This document shows positions 1-52,829 of a DNA stretch of 52,829 nucleotides, one piece after another. The stretch's first letter is position 1; each line of letters opens with the position of its first letter. The notes under the pieces are model-generated. The model ran no database searches. It was not told where the DNA came from and worked only from the letters and a program-made list of their open reading frames with translations. Position numbers and translations under genes: made by a program. Location: positions 1 through 52,829 of the forward strand of contig CAYVUR010000003.1 of the NCBI GenBank assembly GCA_964455185.1. The letters are read 5' to 3'. The stretch comes from an uncultured Gammaproteobacteria bacterium (GTDB lineage: Bacteria; Patescibacteriota; Patescibacteriia; 2-01-FULL-39-33).

Positions 1-104
1 TTCTTTAACAATTTATTTTATGAGGCAGCGCATTGGGTATAAGCTTAGTTTATACTTATTGCGCTGCCTCATGGGGAGACAGCCGTTAGCCAGAACGATT
101 CTGG
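1..104 (+). ncRNA. Candidate structured 5' leader RNA, copy A (upstream part cut by window edge)
   Basis: nt 1-55 and 57-104 are identical to 4301-4355 and 4365-4412. Perfect 12-bp GC-rich stem TGAGGCAGCGCA(21-32)/TGCGCTGCCTCA(60-71) encloses GTATAA(37-42)/TTATAC(50-55). Second hairpin CCAGAA(90-95)-cga-TTCTGG(99-104). SD GGAGG at 118-122, ATG at 132. Confidence 0.6.
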
Positions 105-131
105 TAAAATAGATATAGGAGGTTAATAACA

Positions 132-1001
132 ATGAAGGACCATATTACAGAAGAGAGAAAAAAGCAAATCGAAGAAATTATAGAAAATATTGTTAATCAA
201 GAAATTAAAAGTGGTTTTTTAAATCAGGCAAGAATTGAAAAACTTCTTAAAAAGAAGGAAGAATTTGAAGATTATATTATTAATGGAATTATAAAATTTT
301 CAAACCATGATGAGTTTGAGAATGAAGAAGTAGAATCAAATTTTTCTTATCCTGAGGAATATCGAATTAAAGAAGTAGACGAGCAAGTTGAAATTTTGAA
401 ACGTTTACTTCCTCAATTATCTGATGCAACTTATGATCGTGATATTATTAAACAGCCGCTTCCAGAGGGAAGCGAAGGATGGTTTGCTATACCTAGATCA
501 AAGCTGTTGTCATCAACATATAGTAATGCTGTTGATTTAGTTCTTTCAATAATTTCCTTAGAGAGAGGTTTAATTAATTATTGTTTAGGTAAGTTCAAAA
601 TAGATTTTCTACGCCGAAACGAAAGAACAATGAAAATGCTTAAGAAAATTAGTGACAAGCAGAAACAACATCGAATCCTTATAATACCATGTCAATTTGG
701 TATTAATCATCGTGGTCGCTCGGTTCGTAGAGTACGAGAAATTTTAAAACCTAATGAATTTGGACTTGGAGTATTTGAAGTTGCTTGCCTTCTTTTAACA
801 CATCCCGAACGTGAAATCAAACAAGAACAATTACATCTTTATTGTCCGGGTGATGATTTTGCTATTATGGAAGATATTTTTTGTCATGCTTTGTCTTTTA
901 ATTTCTTAAATAATTATGGTTTCCTTAACCTTAATTACTGTTGGTATTGTTATTTTTATGAAGACTATGGTTCTGCCACTGGATTTTTTTGTCCATACTG
1001 A
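132..1001 (+). CDS. Uncharacterised protein, paralog A (289 aa)
   Basis: Long ORF with GGAGG 9 nt upstream. Shares blocks EGWFAIP, PCQFG..GRSV, EFGLG.FEVACLLLTHPERE, QLH..CPG and GSATGF with the product of 4441-5189. No family recognised. Confidence 0.8.
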   Translation: MKDHITEERKKQIEEIIENIVNQEIKSGFLNQARIEKLLKKKEEFEDYIINGIIKFSNHDEFENEEVESNFSYPEEYRIKEVDEQVEILKRLLPQLSDATYDRDIIKQPLPEGSEGWFAIPRSKLLSSTYSNAVDLVLSIISLERGLINYCLGKFKIDFLRRNERTMKMLKKISDKQKQHRILIIPCQFGINHRGRSVRRVREILKPNEFGLGVFEVACLLLTHPEREIKQEQLHLYCPGDDFAIMEDIFCHALSFNFLNNYGFLNLNYCWYCYFYEDYGSATGFFCPY

Positions 1002-1012
1002 TATTTAATGGT

Positions 1013-1050
1013 GGGTTACTTATTAATTGCAATAAGTAACCCTTTTAATT
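1013..1050 (+). terminator. Intrinsic terminator after paralog A
   Basis: 12-bp stem GGGTTACTTATT(1013-1024)/AATAAGTAACCC(1031-1042) followed by TTTTAATTT. Confidence 0.7.
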
Positions 1051-1157
1051 TATATTATTTTTTATTAATTATAGTTATTTTAATAAAATATTTTAATTTT
1101 ATTTAAAAAAATAAATTTTTAGAAAGATTTTTAGTATTTTTTATTTTTTTGTCAAGC

Positions 1158-1186
1158 TTGATTTTAAGTTTTTTTTCTGGCATAAT
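1158..1186 (+). promoter_or_regulatory. Putative sigma70-type promoter for secA
   Basis: TTGATT(1158-1163), 17-nt spacer, CATAAT(1181-1186), 26 nt before the secA ATG. Confidence 0.35.
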
Positions 1187-1212
1187 TAAAAAATAGAACA
1201 ATTTAAAATAAT

Positions 1213-3939
1213 ATGTCATTTTTAACTAAATTATTTGGAGATCCTAATATCAAGATAATTAAAGAATTAAAAGTAATTGTAGAAAAAATCAATGTTTTGG
1301 AAAAACAAATATCAGTTATGTCTGATGATGATTTAAGATCTCAAACTATAAAATTTAAAGAAAGATTAACTAAAGGCGAAACATTAGATGATTTATTGCC
1401 AGAAGCTTTCGCTACGGTGAGAGAGGCAGCTAAACGTGTTTTAGGTCAGCGGCATTTTGATGTTCAATTAATTGGAGGAATTGCTTTACATCGTGGACAT
1501 ATTGCTGAAATGCGTACAGGAGAAGGTAAAACTTTAACTGCCACCGCTCCATTATATCTTAACGCTCTAGTTGGCAGAGGGGTTCATTTAGTTACTGTTA
1601 ATGATTATTTATCTCGCATTCATGCTGATTGGATGGGTCGTATTTATAATTTTTTAGGCATGACAGTTGGTTGTATTCAGCAACAAAATATTTCTTATAA
1701 ATTTGATGCTAATTATACTAGAAATGAAGGAGATCCAATTTTAGATGTACAAAATTTGGTACCATGTACTCGAAAAGAAGCTTATGCTTGCGATATTTTA
1801 TATGGCACTAATAATGAATTTGGTTTTGATTATTTACGTGATAATATGGTGCAAAGATTAGAGGATGTGGTACAACGTGAACTATATTATGCTATTGTTG
1901 ATGAAGTTGATTCTATTTTAATTGATGAAGCTCGTACTCCTTTAATTATTTCTGCTCCTGACACTGAATCAACTAATAAATATATTCAATTTACTCAAAT
2001 TGTAAAACAGTTAAAATTAGAAGAAGATTATAAAGTTGATGAAAAATTACGTGCTGCTACTTTAACTGAAAGGGGAATTGCTAAAGTAGAAAAAATGTTG
2101 GGTGTGGAAAATATTTATACTGATCGTGGTATTACTGAGGTGCATCATATTGAACAAGCATTAAAAGCTCATGCTCTTTTTAAGCGTGATAAAGATTATG
2201 TAGTTAAAGATGGTGAAATTATTATCATTGATGAATTTACTGGACGTATGATGTTTGGTCGTCGTTATAGTGAAGGATTACATCAGGCTATAGAAGCTAA
2301 AGAAGGTGTTAAAATACAGAAAGAAAGTATAACTTTAGCTACTATATCATTTCAAAATTATTTTAGATTGTATGAAAAATTAGCTGGTATGACTGGTACA
2401 GCTGCTACTGAAGCAGAAGAATTTTCTAAAATTTATAATTTAGAAGTTACTACTATTCCTACTAATCGACCCATGATTAGAAAAGATTTAAATGATCGTA
2501 TTTATAAAACTGAACAAGGAAAGTTTCAGGCTTTAGTTCGTGAAGTTAAACAACGACATGAGAAAGGTCAACCAATTTTAATTGGTACAATTTCTATTGA
2601 AAAGAATGAAATTTTAGCAGAATTATTGGAACGAGAAGGAATTACTTGTCAGGTACTTAATGCTAAACATCATGATAAAGAAGCACATATAATTGCTCAA
2701 GCAGGACGTTTAGGCGCAGTTACAGTTGCTACTAATATGGCGGGGCGTGGTGTTGATATTATTTTAGGAGGTTATCCTTTTAATCAACAAGAATATGATA
2801 AAGTAGTAGCTGCTGGCGGTTTATGTGTACTTGGTACAGAACGTCATGAATCACGGCGTATTGATAATCAATTACGTGGTCGCGCTGGACGTCAAGGAGA
2901 TCCTGGTGTATCACAATTTTATATTTCTATGGATGATGATTTAATGCGTATTTTTGGTGCTGAACGTATTAAAAAAATGATGACAACTTTAGGCTTACCT
3001 GATGATATGCCAATTGAAAATCGTATGGTGTCTAAATCTGTAGAACAAGCACAGAAAAAGGTTGAAACTTATAATTTTGATATTAGAAAACATTTAGTTG
3101 AGTATGATGATGTCATGAATAAACAAAGAGAAACGATTTATCGTAAACGTAGACAATTATTAAAAGGAGAAGGAATAAAAGAAGCAGTAATAGAAGCAAT
3201 TAATAATGAAATTGATATAATTGTTGATACTTATTTAGCTAGCAATAATGAGAATGATTGGGATTTAGAACAAATATATAAAGATATTAGTGTAATTTTT
3301 CCTATTAAAGAAGAAGCAAAGAAGACTTTAACAGATTTAAAGAAGGAAGCTGGTGATCGTCAGGAAGATTTTATGGCTCGAGAAGCTATTGCTGGTTATA
3401 TTAAAAAAATAGCTATTGAAACTTATAATGATTTAGAAACTCAAATTAATTTGCTTGATGATGGTCATCAAGAATTGCCACCAATGCGTCAAGTGGAAAG
3501 AGGTATTTGTTTAAATGTAATTGATTCTTTATGGATTGAACATTTAGAAACAATGCAATATTTACGTACTAGCATTGGTTTGCGTGGTTATGGACAACGT
3601 GATCCTTTAGTTGAATATAAAAAAGAATCATTAAGAATGTTTCGTGAGTTATTAAAAATGATTGATCGTCAAATCGCTTATAGCATATATAAAATTGGTT
3701 TTGTTTCTCCTCAAGAAATAAGTTCTAAAAAACAAATAAATAATTTACAATTTTCAGGAGCTAACGAAAAATCAGCTTTTGAGGCTGATGAAGGATTAAA
3801 ACAAAGAAATTCAGATAAGATTTTACAAGATAAAAATCATTTTAATGGAGCAAGAGTGGGGCGTAATGATCCATGTCCTTGCGGCGCTACTTGGCCAGAT
3901 GGTAGTCCTAAAAAATATAAAAAATGTTGTGGAAGATAA
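1213..3939 (+). CDS. secA: Preprotein translocase ATPase SecA
   Basis: 908 aa. [12 protein letters not shown] start, motor motifs MRTGEGKTL and [29 protein letters not shown]-terminal Cys-rich Zn motif CPCG...CCG. Confidence 0.97.
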
Positions 3940-3940
3940 T

Positions 3941-4252
3941 ATGTATCAACGACCATATAATCTTAAAGAGATAAAAAAGAATTATCCTAATAAACTTAAA
4001 AAGTTATTAACAGATGAAGTTCATCTGTGGCGAGCTAAAACAGGAATTGAGTTAATACATAAAGAACCAACTTTAAAAGAACAAAAAAGAATCTGGAGAA
4101 ATTGGAAGCAAATGACAGATGAAATGAAGAAAAAAAGTGATAAAAAGAGTATTGAAATTTTTGGAAAAGATAATATAACAAATCATAAAGAAATTATGCA
4201 AAATTGGAATAAAAGTAAAAATTTTTATAAAAAGATAAATGATAAAGTATAA
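3941..4252 (+). CDS. Small Lys/Trp-rich hypothetical protein (103 aa)
   Basis: ATG at 3941 lies 1 nt after the secA stop. The track ORF start at 3845 lies inside secA. No recognised family. Confidence 0.5.
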   Translation: MYQRPYNLKEIKKNYPNKLKKLLTDEVHLWRAKTGIELIHKEPTLKEQKRIWRNWKQMTDEMKKKSDKKSIEIFGKDNITNHKEIMQNWNKSKNFYKKINDKV

Positions 4253-4260
4253 ATTATAAT

Positions 4261-4289
4261 TTGACAAAATAGTTGTTTTTTAATAAAAT
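4261..4289 (+). promoter_or_regulatory. Sigma70-type promoter driving leader copy B and paralog B
   Basis: TTGACA(4261-4266), 17-nt spacer, TAAAAT(4284-4289). Predicted TSS is near 4296, a few nt before the conserved leader begins at 4301. Confidence 0.6.
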
Positions 4290-4300
4290 ATCTACATTAG

Positions 4301-4412
4301 TTCTTTAACAATTTATTTTATGAGGCAGCGCATTGGGTATAAGCTTAGTTTATACCTTTATACCTATTGCGCTGCCTCATGGGGAGACAGCCGTTAGCCA
4401 GAACGATTCTGG
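4301..4412 (+). ncRNA. Candidate structured 5' leader RNA, copy B
   Basis: Identical to copy A except that 9 nt (4356-4364) replace A56. Stem 4321-4332/4368-4379. Inner stem GGTATAA(4336-4342)/TTATACC(4350-4356, or the duplicated 4358-4364). Hairpin CCAGAA(4398-4403)/TTCTGG(4407-4412). Confidence 0.6.
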
Positions 4413-4440
4413 AAGAAAAGTAGGTATAGGAGAGCTAATT

Positions 4441-5118
4441 ATGAGCATGAACTCTTCCGCTGCAGTTTCGAAAAGTAATTTTAATCTTCCTGTTATTAGA
4501 AGAGGAGTAGGAGTGACATATCCTAAAGGATATGTCATTAAAAGTATTGAAGAACAAGTAGCTATCTTAATGGGCTTTTTCCCTAAGGAATTAGAGGGAG
4601 CAAAATATGATAAAGATATTATTAATAATTATCAACTTCCTAATAATTCTGAGGGATGGTTTGCTATTCCTGATTGGAATAGTATAGCCTCAACCTATTT
4701 TGAAGCTACTAACAAAGTATTAACAGCAATTAGTTTTACAAGAAAATTTTGTAATCATCTTAAGGTTTTATGTGGTGAAAATCAAGTTTCAAATTTTTGT
4801 TTAAAACAAAATGATAAAACTTTACAGATGATTCAAAAAATTAAAGAGCATCAGAAAAACAATAAAATCATTGTTTTTCCTTGTCAATTTGGACGACGCT
4901 ATCAAGGTCGTTCGGTGTATTTGGTAAGAAAAACTATAGAAAACAAGAAAAAAGAATTTGGTTTAGGTTTATTTGAAGTTGCCTGTCTTCTTTTAACACA
5001 TCCTGAGAGAGAGAGAAGAGGTGGCAACAATTACATGTTGATTGTCCTGGTAGCGATGTTATTGATATCAATAATCAATTTAAAAATGCACCTTATTTTT
5101 GTTTTTATTCTCGCCTAA
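4441..5118 (+). CDS. Uncharacterised protein, paralog B; frame is lost at the (GA)6 tract, so residues after ~HPERE are out of frame
   Basis: ATG 4441 is preceded by TATAGGAG, as in copy A. Similarity to paralog A runs through LLLTHPERE (to about 5015). It then continues in another frame (5007-5189). The TTG start at 4333 used by the ORF track lies inside the leader stem. Confidence 0.6.
   Translation: MSMNSSAAVSKSNFNLPVIRRGVGVTYPKGYVIKSIEEQVAILMGFFPKELEGAKYDKDIINNYQLPNNSEGWFAIPDWNSIASTYFEATNKVLTAISFTRKFCNHLKVLCGENQVSNFCLKQNDKTLQMIQKIKEHQKNNKIIVFPCQFGRRYQGRSVYLVRKTIENKKKEFGLGLFEVACLLLTHPERERRGGNNYMLIVLVAMLLISIINLKMHLIFVFILA
5005..5016 (+). repeat. (GA)6 dinucleotide repeat at the frameshift point of paralog B
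   Basis: gagagagagaga read directly from the sequence. Removing one GA unit joins ...HPERE to KRWQQLHVDCPGSDV... in frame. Confidence 0.9.
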
Positions 5119-5189
5119 ACTTAGAGGCAACCTGGATTAAAAATTCTGATATCAAATTCGGTTCTGCTACCGGATTTCTATATGATTGA
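5007..5189 (+). pseudogene. Out-of-frame C-terminal segment of paralog B
   Basis: This frame encodes EREKRWQQLHVDCPGSDV...FGSATGFLYD*. It aligns to the paralog A C-terminus (EQLHLYCPGDDF...YGSATGFFCPY*). A stop at 5004-5006 closes this frame upstream. Confidence 0.65.
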
Positions 5190-5226
5190 ATTTTATGTTA
5201 AGTTGTTAATCTATTAACAAAGTTAT

Positions 5227-5279
5227 AAGGATTATTTACAATTACAAATTAAATTGTAAATAATCCTTTTTTATTTTTT
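5227..5279 (+). terminator. Intrinsic terminator after paralog B
   Basis: 17-bp stem AAGGATTATTTACAATT(5227-5243)/AATTGTAAATAATCCTT(5252-5268) followed by a T-run. Confidence 0.75.
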
Positions 5280-5285
5280 AAGAAT

Positions 5286-5314
5286 TTGATAGTATTGAAT
5301 ACAATTTATATAAT
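5286..5314 (+). promoter_or_regulatory. Sigma70-type promoter for mutM
   Basis: TTGATA(5286-5291), 17 nt, TATAAT(5309-5314). Confidence 0.5.
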
Positions 5315-5345
5315 TATATTATGACAAAAAGAAAAGAATAAAATT

Positions 5346-6206
5346 ATGCCAGAATTACCAGAAGTACAAACCATAGTTAATGAGCTTAATTGTAAAATTA
5401 AAGGTAAAACGATTAAATTAATTGAGGTACGCAATCCAAGTTCAGGATTGCCAACGCCTAATATTTTAATTAACAAAACTAAAGGTAAAAAAATAAAAGA
5501 AGTCAGACGTCGTGGTAAATTAATTGATATAGATTTAGATGGTAATAATAATATTTTAATTCATCTTAAAATGACAGGACAATTGGTTTATGTAGCTAAT
5601 ACTGGTAAAAAAATTTCAGGTGGTCATCCAATTATTAATATTGGTAATTTACCTAATAAATTTTCTCATGTCATTATAAATTTTACTGATGGTTCAATTT
5701 TATATTTTAATGATATTAGAAAATTTGGTTGGGTTAAGTATGTTACTAATATTGAACGAGATATTATTAAGCAAAAATATGGTTTAGAACCATTTGATAA
5801 AGAATATACTTTAGAAAATTTTACTGCAATACTTAAGCGTTATCCTAAAAGAAAAATTAAACAACTTTTAATGGATCAAGAAAAATTTTCTGGATTGGGT
5901 AATATTTATGCCGATGAATCTTTATTTGCTGCTAAAATTTTACCGATGCGTTTAGTTGGCAGTTTAAAAAAAGAAGAAATAAAATTATTATATAAAGTAA
6001 TTCCTAAAATTTTAAAATTTGCTATTAGTAAGGGTGGAACTACTGCTGACAATTATGTACGGACTGATGGTAGTAAGGGTAAAATGGTTAATTTTCTTAA
6101 AGTTTATGGACGAGAAGGAAAAAAATGTAAACGTTGTGGTAAAATTATTAGTAAGATAAAGTTAGGAGGCAGGGGGACACATTTTTGCAAATTTTGTCAA
6201 AAATAA
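5346..6206 (+). CDS. mutM: Formamidopyrimidine-DNA glycosylase (Fpg/MutM)
   Basis: MPELPEV N-terminus (catalytic Pro2/Glu3), H2TH region, C-terminal zinc finger CKRCG...CKFC. Confidence 0.93.
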   Translation: MPELPEVQTIVNELNCKIKGKTIKLIEVRNPSSGLPTPNILINKTKGKKIKEVRRRGKLIDIDLDGNNNILIHLKMTGQLVYVANTGKKISGGHPIINIGNLPNKFSHVIINFTDGSILYFNDIRKFGWVKYVTNIERDIIKQKYGLEPFDKEYTLENFTAILKRYPKRKIKQLLMDQEKFSGLGNIYADESLFAAKILPMRLVGSLKKEEIKLLYKVIPKILKFAISKGGTTADNYVRTDGSKGKMVNFLKVYGREGKKCKRCGKIISKIKLGGRGTHFCKFCQK

Positions 6207-6266
6207 AAATAATTAATAATTACTTTATAAAGTAAATTATCTTAAGTTTTAATAAAAATAAATTAT

Positions 6267-6698
6267 TTAGAAATTAAGTAAAAGCCAGTAAAATATCAAA
6301 GATAAAATTATTCCTAAAATTAATCCAACAATAACTTCTTTTAAAGAGTGCCCAATTCTTTCTTGTATTTGTATCTCTGGATTATTAGGAAAAATTTCTT
6401 GTGCTAGCATGTTAGTTAAAACAGCATTATAACCAATTTCTCGACGAAAACCAATAGCATCTCGAATAACAATTAGTGCCAAAATTAAAGCGATGGCAAA
6501 AGCAGCGCTATTTAATCCTTCACGTAAAAAAACAACAGTAGCTAATGATGCTACAAAGGCGGTATGAGCTGAAGGCATACCGCCGTAATCTTTATAAAGA
6601 TGTTGCCAATTAAGATTATTTGGTATACCATCAATAGTAAGCTTAATAATTTGAGTTATAAATCCTACTAAAATTGGTATAATGATTAATGAATACAT
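6267..6698 (-). CDS. Divergent PAP2-family membrane phosphatase-like protein (YuiD/DUF212-like)
   Basis: 143 aa, about 4 TM segments, GGMPSAHTAFVASLA motif. Confidence 0.75.
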   Translation of the reverse strand: MYSLIIIPILVGFITQIIKLTIDGIPNNLNWQHLYKDYGGMPSAHTAFVASLATVVFLREGLNSAAFAIALILALIVIRDAIGFRREIGYNAVLTNMLAQEIFPNNPEIQIQERIGHSLKEVIVGLILGIILSLIFYWLLLNF

Positions 6699-6710
6699 AA
6701 ATTTTTATTT

Positions 6711-7541
6711 ATGGATTATATTTTAGCCATAATTGCCGGATTAATTCAGGGCACTACAGAATTTTTACCAATCTCTTCTTCAGGTCATTTGGTTTTGTTT
6801 CATGAAATAATGAGATTTAATTTTTCTAATAGTCTGTTATTTGACATAGTGCTTCATTTAGGTACCTTAGTTGCTTTACTTATTTGTTTTTGGCGTGATT
6901 TATTAAAGATAATTAAAGGTTTTTTTCAGAGTATTATTAGATGGAATGTTTCTCAAGATATTAATCAGAAATTAGCTTGGATTGTTGTTTTAGGAACTAT
7001 TCCCGCGGCCTTGATTGGTTATTTTTTTGAAGATATTATCACCTCAATTTTTCATGAAGGTGACTTAGCAGCAATTGTAGTAACTTTTATGTTAGCTTTA
7101 ATTGCTTTGCTTTTTTTGTATATAGAAAAAATTGCTACTAAAAATCGTGAAATTACTAATCTTAATTGGTTTGATTCTCTTATAATTGGTTTAGCTCAAT
7201 CTATGGCTTTAATTCCAGGCACTTCGCGTTCCGGTATTACTATTATAACAGGAATGTGGTTCGGATTAAAGCGTGAGGCAGCGGCTAAATTTTCTTTTTT
7301 ATTATCAATACCTATTATTCTTGGTGCCGGCCTTAAATCTATATTAGATATTGAATCTATTAATAATGAAGAAATTAGTTTATTATTAGTTGGTTTTTTA
7401 TCTGCAGCTATATCTGGAATAGTTGTTGTTAAATTTTTATTGAAATATCTTGAACGTCATTCTTTATCAATTTTTGCTTGGTACCGTTTGATTTTAGCGG
7501 CAGTAATTTTTTTGTGGTTAATTTTCAATATTGGTAATTAA
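6711..7541 (+). CDS. uppP: Undecaprenyl-diphosphate phosphatase (BacA/UppP)
   Basis: 276 aa polytopic protein. EFLPISSSGHL and PGTSRSG motifs. Confidence 0.93.
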   Translation: MDYILAIIAGLIQGTTEFLPISSSGHLVLFHEIMRFNFSNSLLFDIVLHLGTLVALLICFWRDLLKIIKGFFQSIIRWNVSQDINQKLAWIVVLGTIPAALIGYFFEDIITSIFHEGDLAAIVVTFMLALIALLFLYIEKIATKNREITNLNWFDSLIIGLAQSMALIPGTSRSGITIITGMWFGLKREAAAKFSFLLSIPIILGAGLKSILDIESINNEEISLLLVGFLSAAISGIVVVKFLLKYLERHSLSIFAWYRLILAAVIFLWLIFNIGN

Positions 7542-7546
7542 AATGA

Positions 7547-8266
7547 TTATTTTTTAAAAATAATCATTTTAATTAATATTAATAGATAAGCAATAATAAT
7601 TATTATTATATCTATATATTTTTCTAAGAAAAATAATGATTGATAAATTACATCTTTTATATTAATATACTCATTATCATAAGTCATTTTTTTAGTAATG
7701 GGATATGTATTATCATTATTATAAATTTCTGATTTTCCAGGGATTCTAGTTCCAAATAATTGAACTACAATATTGGTTTTTCTATTTTCAAAAATACCTC
7801 CCAAACTAGCAATACCAATCTCTTGAAATTCTCTTCTTTCAATATTTTCTCTGTGTTTATCACTTTTTATCCAAGCATCAAATAATTCTTGACTATTAGA
7901 AAAATCTATAGCAAGATTTTCACCAGCATAAAAATATGGATAACCAGATTCTTTTATCCAATAAGAAAAACGTCGACCGTCTGGAGAGGTGTGACTAAAA
8001 TAATTTTTTTCTAAAATGTCTTTAGCTTTATTAATAGCTGCTTGAGTTAATCGGGGATTGGGTATAAGTTCATTTAAGCCATGATTTAATCTATATTGAT
8101 TAGTTAAATTTATTAATTCTTCTGCTTGGGCTCCACCATAAGGTTGTGATATTTCTATTATTGGATTATTAAATCTTTCTAAAAATAAAAATCCAGCCAA
8201 TATTATTTTAGCTATTATTAAAAATACACCGCAAAGTATTATTATTTTTTCTATTTTCTCAATCAT
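7547..8266 (-). CDS. Membrane-anchored CAP/SCP (YkwD-like) domain protein
   Basis: N-terminal TM helix, then the CAP-domain pattern YRLNHGLNEL...FSHTSPDG...GENLA. C-terminal hydrophobic tail. Confidence 0.7.
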   Translation of the reverse strand: MIEKIEKIIILCGVFLIIAKIILAGFLFLERFNNPIIEISQPYGGAQAEELINLTNQYRLNHGLNELIPNPRLTQAAINKAKDILEKNYFSHTSPDGRRFSYWIKESGYPYFYAGENLAIDFSNSQELFDAWIKSDKHRENIERREFQEIGIASLGGIFENRKTNIVVQLFGTRIPGKSEIYNNDNTYPITKKMTYDNEYINIKDVIYQSLFFLEKYIDIIIIIIAYLLILIKMIIFKK

Positions 8267-8313
8267 TAATATTATTTTAGCATAAATTTAAATGATATGT
8301 TAGAATAAAAGAT

Positions 8314-9327
8314 ATGAAAAAGTTTATTATAATTATAATAATTTTAATATTTTTAATATTAAGTTCTTCTTTCTTGTTTTTAGCTTATGGTCCAGGAGGA
8401 TTTAATCAACAAATTGAATTTACTGTACAAGAGAATTTTGGCGCTTCTAGTATTGCTAATGAACTTAAAGCTAAAGGTTTAATTCGTAGTAAAATAGTTT
8501 TTAAACTTTTAGCTAGATTTTCTGGCTTGGAAAATAAATTAATAGCAGGAACTCATGTTTTTCCAGCACGAGCCAGTATAGCTGATATTCTTAAATTACT
8601 TAGCTTAAAACAATTATCATCTAGAGAAGTGAAAATAACTATTATTGAAGGTTGGAAAATTAAAGATATTGCTGAATATCTTAAAAATCAAGGTTTTTTT
8701 ACTGAAGAGGATTTTTTAGAAGCAGCAAAAATTAATAATTGGAAAAGTTTTTATTATTTTTTAGATGACCCACAAATAAAGACACTTGAAGGATATCTTT
8801 TTCCTGATACTTATATTGTTTATCGGGATGCTAAACCCGAAGATATTATTAAAAAAATGCTTGATAATTTTAAAAATAAAATTAATTCTGAGATATTAAT
8901 TGATTTAAAAAATAGTGGACGTAGTTTGCATGAAGCAATCATTTTAGCTTCTATTATTGAAAAAGAAGCGCTTTATGATGAGGATCGCTATATGATTAGT
9001 GATATTTTTCTTAAGAGATTAAAAGAAGGAATAGGATTGCAATCTGATGCTACAGTTAATTATGTAACTGGCAAAAAAACCTTACGTCCTAGTGCTAAAG
9101 ACCTTAAAATTGATTCGCCTTATAATACTTATAAATATAGAGGTTTGCCTCCGGGACCAATTTGTAATCCGGGATTAAGTTCAATTATAGCTTCAGTTTA
9201 TCCTAAATCTAATCCTTATTTTTATTTTTTAACCGATAATGAAGGACGAGCTCATTTTGCTAAAACTTATAATGAACATTTAATTAATATTGCTAAATAC
9301 CTTGATAAAAATAATAATTCTTTATAA
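8314..9327 (+). CDS. mltG: Endolytic murein transglycosylase MltG (YceG-like)
   Basis: N-terminal TM helix. LASIIEKEA, PPGPICNPG, YFYFLTDNEGRAHFAKTYNEH. Confidence 0.88.
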   Translation: MKKFIIIIIILIFLILSSSFLFLAYGPGGFNQQIEFTVQENFGASSIANELKAKGLIRSKIVFKLLARFSGLENKLIAGTHVFPARASIADILKLLSLKQLSSREVKITIIEGWKIKDIAEYLKNQGFFTEEDFLEAAKINNWKSFYYFLDDPQIKTLEGYLFPDTYIVYRDAKPEDIIKKMLDNFKNKINSEILIDLKNSGRSLHEAIILASIIEKEALYDEDRYMISDIFLKRLKEGIGLQSDATVNYVTGKKTLRPSAKDLKIDSPYNTYKYRGLPPGPICNPGLSSIIASVYPKSNPYFYFLTDNEGRAHFAKTYNEHLINIAKYLDKNNNSL

Positions 9328-9338
9328 TTTTTTAAATT

Positions 9339-9366
9339 TTGACTAGATAGTTTTTCTTGTTATAAT
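9339..9366 (+). promoter_or_regulatory. Sigma70-type promoter for the S41 peptidase gene
   Basis: TTGACT(9339-9344), 16 nt, TATAAT(9361-9366). Confidence 0.5.
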
Positions 9367-9389
9367 ATTTATAATTAAATTTATATAAA

Positions 9390-10682
9390 ATGTCAGAATT
9401 AAAAGAAAATAAAAAAATAAAATTTTTAAATAAACCAGTTTCTCTTTGGGTTGGTTTATTATTTGTTTTTTTAGCTTTTACTAGTGGGGTTTTAGCGGGA
9501 GGAAGTGGTCAGTTTTTAAATAATCAAATTATAATTAAAGGAGCTGATCCAGTTTACGCTACTTCAAGTTCAAGTGATAGTGGCAATGTAACTAACACTA
9601 AAGCAGAATTACCAAGTTATCTTCAAAAAGATGTTGATTTTAATCTTTATTGGAAAACTTGGAATATAATAAAAAGTAAATTTTATGATAAAAATGTTTT
9701 AGATACCAAACTTTTTTACGGGTCTTTAGCAGGATTAGTTTCTGCTTTAGGTGATCCATATTCTGTTTTTATGACTCCCAGCGATGCTGATGAATTTCAA
9801 AAAGATTTAGAAGGCAGTTTTGAGGGTGTGGGTATGGAAATAGCCATTAAAAATAACCAATTGATAGTTGTTTCGCCTTTAGAAGATTCGCCAGCTATGA
9901 AGGCTGGTTTACGTCCCAAAGATTGGATTATTAGAATAGATGGTGTTAGTACAGAGAAAATGAGTGCTGCTCAAGCTGTAAAATTAATCAGAGGACCCAA
10001 AGGAACAAAAGTCAAATTATCTATTTATAGAGAAGGAGCTAAGGATATTCAAGAAATAGAAGTTACTCGTGACGTAATTAATGTTAAAAGTTTAACTTGG
10101 GAATACAAAGCAAATGGATCAATTATTTGGATTAAAGTTAGACAATTTAATGATGATACAATTCCTTTATTTGATAAGGCAATCAAGGAAATAATTGCCA
10201 AAAAGAATGTTAAAGGTGTGATTCTTGATTTACGCAATAATCCTGGTGGTTATCTTGATACGGCTATTGCTATGGCTGGAGAATGGGATGGAGAGCAAGT
10301 TGTTGTTTCAGAAAGAAATAGAGAAGGTCAAGAGATTAAACATATTGCTAATTCTGTAGCTCGACTTAAAAATTACAAAACCGTAGTTTTAATAGATGCT
10401 GGTAGCGCTTCAGCTTCAGAAATTGTTGCAGGAGCTTTACAAGATTGGAAAAAAGCAACTATAGTTGGCATGAAATCATTTGGTAAAGGCTCAGTTCAGG
10501 ATTTAACTAATTTACCTGATGGTTCACAGATTAAATTAACTATTGCTAAATGGTTTACTCCCAATGGTCGTAGCATTGATGAACATGGCATTGAACCAGA
10601 TATTAAAGTTGATTTAACTGATGAAGATTATAATAAAGATCTTGACCCACAATTAGATAAAGCTTTAGAATTATTGAAATAG
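9390..10682 (+). CDS. Carboxy-terminal processing peptidase, family S41 (with PDZ domain)
   Basis: TM anchor, PDZ region, GVILDLRNNPGGYL, GSASASEI (Ser), FGKGSVQ (Lys). Confidence 0.9.
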   Translation: MSELKENKKIKFLNKPVSLWVGLLFVFLAFTSGVLAGGSGQFLNNQIIIKGADPVYATSSSSDSGNVTNTKAELPSYLQKDVDFNLYWKTWNIIKSKFYDKNVLDTKLFYGSLAGLVSALGDPYSVFMTPSDADEFQKDLEGSFEGVGMEIAIKNNQLIVVSPLEDSPAMKAGLRPKDWIIRIDGVSTEKMSAAQAVKLIRGPKGTKVKLSIYREGAKDIQEIEVTRDVINVKSLTWEYKANGSIIWIKVRQFNDDTIPLFDKAIKEIIAKKNVKGVILDLRNNPGGYLDTAIAMAGEWDGEQVVVSERNREGQEIKHIANSVARLKNYKTVVLIDAGSASASEIVAGALQDWKKATIVGMKSFGKGSVQDLTNLPDGSQIKLTIAKWFTPNGRSIDEHGIEPDIKVDLTDEDYNKDLDPQLDKALELLK

Positions 10683-10694
10683 TTATTAATTATT

Positions 10695-11135
10695 ATGAAA
10701 GTTATATATTTAAAAAATGAAGGAGAATATAAAAAAGGAGATATTAAAGAAGTTGCTGAAGGTTATTTTCGTAATTTTTTATTACCTAAAGGCATAGCTG
10801 TTTTAGCAGATAAGATTAATGTTTTCAAAGTCAAACAAGAATTAGATAAAAAGAATAAAGAAAAAAAAGGAAATTTATATGAATTACAGCAATTAGCTAA
10901 AATTATAAATGGACGTAAAGTAGAAATTATTTCTAAAGCTAATTCTAATGGTAAACTTTATGCTTCTGTTAGTTCCGAAGATGTTTTATTAGCATTAGTT
11001 AAACAAGGAATTAAAATTAAAAACGCCAAAATAATTTTTGAATCACATATAAAAGAGGCTGGTAATTATAAAGTTAAAATTGACTTAGGTCATGGAATTA
11101 TATCTGAAATAAATTTAGTAGTTAAAGTATGTTAA
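10695..11135 (+). CDS. rplI: Ribosomal protein L9
   Basis: MKVIYLKN...GDIKEVAEGYFRNFLLPKGIA N-domain, 146 aa. Confidence 0.9.
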   Translation: MKVIYLKNEGEYKKGDIKEVAEGYFRNFLLPKGIAVLADKINVFKVKQELDKKNKEKKGNLYELQQLAKIINGRKVEIISKANSNGKLYASVSSEDVLLALVKQGIKIKNAKIIFESHIKEAGNYKVKIDLGHGIISEINLVVKVC

Positions 11136-11173
11136 TAATAATTGGTAATTTTTTTGTTTATTAAAAAATAAAT

Positions 11174-11196
11174 AAGGGGTAATTGCCCCTTTTTTG
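11174..11196 (+). terminator. Intrinsic terminator after rplI
   Basis: AAGGGG(11174-11179)-taattg-CCCCTT(11186-11191) followed by TTTTT. Confidence 0.6.
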
Positions 11197-11233
11197 GTTT
11201 AATTAATATTTAATAATAATAAATCAGTATAGT

Positions 11234-12859
11234 ATGTCTAAATATATTTTTGTAGTAGGAGGAGTCATGTCAGGAGTTGGTAAAGGTATTGCCGCTGCCT
11301 CAATTGGTAAAATTCTTCAATCAAAAGGTTTTAAAGTAACCGCTGTTAAAATTGATCCTTATCTTAATGTTGATGCCGGAACTATGAACCCAATAGAACA
11401 TGGAGAAGTTTTTGTGACTGCTGACGGAGATGAAACCGATCAAGATATTGGTAATTATGAAAGATTTTTAGATACAGAAATTTTACGCGATAATTATATG
11501 ACTAGCGGTCGAGTTTATCAATCAGTAATTAATCGCGAGAGAAATTTAGAATATGGCGGTAAATGTGTTGAAGCTGTACCTCATATTCCTTATGAAGTTA
11601 TTGATCGCATTAAGAAAGCAGAAGAAAAAGCTGGAGCTGAGATTACAATTATTGAAATTGGCGGCACTGTCGGTGAATTTCAAAACGCTCTTTTTTTAGA
11701 AGCGGCGCGTATGATGAATTTAAAAAATCCAGATGATGTAATTGTAGTAGTAGTAAGTTATTTACCGATACCTTCAAAAATTGGAGAAATGAAAACTAAA
11801 CCAACACAAATGGCAGTGCGAGCTCTTAATGAAGTAGGATTAATGGCTGATTTTTTATTATGTCGTTCTACTCATCCTATTGATACGCCGCGTCGTGAAA
11901 AGTTAGCTTTGTTTTGTAATGTGAAGCCAGAAAATGTAATTTCTGCTCCGGATGTTGATAGTGTATATGATATTCCTATTAATTTTGAAAAAGAAAATTT
12001 AGGAGATAAAATTTTATTAGAATTAAAATTAGAACCACGACAAAAAGATTTAGAAGAATGGCGTGTTTTTGTTGATAAAGTAAATAATGTAATAGAACCA
12101 ATTAAAATTGGAATTGTTGGTAAATATTTTGAATCAGGAGATTTTATTTTACCTGACGCTTATATTTCTGTTATTGAAAGTTTGAAATATGCTGCTTGGC
12201 ATAATAATCGAAAACCAATAATTGAATGGATTAATTCTGATTTATATGAAAAAGAACCAGAAAAATTAGTTGAACTCAACAATTATAATTGTTTAGTAGT
12301 GCCGGGTGGATTTGGTAGTAGGGGAGTTGAAGGTAAAATATCGGCTATTAAATTTGCTAGAGAAAATAAAATACCTTATCTTGGTCTATGTTATGGTATG
12401 CAATTAGCTACAATTGAATTTGCTAGAAATGTGTGTGGTTTAAATGATGCTAATACAACTGAAATTAATCCACATACTATGAATCCTGTAATTCATATTA
12501 TTCCAGAACAAGCTGAAAAATTGGCTAATAAACAATATGGCAATACTATGCGTTTAGGCGTTTATCCTTGTGTTCTTAAAGAGGGAAGTTTAGTAAGAAA
12601 ATTATATCAACAAACAGAAATTTATGAGCGTCATAGACATCGTTATGAATTTAATTTAGCATATAAAAATAAAATGGAAGAAGCCGGATTAGTTTTTTCT
12701 GGTATGAGTCCAGATGGGGAATTAGTAGAAATTATTGAATTATCTCAAGATCAGCATCCTTTTTTTATTGGTGTACAATTTCATCCTGAATTTTTATCAC
12801 GACCATTAAAGCCCCATCCTTTATTTTTTGGTTTAATTCAAGCTGGAATTAATAAATAA
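11234..12859 (+). CDS. pyrG: CTP synthase
   Basis: MSKYIFVVGGVMSGVGKGI start. GATase motifs GLCYGMQ and HRHRYEFN. 541 aa. Confidence 0.97.
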   Translation: MSKYIFVVGGVMSGVGKGIAAASIGKILQSKGFKVTAVKIDPYLNVDAGTMNPIEHGEVFVTADGDETDQDIGNYERFLDTEILRDNYMTSGRVYQSVINRERNLEYGGKCVEAVPHIPYEVIDRIKKAEEKAGAEITIIEIGGTVGEFQNALFLEAARMMNLKNPDDVIVVVVSYLPIPSKIGEMKTKPTQMAVRALNEVGLMADFLLCRSTHPIDTPRREKLALFCNVKPENVISAPDVDSVYDIPINFEKENLGDKILLELKLEPRQKDLEEWRVFVDKVNNVIEPIKIGIVGKYFESGDFILPDAYISVIESLKYAAWHNNRKPIIEWINSDLYEKEPEKLVELNNYNCLVVPGGFGSRGVEGKISAIKFARENKIPYLGLCYGMQLATIEFARNVCGLNDANTTEINPHTMNPVIHIIPEQAEKLANKQYGNTMRLGVYPCVLKEGSLVRKLYQQTEIYERHRHRYEFNLAYKNKMEEAGLVFSGMSPDGELVEIIELSQDQHPFFIGVQFHPEFLSRPLKPHPLFFGLIQAGINK

Positions 12860-12862
12860 AAT

Positions 12863-12890
12863 AAAACCCCAATTTAGGGGATTTTATTTT
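12863..12890. terminator. Putative bidirectional terminator between convergent pyrG and rpmA
   Basis: AAAACCCC-aattta-GGGGaTTTT, with A/T runs on both sides. Confidence 0.4.
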
Positions 12891-12912
12891 ATTTAATTTT
12901 TTTATAGAATTA

Positions 12913-13185
12913 TTATTCTACACTAACAATTTGAGCAAATTCTAATTTTCCAGTGAATTTTTTGACTTTTTTCTTATTAAATTTTACTTTGCCGGGAGCA
13001 GTAGCAAAAATACTATCATCATTAGCACGTTTAGTGTTTTTACCGGGACGATAACGAGTGCCGCGCTGTTTAACGATAATAGAGCCAATTTTAGCAAGTT
13101 CTCCACCATAAAGTTTAATACCTAAACGTTGCGCATTAGAATCTCGCCCTAAACGGGTGCTACCTCCCGCTTTTTTATGAGCCAT
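12913..13185 (-). CDS. rpmA: Ribosomal protein L27
   Basis: [24 protein letters not shown], 90 aa. Confidence 0.96.
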
Positions 13186-13287
13186 ATATTAAGATTTATT
13201 TGTTATTTATATTTATTTATTTGTTTTGGCTTTTCCACAGCTAATCCCTGCAAAGATTAGTTAAAACCAAAATAATAATTCTATCGT

Positions 13288-13316
13288 ATTTTAATAGTTT
13301 TGATTTAATTTGTCAA
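13288..13316 (-). promoter_or_regulatory. Sigma70-type promoter for rpmA
   Basis: On the minus strand: TTGACA(13316-13311), 17 nt, TAAAAT(13293-13288). Implies a ~95-nt 5' UTR. Confidence 0.55.
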
Positions 13317-13372
13317 ATTTATTTTACTTTTAAAAATTTTAAAATATTTTAAAATTAGTATAATTTAAATAT

Positions 13373-14554
13373 ATGACACTTAAAGATCAAGCAAAAAATT
13401 TACCTTTAGCTCCAGGAGTATATCAATATTTAGATAATCAGAAAAATATTTTATATATTGGCCGAGCTACTAATTTACGTCGCCGAGTTTTACAATATTT
13501 TAAACCTAATATAGAGCCACGTATTGAAGAAATGATTTCTTTGGCCTCAAAAATAAAATATACAAAAACAGATTCAGTTTTGGAGGCAATTATTCTTGAA
13601 GCTAATTTAATAAAAAAATATTGGCCTAAATATAATATTAAAGATAAAGATAATCGTTCTTTTGTTTGGTTAGTTTTTACTTCTGGTGATTATCCTAAAC
13701 CAATTATAATTCGCGAACGTGAATTATCTAAATTTCCTACAGATAAATTTAAAGTATTCGGTCCTTTTACAAGTTATTCATTACTTAAAGAAGCGTTAAA
13801 AATTTTACGTCGTATTTTTCCTTATAGTACTTGTAAACCAAATTCTGGATCCCCATGCTTTGATTATCAAATTGGTCAATGTCCAGGTGTTTGTATCGGT
13901 AAAATTTCACCTAATCAATATCAAAAAAATATTAAAGCTTTAATAATGATTTTTTCTGGTCAAAAAAAAATATTATTAAAAAAATTGTTTAAATCCGATC
14001 CTAAAATAACTGCAGCACTTAAACAAATTAATGATGTTGCTCTAATTTCTCGTGATGAATTATTAAATTTACCTCAGATTAATCGTATTGAGGCTTACGA
14101 TATTTCACATTTTTCAGGCAAGGAAACTATTGGGGCTATGTCAGTTTTTATCAATGGAGTTGCCGATAAAAGTAGTTATCGTTTGTTTAATATTAAAAAT
14201 ACAGGGAATAATGATTTTGCAGCTTTACAAGAGATGATTGAAAGGCGTCTTAATCATAAAGAATGGCCATTACCAGAAATTTTTTTAATTGATGGTGGTA
14301 GGCCGCAAATTAATTTTTTAATTAAATTATTTTCTAAGCGACAAATTGTTAAACCAATTATAGGTATTTCAAAATTGACAGGAGATAAATTAATTTTTCC
14401 TATAAAAACTTCCAAAGCAATTAAAGAATTAGCTGAACAACTTAAACCTATATTATTATATGCCCGCGATGAAGCACACCGTTTTAGTAATAAAGCTCGC
14501 CAACGTAAAATGAAAATTAATAGATTTGCTATTAATAAAGATTATATGTTATAA
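13373..14554 (+). CDS. uvrC: Short UvrC-like excinuclease subunit (393 aa)
   Basis: GIY-YIG (GVYQYLD..ILYIGRATNLRRRV). Cys cluster CKPNSGSPCFDYQIGQCPGVC. Second nuclease region IEAYDISHFSG...FLIDGGRPQ...RDEAHRF. The ORF ends before any HhH region. Confidence 0.8.
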   Translation: MTLKDQAKNLPLAPGVYQYLDNQKNILYIGRATNLRRRVLQYFKPNIEPRIEEMISLASKIKYTKTDSVLEAIILEANLIKKYWPKYNIKDKDNRSFVWLVFTSGDYPKPIIIRERELSKFPTDKFKVFGPFTSYSLLKEALKILRRIFPYSTCKPNSGSPCFDYQIGQCPGVCIGKISPNQYQKNIKALIMIFSGQKKILLKKLFKSDPKITAALKQINDVALISRDELLNLPQINRIEAYDISHFSGKETIGAMSVFINGVADKSSYRLFNIKNTGNNDFAALQEMIERRLNHKEWPLPEIFLIDGGRPQINFLIKLFSKRQIVKPIIGISKLTGDKLIFPIKTSKAIKELAEQLKPILLYARDEAHRFSNKARQRKMKINRFAINKDYML

Positions 14555-14582
14555 TAAAAATAATAATTAAATTTTTAAAAAT

Positions 14583-15473
14583 ATGAAAGAAAATGAAAAA
14601 GAATCTTTTTTTTCTAAATTAGATGAAATTTCAGACTTTTCTAATTCTAATAATTCTTCTAAATTTGAATTTTCAAATTTTAGAATAAAAAATAAACTAA
14701 TTTTGCCTAACCCTTTTAATCAATTAATAACTGCTTGGAAAATTTTTATTAGAAATTGGCAACATTTAGTTTTATTAACAGTTATTCCAATGATTTTAGT
14801 AGTTATTTTAGGTTTTTTTTTTTTTTTTTTGAATTGGATAACTTTTATTCCATTTGATCAAATCGAATCGCACACCAATGATTATACAGTTGAAATTTTA
14901 GGTTTAGTTTTTTTGGTTTCTAATTCTTTTTTTTCTAATATTCCTTTAGTTATATTTTTAACTGTAGTTTTTTTATTTTTTAGTTTAATAGTTTATCTTA
15001 TAATTTCAGTGGCTCAATTAATTGTATTAAAAAATGATGGAAGAAAAATTGATTTAGTATTAATAATTAAACAATCTTTTGCTTATATATTGAAATATTT
15101 TATTTTTATGATTCTTTATTCCACATGTTTATTAATTGGTTTATTGTTTTTAGTTATACCTGGCATAATTTTTATGGTTTGGTTTGGATTAGGTTATTTA
15201 GCAGTTGTTTTTGATGATTGCAAGCCGATTGAAGCTTTTAAACGTAGTAAAGAATTAGTGAAAGGTTATTGGTGGGATATATTTATTCGTTTTGTTTTTT
15301 TTGCTATTTTCTCATTTTTAGTTGCCTTGTTAATATTATTATTAAGAATTATTTTAAAGACAGATTATGTAGCAATTATATCTAATCTAATTTCTTTAGT
15401 AATGACTCCTTTATCAGTTGCTTATTTTACTGTTATTTATCAAGATTTAAAATTAATCAAAGAAAATAAATAA
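14583..15473 (+). CDS. Multi-pass membrane protein, function unknown
   Basis: 296 aa with several long hydrophobic segments (LFLVIPGIIFMVWFGLGYLAVVF). Contains the T18 tract. Confidence 0.7.
   Translation: MKENEKESFFSKLDEISDFSNSNNSSKFEFSNFRIKNKLILPNPFNQLITAWKIFIRNWQHLVLLTVIPMILVVILGFFFFFLNWITFIPFDQIESHTNDYTVEILGLVFLVSNSFFSNIPLVIFLTVVFLFFSLIVYLIISVAQLIVLKNDGRKIDLVLIIKQSFAYILKYFIFMILYSTCLLIGLLFLVIPGIIFMVWFGLGYLAVVFDDCKPIEAFKRSKELVKGYWWDIFIRFVFFAIFSFLVALLILLLRIILKTDYVAIISNLISLVMTPLSVAYFTVIYQDLKLIKENK
14813..14830 (+). repeat. T18 homopolymer inside the coding sequence
   Basis: 18 consecutive T, read as GGT TTT x5 TTG (G-FFFFF-L). Confidence 0.95.
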
Positions 15474-15485
15474 TAATACAAAAAT

Positions 15486-16151
15486 ATGAAAAATTTTAAA
15501 AAATCATTTTTTATTATTAGTTTAATTTTTTTAAGTTTAATAATAACCCCAACTGTTTCTGCTGTAGTTAATAATCAAAATAATCAATCTATTTCCGGTT
15601 CCAGAATTCAAACAGCAACTCAGAATACTGGAGCGTCAACTACCTTAAGAAATACAATACGAACAGTTGCTAATGGAGCTATTGATAAGTGTTCTACAAT
15701 AGAATCTAGAATACAACTTAAAGTTGGTAATTTTGATAACAAAAAAATTAGCCATTTAGAAGCATACAATAATATGAAAGAAAGATTAGCTAAAATTGAT
15801 GTTAGATTAACTGAGAAAGGATTAAATACTTCTAAATTAAAGTCTTATTTAGTTGTTTTAGATGAAAAAATTAAAAAATTTACTATTGATTATGCTAATT
15901 ATATTAATAAATTAAAGGAATCACAAATTTCAGTTTGTGGAAAGTCAAAAGGTGAATTTTTAGCAAAAATAAAAGAAGCAAAAGCGGCTTTAAAAATTGT
16001 ACATCAGGATATTTTAGATATCAAATCTTATTATGTAAATACCATTAAACCAGAACTACAAAATTTAAAGAAACAACTTAATGATTTAATTGCTACTTCA
16101 TCGAAATCTACAAATTTAAATCTTGAAAATCAAGCAAATTTAACTGAATAA
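15486..16151 (+). CDS. Secreted helical protein, function unknown
   Basis: 221 aa. N-terminal signal-like segment FFIISLIFLSLIITPTVSA. The rest is Lys/Asn-rich and helical-looking. Confidence 0.65.
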   Translation: MKNFKKSFFIISLIFLSLIITPTVSAVVNNQNNQSISGSRIQTATQNTGASTTLRNTIRTVANGAIDKCSTIESRIQLKVGNFDNKKISHLEAYNNMKERLAKIDVRLTEKGLNTSKLKSYLVVLDEKIKKFTIDYANYINKLKESQISVCGKSKGEFLAKIKEAKAALKIVHQDILDIKSYYVNTIKPELQNLKKQLNDLIATSSKSTNLNLENQANLTE

Positions 16152-16178
16152 AATTAATTAAATTATTAAATAAATTAT

Positions 16179-16436
16179 ATGAAAAAAACAATTTTTAATA
16201 TTTTTATTTTAGTTTCTTTATCTTTAGTATTATCTGGTTGTGGATTAAAAAATCAATATCAAAATAAAGAATCAGCACCGCAACAAACTTCAATTATTAC
16301 AAATCAATCATTACAGCAAGAAGAAAATAATATTAATCTTGATGAAGAAATGACGAATCTTGATATAACAATTGATAGTGCTAAAGAAACTGATTTTTCT
16401 CAAGATGAATTATCTGATTCTAATTTAGGAATATAA
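16179..16436 (+). CDS. Small putative lipoprotein
   Basis: 85 aa. Signal peptide ending in lipobox LSGC, then an acidic, Gln-rich mature part. Confidence 0.6.
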   Translation: MKKTIFNIFILVSLSLVLSGCGLKNQYQNKESAPQQTSIITNQSLQQEENNINLDEEMTNLDITIDSAKETDFSQDELSDSNLGI

Positions 16437-16447
16437 TTAATTAAAAT

Positions 16448-16478
16448 AAAAACGAGATTTTCAAAATCTCGTTTTTTT
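16448..16478 (+). terminator. Intrinsic terminator
   Basis: AAAACGAGATTTT-c-AAAATCTCGTTTT followed by TTTT. Confidence 0.75.
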
Positions 16479-16492
16479 GTTATGCTGATTTC

Positions 16493-17125
16493 ATGAATAA
16501 AATATTTGCTGTATACAAACCTAAAGGAGTTTCGTCTTTTGCTGTAATAAAACAATTACGTAAATCTTGGGGAATTAAAAAAATAGGTCATGCGGGAACC
16601 TTAGATCCTTTAGCTCAAGGTGTTTTAGTTGTTGGGGTTGGTAGAGAAGCTACCAAAAAACTTTCTTCTGAGGTTACTAAAGAAAAAGAATATATAGCAA
16701 CAATTAAATTAGGAGAATATAGTACAACTGATGATGCTGAAGGAGAAAAAAACAAAATAAACGATTATCAACCAAAGAAAAAAGAAATAAAAGAAACATT
16801 ATCTCAATTCATTGGTGAAATTATGCAAGTTCCTCCTAATTTTTCTGCTATAAAAATTAAAGGTAATCGAGCTTATAAAATGGCTAGAGAGGGAAAAAAA
16901 ATAGAATTAAAAGCTCGTTTAGTTTTAATAAAAGAAATAGAATTATTAGATTATAATTATCCTTTTTTAAAAATTCGTGTAATAACTGGTCCCGGAGTTT
17001 ATATTAGATCATTAGCTCGAGATATTGGGCAAAAATTAGGAATAGGAGCTTATTTGTCAGAATTAGAAAGAATTCGAGTAGGTGAATTTAAAATTAGTGA
17101 TTGTTGTAATTTAATAAAAGATTAA
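16493..17125 (+). CDS. truB: tRNA pseudouridine(55) synthase TruB (short form, 210 aa)
   Basis: KPKGVSSF and GHAGTLDPLAQGVL (catalytic Asp). Confidence 0.9.
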   Translation: MNKIFAVYKPKGVSSFAVIKQLRKSWGIKKIGHAGTLDPLAQGVLVVGVGREATKKLSSEVTKEKEYIATIKLGEYSTTDDAEGEKNKINDYQPKKKEIKETLSQFIGEIMQVPPNFSAIKIKGNRAYKMAREGKKIELKARLVLIKEIELLDYNYPFLKIRVITGPGVYIRSLARDIGQKLGIGAYLSELERIRVGEFKISDCCNLIKD

Positions 17126-17134
17126 AATTAATTT

Positions 17135-17695
17135 ATGCTTAAAAAAGAAGTAATAAAAAAACTCAAAGCTGGTAAAGTTGGAGTAATTCCCACTGATACA
17201 ATTTATGGTTTAGTGGGTCAAGCATTAAATCGCGAAACCGTAGAATTAATTTATGAGATTAAACAACGCAAACCGGAAAAACCTTTTATTATTTTAATTT
17301 CATTAATTGAAGAATTGAAATCTTTTGGCGTTAATATTTCTTTGAAAGAAAAAAAATTTTTAGATAAATATTGGCCAGGAGCTGTAAGTGTAATTTTATC
17401 TTGTAAATACGAAAAATTTAAATATCTACATCGTGGTACTAAAACTTTAGCATTTCGTTTACCTCAAAATAAATTTTTATTAGAAATAATTAAAGAAGTC
17501 GGCCCTTTAGTTGCTCCTTCAGCTAATCCAGAAGGCTTGCTTCCAGCAGAGAACATTAAACAAGCTAAAAAGTATTTTGGTAATAAAATTTTTTATTATG
17601 GTCGCGGTAAATTATCAACTACCCCATCTACTTTGGTTAGATTAATTAATGGAGAAGTTGAAATTTTAAGAGATGGTATTGTTAAAATTTATTAA
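17135..17695 (+). CDS. tsaC: L-threonylcarbamoyladenylate synthase, YrdC/TsaC type
   Basis: 186 aa. VIPTDTIYGL, KQRKPEKPFIIL, SANPEG. Confidence 0.85.
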   Translation: MLKKEVIKKLKAGKVGVIPTDTIYGLVGQALNRETVELIYEIKQRKPEKPFIILISLIEELKSFGVNISLKEKKFLDKYWPGAVSVILSCKYEKFKYLHRGTKTLAFRLPQNKFLLEIIKEVGPLVAPSANPEGLLPAENIKQAKKYFGNKIFYYGRGKLSTTPSTLVRLINGEVEILRDGIVKIY

Positions 17696-17742
17696 TTTAG
17701 ACTTATTAATAAAAAAATGTTATTATATTCATATAAAAATAT

Positions 17743-18699
17743 ATGTTAAAAAAGAAAAAATTTGATTTAGTTACTATTGGTGGTTCGACTGTGGATATTT
17801 CTTTTTATTCCAAAGAGGGGGAATTAATTTCTACTAGCAATGTTTCTAAACAAAAATTATTAGCTTTTGAATATGGGGCAAAAATTATTGCTGATAGAGT
17901 ATTTACTACGTGTGGTGGCGGAGCTTCTAATGTGGCAGTTTCTGCTTCGCGTTTAGGTTTAAAAACCGCTATTTTTTCTCGTATTGGTAGAGATGAAAAT
18001 GCTCGAATTATTTTAAGCAACTTAAAAGCTAATCAAGTTGATTCTTCATTTATTAAAATTGATCCTCAAGCATCAACTGCTTTTTCTATGATTCTTACTA
18101 TAGATAATCCTTCTAAGGAACATATTGCTTTTGTTCATCGAGGAGCTAATGCTAATTTTTCTTCTAAAGATTTAATGCTTAACAAAATTTCAACTGAATG
18201 GTTTTATGTCACTTCTTTACCACAAGATTTTTGGGAAGAAATTTTAGTTAAACTTATAGCAACCAAGAAAAAAATAGTATGGAATCCTGGCCACGAACAA
18301 TTAAAAGATATTTCAAAGATTAAAAAGTATTTATCTAATATTGAGATTTTAATAATAAATCGTGATGAGGCTTTAGAGTTTAGAAAATTAAAGAATATTA
18401 AAGGTTTAATAGCATATATTCATTCTCTTGGTCCTAAATTAGTTGTGGTTACTGATAGCGATAAAGGAGCCTATGTTTTTGATGGAAAAACTTATTATTT
18501 TATGAAAGCTAAATCTAGTAAAGTTGTAAATACTTTAGGAGTAGGAGATGCCTTTGGTTCAAGTTTGACTTCTGCGCTTATTTATGGTAAGAATATTAAA
18601 CAAGCTTTGATTTGGGGAATTACTAATTCTGCTTCAGTAGTATCTCATATTGGAGCTCAAAAAGGTTTATTAACCAAAAAACAAATAGATAAGAAATAA
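17743..18699 (+). CDS. PfkB-family carbohydrate/nucleoside kinase
   Basis: 318 aa. GGGASNVAV and C-terminal GVGDAFGSS motifs. Confidence 0.85.
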   Translation: MLKKKKFDLVTIGGSTVDISFYSKEGELISTSNVSKQKLLAFEYGAKIIADRVFTTCGGGASNVAVSASRLGLKTAIFSRIGRDENARIILSNLKANQVDSSFIKIDPQASTAFSMILTIDNPSKEHIAFVHRGANANFSSKDLMLNKISTEWFYVTSLPQDFWEEILVKLIATKKKIVWNPGHEQLKDISKIKKYLSNIEILIINRDEALEFRKLKNIKGLIAYIHSLGPKLVVVTDSDKGAYVFDGKTYYFMKAKSSKVVNTLGVGDAFGSSLTSALIYGKNIKQALIWGITNSASVVSHIGAQKGLLTKKQIDKK

Positions 18700-18794
18700 T
18701 GGTCCGAAAGGAAGGTGACGGGCCTTAAATGGTTCGTTATTTTATTTTTAATTAAATAATAAATTAATAATAAAAAATAACAAATTATAAAACT

Positions 18795-21458
18795 ATGTCT
18801 GAGACAAAGAAGTATGTTTATTCTTTTGAAGAGGGGAATAAAGATATGAAAGACCTTCTTGGTGGTAAAGGGGCCAATTTAGCTGAAATGACTAGCTTAG
18901 GCATTAATGTCCCCCCGGGTTTTACTATCACTACTGAAGTATGTGATCTTTATTACAAAAATGGTAAAGTACTAAGTCAAGAAGTAAAAGAACAAATCGC
19001 TATTAAACTTGATGAACTAGAAAAGAAAATGGGTAAAAGATTAGGAGACGCTAACGATCCTTTACTTGTATCGGTAAGATCTGGAGCTGCCGCTTCTTTA
19101 CCAGGCATGATGGATACGATTTTAAACTTAGGTCTAAACGATCAATCTGTATTAGGTTTAGCGGCTAAAACTAATAATCCTAGATTTGCTTGGGATTCCT
19201 ATCGACGTTTAATTCAAATGTATGGAGATGTTGTAATGGGAGTTGAACACGCTGAATTTGAACATATTTTAGAAAATGTTAAAGATACTAAAGGTGCTAG
19301 ATTTGATACTGATTTAACTACTGAAGATTTACAAGAAATAGTTGTTAAATATAAAGCAAAAATTAAAGAAGTAACAGGTATTGATTTTCCACAAAATCCA
19401 TTAGAACAATTAGCTGGAGCTATTAATGCCGTCTTTAATTCTTGGAATAATTATCGTGCGATTAGATATCGCCAAATTAATGATATTAAAGGATTAATTG
19501 GTACCGCTGTTAATATTCAAAGTATGGTGTTTGGTAATTTAGGAGAAGATTCTGGAACTGGTGTCTGTTTTACTCGAAATCCTTCAACTGGAGAAGCTAA
19601 ATTCTATGGAGAATATTTAATGAATGCTCAAGGTGAAGATGTAGTAGCTGGTATTAGAACTCCTTTGCCAGTTTCTAGTTTAGAAACTCAAAATCCAAGT
19701 GTTTATAAAGAATTAGTAGACACTTGCAATAAAGTTGAACAGCACTATCGTGATATGCAAGACATGGAATTTACCATTCAACAGGGAAAACTTTTTATTT
19801 TACAAACTAGAAATGGTAAACGTACTGCTACTGCCGCTGTTCGTATAGCAGTTGAATTAGTTAATGAAGGATTAATTTCTAAAGAAGAAGCAATTTTACG
19901 AGTTGACCCTAATGCTTTAAATCAACTATTACATAAACAACTTGACCCAATTGCTAAAGAGCAAGCCGAATGTATTGCCCAAGGTCTACCTGCTTCTCCT
20001 GGAGCAGCGGTTGGTGAAATTGTTTTTACAGCCGCTGAAGCTTATGAAAAAGCTCAATCTGGTTTAGATGTTATTTTAGTTCGTACTGAAACTTCTCCTG
20101 AAGATATTGATGGTATGCATAGCGCCAAAGGAATTTTAACTGCTCGCGGTGGTATGACTTCTCATGCCGCTGTGGTTGCTCGTGGTATGGGTACTTGTTG
20201 TGTTGCCGGTTGCGCTGATTTAATTATAGATGAAAAAGCAAAAACTTTAATTATTAAAGATAAAGGAATTACTTTAAGAGAGGGTGATTTTATTACTTTA
20301 GATGGATCTACTGGAAAAGTCTATTTAGGTAAAGTTGCTACTAAAGATCCTGAATTATCAGGAAATTTTGGCACTTTGATGGGTTGGGCTGATGAAATTA
20401 GAAAAATTGGTGTTAGAACTAATGCTGATACACCTCATGATGCTGCTGTTGCTAGAAAGTTTGGTGCTGAAGGTATTGGACTTTGTCGTACCGAGCATAT
20501 GTTTTTTGATGGTGACCGCATTAAAGCGGTTCGTGAAATGATTTTAGCTACTAATATTGAGGGACGGAAGAAGGCTTTAGCTAAATTATTACCTTATCAG
20601 AAAGAAGATTTTATTGGATTATTTAAGGCTATGGATGGTTATGCTGTTACAATTCGTTTACTTGATCCGCCTTTACATGAGTTTTTACCACAAGAAGAAA
20701 AAGATATTTACGAATTGGCTCGGGAAATGGAAGTTGATGTTGGAACTCTAAAAGCTAAAATTGCTGATTTACACGAATTTAATCCAATGTTAGGTCATCG
20801 TGGTTGTCGTTTAGCTATAACTTATCCAGAAATTTATGATATGCAAGTTACAGCTATTATTGAAGCGGCTATTGAAGTTGCGGCTCCTTGTTCTAATTGT
20901 GGTCGAGTTACAATAGTTAAACCAGAAATTATGATTCCTTTGGTAGCTACTACTAAAGAATTTTCTATATTGAAAGAGAGAATTATTAAAATTATTGAGA
21001 ACAAAATGGCTGAAGCTGGAGTTAATATTGAATATAAAATTGGTACGATGATTGAAGTTCCTCGCGCCGCTTTAGTAGCTGATAAGATTGTTGCCAATGG
21101 AGCTGAATTTTTCTCTTTCGGCACCAATGATTTAACTCAAATGGGCGCTGGTTTATCAAGAGATGATGCTGGAAAGTTTTTGAAAGAATATGTAGCGCAA
21201 GGTATTTATGAATATGATCCTTTTGAGGTGCTTGATCAAGAAGGAATTGGTGAATTAATTCGTATTGCTATAAATAAAGGTAGAAGTATTAAATCTGATT
21301 TGAAAGTAGGCATTTGTGGTGAACATGGGGGTGAACCAAAAACTGTTGAATTTTGTCATAGAGAGGGCTTTAATTATGTTTCATGTTCTCCATTTAGGGT
21401 GCCTATTGCTAGGTTGGCGGCAGCTCAAGCTGTAGTTAAAGAAAAAAATAAGAAATAA
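18795..21458 (+). CDS. ppdK: Pyruvate, phosphate dikinase
   Basis: 887 aa. GGKGANLAEM, phospho-His region GGMTSHAAVVARGMG, PEP-utiliser C-domain GICGEHGG. Confidence 0.97.
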   Translation: MSETKKYVYSFEEGNKDMKDLLGGKGANLAEMTSLGINVPPGFTITTEVCDLYYKNGKVLSQEVKEQIAIKLDELEKKMGKRLGDANDPLLVSVRSGAAASLPGMMDTILNLGLNDQSVLGLAAKTNNPRFAWDSYRRLIQMYGDVVMGVEHAEFEHILENVKDTKGARFDTDLTTEDLQEIVVKYKAKIKEVTGIDFPQNPLEQLAGAINAVFNSWNNYRAIRYRQINDIKGLIGTAVNIQSMVFGNLGEDSGTGVCFTRNPSTGEAKFYGEYLMNAQGEDVVAGIRTPLPVSSLETQNPSVYKELVDTCNKVEQHYRDMQDMEFTIQQGKLFILQTRNGKRTATAAVRIAVELVNEGLISKEEAILRVDPNALNQLLHKQLDPIAKEQAECIAQGLPASPGAAVGEIVFTAAEAYEKAQSGLDVILVRTETSPEDIDGMHSAKGILTARGGMTSHAAVVARGMGTCCVAGCADLIIDEKAKTLIIKDKGITLREGDFITLDGSTGKVYLGKVATKDPELSGNFGTLMGWADEIRKIGVRTNADTPHDAAVARKFGAEGIGLCRTEHMFFDGDRIKAVREMILATNIEGRKKALAKLLPYQKEDFIGLFKAMDGYAVTIRLLDPPLHEFLPQEEKDIYELAREMEVDVGTLKAKIADLHEFNPMLGHRGCRLAITYPEIYDMQVTAIIEAAIEVAAPCSNCGRVTIVKPEIMIPLVATTKEFSILKERIIKIIENKMAEAGVNIEYKIGTMIEVPRAALVADKIVANGAEFFSFGTNDLTQMGAGLSRDDAGKFLKEYVAQGIYEYDPFEVLDQEGIGELIRIAINKGRSIKSDLKVGICGEHGGEPKTVEFCHREGFNYVSCSPFRVPIARLAAAQAVVKEKNKK

Positions 21459-21473
21459 TTAAAAGTTTTTAAC

Positions 21474-21510
21474 AAAAAATCCCAGATTTTTTCTGGGATT
21501 TTTTGTTTTT
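21474..21510 (+). terminator. Intrinsic terminator after ppdK
   Basis: AAAAAATCCCAGA(21474-21486)/TCTGGGATTTTTT(21492-21504). Confidence 0.8.
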
Positions 21511-21549
21511 AAAGTTTTTTTATGTTAATATTTTAATATATTAAAATAT

Positions 21550-23622
21550 ATGCATCAATTACAAAAATTATTTTCTCCATCAATAATTGCAGTGATAGGA
21601 GCCTCAGCTAATAAAGGTAAGGTTGGTAATGATGTTTTATTAAATGTTAAAAATACTGGACAAGCTGTAATTTATCCAATTAATCCTAAAGATGATTTTA
21701 TTGAAGGATTAAAAGCTTATAAATCTATTTTAGATACTCCTAAAATTCCGGATTTAGCTATTATAGTTGTTCCAGCAATTATTGTTCCTAAAGTTGTTGA
21801 AGAGTGTGGCCAAAAAGGTTGTAAAAATATTGTAATAATTTCTGCTGGTTTTAAAGAAAGCGGCAAAGAAGGAGAAAAATTAGAAGAAGAAATAAAAGAA
21901 TTAGCCAAAAAATATAAATTAGTAATATTAGGACCTAATTGTTTAGGTTATATTGCCACTAATCAATCAGTTAATGCTTCGTTTGCCGCTACTTATCCTA
22001 AAAAAGGAAATGTGGCTTTTTTATCACAATCAGGAGCTTTAGGAACTGCAATTTTAGATATGGCTGAAGCTCAAAATTTTGGCTTATCTTATTTTGTTAG
22101 TTTAGGCAATAAGGCTGGCATTTCTGAATTAGAATTATTAGATTATTTTGCCGAAGATAAAAAAACTAAAGTAATTTTAATGTATTTAGAATCAATTACT
22201 GATGGCTTAAAGTTCATTGAAACAGCAAAAAAAATAACTAAAAAGAAACCGATTATTGTATTAAAATCAGGTAAAACTTCAGAAGGCAGTAGGGCGGTAT
22301 CTTCTCATACTGGATCTTTAGCTGGTATGTCTGCTTCTTATAGCGCCGCTTTTAAACAAGCGGGAATAATTGAAGCTGAAGATTTAATAGATTTTTTTGA
22401 ATTAGCTAAAGCTTTTTCTTATCAAAATTTACCCCAAGGTGATAAAGTAGCAATAATAACTAATGCTGGTGGCCCGGGGATTATGATTACTGATTGGTTA
22501 ATAAAATATGGATTAAAGTTAGCGCAACTTTCCAATAAAACAAAAAATAGTTTATTTAAATTATTACCACCCGCTTCTAATATTCATAACCCCGTTGATT
22601 TATTGGGTGATGCTTTAGCGGATCGTTATCAGTCAGCGTTGGATTTGATTATTCAAGATAAAAATGTTGATTCAATTATTGTAGCTTTAACGCCTCAAAA
22701 AATGACACAAATAAAAGAAACAGCAGAAATTATTGGTAAGATTTCTCGTCAATATAATAAGCCAATAATTTTATGTTTTATGGGCGAAAAAAAGATTATA
22801 GATAATTATGAAATTTTTTCTAAATATTCTTTACCACAATTTAATTATCCTTTGGCGGCAGTAAGAGCTTTATCTATTATGCGACGCCAATATTTATGGC
22901 AACAAGAAAAGATAATTAAATTAAATTCAGTTAAAATAGTAAAGTCAAATAAAATAAAACAAATACTTTCTAAAAATAATTTAAACGAAGAATTTTGTCG
23001 TACAATTTTAATAGAAAATAAATTTCCTTTACATTTAGCTTTGGCTGTTAAAAATTCTAAAGAAGCAATTAAGGTTGCTTCAAAAATCGGTTATCCCTTG
23101 GCAGTTAAAGTTATTTCCCAACAAATAATACACAAATCAGATGTTGGAGGTGTTAAGGTTGGCGTTAATAATGAAAAACAATTATTAGAAGCTATTTCTC
23201 AAATTGAAAAAAATGTTAAAAATAAAAATCCAAAAGCGATAATCGATGGTTATTTAATTGGGGAAATGGTTTCTGGTTTACAAATTATTGCGGGCATGAA
23301 ACGAGATCCACAATTTGGACCTTTAATTATGGTTGGTTTAGGTGGCATTTATACAGAAATTTTTAAAGATGTTGTTTTTAGAGTTGTTCCTTTTAATTTA
23401 ATTGAAGCCAATAAAATGATTGAAGAATTAAAAATATATCCTATAATTTATGGAAGTCGAGGACAAAAACCATTAGATCAAAAAGCTTTAGCTGAATTAT
23501 TAGTTAAGCTAGCCAATTTTTCTTTAGCTTACCCAGAAATATCGGAAATTGATTTAAATCCAGTGATAGTTTTAGAAAAAGGGAGAGGAGTAAAAATTGT
23601 TGATGTTAGAATGATGAAATAA
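21550..23622 (+). CDS. ADP-forming acetyl-CoA synthetase (acetate--CoA ligase), fused alpha/beta
   Basis: 690 aa. N-terminal CoA-binding and succinyl-CoA-synthetase-like ligase part (SQSGALG, SHTGSLAG). C-terminal ATP-grasp part (GYPLAVKVIS..HKSDVGGV). Confidence 0.88.
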   Translation: MHQLQKLFSPSIIAVIGASANKGKVGNDVLLNVKNTGQAVIYPINPKDDFIEGLKAYKSILDTPKIPDLAIIVVPAIIVPKVVEECGQKGCKNIVIISAGFKESGKEGEKLEEEIKELAKKYKLVILGPNCLGYIATNQSVNASFAATYPKKGNVAFLSQSGALGTAILDMAEAQNFGLSYFVSLGNKAGISELELLDYFAEDKKTKVILMYLESITDGLKFIETAKKITKKKPIIVLKSGKTSEGSRAVSSHTGSLAGMSASYSAAFKQAGIIEAEDLIDFFELAKAFSYQNLPQGDKVAIITNAGGPGIMITDWLIKYGLKLAQLSNKTKNSLFKLLPPASNIHNPVDLLGDALADRYQSALDLIIQDKNVDSIIVALTPQKMTQIKETAEIIGKISRQYNKPIILCFMGEKKIIDNYEIFSKYSLPQFNYPLAAVRALSIMRRQYLWQQEKIIKLNSVKIVKSNKIKQILSKNNLNEEFCRTILIENKFPLHLALAVKNSKEAIKVASKIGYPLAVKVISQQIIHKSDVGGVKVGVNNEKQLLEAISQIEKNVKNKNPKAIIDGYLIGEMVSGLQIIAGMKRDPQFGPLIMVGLGGIYTEIFKDVVFRVVPFNLIEANKMIEELKIYPIIYGSRGQKPLDQKALAELLVKLANFSLAYPEISEIDLNPVIVLEKGRGVKIVDVRMMK

Positions 23623-23631
23623 TTTTATTAA

Positions 23632-25338
23632 ATGTTTAATTCTTTTATAAAGAAAATTACTAAACAATCACAATCAATAACTTCGGCCGCTATTGTTATT
23701 GGGGGACTTTCAATTGTTAGCCGTTTATTAGGAATTTTTCGTGATCACATCTTGGCTGGTAAATTTGGTGCTGGAGATGAGTTAGATATTTATTATGCCG
23801 CTTTTCGTTTGCCAGACATGGTTTATAATCTTTTAATTTTAGGTGCGGTTTCAGCTGGTTTAATTCCAGTTTTTACTGCTTTATTAACTAAAGATAAGGA
23901 AGATGAAGCCTGGAAATTAATTAATAGCATTCTTAATTTATTATCGGTTGCTTTGGCAATTACTTGTATGATTTTATTTTTTTCTGCTCCTTGGCTTATA
24001 CCTTTAATAACCCCGGGGTTTTCTAATGAAAAAATGACTCAGGTTATTGCTATGTCACAAATTATGTTTTTGAGTCCATTTTTTCTCGGTCTTTCAGCTA
24101 TTTTTTCTTCTATTTTGCAATCTTTTCGTAAATTTTTATTATATTCTTTAGCTCCATTATTTTATAATTTTGGTATTATTATTGGAGCTTTATATTTTGT
24201 AAAAATTTTAGGCATTTATGGTTTAGCTTGGGGTGTAGTTTTGGGAGCTTTAATGCATATGATAATTCAGTTATTACCAATTTTTTCTGTTGGTTTTAGA
24301 TATCGTTTTGATTTTAATTGGCGTGATAAAAATGTAATTAAAGTAGTAGCCATGATGATTCCTCGTACTTTGTCTTTAGCTGTTAGTCAAATTAATTTTG
24401 TTATTATTACTGTTATCGCTTCAACTTTAGCAGCCGGATCAATCGCTATTTTTAATTTGTCTAATAATCTTCAAAATTTTCCTTTAGGAATTTTTGGAGT
24501 TTCTTTTGGTGTAGCCGCTTTGCCTATACTTTCTAGTTTATTTGCTGATAAAAAAATTAATGAATTTATAACAACAATTTCTACTACTTTTAATCAAATT
24601 ATGTTTTTTATTTTGCCGGCCTCAGCTTTATTTTATGTTTTACGCGCTCAAATTGTTCGTGTTATATTGGGTTCGGGAAATTTTGATTGGTATGATACTC
24701 GTTTAACTGCCGCTTGTTTGGCTATTTTTTGTTTAGGTTTATTTGCTCAAAGTAGCTATCCTTTAATTATTAGAAGTTTTTATGCTATGCATAATACTAA
24801 AACCCCGTTTTTTATTGGATTAGCAACTATGATAATTAGTTTTTTTTCATTATTAGTTTTCCGCTGGTTTTTTAGTTTTAATAATTGGTTTTCTTTTTTT
24901 ATTATCGCTATCCTTCGTTTAGATGATTTATGGGGATTAGTTGATTTTAGAGTTTTAGCTTTACCTTCAGCCATTGTTGTTTCTTCAATTTTTGAATTAT
25001 TTATGCTTTTTATAATTTTACGTTTGCAGGTAGGAAAAATTAACGGAGTAAAAATTATTAAATCTGTGTCTCGAATTATTTTTGCCTCATTAGGAGCTGG
25101 ATTATTTACTTATGCCGCTCTTCAATTTTTTGATATTTTAGTTCCTACAGAAAAAGTCTGGGGTATTTTTACTCAAGGAACAATTGCTGGAATTTTAGGT
25201 TGTTTAGGCTATTTTTTATTAGGTTATTTATTAAATATAGAAGAAATGGAAGTGTTTATTTCTTCAATGAAACGTAAATTATTGAAATCTGCGGTAATTA
25301 TGGCTGAAGATAATATTGGAGAAGGAGATAAAGGTTAA
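23632..25338 (+). CDS. murJ: Lipid II flippase MurJ (MviN)
   Basis: 568 aa polytopic protein. SRLLGIFRDHILAGKFGAGDELDIYYAAFRLP N-terminal signature. Confidence 0.9.
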   Translation: MFNSFIKKITKQSQSITSAAIVIGGLSIVSRLLGIFRDHILAGKFGAGDELDIYYAAFRLPDMVYNLLILGAVSAGLIPVFTALLTKDKEDEAWKLINSILNLLSVALAITCMILFFSAPWLIPLITPGFSNEKMTQVIAMSQIMFLSPFFLGLSAIFSSILQSFRKFLLYSLAPLFYNFGIIIGALYFVKILGIYGLAWGVVLGALMHMIIQLLPIFSVGFRYRFDFNWRDKNVIKVVAMMIPRTLSLAVSQINFVIITVIASTLAAGSIAIFNLSNNLQNFPLGIFGVSFGVAALPILSSLFADKKINEFITTISTTFNQIMFFILPASALFYVLRAQIVRVILGSGNFDWYDTRLTAACLAIFCLGLFAQSSYPLIIRSFYAMHNTKTPFFIGLATMIISFFSLLVFRWFFSFNNWFSFFIIAILRLDDLWGLVDFRVLALPSAIVVSSIFELFMLFIILRLQVGKINGVKIIKSVSRIIFASLGAGLFTYAALQFFDILVPTEKVWGIFTQGTIAGILGCLGYFLLGYLLNIEEMEVFISSMKRKLLKSAVIMAEDNIGEGDKG

Positions 25339-25472
25339 TGTAATACTTTAATAATACTTTACATCAAATTAATACCAAAATAATTTATAGAAAATTCTCA
25401 AAATGGGAATTTTTTATATTTGAAAAAAAAGTCTTTTTTTGTTAAGATTGGCTTAATAATTATAATTATAAA

Positions 25473-27245
25473 ATGTTTTCTAAAATACGTAATTTTTGTA
25501 TTATTGCTCATATTGACCACGGTAAGTCAACTTTAGCTGACCGTATGCTTGAAATTACTGGGACTATAAGTAAAAGAGAAATGAAAGATCAACTTTTAGA
25601 TCAAATGGATATTGAACGCGAGAGGGGTATTACTATTAAATTGACCCCAGTACGCATGAATTATCAGGACTATGAATTAAATTTAATTGATACACCGGGA
25701 CATGTTGATTTTACTTATGAGGTTTCTCGTAGTTTATATGCAGTTGAGGGAGCAATTCTTCTAGTTGACGCTTCACAAGGCATACAAGCTCAAACTTTGG
25801 CTAATTTATATTTAGCCTTAGATGCTAATTTGGTAATTATTCCAGTTTTAAATAAAGTTGATTTACCAGCCGCTCAACCAGAAAAAGTAGCAGAAGAAAT
25901 TTGTAATTTATTAGGTTGTGATAAAAGTGAAATACTTAAAGTTTCTGGTAAAACTGGATTAGGAGTTAATGAACTTTTAGCCGAAGTAATTAAAAGAATT
26001 CCACCACCTAAAATTACTTTAGAAAAACCCTTAAGAGCTTTAATTTTTGATTCAGTTTACGATGAATATCGTGGTGTAATTGCTTATGTGCGTGTTTTTG
26101 ATGGTAGTGTTAAAGCTGGCGATAAAATAAAATTAGTGTCTAATAATTTACCAGTTGAAGCTTTAGAAGTTGGTCATTTTTCTCCTAAATTTATTAAAGA
26201 TTCTTTAATTAATTCAGGAGAAATAGGGTATATTATAACTGGCTTACATGATGTTTCTCAATGTCCAGTTGGTGATACTATTAGTTTACAAGGAGAAGAT
26301 GTTGAACCACTGCCGGGTTATAAACAAGTTAAACCAATGGTTTATGCTGGAATTTTTTGTAAAGATGGTTCAGATTTTAATAAATTACGTGAAGCAATAG
26401 AAAAGTTAAAAATGAATGATGCGGCTTTAAGTTATGAGCCAGAAAATTCTTCTGCTTTAGGATTTGGTTTTCGTTGTGGTTTTTTGGGTTTACTTCATTT
26501 AGAAATTTTTCAAGAACGTTTAAAAAGAGAATTTAATTTAGAATTAGTTGTTACTATTCCTAGTGTTGTTTATAAAGTTTATCTAAGTGATGGAACAATT
26601 AAAGATATTTATAATCCTCAAGAATTTCCTGATCCAAGTCGTATTAAATATGTAGAAGAACCAATAATGAAAGTTGATATTTTTAGTCCTAAAAATTATT
26701 TAGGAGCTATTATGCAATTAGCTACGGAAAAAAGAGGAGTTTATATCAATACTGAATATTTAGATCAGGATTTAGTGATCCTACATTATTATGTACCTTT
26801 AACTCAATTAATTGTTGATTTTTATGATCGCTTGAAGTCAGTTTCTTCTGGTTACGCTTCTCTTAATTATGATTTTTATGGTTACGAAAAAGCTGAGGTA
26901 GTAAAAATGGATATTTTGGTAGCCGAAGAAAAAATAGAGGCTTTATCTTTGATAACTTATAAAGATACTATGCAACAAGTTGGTAAAAAAATAGTTAATA
27001 CCCTTAAAGAAACATTGCCTCGTCAACAATTTGTAATTAAACTCCAAGCGGCAGTTGGAGGAAAGATTATTGCCGCAGAACGTATTTCTGCTTTGCGTAA
27101 AGATGTAACCGCCCATTTATATGGTGGCGATTGGACTAGGCGCGCTAAACTTTTAGAAAAACAAAAAAAAGGCAAAAAGAAAATGATGTCTTTAGGTAAA
27201 GTTGATATACCAACTGATACTTTTTTAGCGGTTTTAAAAAAATAA
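25473..27245 (+). CDS. lepA: Elongation factor 4 (LepA)
   Basis: IRNFCIIAHIDHGKSTLADR, DTPGHVDF, NKVDL, LepA C-terminal domain. 590 aa. Confidence 0.97.
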   Translation: MFSKIRNFCIIAHIDHGKSTLADRMLEITGTISKREMKDQLLDQMDIERERGITIKLTPVRMNYQDYELNLIDTPGHVDFTYEVSRSLYAVEGAILLVDASQGIQAQTLANLYLALDANLVIIPVLNKVDLPAAQPEKVAEEICNLLGCDKSEILKVSGKTGLGVNELLAEVIKRIPPPKITLEKPLRALIFDSVYDEYRGVIAYVRVFDGSVKAGDKIKLVSNNLPVEALEVGHFSPKFIKDSLINSGEIGYIITGLHDVSQCPVGDTISLQGEDVEPLPGYKQVKPMVYAGIFCKDGSDFNKLREAIEKLKMNDAALSYEPENSSALGFGFRCGFLGLLHLEIFQERLKREFNLELVVTIPSVVYKVYLSDGTIKDIYNPQEFPDPSRIKYVEEPIMKVDIFSPKNYLGAIMQLATEKRGVYINTEYLDQDLVILHYYVPLTQLIVDFYDRLKSVSSGYASLNYDFYGYEKAEVVKMDILVAEEKIEALSLITYKDTMQQVGKKIVNTLKETLPRQQFVIKLQAAVGGKIIAAERISALRKDVTAHLYGGDWTRRAKLLEKQKKGKKKMMSLGKVDIPTDTFLAVLKK

Positions 27246-27262
27246 AACCCTTAAAAGGGTTT
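27245..27262. terminator. Palindromic hairpin after lepA (weak terminator)
   Basis: AAACCCTT-aa-AAGGGTTT. The flanking A/T runs are imperfect. Confidence 0.4.
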
Positions 27263-27301
27263 AAATAAAAAAGTTTTAGAATTTAATTTATTTTTAATTA
27301 T

Positions 27302-27409
27302 TTAAAAATTTAAAAAAGGAATAATTGTAAAAGCAATCATAGAAAAAATCATAATAATTACGATTATTGTCCAAGAAATTTTAATGAGTTTTCTCTTTTT
27401 TATTTTCAT
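27302..27409 (-). CDS. Speculative 35-aa single-TM peptide
   Basis: My own translation: MKIKKRKLIKISWTIIVIIMIFSMIAFTIIPFLNF*. It sits in the otherwise empty lepA-recJ spacer. No homology evidence. Confidence 0.25.
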   Translation of the reverse strand: MKIKKRKLIKISWTIIVIIMIFSMIAFTIIPFLNF

Positions 27410-27456
27410 ATCATAAATTATAATTCTTTTTGAAATATTGTCAATTTAAAGTTTTT

Positions 27457-29181
27457 ATGAATTGGAAAATTAAACAAAAAATAACAGAAGATTTAATTAA
27501 AAAATATCCGGAAATAAATCCGGTTATTTTACAATTATTATATAATAGAGGTTTAGATAGCCAAGAAAAAATAAACTCCTTTCTTAATCCTAATTATGAC
27601 TTAGGATTACATAATCCTTTTTTGTTTAAAGATATGGAATTAGCGGTTAAACGTATTTTTTCTGCTTTAAGTAAAAAAGAAAAAATTTTAATTTATGGAG
27701 ATTATGATGCTGATGGAGTTTGTTCTACTGCTATAATTTATTCTGCTCTTCAAGGGTTGGGTGGTGATTTAGATATTTATATACCATTTAGAGAAAGTGA
27801 GGGTTATGGTATAAATTCTAAGGCGGTACAATGGATTATTAGTCAAAAATTTAATTTAGTTATTACAGTTGATTGTGGAATTTCTAATAAAGAAGAAATT
27901 CAAACTTTAAAAAATGCTGGTATTGATACAATTATTACCGATCATCATGAAGAACCATTAGCTTTACCTGATTCAGCTATAGCTATTATTAATCCATCAA
28001 TTAGTAATTCTGGTTATCCTAAGATTAATTTATGTGGCGCAGGAGTAGCTTTTAAATTAGTACAAGCTTTAATTGAGTGGCAAAATAAAATTGATTTTCC
28101 AATTAAATTACCAATAGGTTTTGAAAAATGGCTTTTAGATTTAGTAGCTATTGCTACCATCGGTGATATCATGCCTTTAATTGGAGAGAATCGAATTTTA
28201 ACTAAATATGGATTATTAGTTTTGAAAAAAACTAGAAATATTGGTTTACAAAAATTAATAGAATTAATTAATTCTAATTTAGAAGAAATAGATTCTGAAT
28301 ATGTTGGTTGGCGTATTGTACCAAGACTTAATGCTGCTGGAAGAATTAATCACGCTTCATTATCTTTTTATTTACTTAAAGAAAAAAATCCTTATGAAGC
28401 AAAACGTTTAGTGTCCATACTTGAAGAGAACAACAAATCAAGACAACAAACAACTGAAAATATATTAAAACAAGCTCTTTCTCAAATAGATGAAAGTAAA
28501 GAGTTGCCTTATTCTTTAATAATTTTAGGTGAAAATTGGCCTACAGGAATTATTGGGTTAGTGGCTGGAAGATTAGCAGATAAATTTCATCGGCCAGTAT
28601 TAATTTTTTCTCAAGAAGAAGATAAATATATTGCTTCAGGAAGAAGTATTCCAGAATTTGATATTACAGAAGCTCTTCAAGAATGTGATGATTTATTAAC
28701 TAAGTATGGTGGTCATCCCCAAGCTTGCGGTTTAACAATTACAGGTCAAGATAATTTTGAAAAATTTAAATTAAAATTTTTAGAATTAGCTAAACAAAAA
28801 CTTGCATCAATTAAATTAGAGCCGATGTTAGAAATTGAAGCCGAATTAAAATTATCTGAAATTAATTGGGAAATAATTGACGAATTAGAAAAATTTGAAC
28901 CATTTGGAGAAGCCAACCCTAAACCCTTATTTGCTGCTTTTGGTTTGCAAGTAGAGCATATACAAACCGTAGGTATTGATGGTAGACACTTAAAAATTCA
29001 AGTAACTCAAGATGGGGCACCAAAAATTCATAAATTAATTGGTTTTTCTTTTGGAGAGTGGTGTGCTAAAATTAATGTAGGCGATAAGATTGATATTGTT
29101 TTTGAATTAGGAATAAATGAATGGAATGGTAATCGAGAATTACAATTAAAAATTGAAGATATTAAATTAAGTAGTGAATAA
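27457..29181 (+). CDS. recJ: Single-stranded-DNA-specific exonuclease RecJ
   Basis: DHH motifs (YGDYDADGV, DCG, ITDHH) and DHHA1 (GGHPQACG). Start moved to ATG 27457 (MNWKIKQK). Confidence 0.92.
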   Translation: MNWKIKQKITEDLIKKYPEINPVILQLLYNRGLDSQEKINSFLNPNYDLGLHNPFLFKDMELAVKRIFSALSKKEKILIYGDYDADGVCSTAIIYSALQGLGGDLDIYIPFRESEGYGINSKAVQWIISQKFNLVITVDCGISNKEEIQTLKNAGIDTIITDHHEEPLALPDSAIAIINPSISNSGYPKINLCGAGVAFKLVQALIEWQNKIDFPIKLPIGFEKWLLDLVAIATIGDIMPLIGENRILTKYGLLVLKKTRNIGLQKLIELINSNLEEIDSEYVGWRIVPRLNAAGRINHASLSFYLLKEKNPYEAKRLVSILEENNKSRQQTTENILKQALSQIDESKELPYSLIILGENWPTGIIGLVAGRLADKFHRPVLIFSQEEDKYIASGRSIPEFDITEALQECDDLLTKYGGHPQACGLTITGQDNFEKFKLKFLELAKQKLASIKLEPMLEIEAELKLSEINWEIIDELEKFEPFGEANPKPLFAAFGLQVEHIQTVGIDGRHLKIQVTQDGAPKIHKLIGFSFGEWCAKINVGDKIDIVFELGINEWNGNRELQLKIEDIKLSSE

Positions 29182-29184
29182 TTT

Positions 29185-29580
29185 ATGCAAGCTATAATTA
29201 ACACTGATGGTGGCGCACGAGGCAATCCCGGTCCAGCTGGAATTGGAGCAGTAATAAAAATTGGTGATAAAGTTTATGAATATAAAAGATATATTGGTGA
29301 AGCTACTAATAATCAGGCGGAATATCAAGCTTTAATAATGGCTTTAACTCAAGCCAAAGAATTAGGGGTTACTGAAGTTGAATGTCGACTTGACTCTGAA
29401 TTAGTAGTTAAACAATTAAATCGTGAATATAAAGTTAAAGATAAAGATCTTGCTAAACAATTTATAAAAGTTTGGAATTTAATGTCAGAATTTAAAAAAA
29501 TTACTTTTAAGCATGTTTATCGCGAACAAAATAAAGAAGCCGATAGATTAGTTAATGAGGCCATAGATAATAAAGTCTAA
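29185..29580 (+). CDS. rnhA: RNase H (type 1, RVT_3/archaeal-like short form)
   Basis: 131 aa. DEDD residues in TDGGARGNPG, NNQAEYQAL, DSELV, EADRLVN. Confidence 0.85.
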   Translation: MQAIINTDGGARGNPGPAGIGAVIKIGDKVYEYKRYIGEATNNQAEYQALIMALTQAKELGVTEVECRLDSELVVKQLNREYKVKDKDLAKQFIKVWNLMSEFKKITFKHVYREQNKEADRLVNEAIDNKV

Positions 29581-29607
29581 TAATTTAATATTATTTCAAA
29601 ATAAATT

Positions 29608-30081
29608 ATGAACAAAAATAAATGGTCTCTATTGATTTTAGCGATTATTTTACCTTTTATTGTGGCAATTATTGGGTCTTATTTTACTACGCCAGCAATA
29701 CCGACTTGGTATGCTAATTTAAATAAACCATTTTTTTCTCCACCTAATTGGTTGTTTGGTCCGGTTTGGACGATACTTTATTTAATGATGGGTATTTCAA
29801 TTTATTTAATTTGGCTTAAAGAGGGAATTAATTTTAAAAAATCACAAGTCGTTTTTTATCTGCAATTAATTCTTAATGCATTATGGTCAATTATTTTTTT
29901 TGGTTTGAACTCTCCCGGATTAGCTTTTTTTATTATTATTTTTTTATGGTTGTTGTTACTTTATTGTATTTTAGAATTTAAGAAGATAAATTTATTAGCA
30001 TCTTGGTTGTTGGTGCCTTATATTCTCTGGGTTAGTTTTGCTAGTCTATTAAATTTTTCTATTTGGTATCTTAATAGATAA
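29608..30081 (+). CDS. tspO: TspO/MBR family tryptophan-rich sensory protein
   Basis: 157 aa, 5 TM segments. PPNWLFGPVWTILY and LLVPYILWVSFA signatures. Confidence 0.88.
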   Translation: MNKNKWSLLILAIILPFIVAIIGSYFTTPAIPTWYANLNKPFFSPPNWLFGPVWTILYLMMGISIYLIWLKEGINFKKSQVVFYLQLILNALWSIIFFGLNSPGLAFFIIIFLWLLLLYCILEFKKINLLASWLLVPYILWVSFASLLNFSIWYLNR

Positions 30082-30092
30082 TTTCTAAATAA

Positions 30093-30121
30093 AAAAATCT
30101 CGCTTTTAAGCGAGATTTTTT
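30093..30121. terminator. Bidirectional terminator between tspO (+) and rnpB (-)
   Basis: AAAAATCTCGC(30093-30103)-ttttaa-GCGAGATTTTT(30110-30120). Confidence 0.75.
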
Positions 30122-30508
30122 GTTGTCCAAATATGCTTGTAAGCCGAATTCTGTACCCGTAAAACGGGTGATAGCCATCTGTCTGTCGTCGTCGTTACCG
30201 ACGCGATCAAGCCCCTATAACAGGGTTGCACTAGGTAGAGTTTACCACGGCTCTCCATCACTGGAGGCCGAGTGTTTTAGCAATAATTTAAAGAGATATC
30301 TCAGCTTCAAATTATTACACAAACACACTTTTCACCTTTCATCCGTAAAGACGGATTAGTATTGTCTCTGTGGAACTGGTCCTCTTGAATCGTCACCGAT
30401 TCAAGGATGGGTGTTACCCATTACCATGACATTCGCCGAAGCGAAAGAGTGTTCGGACTTTCCTCCCTCTGTTAAAACAGAGAGTAGCTATCCCACATAT
30501 TTGGACTA
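30122..30508 (-). ncRNA. rnpB: RNase P RNA, bacterial type A
   Basis: The minus strand carries GGAGGAAAGTCCGAAC (P4 5' strand), AAAGGTGAAAAGTG, GGTAAACTCTACC, AGTGCAAC and ACAGAATTCGGCTTA (P4 3' strand). P1 pairs GTCCAAATATG(30506-30496) with CATATTTGGAC(30135-30125). It is a GC-rich island in AT-rich DNA. Confidence 0.93.
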
Positions 30509-30512
30509 TTTA

Positions 30513-30541
30513 ATTTTATAATATTTTTAATTAATTGTCAA
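30513..30541 (-). promoter_or_regulatory. Sigma70-type promoter for rnpB
   Basis: Minus strand: TTGACA(30541-30536), 17 nt, TAAAAT(30518-30513). The predicted TSS coincides with the start of P1. Confidence 0.6.
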
Positions 30542-30581
30542 TATTTTTAAGTTTATTTTCTTATATCTTTTTATTTTTTTC

Positions 30582-30610
30582 TTGAAAAACAGTTTTTTTT
30601 ATTGTATAGT
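30582..30610 (+). promoter_or_regulatory. Putative promoter for tRNA-Gln(CUG)
   Basis: TTGAAA(30582-30587), 17 nt, TATAGT(30605-30610), 25 nt before the tRNA. Confidence 0.45.
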
Positions 30611-30634
30611 TATTTTACAAAATTTATTTAAAAA

Positions 30635-30708
30635 TGCGGGATCGTCTAATGGTAGGACGCAGCTCTCTGGAAGCTGTTATATTGGTTCGAATCCAATTCC
30701 CGCAGCCA
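30635..30708 (+). tRNA. tRNA-Gln (anticodon CUG), CCA encoded
   Basis: Hand-folded cloverleaf. Acceptor TGCGGGA/TCCCGCA (U1-A72), D arm GTCT-AATGGTA-GGAC, anticodon arm CAGCT-CTCTGGA-AGCTG, T arm ATTGG-TTCGAAT-CCAAT, discriminator G, then CCA. 74 nt. Confidence 0.9.
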
Positions 30709-30790
30709 ATTTGTAAAGTTTCGGTTCCTGTCTCGTTTGGTGCTATGTTTTAAAATATTATTAAATCCTCTAAATATTTTTTAAATTAGA

Positions 30791-31864
30791 ATGAAATTTG
30801 AAAATAAAAAAAAAGTAGTAGTAGCCATGTCTGGTGGAGTAGATTCTTCTGTTGCAGCCGCTTTACTTAAACAACAAGGTTATGATGTTATTGGTGTTTT
30901 TATGCAATTTTGGTATCCTTCTGGTAATAATTATTCGGAAAATCGTTGTTGTAGTTTAGAATCTTATCAAGAAGCTCATACCGTGGCTACAACTTTAGGT
31001 ATTCCTTTATATAAAGTTAATTTTGGTCGTCAGTTTAAAAAAATTATTGTTGATGAATTTCTTAAAGAACATAAAATTGGTTACACACCCAATCCTTGTG
31101 TTGCTTGTAATAAATTTATTAAATTTAATTTGTTGCTTAATTACGCTCGAACAGTTTTTGGCGCTGATTATTTAGCAACCGGTCATTATGTTAAATTAAT
31201 ACACAATAAATCAGGTTATCAATTACTACGTCCTAAGGATAAAGCAAAGGATCAAACTTATTTTCTTTATAATCTTAAACAAGAACAATTAAAACATCTA
31301 CTTTTTCCTTTGGCTGATTATAAAAAAGAACAAGTTAGAGAATTAGCTAAAAAGTTAAAGTTAAATATTTATAATAAACCAGACAGTCAAGAAATTTGTT
31401 TCGTAGGAAATAGTAGAGAATATTTTTTAAAACGTTATCTTAAATTAAAAATAGGCAAAATAGTTGATGTAAATGGTAAGATTTTAGGCGAGCATCAAGG
31501 TTTACCGCTTTATACTATTGGTCAACGTAGTAGATTAGGTCTTTCTGGCGGCCCATGGTATGTAGTAAAGATGGATTTGAAAAATAATCGTTTAATTGTA
31601 ACAAAAAACCCTCAAGATAAATTATTAAAAAAACATGAAATATTTTTTGATAAAGTAAATTGGCTTAATAATTATTTAATAAAATTACCTTTGAAATGTA
31701 CGGCTCAAATTAGATATCGAGGAATAGCTAAACCATGCCAAGTAGAAAAAATAGGAAGAAAATATAAAGCAGTTTTTAAACAACCACAACAAGCGATAGC
31801 GGCGGGGCAATCAATTGTTTTTTATGATAAAGATAAATTATTAGGCGGAGGAATTATAGTTTAA
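30791..31864 (+). CDS. mnmA: tRNA-specific 2-thiouridylase MnmA
   Basis: VVVAMSGGVDSSVAA PP-loop, NPCVACN, ATGHY, DQTYFL. 357 aa. Confidence 0.95.
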   Translation: MKFENKKKVVVAMSGGVDSSVAAALLKQQGYDVIGVFMQFWYPSGNNYSENRCCSLESYQEAHTVATTLGIPLYKVNFGRQFKKIIVDEFLKEHKIGYTPNPCVACNKFIKFNLLLNYARTVFGADYLATGHYVKLIHNKSGYQLLRPKDKAKDQTYFLYNLKQEQLKHLLFPLADYKKEQVRELAKKLKLNIYNKPDSQEICFVGNSREYFLKRYLKLKIGKIVDVNGKILGEHQGLPLYTIGQRSRLGLSGGPWYVVKMDLKNNRLIVTKNPQDKLLKKHEIFFDKVNWLNNYLIKLPLKCTAQIRYRGIAKPCQVEKIGRKYKAVFKQPQQAIAAGQSIVFYDKDKLLGGGIIV

Positions 31865-31929
31865 TTTGCCAAGAAAAATTTTTTATCATAGAATTAGAAA
31901 TATTAATAAAATATGACAATTTAGAAAGT

Positions 31930-33708
31930 ATGACAGCTAAAGAATTAAAACAAAAATATTTAGAATTTTTTGAGAAAAATGGCCATACTATTATTCCTGG
32001 AGCTCCTTTAGTACCAGAAAATGACCCTACAGCTTTATTTACTACCGCAGGCATGCATCCTTTAGTGCCTTATTTATTAGGAGAGAAACATCCTGCTGGT
32101 ACTCGTTTAACTAATGTTCAAAAGTGCATTCGTACTGGTGATATTGATGAAGTTGGAGATAATTGGCATTTAACTTTTTTTGAAATGTTGGGAAATTGGT
32201 CATTAGGCGATTATGGTAAAAAAGAAGCAATTGAATTAAGTTTTAATTTTTTAACAAAAGAATTAGGGATTTCTTTGGATAAATTAGCGATTACTGTTTT
32301 TGCCGGTGAAGATAATATTCCTCGCGACGAAGAATCAGCTGAAATCTGGAAATCTTTAGGAGTTAAACCTGAGCGCATTGCTTATTTAGGGCGTGAAGAT
32401 AATTGGTGGGGCCCAGCTGGACAAACTGGACCGTGTGGACCAGATACAGAAATGTTTTATTGGTCATCTGAGGGAGCTGTTCCAGAAGTTTTTGATCCAC
32501 AAGATAAAAGGTGGGTGGAAATTTGGAATGATGTTTTCATGATTTATAATAAAAAAGCAGATGGAACTTATGAACCATTAGTGCAGAAAAATGTTGATAC
32601 TGGCATGGGAGTTGAACGTACTGTTGCTACCTTGGCTGGTAAATCATCTGCTTACGATGTTGATCCATTATTTAGTATAACAGTTCAAGTTTGCGCTCTT
32701 TTTGGCACTACTCCCGAAGAAATTAAATTTGAGATTATTAAACCAGTTCGTATTATTGCCGATCATTTACGCGCCGCTACTTTTATTTTAGCTGATGGTG
32801 TTATTCCTTCTAATGTTGAACAAGGTTATGTTTTGCGTCGTTTAATTAGGCGCGCTATTCGTTATGGCAGGGAATTGGGTATTGTTGGCTCTTTTACTCA
32901 TCAAGTAGCTGAAGCAGTAATAGAATTACAGGGTGGATTTTATAAAGAGTTAAGAGAAAAAAGAGATTTTATTATTAATGAGTTACAAAAAGAAGAGGAA
33001 AAATTTAATTCTACTCTTGAGAATGGTTTGAAAAGATTTGAGAAATTGAAAGTTGAAGGCAATAAGGTTTCTGGTAAAGATGCTTTTATTCTTTTTTCTA
33101 CTTATGGTTTTCCTTTAGAAATTACTCGCGATTTAGCAAAAGAAAAGGGTTGGGTTGTTGATGAAGAAGAATTTAATAAAGAGTTTATTCAACATCAAGA
33201 TTTGTCTCGTAAAGGCGCAGAACAAAAATTTAAAGGTGGTTTAGCTGATAATTCAGAAATTACTACTAGAATGCATACCGCCACTCATCTAATGATAGCC
33301 GCTTTACGTAAAGTTTTAGGGGAGCATGTTTGTCAAAAAGGGGCTAATATTACAGCCGAAAGAATTCGTTTTGATTTTTCACATCCAGACAAAATGACAC
33401 CAGAACAAATAAAACAAGTTGAAGATTTAGTAAATGAACAAATTAAAAAAGCTCAACCAGTATATTGTGAGGAATTAACTTTGGAAGAAGCAAAAAAAAG
33501 AGGAGCTATGGGTGTTTTTGAAAGTAAATATGGAGAAAAAGTAAAAGTTTATACAATTGGAGGAGACTCCCAAACAGAAGATGTTTTTTCTAAAGAAATT
33601 TGTGGTGGTCCTCATGTTAAAAATACTTCAGAATTAGGACATTTTAAGATATTAAAAGAAGAATCAAGTTCTTCAGGTGTAAGGCGTATAAAAGCAATTC
33701 TAGAATAG
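31930..33708 (+). CDS. alaS: Alanine--tRNA ligase, short form lacking C-Ala (592 aa)
   Basis: FTTAGMHPLVPY, FEMLGNWS, GMGVERT. Editing-domain motifs HTATHLM and CGGPHV. Ends at SGVRRIKAILE. Confidence 0.93.
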   Translation: MTAKELKQKYLEFFEKNGHTIIPGAPLVPENDPTALFTTAGMHPLVPYLLGEKHPAGTRLTNVQKCIRTGDIDEVGDNWHLTFFEMLGNWSLGDYGKKEAIELSFNFLTKELGISLDKLAITVFAGEDNIPRDEESAEIWKSLGVKPERIAYLGREDNWWGPAGQTGPCGPDTEMFYWSSEGAVPEVFDPQDKRWVEIWNDVFMIYNKKADGTYEPLVQKNVDTGMGVERTVATLAGKSSAYDVDPLFSITVQVCALFGTTPEEIKFEIIKPVRIIADHLRAATFILADGVIPSNVEQGYVLRRLIRRAIRYGRELGIVGSFTHQVAEAVIELQGGFYKELREKRDFIINELQKEEEKFNSTLENGLKRFEKLKVEGNKVSGKDAFILFSTYGFPLEITRDLAKEKGWVVDEEEFNKEFIQHQDLSRKGAEQKFKGGLADNSEITTRMHTATHLMIAALRKVLGEHVCQKGANITAERIRFDFSHPDKMTPEQIKQVEDLVNEQIKKAQPVYCEELTLEEAKKRGAMGVFESKYGEKVKVYTIGGDSQTEDVFSKEICGGPHVKNTSELGHFKILKEESSSSGVRRIKAILE

Positions 33709-33733
33709 TATCATTTATTTTAATAATAATTTC

Positions 33734-33762
33734 TTGACATTAAATTATTTTTTAGATAATAT
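33734..33762 (+). promoter_or_regulatory. Promoter P1 upstream of infA
   Basis: TTGACA(33734-33739), 17 nt, TAATAT(33757-33762). Confidence 0.5.
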
Positions 33763-33783
33763 TATTATAAACCTATAAAAATA

Positions 33784-33811
33784 TTGACAAAACAATATTT
33801 TTTGCTATAAT
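33784..33811 (+). promoter_or_regulatory. Promoter P2 upstream of infA (extended -10)
   Basis: TTGACA(33784-33789), 16 nt ending in TGc, TATAAT(33806-33811). Confidence 0.55.
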
Positions 33812-33935
33812 AAAAAAGGTTTGAAAAAAAGAAATTTTGTGCAAATTTATTTAATTTTATGGTAAATAATCATTGTAAAAATGATTACCAATAATTTTAT
33901 TTTTTTGCGCAATTTATAAATAAATTAAGTAAATA

Positions 33936-34172
33936 GTGAAAAATCAAGAACCCATCGCCGATTCCAAAGATTTTTTGGAAATAGACGGTGAAGTGACAGA
34001 ATCTTTACCTTCAGCAACTTTTAAGGTTAAATTAGAAAATGGACATGAGATTCTGGCACATCTTTCCGGTAAAATGAGAATGTTTAACATTCGCTTATTA
34101 CCAGGGGACAAGGTCAAAGTTCAAATGACTCCTTATGATTTAACTAAGGGTCGCATCATTTATCGTTATTAA
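33936..34172 (+). CDS. infA: Translation initiation factor IF-1
   Basis: GTG start. [64 protein letters not shown]. Confidence 0.93.
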
Positions 34173-34194
34173 ATCAAGTAAACAAGAAAGAGTT

Positions 34195-34308
34195 ATGAAA
34201 GTAAGAGCGTCCGTAAAAAAAATTTGTAAGGATTGCCAAGTTGTTAGGCGAAAAAAACGCTTAGTAGTTATTTGTAAAAATCCTAAACACAAACAAAGAC
34301 AAGGTTAA
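34195..34308 (+). CDS. rpmJ: Ribosomal protein L36
   Basis: Not in the ORF track (37 aa). My translation: [37 protein letters not shown]. Confidence 0.93.
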
Positions 34309-34337
34309 TGTTTTTAATATAAAAGTATAATATAAAT

Positions 34338-34730
34338 ATGGCCGTAAGAATAGCTGGTGTAAATATACCTAATAATAAAAGAGTAGAAATTGCTCTAACT
34401 TATATTTATGGTATTGGAAGATCTAGATCTAATAAAATCTTAAAAGATTTAAAAATTAGTCCTGATACCAGAGTTTATGATTTAAAAGATGATCAAGTAA
34501 ATGCTTTAAGAACAGCAATAGAAAAAGGTTATGTAGTTGAAGGAGATCTCAGACGTGAAATTATAAGTAATATTAAGAGATTAAAAGAAATTAAATGTTA
34601 TCGAGGACTTCGTCATAGTAAAAGTTTACCTGTAAGAGGACAGAGAACTAAAACTAATAGTCGTACTGTAAGAGGTAATGTTAGAAGAACTATGGGATCG
34701 GGTAGAAAAGATACTGGTCAAAAAACTTAA
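34338..34730 (+). CDS. rpsM: Ribosomal protein S13
   Basis: [27 protein letters not shown]. 130 aa. Confidence 0.96.
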
Positions 34731-34753
34731 TTTAGATATTAAATATTAATGCA

Positions 34754-35224
34754 ATGTCAGAGGAAATGAAAAATATTGCTCAAGAATCAGCAGTAGTTAA
34801 TACTGAAACAGTGGCTACTTCTAAAAAAGAAGCTAAAACTTCTAAAAAAAGAAGTAAAAAAGGATCTGCTGTTAGACAAGTAGCTACTGGAAGAGCTTAT
34901 ATAAAGTCGACCTATAATAATACTATAGTTACTTTTACCGATCAAAATGGTAATGTTTTAAGTTGGAGTTCTGCAGGTCAATGTGGTTTTAAGGGTCCTA
35001 AAAAATCTACTCCTTATGCTGCTACTATTATAGTTAAAAATGCAGTAGAAAAAGTAAAAAAATATGGACTTAAAGAAGTTTCTGTTTTGGTTAAAGGCAT
35101 AGGGGGTGGTCGTGAAGCTGCTATTAGAGCCTTGAATGCTAATGGATTAGTTGTTTCTGCTATTAAAGACATTACCCCTATACCACATAATGGTTGTCGT
35201 CCTCCTAGACCTAGAAGAGTATAA
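34754..35224 (+). CDS. rpsK: Ribosomal protein S11 (with ~25-aa N-terminal extension)
   Basis: [18 protein letters not shown]...[13 protein letters not shown]...[12 protein letters not shown]. Confidence 0.95.
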
Positions 35225-35235
35225 AAAAATTAATT

Positions 35236-35877
35236 ATGTCAAATAAATTTACAGAAAATTCACAATGTAAAAAATGTCGCCGTGCTGGTGAAAAACTTTT
35301 TCTTAAAGGAGAAAAATGTTATAGCGCTAAATGTCCTATGGTTAAGCGTAATTTTCCTCCTGGAATGCACGGACCAAATCAAAAAGCTGTTAAAAAAACT
35401 AATTATGGTAAACAGCTTATGGAAAAACAAAAAGCCAAAAGAATGTATGGTTTATTAGAAAGTCAATTTAGAAATTATTTTGATAAAGCCCTAAAAAAAG
35501 TTGGTAATACAGGAGAATTACTATTTAGATTTTTAGAGAGTCGTTTAGATAATATTGTTTATCGTTTAGGTTATGCACCATCACGCCGTATGGCTAGACA
35601 AATGGTAGGGCATGGACATATTAGAGTTAATGGTAAAAAAGTTAATATACCTTCTTATCAAGTTAAAATTGGAGATATTATTTCCTTAAGTGAAAAAGCT
35701 ATAGGTAAAAAAGGTTTTGCAGAAATTAAAAATAAATTAACTAAAGTAGAAAATATTCCAGCTTATCTGAATTTTGATGCTTCTAAATTATCTGGCAAAA
35801 TGGTTAGTCAACCAAAATTAGGAGATGTTTCTGTAAATGTTGACTGGAGAACTATAGTTGAATTTTATTCAAAATAA
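35236..35877 (+). CDS. rpsD: Ribosomal protein S4
   Basis: CKKCRRAGEKLFLKGEKC Zn-ribbon-like N-terminus. S4 RNA-binding domain RLDNIVYRLGYA. Confidence 0.95.
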   Translation: MSNKFTENSQCKKCRRAGEKLFLKGEKCYSAKCPMVKRNFPPGMHGPNQKAVKKTNYGKQLMEKQKAKRMYGLLESQFRNYFDKALKKVGNTGELLFRFLESRLDNIVYRLGYAPSRRMARQMVGHGHIRVNGKKVNIPSYQVKIGDIISLSEKAIGKKGFAEIKNKLTKVENIPAYLNFDASKLSGKMVSQPKLGDVSVNVDWRTIVEFYSK

Positions 35878-35940
35878 AATAAATTTTAAATCAAATTTTA
35901 ATATCCAAATCTGCTAAAAAAGCAGAAGGAGGAAAAAACT

Positions 35941-36804
35941 ATGAAAAACATTCCTTTACCCAAAAAGTTTATTGTAGAAGAGTCTGTTGCCGGTAAAAAA
36001 GCTAAAATAATTATTGAACCTTGCTTTCCCGGTTACGGCTTAACTTTAGGCAATGCTTTAAGAAGAGTCATGTTATCTTCTTTGCCTGGTGGAGCCATTA
36101 CTTCTGTTAAAATAAAAGGAGTAAAACATGAATTTTCTACTATTGATTATGTACCTGACGATGTTTTAGAAATAATTTTAAATCTTAAAACTTTACGTTT
36201 TAAAGTTTATTCTGACGAACCTGTAACTTTACATTTAAAAGCCTCAGGTAAACGTGATGTAACGGGAGCGGATATTGAATCTAATATTGATGCAGAAGTT
36301 GTTAATAAAGACGCAATTATAACTACTTTGACTGATGACAAAGCTAGTCTTGAAATGGAATTAAATGTTAGTAAGGGAATTGGTTATGTTACTGCTGAAG
36401 AACAGCTTTTAGGAAAAGGTGAGATAGGACATATTTTACTTGATTCTATTTTTACGCCAGTAATTAATGTTGGTTTATCAGTAGAAGCTACTCGTGTAGG
36501 ACAAAAAACTGATTATGACCGTTTGATCTTAGATGTTGAAACAGATGGTACTATCTCTCCAGAAGAAGCTGTTAAAAAAGCTGCTGAAATATTAAATAAT
36601 CAATTTACTTGGATTATGGAAGGTGGTTCTAGAGAAATTGAAGAAGTTGACATTGAAAAAGCAGTACCTGTTTTAGAAAAAAATCAAGAAAATAATAATG
36701 AAATTTCTAATACTTCAATTGAAAACAATAATTCAGAATTAGTTAATGAAGAAATAGAAGAAAAGCAAAAAAAAAGAGGTAGACCTAAAAAAATAGAAGA
36801 ATAA
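35941..36804 (+). CDS. rpoA: DNA-directed RNA polymerase alpha subunit, NTD only, with Asn/Glu-rich tail ending in an AT-hook
   Basis: Strong SD AGGAGG. GYGLTLGNALRRVMLSSLPG...DYDRLILDVETDGTISPEEA (alpha-NTD). Residues ~235-287 are low complexity and end in KKRGRPKKIEE. There is no HhH CTD, and rplQ follows 43 nt later. Confidence 0.9.
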   Translation: MKNIPLPKKFIVEESVAGKKAKIIIEPCFPGYGLTLGNALRRVMLSSLPGGAITSVKIKGVKHEFSTIDYVPDDVLEIILNLKTLRFKVYSDEPVTLHLKASGKRDVTGADIESNIDAEVVNKDAIITTLTDDKASLEMELNVSKGIGYVTAEEQLLGKGEIGHILLDSIFTPVINVGLSVEATRVGQKTDYDRLILDVETDGTISPEEAVKKAAEILNNQFTWIMEGGSREIEEVDIEKAVPVLEKNQENNNEISNTSIENNNSELVNEEIEEKQKKRGRPKKIEE

Positions 36805-36847
36805 TATTAAGTTGATAATTTAGATTAATTTGGATAGAAAAAAAGAT

Positions 36848-37204
36848 ATGAGACATAATAGAAAAGGAAAAGTTTTAGGAAGAACAAAAGAGCCAAGAAA
36901 AGCTCTTATGAGAAATTTGGCAACTAGTTTTGTATTGTATGAAAAAATAAAAACCACCAAAGCTAAAGCTAAAGCTTTAAGACCAATCGTAGAAAAATTA
37001 ATAACTTTAGGTAAAACAGATACTTTACATAATCGTCGTAAAGTTATGGAGTATTTATATACTGATGGTGCAGTAAAAAAAGTTTTTGAAGTATTAGGAC
37101 CAAGATTTAAAGAACGCAAAGGTGGTTATACTAGAATTATTAAACTCTCTCCTAGAGTTAATGATGCCGCTGAAATGGCTATTTTAGAAGTAGTAGAAAA
37201 GTAA
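36848..37204 (+). CDS. rplQ: Ribosomal protein L17
   Basis: Start moved to ATG 36848 (MRHNRKGKVLGRTKEPRKALMRNL), the typical L17 N-terminus. Confidence 0.93.
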   Translation: MRHNRKGKVLGRTKEPRKALMRNLATSFVLYEKIKTTKAKAKALRPIVEKLITLGKTDTLHNRRKVMEYLYTDGAVKKVFEVLGPRFKERKGGYTRIIKLSPRVNDAAEMAILEVVEK

Positions 37205-37205
37205 T

Positions 37206-37565
37206 ATGGAAAAAATCATCGAAAGAAAAATACATCAAATTGATGCCACAAATAAACCTTTAGGGCGTTTAGCTAGTGAAATCGCTATAATTTTACGTGG
37301 CAAAAATAAACCATCATTTAATCCCGCTATTGACGCTGGTGATTATGTTGAGGTAATTAATTGTGATAAAGTAAAGTTTACTGGAAAAAAATTTGAACAA
37401 AAAGAATATATTTGGCATACTAATTATCCCGGTGGATTAAAGCGTAAAAAAATTAAAGACGTTTTTAGAGTAGATCCCGGAAAAGTTTTAAAAGAAGCTG
37501 TTTGGGGTATGCTACCTAAAAATAAATTACGTGATAAAATGATAAAAAGATTGAAAACTAAATAA
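37206..37565 (+). CDS. rplM: Ribosomal protein L13 (short, 119 aa)
   Basis: IDATNKPLGRLASEIAIILRGKNKPSFNP...NYPGG. Confidence 0.92.
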   Translation: MEKIIERKIHQIDATNKPLGRLASEIAIILRGKNKPSFNPAIDAGDYVEVINCDKVKFTGKKFEQKEYIWHTNYPGGLKRKKIKDVFRVDPGKVLKEAVWGMLPKNKLRDKMIKRLKTK

Positions 37566-37571
37566 AAAACC

Positions 37572-37997
37572 ATGGAAGACAAAGATCAGAAAAAGACAAT
37601 CTCCAAAGAAAAATATTTTTATGGAAGAGGTGGACGTAAAAATGCTACCGCTCAAGCTAGAATATATTTAAAAGGTAAAGGAGAAATAACGATTAATAAC
37701 AAAAAAATTGTTGAATATTTTCCTAATAAGGAACTACAAGAAACTGTTTTACAGCCACTTGTATTAACTAATCATGAGAAAACAGTTGATGTTACTTTAC
37801 GTGTGGTAGGTGGTGGTAAAGTTGGTCAAAGTCAAGCTTGTAGGCACGCTATAGCGCGAGCTTTAGAATTAGTTAATCCTGAATTAAGACCTTTACTCAA
37901 AGCCGAAGGATTATTAACTCGAGACCCAAGAGTAAAAGAAAGAAAGAAGCCCGGTCTTAAACGTGCTAGACGAGCCCCTCAATGGTCTAAACGTTAA
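37572..37997 (+). CDS. rpsI: Ribosomal protein S9
   Basis: GRGGRKNATAQARI...GGGKVGQSQACRHAIARAL...TRDPRVKERKKPGLKRARRAPQWSKR. Confidence 0.96.
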   Translation: MEDKDQKKTISKEKYFYGRGGRKNATAQARIYLKGKGEITINNKKIVEYFPNKELQETVLQPLVLTNHEKTVDVTLRVVGGGKVGQSQACRHAIARALELVNPELRPLLKAEGLLTRDPRVKERKKPGLKRARRAPQWSKR

Positions 37998-38015
37998 TTT
38001 TTATAGATTTTTTAT

Positions 38016-38050
38016 AAAAACAAGGAAGTATTTTATATCCTTGTTTTTTT
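38016..38050 (+). terminator. Intrinsic terminator ending the r-protein/rpoA operon
   Basis: AAAAACAAGGA...TCCTTGTTTTT hairpin followed by a T-run. Confidence 0.7.
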
Positions 38051-38084
38051 GTTTTTAGATTTTTTGTGATATTATATAAAAGAT

Positions 38085-39518
38085 ATGAGTAGTAGAAATT
38101 TAGCTAAAAATACAGTTTTTTATAGTTTAGCTTTAGCGGGACAAAAAGTATTATCCTTTATTTATTTTATTTTTTTAGCTCGTATTATTGGAGTTGAAAA
38201 TCAAGGAAAATTTTCTTTTGCTTTAAGTTTTACTTCTATTTTTGCTATGTTTCTTGATTTAGGATTAACTCAAATATTAATTAGAGATTCAGCAAAAGAT
38301 AAAAATTGCGCTGAATTAAAATTAGCAAATGTAATAAGTTTTAAATTATTATATTCTTTTATTATTTATGGTTTTATTGTTTTATTAATAAATTTAATGA
38401 GATATCCAGAAATTACTAAACAATTAGTATATATATCTGGTTTAGTAATGTTGTTAGATTCATTTTCTCTTTCAGTTTATGGAGTAATAAGGGGGCATCA
38501 TAATCTTTTATTTGAAAGTATCGGTACGATTTTGAATCAATTAGTGGTTCTAATAGTTGGTTTAATTGGATTATATTGGGGTTGGGGGCTTAAAATGTTA
38601 ATGTTTGTATATTTATTGGCTAGCTTTATTAATTTAATTTGGGCCATTTACCATTTAAATAAATCTTTTAAAATAAAAATAATTTTACAATTTAATTGGC
38701 AAATTATTAATCAATTATTAATTTTATCAATTCCTTTTGCGATTGCTGGAATATTTACTCGTATTTTTTCATCAATTGATACCGTGTTATTATCGAAATT
38801 AGCAGGGGATTGGGCAGTGGGCATATATAGTGTTGCTTTCAAGGCGGTTTTTGCTTTACAGTTTTTAGCTTTAGCATTTTCTGCTTCTCTTTACCCAGCT
38901 TTTTCTAATTATTTTGTTCATTCAAAAGAAAATTTAGCTAAACTTTTTACTAAATCAATGTATTGGTTAATTTTTGCTTCCCTCCCTTTAACTAGTGGAA
39001 CTATCGCTATAGCTGATAAAGTTATTAAAGGAATTTTTGGCAATAAATATTTACCATCAATAGAGCCGTTACAAATTTTAATAACCTCTATTGTTTTTGT
39101 TTTTTTATGTTTTCCGATTGGCGCTTTACTTAATGCCTGTAATCAGCAAACGCGTAATACTATCAATTTAGGAATAGTGGCTATTTTTAGTTTTATTACT
39201 AATTTAATTTTGATTCCAATTTATAATTATAATGGTTCAGCTATAACTAACTTATTAAGTTACGGTTTACTTTTTATTTTAGGTATTTTAGCTGTAAATC
39301 AAATTATAGATTATGATAAAAAATTTCTTTTCTTTTCTTTTTTAAAATCTTTATTAGCTAGTTGTATTATGTTTTTAGTTGTATTTTCTTTAAAAGAGTT
39401 AATTCATTTTGTTATTTTAATACCAATTGGAATCTTAATTTATTTAAGCATATCTTATTTAATGGGTCTTTTTTCAATTAATTCAATCAAAGAATTTTCT
39501 AAAGAATTTATAAAATAA
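38085..39518 (+). CDS. MOP/Wzx-type polysaccharide (oligosaccharide) flippase
   Basis: 477 aa, about 12-14 TM segments. N-terminal pattern KNTVFYSLALAGQKVLSFIYFIFLARIIGVENQGKFSFA, typical of polysaccharide biosynthesis (Polysacc_synt) proteins. Confidence 0.75.
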   Translation: MSSRNLAKNTVFYSLALAGQKVLSFIYFIFLARIIGVENQGKFSFALSFTSIFAMFLDLGLTQILIRDSAKDKNCAELKLANVISFKLLYSFIIYGFIVLLINLMRYPEITKQLVYISGLVMLLDSFSLSVYGVIRGHHNLLFESIGTILNQLVVLIVGLIGLYWGWGLKMLMFVYLLASFINLIWAIYHLNKSFKIKIILQFNWQIINQLLILSIPFAIAGIFTRIFSSIDTVLLSKLAGDWAVGIYSVAFKAVFALQFLALAFSASLYPAFSNYFVHSKENLAKLFTKSMYWLIFASLPLTSGTIAIADKVIKGIFGNKYLPSIEPLQILITSIVFVFLCFPIGALLNACNQQTRNTINLGIVAIFSFITNLILIPIYNYNGSAITNLLSYGLLFILGILAVNQIIDYDKKFLFFSFLKSLLASCIMFLVVFSLKELIHFVILIPIGILIYLSISYLMGLFSINSIKEFSKEFIK

Positions 39519-39522
39519 TTTT

Positions 39523-40635
39523 ATGGCTAAAAAATTACTAATAACTTATTCTTTTCCACCTCGGATTGGCGGAATTGAAAATTATTATTTTAATTTTTGT
39601 TCTTGTCTTGATCCTTCAGAAATAGTTGTTTTAGCTCATATTCATTATAAATCAGAAGAATTTGATTCTCAACAAAAATATAAAATTTTTCGTACTGATT
39701 TTTTTGACGGTAAAATCCCACCTCGTTGGAGACAAATGAAAAAAATTATAAAAAATATTATTAGTAATGAAGGAATTGAAGAAATAATTTTTGGACATTT
39801 TCATCCTTTCTGTTTATTAGGAGCAGAATTAAATTTACCATATTTTGTATTTATTCATGGAACTGATATTACACAAGTAACAAATTGGTGGCAAAAATAT
39901 GCTTTACGTAAAACTTATTATAATGATTGGTGTCGTAAATTTGTTGCCAGTAGTAATTTTTTAGCTAATCAACTAAATAATTTAATTGGTAATCGTTCTA
40001 AAATAGAAATAATTAATCCCGGAATAAATTTTTCATCTCTTTCTCAAGAAGTAGAAGATTTTAAAGCTAGAAAAGAATTACTTGGCCTCTCTGATAAAGA
40101 TTTAATTTTAACTTCAATTTGTAGAATAGAACCAGAAAAAAATATTGAAACTATTATCAAATTAATGCCAGAATTATTAACTCAAATTCCTAATCTTAAA
40201 TATATTATAGTGGGTGACGGTTCTGATTTAAAAAGATTACAAGATTTAGTAGTTAATTATGGATTAAAATATCAAGTAATTTTTACAGGAGAAATTGATA
40301 CTAATTCATTAACAAAATCTTTTTATTATCAATTAGGTCATATTTTTGTAATTCCTTCACTTAAACCAGAAGGTTTTGGTATTTCCTATCTTGAAGCTTC
40401 AGCGGCTAAATCTGCTGTCATTGCTTCTAAATTTGGAGGTAGTGCTGAAGCGGTAAAAGATGGAGAAACTGGAATTTTAGTTGATCCTCATAATCCCGAA
40501 GAAATTAAATTAGCTATTATTAAATTAGCTTCCGATAATCAATTATGGGAAAAAATTTCTACAGCTGGAGTTTTATGGTCTAAAAATTTTGATTGGTCAA
40601 TTCAAATAAAAAAAATAAAAGAAATAATAAGATGA
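39523..40635 (+). CDS. Glycosyltransferase, GT4 (GT-B) family
   Basis: 370 aa. C-terminal EGFGISYLEASAAKSAVIAS..GG..E.V.DGETG (E-x7-E region). Confidence 0.85.
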   Translation: MAKKLLITYSFPPRIGGIENYYFNFCSCLDPSEIVVLAHIHYKSEEFDSQQKYKIFRTDFFDGKIPPRWRQMKKIIKNIISNEGIEEIIFGHFHPFCLLGAELNLPYFVFIHGTDITQVTNWWQKYALRKTYYNDWCRKFVASSNFLANQLNNLIGNRSKIEIINPGINFSSLSQEVEDFKARKELLGLSDKDLILTSICRIEPEKNIETIIKLMPELLTQIPNLKYIIVGDGSDLKRLQDLVVNYGLKYQVIFTGEIDTNSLTKSFYYQLGHIFVIPSLKPEGFGISYLEASAAKSAVIASKFGGSAEAVKDGETGILVDPHNPEEIKLAIIKLASDNQLWEKISTAGVLWSKNFDWSIQIKKIKEIIR

Positions 40636-41309
40636 TTTCAGTAATTATTCCAGTTTATAATGCCGCTAAAACTATAGAAAATTGTCTAAAAAGTGTTTTT
40701 AACCAAAGTTATAAAGACATTGAAGTTATTATAGTAAATGATGGGTCTACTGATAATCTGCATCAGGTATTATTAAATGTTACTGGTAAATTTGTTATTT
40801 ATGATCAAGATAATCAAGGAGCGCCAGCGGCTAGAAATTTTGGTTTTAAACAAAGTCATGGTGAATTTATAATTTTTCTTGATGCTGATATTATTATGAA
40901 GCCTAAAATGTTAGAGAAATTATATTTAGCTCTTAAAACTAATCCCGAAGCGGCTTTTGCTTATTCTTCTTTTTATTGGGGATGGAAAAAATTTAAATTA
41001 TGGCCTTTTAATTACGAAAAATTAAAAAAAATGCCTTATATTCATACTAGCACTTTAATTCGTAGAGAAGTGTTTCCAGGGTTTGATCCAATGTTAAAAA
41101 AATTTCAAGATTGGGATTTATTTTTGACAATAGCAAAAAATGGTGGAACAGGAGTTTTTATTGCTGAATCATTATTTAAAATTACTGCAAAAGGAACGAT
41201 GAGTTCTTGGTTGCCTACCATTTTCTATCAATTACCTTTTTTGAAACTTAAAGTTAAAGATGAATATTTAAAAGCAAAAGAAATTATTAAACAAAAACAT
41301 CAAATATAG
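40632..41309 (+). CDS. Glycosyltransferase, GT2 (GT-A) family
   Basis: Start at ATG 40632 overlaps the GT4 stop (ATGA). MISVIIPVYNA...VIIVNDGSTD...FLDADI (DXD). Confidence 0.85.
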   Translation: MISVIIPVYNAAKTIENCLKSVFNQSYKDIEVIIVNDGSTDNLHQVLLNVTGKFVIYDQDNQGAPAARNFGFKQSHGEFIIFLDADIIMKPKMLEKLYLALKTNPEAAFAYSSFYWGWKKFKLWPFNYEKLKKMPYIHTSTLIRREVFPGFDPMLKKFQDWDLFLTIAKNGGTGVFIAESLFKITAKGTMSSWLPTIFYQLPFLKLKVKDEYLKAKEIIKQKHQI

Positions 41310-41325
41310 TAAAAATGTTATTAAT

Positions 41326-42000
41326 ATGAGATTAAACCGTTATATTGCTCAATCTGGAATTTGTTCTCGTCGTAAAGCTGATGATTTAATTATTAGTGGT
41401 CATATTAAAGTTAATGGAAAAATAATAACTTCTTTAGGAAAAAAGATTGATGAAAATAAAGATTTAGTTGAATGTAATAATCAGCTTATAAAATTACAAA
41501 ATAAAAAAATTTATTTAGCACTTAATAAACCAATTGATTATATTTCTAGTAATTCATCAGCACAAGGTAAATCAATTTTAGATTTAATTAATATAAAAGA
41601 AAGAATTTACCCTGTGGGCAGGTTAGATAAAAATTCTCGAGGTTTAATTCTGCTTACTAATGATGGGGAATTTGCTTATAAACTTACTCAAGCCAAATTT
41701 AAACATGAGAAAGAATATCAAGTAATTCTTGATAAACCACTTAAATCTAAAGATAAAAATAAATTAGAAACAGATATGGTTTTAGATTCAGAAGTAATTA
41801 GGGGTATAAAAGTTAAACAAGTAGCTGGATCTAAGGTTAATTTAATTTTACAGGAGGGGGTTAATCGTCAAATTCGCAGAATGATGAAAAAAATCGGTTA
41901 TAAAGTTAAAGATTTACAAAGGATAAGAATTGGAAAATTATATTTAAATAATTTACCAGAAGGGCAATATAAAGAAATAAAACCAAATGATGTTATCTAA
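41326..42000 (+). CDS. Pseudouridine synthase, RsuA/RluB family (S4 domain + catalytic domain)
   Basis: MRLNRYIAQSGICSRRKADDLI (S4). VGRLDKNSRGLILLTNDG (catalytic Asp). 224 aa. Confidence 0.88.
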   Translation: MRLNRYIAQSGICSRRKADDLIISGHIKVNGKIITSLGKKIDENKDLVECNNQLIKLQNKKIYLALNKPIDYISSNSSAQGKSILDLINIKERIYPVGRLDKNSRGLILLTNDGEFAYKLTQAKFKHEKEYQVILDKPLKSKDKNKLETDMVLDSEVIRGIKVKQVAGSKVNLILQEGVNRQIRRMMKKIGYKVKDLQRIRIGKLYLNNLPEGQYKEIKPNDVI

Positions 42001-42008
42001 AATTATTT

Positions 42009-42605
42009 TTATATTTTTTGTCTGCCACGTAAAGCGTTTTCTAAAGTTACCTCATCTGCATATTCAACATCAGCTCCCATTGGCAATCCTCGAGCTAATT
42101 TAGTAATTTTAATTTCTTGATTTTTTTTAAGGAGATTAATAAGAAATAATGAAGTTGTTTCTCCTTCTATATCTGGATTTAATGCTAGAATAATTTCTTT
42201 TATATTATGATTTTTAATTCTTATCAATAATTGATTAATTCGTAAATCTTCAGGAAAAGAATTTTCTAAAGGGTTAATATTTCCGCCTAAAACATGATAA
42301 ACTCCAGAAAAAAAACCAGTTTTTTCTATTGCTACAATATCTTGTGGTTTAGAAACAACACAAATTAAAGAATGGTCTCGATGGGAATCAGAACAAATTG
42401 GGCAAGGTATAGATTCGCTAAAATTAAAACAATTAGGACAAATTTTTATTGTTTGTTTAGCTTTTAAAATTGCTGAAGCTAATTGTTCTAATTCTTCAGG
42501 TGGACGTTTTAATAAATAAAAAACTAATCTTTCAGCTGTTTTAGGGCCAATAGAAGGTAAATGAGATAGTTTATCTATTAAATTTTGTATAGCTGGTTGA
42601 TACAT
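42009..42605 (-). CDS. recR: Recombination protein RecR
   Basis: LPSIGPKTAERL HhH, CxxC..CxxC zinc finger (CPNC...CPIC), Toprim region. 198 aa. Confidence 0.95.
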   Translation of the reverse strand: MYQPAIQNLIDKLSHLPSIGPKTAERLVFYLLKRPPEELEQLASAILKAKQTIKICPNCFNFSESIPCPICSDSHRDHSLICVVSKPQDIVAIEKTGFFSGVYHVLGGNINPLENSFPEDLRINQLLIRIKNHNIKEIILALNPDIEGETTSLFLINLLKKNQEIKITKLARGLPMGADVEYADEVTLENALRGRQKI

Positions 42606-42670
42606 ATTTATTTTATTTTTTTACAGCTTAACATAATTAAAAAATAATTTGAAGAGTTTTTTAATTAAAT

Positions 42671-42693
42671 AAAGATCGCTAATAGCGATCTTT
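42671..42693 (-). terminator. Hairpin downstream of tRNA-Gln(UUG)
   Basis: AAAGATCGCT-aat-AGCGATCTTT perfect 10-bp stem. The downstream U-run is only moderate. Confidence 0.45.
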
Positions 42694-42705
42694 ATTATTT
42701 AATAA

Positions 42706-42776
42706 CTCGGGGACAGGGATTCGAACCCCGATAGCCAGGACCAAAACCTGGAGTCCTACCATTAGACGATCCCCGA
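42706..42776 (-). tRNA. tRNA-Gln (anticodon UUG), CCA not encoded
   Basis: Hand-folded. Acceptor TCGGGGA/TCCCCGA (U1-A72), D arm identical to the CUG isoacceptor, anticodon arm CCAGG-TTTTGGT-CCTGG, T arm CGGGG-TTCGAAT-CCCTG, discriminator G followed by TTA. 71 nt. Confidence 0.9.
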
Positions 42777-42806
42777 ATAAGAGCGCCCCGAAAATCGTGA
42801 CGCTCG

Positions 42807-42918
42807 AATTGATTATTTGTCTTTACTTGTAAGAACGCTAAGAACGTTTAGCAATCCTTTTCTCTTATAATTGATTATTATTTATCTTTTTTATAAGAAC
42901 GTTTAGTGATTCTTTCTT
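42807..42918. repeat. Degenerate tandem duplication (~55-62 nt period)
   Basis: AATTGATTA (42807-42815 and 42869-42877) and AAGAACGTTTAG (42840-42851 and 42895-42906) recur in the same order. The right unit covers the 3' end of the small ORF. The left unit is a decayed copy. Confidence 0.6.
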
Positions 42919-43006
42919 CTTCTAATTTTTTCTTAATACTCTTTTTCTTTTCAATTCTTACTAATCTAGGAACTTTGATTCTTGGATCTTTCTTTCTTTT
43001 TGGCAT
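42878..43006 (-). CDS. Speculative 42-aa highly basic peptide
   Basis: My translation: MPKRKKDPRIKVPRLVRIEKKKSIKKKLEEERITKRSYKKDK*. A consensus promoter lies 33 nt upstream. No family recognised. Confidence 0.4.
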   Translation of the reverse strand: MPKRKKDPRIKVPRLVRIEKKKSIKKKLEEERITKRSYKKDK

Positions 43007-43038
43007 ATTATATCTTTTTTTAATAAAATCTAGTACAA

Positions 43039-43067
43039 ATTATAACAAATAAAAAACATTTTGACAA
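43039..43067 (-). promoter_or_regulatory. Sigma70-type promoter for the small basic ORF / tRNA-Gln(UUG) unit
   Basis: Minus strand: TTGTCA(43067-43062), 17 nt, TATAAT(43044-43039). Confidence 0.5.
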
Positions 43068-43131
43068 GAGTATTTGGTTTATTTTTTTGTCTCTTTAATA
43101 ACTTAATTAATTATGATAAGATATTTTCAAT

Positions 43132-46092
43132 ATGTCAGATTTACTTAAAAATTTAAATAAAATACAACAATTAGCCGTTACACATAAAGACGGTCCATTA
43201 TTAATTTTAGCTGGAGCTGGTACAGGTAAAACAACAGTTATTACCAATAAAATAGCTTGGTTAATATTGGAACAGGGGATAAAGCCTGACGAAGTTTTAG
43301 CTTTAACTTTTACTGAAAAAGCAGCAGCTGAAATGGAAGAAAGAGTAGATAAATTATTGCCGCTTGGCTATGTTGATTTATGGATTTCTACTTTTCATTC
43401 TTTTGCAGAAAGAATTTTAAGAGATAATGCCTTAGAAATAGGTTTACCTAATGATTTTAAATTATTATCACAAACTGAACAGTGGCTTTTAGTAAGACAA
43501 AATCTTGATCATTTCCAATTAGATTATTATCGCCCTCTTGGTAATCCGACTAAATTTATTCATTCTTTAATCAAACTTTTTTCTCGTGCTAAAGATGAAA
43601 ATATTTCAACTGAAGATTATTTAGAATATGCGCAAAATTTAAAACTTGACTCTGATTCAGCTGAATTTATAAAAAAAGAAACTTCGACTTTAGCTGATGA
43701 TGAAATTGCTAAACAATTAGAAATTTCTAATGCTTATCATACTTATCAACAATTATTATTAGAAAAAGGGGTAATGGATTTTGGTGATTTAATTAATTAT
43801 TGTTTAAAACTTTTTAAAGAACGCCCTACTATTTTAAATCACTATCGTAATAATTTTAAATATATTTTAATTGATGAATTTCAGGATACTAATTGGGCAC
43901 AGTATGAATTAATTAAACTTTTAGCTGCGCCTAAAAATAATTTAACTGTAGTTGGTGATGATGATCAGGCAATTTATAAATTTCGCGGCGCTTCTGTTAG
44001 TAATATTTTACAATTCAAAGACGATTTTCCTCAAGCAAAAGAAATTTTATTAATAGATAATTATCGCAGTTGTCAAAATATACTTGATCTCGCTTATAAA
44101 TTTATTCAACGTAATAATCCTGATCGTTTAGAAGTTAAAATGCAAAAAAAAGGGAAAAAATTATCTAAACAATTAATAAGTCATATTCCATGCGAGGGAA
44201 TAATTGAACATTTACATGGTCAAACAGCTTCTGATGAAATAGAAATGGTAATTAATAAAATTATTGAAATTTATAATTCAGATAAATCGTTAACTTGGTC
44301 TGATTTCGCTATTTTAGTTCGCGCTAATAGTATGGCAGATGATTTTTGTTATGCTTTAGAGTTAGCAAAAATTCCTTATGTCTTTTTGGCTTCAAAAGGT
44401 TTATATAAAAAACAAATTATTCTTGATATTTTAGCTTGGTTTCGTTTACTTGATAATTATCATGAAAATTCGGCTATGTACCGAATTATTAATTTGCCAA
44501 TTTGGCAAATTCCGCCCAATGATTGTATTAATCTTAATTATTGGGCTAATCGCAAAGGTTGGTCGTTATATGAAATTTGTAAACAAAATCGTCTTTTTAC
44601 CAATATTGATGATGCATCTCGTATTAAATTAGATAAAATAATTTCTTTATTAGAACAAGCTGCTATTACTGCTCAAAGTAATAAAAAACCAACAGAAATT
44701 CTTCAAGAATTTCTTGAAAAATCAGGATATTTAAAATTTTTAACCAACAAAAATAATTCGGATTTAAATCGTGATCTTAATTATCTTAATCAATTTTATA
44801 AAAAACTAGTTAAATTTGAAAAAGAAAATTTAACGCCTAATCTTGAATCTCTAATGGATTTAATAAATATGGAATTGGAATCAGGTGAAGAAGGAAGTTT
44901 AGAGCAAAATTTAGAAAATGATAGTCCTGATACTGTAAAAGTTATAACTATACATGGTGCAAAAGGATTAGAATTTAAATATGTTTTTATTGTTAATTTA
45001 GTAGACAAAAAATTTCCTAGTGTTTCTCGAAGCGAATCAATAGAATTACCAACTAAATTAATTAAAGAAATTTTACCAGAAGGCGATTCACATTTAGAAG
45101 AAGAAAGGAGATTATTTTATGTTGCCATTACTCGAGCTAAACAAGGATTATTTTTAACCTCGGCTCAAGATTATGGCGGGGCTAGAACAAAAAAAATATC
45201 TCGTTTTTTAGCAGAATTAGCAGAAGACGGTTTCAAATTGTCTAAACAAGTTAAAAGTGAAACAATTAAATTAGACAGAAAATCAAAAAGTGAATTAATT
45301 AAACCAGAATTAGAATTGATTAATTTTATACCTAAACATTTTTCTTTTACTCAAATTAAAGCTTTTGAAACTTGTCCTTATCAATATCGTTTTGCTCACA
45401 TTTTAAAAATACCTAGCAAAGGTAAACCACAATTTTCTTTTGGTAAAACTATGCATTCAGTAATGCAAAAATTTTTTATTTTAGCTAAAATGCGAGCTGG
45501 ATTATCTCAAGCTGACATTTTTGGTAGTATAAAAAAAGAACCTCAAATTACGTGGGAGGAAGTAAAAAAAATTTACGAAGAATCTTTTATTGATGATTGG
45601 TATCCTAATAAAAAGATAAAAGATGCTTATTATCAAAAAGGTTTAACTTCTCTTAAAACTTTTTTTGAACAATGGCAATCAGAAAAAATAATAGCGGATT
45701 CTTTAGAAGTTGGATTTACTTTTAAATTATCAAAAGATTGTGTAATTCGTGGCGCTATTGATAGAATTGATAAAGTTGATGATGGATATAAATTAATTGA
45801 TTATAAAACTGGCAAACCTAAAGATAAATTAGATATTGAAGATAAAGAACAATTATTAATATATCAAATAGCAGCCGAAGAAGTTTTAAAAAAACCAGTT
45901 AAAGAACTATCTTTTTATTACTTTGAAGGTAATAAAGAATTATCTTTTATTGGTAAAGATAAAGAATTAGAAAAATTAAAAGAAAAAATAATTTCTATTG
46001 TTGCTGAAATAAAAAAAGGAAAATTTCCTCCTAAACCTGAAATAAAAAAATGTGAAACTTGTGATTTTAAATGTATTTGTGATTATGCTTAA
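43132..46092 (+). CDS. UvrD/PcrA-type SF1 helicase fused to a C-terminal PD-(D/E)XK nuclease with Cys4 (Fe-S, AddB/Cas4-like) motif
   Basis: 986 aa. AGAGTGKT, LIDEFQDTN, VGDDDQAIYKFRGA, ITIHGAKGLEF, RRLFYVAITRAK. Nuclease part: CPYQYRF, GAIDRID, LIDYKTGK, CETCDFKCIC. Confidence 0.85.
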   Translation: MSDLLKNLNKIQQLAVTHKDGPLLILAGAGTGKTTVITNKIAWLILEQGIKPDEVLALTFTEKAAAEMEERVDKLLPLGYVDLWISTFHSFAERILRDNALEIGLPNDFKLLSQTEQWLLVRQNLDHFQLDYYRPLGNPTKFIHSLIKLFSRAKDENISTEDYLEYAQNLKLDSDSAEFIKKETSTLADDEIAKQLEISNAYHTYQQLLLEKGVMDFGDLINYCLKLFKERPTILNHYRNNFKYILIDEFQDTNWAQYELIKLLAAPKNNLTVVGDDDQAIYKFRGASVSNILQFKDDFPQAKEILLIDNYRSCQNILDLAYKFIQRNNPDRLEVKMQKKGKKLSKQLISHIPCEGIIEHLHGQTASDEIEMVINKIIEIYNSDKSLTWSDFAILVRANSMADDFCYALELAKIPYVFLASKGLYKKQIILDILAWFRLLDNYHENSAMYRIINLPIWQIPPNDCINLNYWANRKGWSLYEICKQNRLFTNIDDASRIKLDKIISLLEQAAITAQSNKKPTEILQEFLEKSGYLKFLTNKNNSDLNRDLNYLNQFYKKLVKFEKENLTPNLESLMDLINMELESGEEGSLEQNLENDSPDTVKVITIHGAKGLEFKYVFIVNLVDKKFPSVSRSESIELPTKLIKEILPEGDSHLEEERRLFYVAITRAKQGLFLTSAQDYGGARTKKISRFLAELAEDGFKLSKQVKSETIKLDRKSKSELIKPELELINFIPKHFSFTQIKAFETCPYQYRFAHILKIPSKGKPQFSFGKTMHSVMQKFFILAKMRAGLSQADIFGSIKKEPQITWEEVKKIYEESFIDDWYPNKKIKDAYYQKGLTSLKTFFEQWQSEKIIADSLEVGFTFKLSKDCVIRGAIDRIDKVDDGYKLIDYKTGKPKDKLDIEDKEQLLIYQIAAEEVLKKPVKELSFYYFEGNKELSFIGKDKELEKLKEKIISIVAEIKKGKFPPKPEIKKCETCDFKCICDYA

Positions 46093-46109
46093 AATAATAA
46101 TAATATAAT

Positions 46110-47351
46110 ATGTTAACATTGAAAATTGCTATTAAATCTTTAATGAAAAATAAACTTAGAACCTTGCTTACTGTTTTAGGAATTGTAATTGGAATTGCTG
46201 CAGTTATAATTGTCACGTCTGCTGGAGAAGGATTAAAAGGCCAAATTACATCACAATTAGATGCTTTTGGTAATAATATTATTCAAATTGAACCAAAAGT
46301 ACCATCAACTTCTCACGTCTCTTCAGAAAATGCCATGGCACAAGCTCAAGGAGTACAAATAACTACTTTAACAAAAGAAGACGGGGAGGCTATTGGTAAA
46401 CTTAAAAATATTTCTAATCATTATGCTGCTTTAATTGATCAAGAAATTATTACTTATCTTAATACTAATAAAGTAATAAATATTATAGGCACAGAACCGT
46501 CTTTTATTGATATGGATAAATCAGAAATTGCTCAAGGTAGATTTTTTAATAAAGATGAAGAAAATGATCTTTCTCGAGTGGCAGTTTTAGGAAATAAATT
46601 AGCTAAAACTTTATTTGGCAATCAAGATCCCGTTGGTCAGCAAGTAAAAATAGGCCGTACCCAATTTAAAATAATAGGTGTACTTCAAGAAAGGGGCAAT
46701 ACTTTTGGTTTTGATTTTGATAATATTGTTTATTTACCACTTGCTACTTTACAAAAAATAATTATGGGAGTAGATCATGTTCAATGGATAACTGCTCAAA
46801 TGGAAAATCCTGCTTTAGAAGCAGAAACAGCCGAAGACATTATTCAATTATTACGCAACCGACACGAAATCAGTGATTCGAAATATGATGATTTTTCAGT
46901 TATGACAATGACTGAGATGCGAGAAATGGTTGATACTATTTTTAATGCCATCACTTTTCTTTTAATAGCTTTAGCTGGTATTTCTTTATTAGTTGGTGGA
47001 GTGGGCATTATGAATATTATGTATGTATCAGTATCTGAAAGAACTTTTGAAATTGGTTTACGTAAAGCGGTTGGTGCTAGAAAAAGACAAATTCTTTGGC
47101 AATTTTTATTTGAAGCAATTATTGTTACTTTAATAGGGGGAATAATTGGTATTACTATAGGGCTTTTTATATCTTGGTTAGTAAGTTTTATTGCGGGACA
47201 ATTAGATTTTAATTGGTCATTCATTTTGCCGCCAGAATCAATTATTATTGCTTTTGGTTTTTGTGCAACAGTTGGGCTTATTTTTGGTTATTATCCAGCA
47301 AAACAAGCGGCTGAAATGGATGTAATTAATGCTTTAAGAAAAAACGAATGA
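46110..47351 (+). CDS. MacB/FtsX-family ABC transporter permease (no ATPase gene adjacent)
   Basis: 413 aa. N-terminal TM helix, large extracytoplasmic domain, C-terminal 3-TM FtsX-type domain (GGVGIMNIMYVSVSERTFEIGLRKAVGA). Confidence 0.85.
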   Translation: MLTLKIAIKSLMKNKLRTLLTVLGIVIGIAAVIIVTSAGEGLKGQITSQLDAFGNNIIQIEPKVPSTSHVSSENAMAQAQGVQITTLTKEDGEAIGKLKNISNHYAALIDQEIITYLNTNKVINIIGTEPSFIDMDKSEIAQGRFFNKDEENDLSRVAVLGNKLAKTLFGNQDPVGQQVKIGRTQFKIIGVLQERGNTFGFDFDNIVYLPLATLQKIIMGVDHVQWITAQMENPALEAETAEDIIQLLRNRHEISDSKYDDFSVMTMTEMREMVDTIFNAITFLLIALAGISLLVGGVGIMNIMYVSVSERTFEIGLRKAVGARKRQILWQFLFEAIIVTLIGGIIGITIGLFISWLVSFIAGQLDFNWSFILPPESIIIAFGFCATVGLIFGYYPAKQAAEMDVINALRKNE

Positions 47352-48466
47352 TTTTTAATAAAAACAAAATTTTAATAACAACTGATTGGTGGTTAATAAC
47401 TATTATCATTTTTTTAGTAACTTTTGGATTAGCTGCTATTTATAGTGTAGCATTAGGAAGAGGCGGAAGTGAATTTGATAATCTTCAAAAACAAATTATT
47501 TGGATGTTTTTTGGGATAATTTTAATGTTTATTGTATCTTTAATTGATTATCATTTCTGGTGTAAAATTAGTTGGATTGGTTATATTGTTTCTTTAATAC
47601 TTTTAATACTTGTTTTAACACCTCTTGGTTCAACAATAAAAGGGGCTCGGGGATGGTTTGATTTAGGATCAGCATCTTTTCAACCGGTAGAATTAACTAA
47701 AATTTTTTTAATTTTAATATTGGCTGATTTTTGTAGTCGCTATAGTAGACAAATTTATAAATTAAAACAATTATTTTTTATGGGATTATTAGCTATAATA
47801 CCTTTGAGTTTAGTAATAATTCAACCAGATTTTGGTTCTGCTATGGTTTTATTTTTTATCTGGTTAGTATCATTTTTACTTGTTATGCAAAAAAAATGGC
47901 ATGGTTTATTAGTTTTTGGTAGTATAATTTTATTATTTCTAGGTGCTTGGTTTTTTTTATTACAAGATTACCAAAAAGATCGTATTAAAATTTTTTTGAA
48001 TCCAGAATTAGATCCTTTAGGTAGGGGGTACAATGTTCAACAATCAATAATAGCTGTAGGCGCTGGCAAATTTTTAGGAAGAGGTTTAGGGTTTGGTAGT
48101 CAAAGTCAATTAAAATTCATTCCTGAAAGTCAAACTGATTTTATTTTTTCCGTAATTGCTGAAGAAATTGGTTTTGTTGGTGTATTTTTAATTTTATTTT
48201 TATTTGGGTTATTTTTTTATAGATTTTATCGAATAGCTAGCCGTGCTCCTGATGATTTTGGAATGTTTGTATCAATTTTAACAGCAGCTACTGTTTTTAT
48301 TCATGTTTTTATTAATTCCGGAATGTGCGTTGGCTTGCTTCCAGTTACTGGAATTTCATTACCTTTTGTTTCTTATGGAGGAAGTTTTTTATTAACAATG
48401 ATGATTCTAGTAGGAATTAATCTCAGTATTTATCGTTATGAAGTATTATTAAGAGAACTTGATTAA
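47348..48466 (+). CDS. ftsW: SEDS-family peptidoglycan polymerase FtsW/RodA
   Basis: 372 aa. QPVELTKI, QPDFGSA, PESQTDFIFSVIAEE, GISLPFVSYGGS. The ATG overlaps the upstream stop (ATGA). Confidence 0.88.
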   Translation: MIFNKNKILITTDWWLITIIIFLVTFGLAAIYSVALGRGGSEFDNLQKQIIWMFFGIILMFIVSLIDYHFWCKISWIGYIVSLILLILVLTPLGSTIKGARGWFDLGSASFQPVELTKIFLILILADFCSRYSRQIYKLKQLFFMGLLAIIPLSLVIIQPDFGSAMVLFFIWLVSFLLVMQKKWHGLLVFGSIILLFLGAWFFLLQDYQKDRIKIFLNPELDPLGRGYNVQQSIIAVGAGKFLGRGLGFGSQSQLKFIPESQTDFIFSVIAEEIGFVGVFLILFLFGLFFYRFYRIASRAPDDFGMFVSILTAATVFIHVFINSGMCVGLLPVTGISLPFVSYGGSFLLTMMILVGINLSIYRYEVLLRELD

Positions 48467-48507
48467 ATTTGTTATTTATGTTATTTTAAATATGTTATTA
48501 TTAAATT

Positions 48508-48840
48508 ATGAGAGACTTTTTAAATAATAATTTTAATTACCGACCAGAAGATGGACTACGTATAGTTTCACGTTGTCCAGTTTGTCAATTAGAACACAAC
48601 CCAATAGAAACTGTAATTTTAGATGAAGCTGATGGTGCACATTTAATATATATTAAATGTAAAAATTGTAATTCTGGAGTTGTTGCTGCAGTATCTTTGG
48701 GTACAATGGGAATTTCATCTTTAGGCGCGGTTACTGATCTTAGTAGTAAAGAAATTATGGAAATTAAGGATCGAGATCCAATTGATGAAAATGATGTAAT
48801 TGAAATTTATAGAGAACTTTATCATAAAAAATCTAAATAG
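48508..48840 (+). CDS. Small zinc-ribbon protein, function unknown
   Basis: 110 aa. CPVC...x24...CKNC. Confidence 0.6.
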   Translation: MRDFLNNNFNYRPEDGLRIVSRCPVCQLEHNPIETVILDEADGAHLIYIKCKNCNSGVVAAVSLGTMGISSLGAVTDLSSKEIMEIKDRDPIDENDVIEIYRELYHKKSK

Positions 48841-48919
48841 TTTAACTTGACTTTTTATCTATTTTAATTTATTATTAAATAATTCTTAAGTTATAACTAA
48901 CAATAAAAATAAAAATTTT

Positions 48920-49576
48920 ATGACCCTGAAATTAGAAGCAAAAACAAGAAAATATTTAAGAAAAAAAGTGGCTTTACTTAGACAGTCTGGTAAAATTCCT
49001 GCTGTTATTTACGGCCATAAAAAAGAAAACCAAAATCTTGAAATTAATTATATTGAATTTGAAAAAATCTTAAACAAGGCCGGAGAAAATACTTTAATTG
49101 ATTTAATTATTGATGATAATTCCCCAGTTAAAGTTATTATTGCTGACATACAACGTGAACCAATTAAAAATCATATTATTCATGTTGATTTGCATCAAAT
49201 TAATATGAAAGAAAAAATTAAAGCAAAAGTACCAATAGAATTTACTGGAGAATCAAAAGCAGTAAAAGAAGAAGGTGGAGTTTTAATTCACAATATTTCA
49301 GAAGTTGAAATATATTGTTTACCAGAAAATTTAATTCATCAAATTTTAGTAGATATAACTCCTCTTGAAACTTTTGATGATGTTATTACTATTAAAGATC
49401 TTAAAATTTCGGCTAATATAGAAGTTTTGCATCATAAACCAGATGATATAGTAGTATTAGTGACTCGACCTAAAGAGGAAAAAGAAGAAATTACAGTTAC
49501 TACAACAAGCACTGAAAACGAAACTACTTCTAATAATACTGATAATGTTGAAACTACAGAAACTGAAAAAAAATAA
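48920..49576 (+). CDS. rplY: Ribosomal protein L25 / general stress protein Ctc (long form)
   Basis: LRQSGKIPAVIYG...IQREPIKNHIIHVDLHQI. C-terminal Thr/Glu/Asn-rich tail. Confidence 0.9.
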   Translation: MTLKLEAKTRKYLRKKVALLRQSGKIPAVIYGHKKENQNLEINYIEFEKILNKAGENTLIDLIIDDNSPVKVIIADIQREPIKNHIIHVDLHQINMKEKIKAKVPIEFTGESKAVKEEGGVLIHNISEVEIYCLPENLIHQILVDITPLETFDDVITIKDLKISANIEVLHHKPDDIVVLVTRPKEEKEEITVTTTSTENETTSNNTDNVETTETEKK

Positions 49577-49585
49577 AAATTAAAT

Positions 49586-49616
49586 AAAAAATCCCTTCTG
49601 AGAAGGGATTTTTTAT
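49586..49616 (+). terminator. Intrinsic terminator after rplY
   Basis: AAAAAATCCCTTC-tga-GAAGGGATTTTTT. Confidence 0.8.
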
Positions 49617-49690
49617 TATCACCAAAATTATTAATTATAATAAATGTTATTAATCAAAATTAATTTTATTAAACACAAAATAATTATAGT

Positions 49691-50557
49691 TTATAAGATT
49701 ATTTTTATAAATCTTTTTTTACCACATAAATCTTTAATTACATCGATTTTTGCAATTGAAAAATATTGTTTAGCTAATTTAAAAAAATCATACCAATAAT
49801 TACTATTTATTTCTATAAAAATTGCTTGAGGCAATTCTAAACGTTTGTTTAATTGTTTAAATAAATTTTTATAAACCATTAAACCATGATAACCAGCAAA
49901 TAGGGCTTTAGTTGGTTCATAACTTAAGCCACGTTTAATCTCGATTGAAAAATTTTTAATTTCTTTTTTATCTAAATAGGGAAGATTGGCTACAACAATA
50001 AAATTATTTAAATCTTCTTTAAAACTAGTTAAAAGATTACTTTTTTTAAAAATAACACTCAAATTTAAATTTTTAGAGTTTTGACGAGCTAAATTTAATG
50101 CTTCTGTAGATGATTCTAATCCATAAATTTTAGCTTGAGGTAATAATTTTTTAAAAGCTAAAGAAATACATCCTGAACCAGTTCCAATATCTATAATTTT
50201 TATTTCTGAGTTTTTTAAATTTTTATCTTTAATATAATCTATTACTAAATCTATTAATTGTTCGGTTTCTGGTCGAGGAATTAAAGTCTTAGATGATACT
50301 TTTATAGGTAAGCCATAAAAAAATTTATAACCAATTAAATAAGCTATTGGTTCATATTTAGCGCGACGTTCAATTAATAATTGAAATTTTTTTATTTGTT
50401 GTGTTGATATTTTTTTCTCTAAATGAGTTAAAACTTTTTCTCGAGAGGTTTTCAAGATGAAAGCAAGTAATACTTCAGCATCAAGACGCGCGGAATTTAT
50501 TTTTTTTTGAGATAAAATTTTAAAAGATTTTTCTAAGGCTTGAGCAATAGTCATCAA
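49691..50557 (-). CDS. prmC: Release-factor glutamine N5-methyltransferase PrmC (HemK)
   Basis: IPRPETE, DIGTGSGCI SAM motif, motif IV present as NLPY. Located downstream of prfA. Confidence 0.9.
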   Translation of the reverse strand: MMTIAQALEKSFKILSQKKINSARLDAEVLLAFILKTSREKVLTHLEKKISTQQIKKFQLLIERRAKYEPIAYLIGYKFFYGLPIKVSSKTLIPRPETEQLIDLVIDYIKDKNLKNSEIKIIDIGTGSGCISLAFKKLLPQAKIYGLESSTEALNLARQNSKNLNLSVIFKKSNLLTSFKEDLNNFIVVANLPYLDKKEIKNFSIEIKRGLSYEPTKALFAGYHGLMVYKNLFKQLNKRLELPQAIFIEINSNYWYDFFKLAKQYFSIAKIDVIKDLCGKKRFIKIIL

Positions 50558-50591
50558 TAAACATAATTAATAATTAATTAAAATAATTCAA

Positions 50592-51662
50592 TCATTCTTG
50601 ATTAGTTAAAATTAAAGTTTCAAAATGTTTTTTAACTGAATCAATTATTTTATCAATGTCTCCATCCATAATAGCTGTAATATTTGAAAAATTTTCATTA
50701 GATCGATGATCCGTTACTCTATCTTGAGGAAAATTATAAGTTCTAATTTTTTCACTACGATCACCTGTACCTATTTGAGATCTACGTGTTTCCGATAATT
50801 TTTTATTTTCCTCTGCTTCTTTGAGAGCTAAAAGTCTTGAACGTAAAACCATCATAGCTTTTTCACGATTCTGTAATTGAGAACGTTCATCTTGACAACT
50901 GACTACTAAACCTGAAGGAAGGTGAGTAATACGAACAGCTGAGTAAGTAGTATTAACTGATTGTCCACCATGTCCACCGGCACAAAAAGTATCGATACGC
51001 AAATCTTTAGGATCAATCTTAAAATCAATTTCTTCAGCTTCCGGCAAAACAGCAACGGTTACTGTTGAAGTATGAACACGTCCTTTTTTTTCGGTTTCTG
51101 GAACTCGTTGAACTCGATGTACACCACTTTCATATTTAAGACGACTATAAACATTTTGTCCAATAATCTCAAAAATTACTTCTTTATAACCTCCAATGCC
51201 AATTTTATTTTCTGAAATTAATTTAGTTTTCCAGCCACACTTTTCTGCATAACGCATATATAATCTAAACATTTCTCCAGCAAAAAGAGCAGCTTCATCA
51301 CCTCCAGCTCCTGCACGAATTTCTATAATAACATTTTTTTTATCATTAGGATCTTTAGGGATAAGCAATGATTGAATTTCTTTTTCTGTTTCTTCTAATT
51401 GGCGTAATAAATCATTTTTTTCCTCAAGTGATATCTTAATCATTTCTGAGTCATCTGTATTTTCTGCAATAATTGTTTCTACTGCAACTAAATCAGATTT
51501 TATTTTTTCTAAACGTTTTTTAGCAATAATAATTTCTTTTAAGTCATCATATTCCTGAGATATTTTTTTTATTTGTAAAGGGTCATTAATTACTGACTCT
51601 TTTTGTAATAGACGTTCTAATTCTTCAAATCTAGCTTGTATTTTTTCTAATTTATCATTCAT
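50592..51662 (-). CDS. prfA: Peptide chain release factor 1
   Basis: RVPETE (P-x-T) and GGQ (GHGGQSVN). Start moved to ATG 51662 (MNDKLEKIQ). Confidence 0.95.
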
Positions 51663-51696
51663 ATTTATATAATAAATTGACAATATAATTATATCC

Positions 51697-51738
51697 TAAA
51701 TAAAAAGAACCTGCCAGTTAAACTGAAACAGGTTCTTT
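51697..51738 (-). terminator. Intrinsic terminator after rpmE
   Basis: AAAGAACCTG(51704-51713)/CAGGTTCTTT(51729-51738) with inner CAGTT/AACTG. On the minus strand it is followed by TTTTTATTT. Confidence 0.7.
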
Positions 51739-51749
51739 AATTTTTATAG

Positions 51750-52052
51750 TTATTTTTTAATAATTTTAATACCTTCTTTTTCTGCTTTTTTAGCGGCTTT
51801 TAAAGCTTTTTGTTTTTCTTTTTTAAGAGTTTTATTAATAACTTTATTAGATTTAGCTTCAACCTTCTTATTAAATTTATCAACTCTTTTAGCAGTATCT
51901 ACTAATTTTTGTTTACCTGTATAAAAAGGATGACAAGCAGAACAAATTTCTACATAAATTTCTTCTCTAGTTGATCCCACAACAAAACTATTGCCACAAG
52001 CGCAAGTGACTTTAGCTTCCGGATAATACTGAGGATGGATGTCCTTTTTCAT
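51750..52052 (-). CDS. rpmE: Ribosomal protein L31 (Zn-binding type, Lys-rich C-terminal extension)
   Basis: [10 protein letters not shown]...CACG...[13 protein letters not shown]. 100 aa. Confidence 0.94.
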
Positions 52053-52090
52053 ATTGATTGTCTAAAATTTAGTTTTATTTTAATGATACA

Positions 52091-52119
52091 ATTATATCTT
52101 ATTTAGACAAAAATGTCAA
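52091..52119 (-). promoter_or_regulatory. Sigma70-type promoter for rpmE
   Basis: Minus strand: TTGACA(52119-52114), 17 nt, TATAAT(52096-52091). Confidence 0.6.
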
Positions 52120-52167
52120 TAAAAATTTGATAATTTAAAAAAGTTTAATTAAATTAATTAATTTTTC

Positions 52168-52196
52168 TTGACTTTAATTAATTTTTATGCTAAATT
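52168..52196 (+). promoter_or_regulatory. Promoter for rpsB (extended -10)
   Basis: TTGACT(52168-52173), 17 nt ending in TGc, TAAATT(52191-52196). Confidence 0.5.
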
Positions 52197-52202
52197 TTAT
52201 TT

Positions 52203-52329
52203 GCTTTAATAAAGCATTTTTACTTTAATTTAACTAATTAATAAAATAAATCTCTCATATCTCGATAATTTCCTTGTTCGCTAAAATATAGCGAAATAAA
52301 CGAGATAGAAGATTAAAGGAAAAAAAATT
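52203..52329 (+). promoter_or_regulatory. Structured ~125-nt 5' UTR of rpsB
   Basis: Hairpin TGCTT-taata-AAGCA (52202-52216). Nested helix TATCTCG(52258-52264)/CGAGATA(52301-52307) encloses TTCGCT(52277-52282)/AGCGAA(52290-52295). SD AAGGA lies just downstream. Confidence 0.45.
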
Positions 52330-52829
52330 ATGCAAATGCCAACTGTAATGGAACTTTTACAATCAGGGGTACATTTTGGCCATCAAAAAGGCCGCTGGCA
52401 CCCCAAAATGAAACCTTATATTTTTACTGAAAGAAGCGGAGTTCATATTATTGATTTAGAAAAAACTCTAGAAAAATTAGAAAAAGCTTCTGAGTATGTT
52501 TCTAAAGTTGCTGCTAATGGTGGTTACATATTATTTGTCGGTACCAAAAATCAAGGGCAAGCGATTATTAAAAAATACGCTGAAATGTGTGGAATGCCTT
52601 ATATTAATCAACGTTGGGTTGGTGGATTATTTACTAATTATTCTAATGTCAGTAAATTAATTAAAAAATATCGCTCACTTAAAGAACAAAGAGATTCGGG
52701 AGCTCTTAATAAATATACTAAAAAAGAACAAGTTGAATTTAATAAAGAAATTGAAAGATTAGAAAAAATGGTTGGCGGTTTAGAAAATATGACCAAATTG
52801 CCAGAAGCCATATTTGTTTTAGATGTTAA
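52330..52829 (+). CDS. rpsB: Ribosomal protein S2 (5' part, runs off the window)
   Basis: My translation: MQMPTVMELLQSGVHFGHQKGRWHPKMKPYIF... The frame stays open to the window end. Confidence 0.93.
   Translation, partial: MQMPTVMELLQSGVHFGHQKGRWHPKMKPYIFTERSGVHIIDLEKTLEKLEKASEYVSKVAANGGYILFVGTKNQGQAIIKKYAEMCGMPYINQRWVGGLFTNYSNVSKLIKKYRSLKEQRDSGALNKYTKKEQVEFNKEIERLEKMVGGLENMTKLPEAIFVLDV

Follow-up and report, generated by a model that had tools for sequence, protein, structure and literature searches.

Two gene cassettes with a common leader

The window, i.e. the whole stretch of 52,829 nucleotides (52.8 kb) analysed here, contains two copies of an untranslated leader, designated copies A and B, located in front of the paralogous genes A and B. 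Each copy is preceded by a sigma-70-type promoter and followed by a Shine-Dalgarno (SD) site, and the leader is the 5' untranslated part of a self-contained cassette consisting of promoter, leader, ORF and terminator. The features are as follows.

1-10, plus strand: boxA-like element of copy A, (G)TTCTTTAACA, the first G preceding the window by one base (L001 5869)
11-19, plus strand: spacer between the boxA-like element and P1 of copy A (mostly 13-17 nt in the family)
20-72, plus strand: hairpin P1 of copy A, with the lower stem UGAGGCAGCGCA / UGCGCUGCCUCA and a variable upper stem and loop
76-83, plus strand: Alt strand of copy A, GAGACAGC, complementary to the P1 3' arm at 63-70 (7/8 pairs)
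84-86, plus strand: putative pseudoknot strand CGU of copy A, pairing with the P2 loop ACG (95-97)
90-104, plus strand: hairpin P2 of copy A, CCAGA-ACGAU-UCUGG
117-134, plus strand: SD AGGAGG (117-122) and start codon ATG (132-134) behind copy A
132-1001, plus strand: gene A, 289 aa, family-1 core with an N-terminal helical module
1013-1042, plus strand: intrinsic terminator of gene A (L001 6882-6911)
4261-4289, plus strand: promoter of copy B, TTGACA-17-TAAAAT (11/12 matches)
4300-4310, plus strand: boxA-like element of copy B, GTTCTTTAACA, covering approximately +4 to +14 from the predicted transcription start
4320-4380, plus strand: hairpin P1 of copy B, with an apical 8-nt tandem duplication
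4384-4394, plus strand: Alt strand (4384-4391) and putative pseudoknot strand CGU (4392-4394) of copy B, identical to those of copy A
4398-4412, plus strand: hairpin P2 of copy B
4441-5189, plus strand: gene B, a paralogue of family 1 that lacks the N-terminal module
5227-5268, plus strand: intrinsic terminator of gene B

Copy A is truncated by the start of the window. L001 and L002, other assemblies of the same genome, add the conserved G, and both contain the promoter TTTATA-17-TATACT upstream of copy A. The family-1 core is characterized by the signature EGWFAIP...QFG.RHRGRS...EFGLG...THPER. In the window, a surplus GA in the (GA)n run at approximately 5005-5016 puts gene B out of frame; two other assemblies of this genome contain the gene intact (248 aa). 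The proteins of genes A and B showed 45% identity over 224 residues (E = 2e-59), in disagreement with an earlier note, made from the sequence of the window, according to which only short protein blocks of the paralogs align.

Exactly two copies of the leader were found in the 52.8-kb window by mismatch-tolerant searches and a full covariance-model scan with the filters off. The repeat was as described in the earlier note: positions 1-55 are 100% identical to 4301-4355, and 57-104 equal 4365-4412. Copy B differs from copy A by the substitution of T56 to C and an 8-nt tandem duplication (tttatacc twice) in the apical part of P1, resulting in 103/104 identical positions plus one indel. The GC content of the leader is 41%, compared with 13-18% in the adjacent spacers and approximately 30% in coding DNA, in agreement with the GC island that had been noted. 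The identity block begins at the boxA-like element and ends exactly at P2, and the promoter and the SD-proximal flanks differ between the copies. Same-contig leader pairs elsewhere are only 48-77% identical. As the two copies in the window are far more alike than these pairs, their near-identity probably reflects concerted evolution by gene conversion on top of constraint. The earlier note had taken the identity itself as a sign of a functional RNA. This argument is weak because the copies were probably homogenised by gene conversion, but its conclusion was supported by the cross-genome evidence described below.

Distribution and conserved elements of the leader

The leader belongs to a family of structured, cis-acting leader RNAs that is widespread among Patescibacteria and so far absent from the catalogues. 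The covariance model detected it on the sense strand in 45 of 85 orthologue loci, each time directly 5' of the family-1 gene, demonstrating upstream conservation in other genomes, and the only additional context in the 643 kb of these loci was in front of a paralogue. A metagenome scan with an RNA-only pattern, in which boxA was left out and several Alt positions were fixed, gave at least 120 stretches with the leader. In approximately 1.3 Mb of related loci, every full-length match was in the sense orientation and was followed after 20-90 nt by an SD and ORF. A dispersed REP-like repeat, which the earlier note had named as one alternative, does not agree with this placement; many copies in either orientation and unrelated to gene starts, as in REP or MITE-like elements, were not seen, and the 52.8 kb held just two. 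P1 is palindromic enough to give scores on both strands. The antisense covariance-model scores were 60-90 bits below those of the sense strand, and this deficit together with the many G-U pairs indicated an RNA rather than a DNA palindrome.

No Rfam family was assigned to the leader by cmscan, consistent with the failure of the earlier note to recognise a described RNA family. The search of the whole window against Rfam 15 at the gathering score detected only RNase P, two tRNAs and a marginal Rp_sR47, all located elsewhere. At E <= 10, the region 4200-4500 gave only sub-threshold matches to miRNA hairpins (19-30 bits against gathering scores of 54-100), and seven loci with typical family members gave only similar sub-threshold noise at E <= 1. 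No description of the leader was found in the literature on Patescibacterial RNA motifs.

The helices drawn by hand in the earlier note proved to be real. RNAfold gave -51 and -57 kcal/mol for the two copies (z = -7.2 and -6.9), and none of 200 shuffles was as stable. The 12-bp stem and the inner stem of that drawing form one hairpin, P1, of approximately 24 bp, and the CCAGAA/UUCUGG hairpin is P2. Both hairpins are kept by compensatory change. Among 83 distinct sequences, 17 of the 24 modelled P1 pairs showed compensatory changes with 90.3% of the cells paired, and P2 showed them at all five of its pairs with 98.1% paired. For P1 and P2 together, 91.5% of the cells were paired (shuffles 74.1%, slid controls 31-43%), and double changes occurred at 22/29 pairs (438 cells against 133 expected). 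G-U pairs were frequent, e.g. in 55 and 44 cells at two positions. Invariant bases were present within the paired regions (UGAG/CUCA and AGC/GCU), and a P1 variant with an extra G-C pair reached 25-26 pairs. The continuous duplex of approximately 24-26 bp has the size of an RNase III substrate (at least 20 bp, about two turns). Cross-genome conservation and compensatory changes therefore agreed with a structured, functional sense-strand leader as previously proposed, and the element is very probably a functional structured leader RNA. Other roles considered for P1 were rejected. A leader peptide starting from the AUG at the foot of P1 had no SD and no conserved frame, and the substitutions followed the RNA pairs. 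Neither P1 nor the pseudoknot resembled the 23S/5S region of L163 in any meaningful way, which spoke against rRNA mimicry. The inner P1 stem (AUUGGGCGUAAG) appears to resemble the 16S 560 region, and this resemblance was not conserved in the family.

The boxA-like element (1-10), an alternative helix and a pseudoknot were absent from the earlier account. The stretch GGGGAGACAGCCGUUAG, regarded there as single-stranded, contains two further pairing elements, the Alt strand and the pseudoknot strand. Alt nearly repeats the P1 5' arm, can pair with the P1 3' arm and can replace the 5' arm. In these short helices with few variable positions, and in an alignment retrieved partly with the pattern fixing several Alt positions, Alt and the P1 3' arm were 94.5% paired (33-50% in slid controls) with 30 double-change cells (14.3 +/- 3.5 in shuffles), and the pseudoknot was 98.5% paired (93.5 +/- 0.8 in shuffles). 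When the P1 5' half was removed in silico, the Alt hairpin appeared in the MFE structure of 66/69 leaders. The Alt helix has 8-9 bp, and P1 is far more stable. The pair counts in the pseudoknot were UG 28, UA 20, CG 14 and CA 0, along with the rare compensatory variants CUC/GAG, CCU/AGG and CCG/CGG, and the CGY triplet and the P2 loop likely form an H-type pseudoknot.

The 3' end of the leader is an A-rich tail followed by the SD. The mean computed probability of an unpaired SD was 0.39 in the P1 state and 0.50 in the Alt state without the P1 5' half, and with accessibility nearly equal in both states no simple expression platform was visible. The pairing of CCUC with the SD suggested in the earlier note is not supported, as CCUC is held in either the P1 or the Alt helix and the SD accessibility barely changes; nor do the computed values support any other SD-sequestration platform. 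No terminator-like site was found within the leader in the cassettes of genes A and B.

The sequence GTTCTTTAACA in the window fits exactly GYTCTTTAANA, the consensus with which Baniulyte et al. 2017 (PMC5725501) searched for boxA. In the set obtained by the RNA-first search, whose pattern did not include boxA, 57 of 72 leaders had a boxA match with at most one mismatch 13-17 nt before P1, compared with 2.7% of random windows. The family profile was G 95%, Y 98%, T 93%, C 100%, Y 96%, T 100% and T 100%, followed by N, A 82%, A 68% and A 93%, so that positions 1-7 (GYTCYTT) are 93-100% conserved. The element was also kept in orthologue leaders that have lost P1 and P2 (e.g. L012, L045 and L047), and in L044 it adjoins the SD. 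It was located 6-16 nt 3' of the predicted -10 boxes, the transcription start being a prediction as well; in L001 the predicted promoter TTTATA-17-TATACT ends 4 nt before it. As the consensus comprises just 11 nt and is AT-rich, boxA-like strings are not rarer than chance within the window, and it is the conserved position alone that makes the element significant. RNAalifold gave no consensus structure for boxA plus spacer, and the element is predicted to be single-stranded; its sequestration by a helix with the semi-conserved spacer GGUUCAGAAC was rejected accordingly. The string GTTCTTTGAAAA, which we take to be the Gram-positive boxA, was found in the literature only as a Mycoplasma 16S-23S spacer primer. 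A single Patescibacterial rRNA leader was available for comparison, that of the 23S gene on the motif-bearing contig L163, which has AGAACTTTGAAAAG approximately 150 nt before 23S; this string shares CTTTGAAAA and has AA instead of YT at consensus positions 2-3. Another 23S candidate, in L069, turned out to be a murB coding sequence.

The RNA-first set also extended the range of genes behind the leader. The leader heads at least two unrelated protein cores plus a few minor families, and a second, unrelated core was found downstream more often than family 1. The hhalign probability between the family-1 and family-2 cores was 0.9%; homology was therefore rejected and the cores were taken as unrelated, aside from the N-terminal modules exchanged between them. 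These modules, of several types with only loose similarity, are shuffled between unrelated cores, and they are absent from window gene B and L158, both of which have the leader. In the protein database, 819 clusters were found for family 1 and 1218 for family 2, and single contigs can hold several cassettes. Family 1 (gene A) had no assignment from Pfam, PADLOC, PHROGs or the PDB sequence profile, and its confident AF2 model (pLDDT 84.6) had no Foldseek neighbour in PDB or BFVD. Family 2 and the minor families had no Pfam match, and the AF2 model of family 2 was too poor for use (pLDDT 40.8). A phage origin was rejected, as only 4 relatives were present among 2.9 million viral contigs. The leader is consequently not tied to homologs of the 132-1001 protein as the earlier note had supposed, since it also precedes the family-2 core and others, and the presence of several unrelated families downstream makes its proposals of an RNA partner of the encoded protein, or of simple autoregulation by that protein, unlikely.

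Candidate mechanisms

The best explanation, to which we assign a probability of roughly 0.4, is the recruitment of Nus factors at boxA combined with a refolding or processing switch between P1 and Alt. For the Nus/boxA part the odds fall a little short of even, and the processing or refolding step is rather doubtful. Nascent boxA would load NusB/S10, and with them the Nus complex, onto the elongating polymerase. The tethered and compactly folded leader would then restrict ribosome access or modulate Rho-dependent termination, as proposed for suhB and lambda N, and gene output would thereby be coupled to the availability of the rRNA transcription machinery. P1, as a long and almost perfect duplex right after boxA, would be the default co-transcriptional fold, comparable to the RNase III hairpin that separates nutL from N. 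If the P1 5' arm were removed by processing, or held, the 3' arm would re-pair with Alt. The Alt helix would then lie directly next to the pseudoknot, possibly stacked on it, and the mRNA would gain a new, stable 5' structure that is no longer coupled to boxA. The intrinsic terminator at the end of each cassette, of gene A and of gene B, argues against classical processive antitermination.

A riboswitch for a small molecule or an ion is unlikely. Alt, the pseudoknot and P2 would constitute a compact aptamer and P1 the competing anti-aptamer, and the ligand would shift the balance, altering translation, stability or Rho access. The mutually exclusive helices with covariation-supported structure suit such a device, as do the H-type pseudoknot with its invariant C-G core just 5' of the SD, the clustering of conserved nucleotides in the Alt/pseudoknot/P2-loop region while the P1 apex varies freely, and the regulon-like occurrence before several gene families. 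However, neither state has a terminator or an SD-sequestering pairing that could serve as the expression platform, and P1 (approximately 24 bp), being far stabler than Alt (8-9 bp) and forming first in transcription, makes a ligand-driven switch awkward. A multi-helix junction and a large conserved unpaired core are lacking as well. The downstream genes, which encode at least two unrelated cores and some minor families and have neither Pfam matches nor structural neighbours, give no metabolite hint such as transporters or known-pathway enzymes, and the conserved boxA would be left without a role.

Pseudoknots in front of the SD are a typical feature of the autoregulatory leaders of ribosomal-protein genes, and the position of the pseudoknot here would likewise suit a dedicated trans-acting RNA-binding protein other than the Nus factors, which we consider an improbable candidate. 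Such a protein could be a regulator common to all cassettes or the encoded N-terminal helical modules acting in feedback, and its target would be the conserved lower stem of P1, the GAGRYRAG strand that is present twice, or the pseudoknot. The invariant bases in paired regions, the presence of one 9-nt sequence twice and the swapping of N-terminal modules between unrelated cores are in line with this proposal. The modules are, however, of several loosely similar types and missing behind the leaders of window gene B and L158, and the cassettes lack a linked gene for a candidate regulator. Moreover, the three-way complementarity among the 5' arm, the 3' arm and Alt by itself accounts for the sequence conservation.

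It is quite unlikely that the leader is a constitutive processing or stability element, in which P1 is cut, e.g. by RNase III, and the resulting 3' fragment adopts Alt with the pseudoknot as a 5'-terminal fold shielding a highly expressed mRNA from 5' exonuclease, with no signal-dependent regulation and a boxA match that is fortuitous or serves elongation only. The size of P1, the Alt fold of the 66/69 leaders deprived of their 5' half, and near-consensus promoters suggestive of high expression would all be expected of such an element, but the strict conservation of boxA at a fixed spacing and its retention in leaders without P1 would be unexplained. The absence of any RNA function, with the identity explained by recent gene conversion, by a palindrome or operator at the DNA level or by a mobile repeat, is very improbable: the high similarity of the window copies (103/104 plus one indel, against 48-77% elsewhere) and the scores of the P1 palindrome on both strands would fit it, but dozens of distant genomes conserve the leader with strand-specific compensatory and G-U changes, the identity block runs exactly from boxA to P2 between differing flanks, and dispersed or antisense-context copies are absent from the window and the related loci.

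Significance and comparison with known systems

Patescibacteria account for a large share of bacterial diversity and have tiny genomes with few recognised regulators and many conserved unannotated proteins. The leader marks a family of self-contained gene cassettes and probably controls them. It represents a new RNA family for the catalogues, and serves as a guilt-by-association tag joining protein families that sequence comparison leaves unconnected. If the boxA reading is true, Nus-factor control of mRNAs extends far outside Proteobacteria and is joined to a structural switch, an arrangement without prior description. A broader proposal, tentative and on balance doubtful, is that the leader is a composite of a Nus-entry site and a refolding hairpin/pseudoknot sensor, defining a Patescibacteria-wide post-initiation regulon of thousands of modular multi-copy proteins. 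Their expression would then follow the state of the rRNA transcription machinery or respond to a ligand yet to be named; the leader would be a new class of boxA-dependent riboregulator and would give access to a sizeable group of "dark matter" proteins in regulator-poor organisms.

Small pseudoknotted aptamers such as preQ1-I, SAM-II, guanidine-III and the ACGR-loop hairpins of guanidine-II (mini-ykkC) resemble the leader in a short hairpin whose loop (RCGNN here) pairs with a strand through a C-G core, and in the position of P2 and the pseudoknot approximately 15-25 nt before the SD. They differ in that the leader has a single hairpin with a pentaloop, a pseudoknot partner 5' of the hairpin and an SD outside the fold, as well as in their unrelated gene associations, and no Rfam match to the leader was obtained at E <= 10.

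rRNA operon leaders share with the present leader a strong promoter followed by boxA and a long helix starting within approximately 15-20 nt. The boxA-to-boxC spacing in Enterobacteriaceae is given as 18-19 nt in PMC10250234, compared with 13-17 nt between boxA and P1, and the same paper describes boxA alone as sufficient for assembly of the rRNA antitermination complex (rrnTAC). On the other hand, P1 is a local hairpin rather than a leader-trailer helix and is followed by an mRNA with an SD, and the single Patescibacterial 23S leader (L163) has a somewhat different boxA-like string.

The leader of lambda N, as outlined in PMC5725501 citing Wilson et al. 1997, 2002, consists of nutL (boxA and boxB), a long RNase III-sensitive structure and the N start, and RNase III cutting is said there to uncouple translation from the Nus/N complex at nutL. 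The order of boxA, long structured region and SD is the same in the Patescibacteria leader, and the P1/Alt arrangement would permit an analogous uncoupling, with cleavage of P1 by RNase III being hypothetical. In contrast to a lambdoid nut site, where boxB with its 5-bp stem and 5-nt, GNRA-like loop lies approximately 8 nt after boxA and is the binding site of an N protein, a variable-loop hairpin of approximately 24 bp is found 13-17 nt downstream, and the corresponding distance is approximately 130 nt instead of about 200 nt. No N-like protein is known for the Patescibacteria leader, and no N-like gene was evident.

A close parallel is given by the suhB-type leaders, in which the boxA consensus is likewise located in the 5' UTR of a protein-coding gene near the transcription start, outside rRNA operons. 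We know of no described boxA leader with a P1/Alt/pseudoknot structure like the present one. According to PMC5725501, Nus factors on boxA repress suhB translation, the arrangement of nutL, structured leader and N is strikingly similar to the suhB case, and candidate boxA mRNA leaders besides E. coli/Salmonella suhB include those of rpsJ, prsA and others. The members L044 and L045 of the leader family, with boxA approximately 10-20 nt from the SD, are similar to suhB. Unlike the suhB-type leaders, the Patescibacteria leader adds approximately 110 nt of conserved structure (P1, Alt and pseudoknot) after boxA and, in a different phylum, heads multi-copy cassettes for unknown proteins rather than Nus-factor or translation genes.

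Two leader copies and their cassettes

Exactly two copies of the leader were detected in the 52.8-kb window, both by mismatch-tolerant pattern searches and by a covariance-model scan with all filters off. The features concerned are as follows.

1-104: leader copy A
132-1001: gene A, with a family-1 core
4261-4289: predicted promoter of copy B, TTGACA-17-TAAAAT
4301-4412: leader copy B
4441-5189: gene B, with a family-1 core

The repeat described in the earlier note was reproduced base for base (1-55 with 4301-4355, and 57-104 with 4365-4412); between the identical blocks, copy B has C in place of T at one position and carries the 8-mer tttatacc twice in tandem. The view of the copies as structured GC islands was also borne out, by folding energies of -51 and -57 kcal/mol (z of about -7 for both copies when compared with shuffled controls) and by a GC content of 41% versus 13-18% in the adjoining spacers. 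Copy A is truncated by the window start; L001 and L002, which are further assemblies of this genome, carry one more conserved base and the promoter TTTATA-17-TATACT upstream of it. As a predicted intrinsic terminator lies behind each of the two genes in addition to its own promoter, each leader copy stands at the head of a self-contained cassette. The products of genes A and B were 45% identical over 224 residues, less diverged than the note had stated.

Several minor features were observed around the cassettes. At position 25 of copy A (5894 in L001), A replaces G in the 5' arm of hairpin P1 (gcagcAcat) in the JGI and ENA assemblies of this genome, so that the lower stem contains an A-C mismatch; this is strain-level variation within a conserved helix. 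Gene B contains a (GA)6 run at 5005-5016 where L001 and L002 have (GA)5, and the extra GA throws the gene out of frame in the window sequence only; possible causes are phase variation of a cassette gene by strand slippage, heterogeneity within the population and a mistake in assembly. A small ORF following secA (3845-4252; called as 103 aa at about 3941-4252 in L001) lies directly upstream of the copy B promoter, and a family search with it gave no match. The Rfam match to Rickettsia sRNA47 at 10230-10533 on the minus strand (62.8 bits, gathering score 60) is probably spurious, the DNA being very AT-rich and the phylum unrelated.

The window leaders agreed at 103 of 104 positions and differed by one indel, with agreement even at the P1 apex, which varies freely in the family, whereas leader pairs sharing a contig elsewhere were 48-77% identical. 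The identity begins at the boxA-like element and ends at the end of hairpin P2; the promoters and SD-proximal flanks differ, and genes A and B are old paralogues despite their near-identical leaders. Since the identity is limited to this block, includes freely varying positions and accompanies old paralogues, the sequences point to concerted evolution (gene conversion) restricted to the functional block. Copy identity alone was therefore an unsafe basis for the function the earlier note had drawn from it, while the conclusion holds on cross-genome evidence.

Conservation across genomes and downstream genes

The protein database contained 819 relatives of gene A; almost all were patescibacterial, and not one carried an annotation. 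A one-genome-per-species scan identified 334 genomes encoding such a relative, and 80 loci were fetched. The leader was also recognised upstream of an ortholog whose protein is 43% identical and whose genome is richer in GC; the small hairpin of that leader carried compensatory changes. After an nhmmer pass, an 18-sequence alignment was made, for which RNAalifold gave 29 pairs with compensatory changes in 18, and from which a covariance model (R1) was built; a broader model (R2) followed later. Conservation upstream of orthologs was confirmed by sense-strand matches of these models directly 5' of the family-1 gene in 45 of 85 loci. Elsewhere in 643 kb, matches occurred in only one context, in front of a tandem paralogue; antisense matches comprised the palindromic hairpin alone, 60-90 bits below the sense score. 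The Acidobacterial family-1 relatives (L051, L062, L072 and L080; Terracidiphilus/Acidobacteriaceae) lacked the leader and showed another conserved string about 100 nt upstream, GTGCCGATAA...ACAGAATCCA...GCGCG hairpin, which may be an unrelated leader.

Metagenome contigs were also scanned, with no protein information, for a pattern limited to the arms of the hairpin and the purine block behind them. At least 120 stretches were obtained and 80 loci examined; about 72 of the 82 matches examined were unmistakably this element, being followed by P2, an SD and a start codon. Among the matches listed (about 72), the gene behind encoded a family-1 core in 21 cases, a family-2 core in 34 and other small proteins in a few. 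The family-2 core (about 200 residues; 1218 clusters, 70-85% identical across lineages) showed no relation to family 1 (hhalign probability 0.9%). Helical modules at the N-terminus, each of about 60 residues, were swapped between the two cores, with a family-1 module on a family-2 core in three proteins and the reverse combination at L136 and L123. Pfam searches with family-1, family-2 and minor-family proteins gave no match. For the confident family-1 structure model (pLDDT 84.6), neither PDB nor BFVD contained a structural neighbour, and the family-2 model was too poor for use. Tandem arrays with one leader per gene were present in L102, L121, L159, L160 and the window. As leaders found by RNA precede at least two unrelated cores and a few small proteins, the leader is not the RNA partner of a single encoded protein, as had been proposed, and is a module common to uncharacterised genes of several families.

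Module exchange was seen among the proteins behind the leaders of L089, L121, L141, L136, L123, L103 and L098, an architecture resembling that of polymorphic effector families. One family-2 subgroup was preceded by a variant leader in which P2 is changed (UUUGAG-AUCGUAU-GCUCAAA) and a further hairpin (GCCUU...AAGGC) stands upstream of the SD (L116, L122, L130, L134, L164, L121 at 6325-6463, L153, L129 and L146).

The boxA-like 5' end and the alternative helices

The conserved 5' end reads GTTCTTTAACA in the window and mostly GTTCTTTGAAA in other loci, the former fitting exactly the boxA consensus GYTCTTTAANA of Baniulyte et al. (PMC5725501). Although boxA was not part of the query pattern, a match with at most one mismatch lay 13-17 nt before P1 in 57 of the 72 RNA-first leaders listed, versus 2.7% of random windows. 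Positions 1-7 were 93-100% conserved, and predicted -10 boxes lay within about 15 nt of the element. It falls outside every consensus helix, is kept in orthologue leaders without the hairpins and adjoins the SD in L044.

In a subgroup of leaders, the spacer between boxA and P1 contained a semi-conserved string, GGTTCAGAAC / AGGTTCAAAC (columns of about 20-38 in the 83-sequence alignment; e.g. L102 486-497 and L117 2083-2092), repeating the GTTC of boxA; RNAalifold found no consensus pairing for it. Two 53-nt direct repeats (42839-42946; 55 nt apart, 77% identical) adjoin the tRNA gene at 42706-42776, and a boxA-like GTTCTTTAAAA was present on the same strand at 43822-43812.

Pairing of P1 and P2 over the 83 distinct sequences was 91.5%, compared with 74.1% in column shuffles and 31-43% in slid registers. 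Both helices are preserved by compensatory change: 22 of 29 pairs changed on both sides (438 cells versus 133 expected), and none of 500 shuffles equalled any P1/P2 measure. The frequent G-U pairs fix the strand of the element.

The stretch after P1 (GAGACAGC, 76-83), previously taken as single-stranded, turned out to be nearly identical to the 5' arm of P1 and complementary to its 3' arm. This Alt helix was 94.5% paired (slid registers: 33-50%) and had 30 double-change cells versus 14.3 +/- 3.5, and when the P1 5' half was removed in silico, 66 of 69 leaders had Alt in their minimum-free-energy fold. The three bases right after Alt, CGY, are able to pair with the P2 loop RCG (variable pair: UG 28, UA 20, CG 14, CA 0), and rare variants were compensated (CUC/GAG, CCU/AGG, CCG/CGG); together with P2, CGY can thus form a predicted H-type pseudoknot. 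No terminator was found within the leader in the window and L001 cassettes, and computed SD accessibility scarcely differed between the P1 (0.39) and Alt (0.50) states, so that no expression platform is visible in the modelled folds.

In related loci, the SD-to-codon-10 stretch GGAGGATGACGATGACGACACAGTCGATCACGTC, around the first 30 nt or so of family-1 coding regions (e.g. L007, L008 and L010, around 4001-4030), showed nucleotide-level conservation between genomes and may be a second, translational element. It tends to fold with the AUG paired (AUG unpaired probability about 0 in many leaders). Genes A and B lack this stretch.

Candidate mechanisms and known systems

These findings demonstrated a structured leader that is conserved on the sense strand, begins with a match to the boxA consensus and has two helices that exclude each other. 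In rRNA operons, boxA is necessary and sufficient for Nus complex assembly on the polymerase (PMC10250234). In the suhB 5' UTR, the Nus complex represses translation and promotes Rho termination; its authors likened suhB to the lambda N leader, with a highly structured, RNase III-sensitive region between nutL and the N start (PMC5725501). As the parts of the present leader follow the same order as in the lambda N leader, we tentatively favour Nus-factor recruitment at boxA combined with a P1/Alt switch, at a probability of about 0.4. BoxA would recruit Nus factors, with P1 as the fold formed by default; once the P1 5' arm is removed or captured, the leader would switch to Alt and the pseudoknot, uncoupling the message from boxA and leaving a stable 5' structure. 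Against this stand the lack of a visible expression platform and the single readable 23S leader (in L163), whose AGAACTTTGAAAAG matches boxA only partially. The separate terminator of each cassette argues against classical antitermination.

That 23S gene (6392-10582) spans 4191 nt against a 2925-position model, implying about 1.3 kb of insertions, and has its own promoter (TTGACA-17-TACAAT) with no 16S gene or tRNA ahead.

A ligand-sensing riboswitch built from Alt, the pseudoknot and P2 would use the same alternative folding and is less likely; a catalogued riboswitch was rejected, as no Rfam 15 model matched. Recognition by a dedicated RNA-binding protein is about as likely as such a riboswitch. 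A purely constitutive processing or stability element is slightly less probable still. A nut site was rejected as no boxB-like hairpin was present, a REP-like repeat also failed its test, and a non-functional repeat, DNA operator or mobile element is effectively excluded.

The absence of any Rfam 15 match to the window copies or typical family members agrees with the earlier reading of an undescribed RNA family, and full-text literature searches yielded no published account of a motif of this kind in Patescibacteria. We filed it as a putative boxA-containing cis-regulatory leader, boxA being assigned by consensus match. Its closest known counterparts are the boxA mRNA leaders of the suhB type, the lambda N leader and rRNA leaders, with which it has boxA and its placement in common; unlike them, it carries a conserved hairpin/alternative-helix/pseudoknot module and heads multi-copy cassettes of uncharacterised proteins.

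Follow-up and report, generated by a model that had tools for sequence, protein, structure and literature searches.

A candidate class of structured leader RNA linked to DGR variable-protein genes in CPR bacteria

Positions 4261–4443 of the window, the 52.8-kb stretch of DNA analysed here, are best explained as an intact, independently transcribed copy of a conserved, structured 5′-UTR RNA, to judge from comparative sequence evidence. The window holds two such leaders, copy A at its very start and copy B at the positions given, and the larger result is a class of leader RNA that appears not to have been described before and that, in CPR bacteria, is linked to genes for variable proteins of diversity-generating retroelements (DGRs). 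On balance, we think it probable that the leader is a cis-acting, two-state element of post-transcriptional control. No family in Rfam 15 matched it, the only hits being sub-threshold miRNA-like hairpin noise (best 30 bits against a gathering score of 90), and a literature search found no paper describing it.

Homologues were collected by iterated nhmmer searches, followed by a covariance model, over 80 genome loci with homologues of the 132–1001 product, the protein encoded downstream of copy A. A pattern scan of metagenomes was unspecific, with true motif instances at only ~10 of 120 loci. The 48 homologous leaders, from 39 of the genome loci and 9 metagenome loci, share one layout: a sigma-70 promoter, a GTTCTTTGAAA box, a hairpin of ~25 bp (P1), a single-stranded copy of the P1 5′ arm, a second, small hairpin (P2), an A-rich spacer, an SD and an ATG. 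The consensus reads AUGAGRYRAGC/GCUYRYCUCAU for the lower stem of P1, RGAGRCAAGYCGU for the linker and CCNGAGCGAUUCNGG for P2. The covariance model gave one + strand match per target gene, directly upstream of it, and two matches in each of the two-target loci L118 and L161; its only matches in the window are copies A and B. Conservation of the motif is wide, extending across CPR classes, and it concerns sequence as well as pairing in three parts: the 5′ box, the lower stem of P1 and the loop of P2 (GAGCGATTC). Some homologues that lack the leader have other hairpin leaders (L001 and L010, ~100 nt upstream of the gene; L005, at 60–200). Those of L001 and L010 contain GGGACAAGG in the 3′ arm, resembling the 5′-arm copy, and these may be diverged variants of the same element.

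The covariance analysis proposed in the preliminary description was carried out on an alignment built without reference to structure. Across P1 and P2 together, 92.1% of cells are paired and 19 of 28 pairs show compensatory changes; none of 500 shuffles attained the observed values, and slid controls reached 30–45% paired. For P1 alone, a helix of ~22–25 bp with few mismatches, the figures are 93% of cells paired (slid controls 30–51%) and compensatory changes in 9 of the 14 lower-stem pairs. Both window copies also fold far more stably than shuffled sequences (z = −6.9 and −8.0). G·U pairs on the + strand are abundant (for example GU19, UG14 and GU11), which points to a sense-strand RNA, and covariance-model scores are much higher on that strand. 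With a conserved, covarying fold on the sense strand between promoter and start codon, the leader has the attributes of a structured cis-regulatory 5′-UTR RNA. The features of the two copies and of a second RNA found in related loci are collected in Table 1.

Table 1 Features of the two leader copies in the window and LOOT RNA matches in related loci
Feature	Location	Strand	Details
Copy A leader core	1..104	+	Box 1–9 (cut by the window edge), P1 20–72, linker 73–89, P2 90–104; 84.6 bits
SD AGGAGG (117–122) and copy A gene (132–1001, 289 aa)	117..1001	+	CPR family; 3′ end is a DGR variable repeat in relatives
Copy B sigma-70-type promoter TTGACA-N17-TAAAAT	4261..4289	+	11/12; predicted TSS ~4296
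Conserved 5′-terminal box GTTCTTTAACA	4300..4310	+	Family consensus GTTCTTTGAAA; homologous leaders
Hairpin P1, copy B	4320..4380	+	Lower stem ATGAGGCAGCGC/GCGCTGCCTCAT sequence-conserved; upper stem and loop variable
Tandem TTTATACC TTTATACC, upper P1, 3′ side	4349..4364	+	8-nt duplication relative to copy A
Single-stranded linker GGGGAGACAGCCGTTAG, copy B	4381..4397	+	GAGACAGCC copies P1 5′ arm GAGGCAGCG; can pair with P1 3′ arm
Hairpin P2 CCAGAA-CGA-TTCTGG	4398..4412	+	Compensatory changes in 4/6 pairs
SD AGGAGAG (4428–4434) and ATG (4441–4443), copy B gene	4428..4443	+	From sequence
Copy B gene	4441..5188	+	Paralogue of 132–1001 without the N-terminal domain; frameshifted in the window
LOOT RNA	L002 4035–4158, L012 4020–4144, L041, L068, L025, L079, L009, L024	+	Rfam/nhmmer
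LOOT RNA	L052, L056, L053	−	Rfam/nhmmer
LOOT RNA	L161 1873–1988		Rfam/nhmmer

The case for a second state lies in the linker, whose copy of the P1 5′ arm could form an alternative (ALT) helix with the P1 3′ arm. Its pairing reaches 92.2% over 30 sequences and 90.5% over 48 (35–50% in slid controls), and 4 of its 8 pairs show compensatory changes; the counts at three of them are UA21/CG18/UG6 (60/74), GC18/GU10/AU7 (55/79) and GC23/GU5/AU3 (59/75). A one-nucleotide indel of the P1 arms is mirrored in the 5′-arm copy, and in divergent variants lacking a canonical P2 the ALT pairing also looks possible by eye. The resulting three-way pairing constraint accounts for a lower stem conserved in sequence below an upper stem free to vary. 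Closed P1 is the MFE form in every member, and ALT is predicted to be less stable by a median of 13.5 kcal/mol (range 3.3–21.7), a deficit with which it cannot compete at equilibrium; the 5′ arm would have to be blocked or removed. The capacity for ALT pairing, with its covariation, suggests a two-state element, but the likeness of the P1 5′ arm and its copy could alternatively reflect two binding sites for one factor.

The preliminary description had assigned copy B a consensus promoter and a transcript start near 4296, so that the element would form the 5′ end of the transcript, and comparison supports both assignments. The promoter at 4261–4289 has the joint best score within 3800–5400, and a sigma-70-like promoter scoring at least 9/12 (most 10–12/12), with −35 and −10 hexamers spaced by 16–18 nt, occupies the equivalent position in 41 of 49 homologous leaders. 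Sites scoring at least 11/12 number 13 in the whole window on both strands, compared with 3.6 ± 1.8 in first-order Markov simulations. Among the homologous leaders, the distance from the end of the −10 box is 5–19 nt to the GTTCTTT box and 35 nt (median) to P1. Because the promoter position is conserved, the element is likely to start at or near the transcript 5′ end; we infer the transcript start, from the −10 box, as we do the occurrence of switching. Extending the sequence upstream of window position 1, proposed as a way to find the promoter of copy A, succeeded in sister assemblies, where the order is the end of an hpf-like gene, TTTACA-N17-TAATAT and TTAG-TTCTTT. By sequence, copy A has its own promoter-like site. 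The motif GTTCTTTAA was considered as a genome-wide promoter-proximal element and rejected, as the other six sites in the window lack promoter context.

Copies A and B had been described as differing only in a tandem duplication on the 3′ side of the inner stem. The duplication is there, as TTTATACC at 4349–4356 and again at 4357–4364. The claim that nothing else differs holds as far as CTGG (104/4412), but the 27–28 nt from there to the ATG are only ~61% identical. Up to that point, copy B (4301–4412) equals copy A (1–104) apart from CTTTATACC (4356–4364) in place of a single T (T56), that is, an 8-nt duplication plus a T-to-C substitution; positions 1–55 are identical to 4301–4355, and 57–104 to 4365–4412. 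Identity is 64% upstream, with many indels, 103/104 plus the 8-nt insert in the core, 61% from P2 to the ATG, 61.5% in the coding sequence and 45–48% in the protein. The 104-nt core is thus a sharply bounded identity island in flanks that are ~62% identical. The island starts close to the predicted TSS, within ~4–12 nt ahead of the 5′ box, and ends at P2. Within it the two copies match even at loop positions that vary freely among lineages, so structural selection alone is not enough to account for their identity; candidate explanations are that the leader underwent gene conversion recently or that selection keeps both copies matched to a reader specific to this genome. Copy-to-copy identity in other genomes with two leaders is 81% (L118) and 59% (L161).

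Looking up the copy A protein led to three independent sister assemblies with 99.74% identity to the window over 11 kb. They contain the same two leader copies, which are therefore not an assembly artefact. In a sister strain (L081 9899), G30A alters the P1 5′ arm of copy A at window position 30, turning a G-C pair into an A·C mismatch, and copy B is unaltered. Ten of 12 substitutions between the window and the sister strains cluster at 1867–2934, in secA (1213–3939), and a 15-nt AT-rich segment at 7565 is present in the sister strains and missing from the window.

Within P1, the 8-nt duplication is apical, in the part of the leader whose length varies most across the family; the alignment columns holding the insert are occupied in only 3 of 48 leaders and form the length-variable tip of P1. 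GGTATAA (4336–4342) is exactly complementary to TTATACC of both repeat units, and, as had been predicted, either unit can pair with it and the helix survives: forced folds of copy B gave −42.7 kcal/mol for the first unit and −45.2 kcal/mol for the second, the latter being the MFE structure (copy A, −47.3 kcal/mol). What did not hold was a lengthening of the helix by one base pair, as the change is from a G·U pair in copy A to a G-C pair in copy B. Given an insert at the variable tip, two registers that both fold, and a covariance-model score for copy B of 77.7 bits compared with 84.6 for copy A, the duplication is, on the modelled folds, structurally neutral, as first proposed. It amounts to a natural experiment in which an 8-nt duplication is tolerated exactly where the leader family tolerates length variation.

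This structure also bears on the start of the copy B gene. Gene calls in the sister assemblies disagree, giving 284 aa from a TTG and 248 aa from an ATG. The TTG at 4333 had been judged an unlikely start, and two observations agree with that judgement: 4333–4440 is covarying RNA structure, and AGGAGAG precedes the ATG at 4441, which on sequence grounds is the better call. This ATG was said to lie at the same leader-relative position as that of copy A; the place is equivalent, but the offset differs by 1 nt (27 versus 28 nt after P2). In the window the gene is frameshifted by an extra GA at 5005–5006, within a (GA)n tract at 5000–5012. Without the extra GA, as in sister assemblies L081 and L082, the gene is intact and encodes 248 aa, ending at a site that corresponds to window position 5188; the expansion could be phase variation, strain polymorphism or an assembly error. 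The 289-aa product of 132–1001 has 819 homologues, nearly all unnamed CPR/Patescibacteria proteins without a Pfam domain, and itself had no match in Pfam, NCBIfam or PADLOC. Its AlphaFold model is mediocre (pLDDT 68.5), and a fold search of the PDB with it returned no match.

The link to DGRs comes from relatives of these genes. The last ~131 nt of the gene are repeated nearby (VR/TR), with mismatches falling at TR adenines in 26/26, 22/22 and 12/13 cases at the relatives’ loci. In L161, two adjacent leader genes end in VRs that match one TR, with 16/17 and 9/11 mismatches at TR adenines, and RT and Avd adjoin both targets. Mismatches almost only at adenines of the non-coding copy are the signature of a DGR template and variable repeat. 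Adjoining genes in relatives encode a reverse transcriptase (PF00078, E = 5e-29) and bAvd (PF22296, E = 1e-17), and the full set of a 3′ VR, differences at TR adenines and a nearby RT (and Avd) was found for the homologues in L002, L005, L009 and L161. Of the 80 loci, 25 have RT or Avd within 3 kb, as do 17 of the 39 leader loci. No RT, Avd or TR was found in the 52.8 kb or in the 10 kb upstream, so the DGR linkage of the two window genes rests on homology, by which they would be members of a DGR variable-protein family; a comparison of the sister strains revealed no differences in the VR. DGRs are common in CPR bacteria, the expression of their CPR targets is uncharacterised, and CPR (clade 2) targets lack recognisable domains (PMC8144416).

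The leader is not confined to one protein family. L118b and L161a fall into a family of ~255-aa proteins for which neither BLASTP (E > 0.2) nor hhalign (probability 1.2%) detected homology to the window family, and in the few loci seen so far the leader appears to track DGR-target status and not one protein domain. Its presence on families without detectable homology, together with a copy B protein that lacks the N-terminal domain of copy A, makes autoregulation through a shared domain unlikely. Both target families have a short motif, S..x.AREvf..N.FGlg / STSQKLAREIMGTNFFGIE, at different protein positions (residues 195–213 of the 132–1001 product; residues 56–74 of L161a and L118b). Two further observations concern the organisation of these loci. 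At L009 929–2510, L005 1500–3083 and L161 3572–5167, the bAvd gene sits between TR and RT but is encoded on the other strand, antisense to the transcript presumed to span TR and RT. Upstream of the leader promoter, a conserved block (TGTACATTAGCCTATACTCAA...) can be read as a −10 box, in divergent orientation, for the TR transcript.

In the two-state mechanism that we favour, P1 would be closed in the ground state. Sequestration or loss of its 5′ arm, through a bound factor, a helicase or a nuclease for instance, would then free the 3′ arm to re-pair with the downstream 5′-arm copy, forming a short hairpin that alters the fate of the mRNA. As to the trigger, a trans factor is a tentative candidate, processing-coupled refolding a weaker one and a small-molecule ligand a poor one. 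Several outputs of such a switch were considered and rejected. Taken by itself, copy B favours sequestration of the SD by its 5′ box or flank, but this is not a family-wide feature: duplex-energy z-scores are near 0, and the partition-function pairing of the SD with the 5′ flank is 0.28 versus 0.21 with shuffled flanks, being higher in only 15 of 35 leaders. The leader contains no intrinsic terminator, including after P1 or P2. Riboswitch-type gating of a terminator or SD was set aside on these grounds, since the ALT helix is present but neither output was detected. A conserved uORF starting from the AUG at the base of P1 was discounted, as manual reading gives ORFs of 2, 5, 25 or 31 codons among members; the frame of this AUG differs between copies A and B, and its position covaries as a base pair (GUG, CUG, UUG, ACG). 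Nor is there a conserved short ORF over the switching helix of the kind a leader-peptide attenuator would have. An IMH-adjacent hairpin for DGR target recognition was likewise rejected, as the leader lies in the 5′ UTR, ~0.75–0.9 kb upstream of the VR and not 3′ of it.

Other readings of the same element differ in what the repeated P1 strand is for. It could mark two sites, the lower stem and the single-stranded copy, for a trans-acting regulator, possibly DGR-encoded like Avd/RT or else a host RNA-binding protein, that co-regulates all DGR targets of a genome. Sequence conservation in the 5′ box, the lower stem of P1 and the loop of P2 would suit a protein-binding site, as would the identity of the window copies even at loop bases, and a leader common to target families without detectable homology fits a common trans factor. 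No candidate protein co-occurs consistently, however (only 17 of the 39 leader loci have RT or Avd within 3 kb, and the window copies have neither nearby), and the Watson-Crick and G·U covariation between the 3′ arm and the 5′-arm copy is more simply explained by pairing; we regard this reading as possible but not likely. Somewhat more doubtful is a processing-coupled refolding, in which an RNase III cut or 5′ erosion of P1 frees the 3′ arm to form, with the copy, a 5′-terminal hairpin that stabilises or activates the mRNA. At 22–25 bp with few mismatches, P1 offers about two helical turns of dsRNA, there is no junction resembling a ligand pocket, and the conservation of ALT despite its being thermodynamically uncompetitive is what would be expected if it forms only after loss of the 5′ arm. 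Against this, the idea is purely inferential, cleavage of the upper stem would leave the lower stem as a stable duplex, and the conserved 5′ box and P2 are left unexplained.

A static, non-switching role as a 5′ stabiliser or translation enhancer, with the 5′-arm copy as a remnant of duplication, seems unlikely. Long 5′ hairpins can stabilise bacterial mRNAs, and closed P1 is the MFE in every member. A remnant would not, however, keep covarying with the 3′ arm across CPR classes or mirror an indel, and the ~20–35 unpaired nt before P1 are atypical of 5′-end protection. We give even less weight to a metabolite or second-messenger riboswitch with the P1/ALT exchange as its expression platform. 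Mutually exclusive helices that share a strand are typical of such platforms, and the motif is conserved widely across CPR classes. Yet the leader has no multi-helix junction or pseudoknot with conserved unpaired bases and no obvious pocket, P1 is very stable without a ligand, neither a terminator, SD sequestration nor an Rfam match was found, and the downstream genes encode hypervariable binding proteins and not metabolic or transport functions. Least probable by far is an element acting as DNA, whether an operator or a cruciform, in transcription control or DGR homing. P1, as DNA, forms an inverted repeat with a third half-site beyond it, the GTTCTTTGAAA box falls partly within the TSS region, a frequent repressor site, and hairpins or cruciforms are known in DGR target recognition; but the + strand G·U pairs are A·C mismatches on the other strand, a variable, covarying apical stem of 30–40 nt is unlike an operator, and the element is 5′ of the gene, ~0.75–0.9 kb from the VR.

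A broader and rather speculative extension of the two-state reading is that the leader is a dedicated RNA part of CPR DGR systems: a bistable tag on all variable-protein genes of a genome, read by a DGR-linked or host factor that couples expression, or even retro-homing or gene conversion, to DGR activity. Were this so, the near-perfect identity of copies A and B from the TSS to P2 would reflect concerted evolution imposed by a shared reader. As a candidate regulatory element, the leader described here would be the first for DGR variable-protein genes, and it offers a simple nucleotide marker for DGR targets, including orphans far from any RT, and a testable two-state RNA.

Scans with Rfam brought up one further match in the window, to Rickettsia sRNA47 at 10230–10533 on the − strand (62.8 bits against a gathering score of 60). 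It lies antisense inside an S41 peptidase/CtpA-like gene (9390–10682) and probably reflects conserved coding sequence and not an sRNA.

LOOT RNA (Rfam RF03000), a CPR non-coding RNA, occurs in the same DGR loci as the leader: Rfam scans of 12 loci detected it in 7, and nhmmer detected it in 10 of 23 RT-bearing loci and 5 others. Its structure differs from that of the leader, and it usually follows the target gene at a distance of ~170–200 nt on the 3′ side. The window contains no LOOT RNA, and the genes downstream of LOOT RNA are not consistent from locus to locus; pairing between it and the leader was rejected, as they share no significant complementarity. The known cis elements of DGRs are the IMH with a hairpin or cruciform 3′ of the VR and the TR-RT spacer RNA (RT-10 motif) (PMC5737381). 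Like these, the leader is associated with DGR loci and dominated by a hairpin. Unlike them, it belongs to the target gene’s 5′ UTR and is found neither 3′ of the VR nor between TR and RT, its stem is long, imperfect and AU-containing, and it is also found on homologues without a nearby DGR cassette.

In architecture, the leader resembles riboswitch platforms and attenuators such as the ermC and trp leaders, likewise being in the 5′ UTR, at a conserved place between promoter and SD, with one strand that has two covarying partners. It departs from them in that no ligand-pocket architecture, terminator, conserved leader peptide or SD sequestration was detected, in a closed state favoured by ~13 kcal/mol, and in the genes it precedes, which encode DGR variable proteins. 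With protein-bound autoregulatory leaders, those of ribosomal-protein genes and the RNase III-processed leaders of rnc and pnp, it shares a sequence-conserved 5′-UTR stem belonging to a particular set of genes. Unlike those, it heads families without detectable homology, which makes self-binding by a shared domain appear unlikely; its long dsRNA hairpin would be a plausible RNase III substrate, as in the processed leaders.
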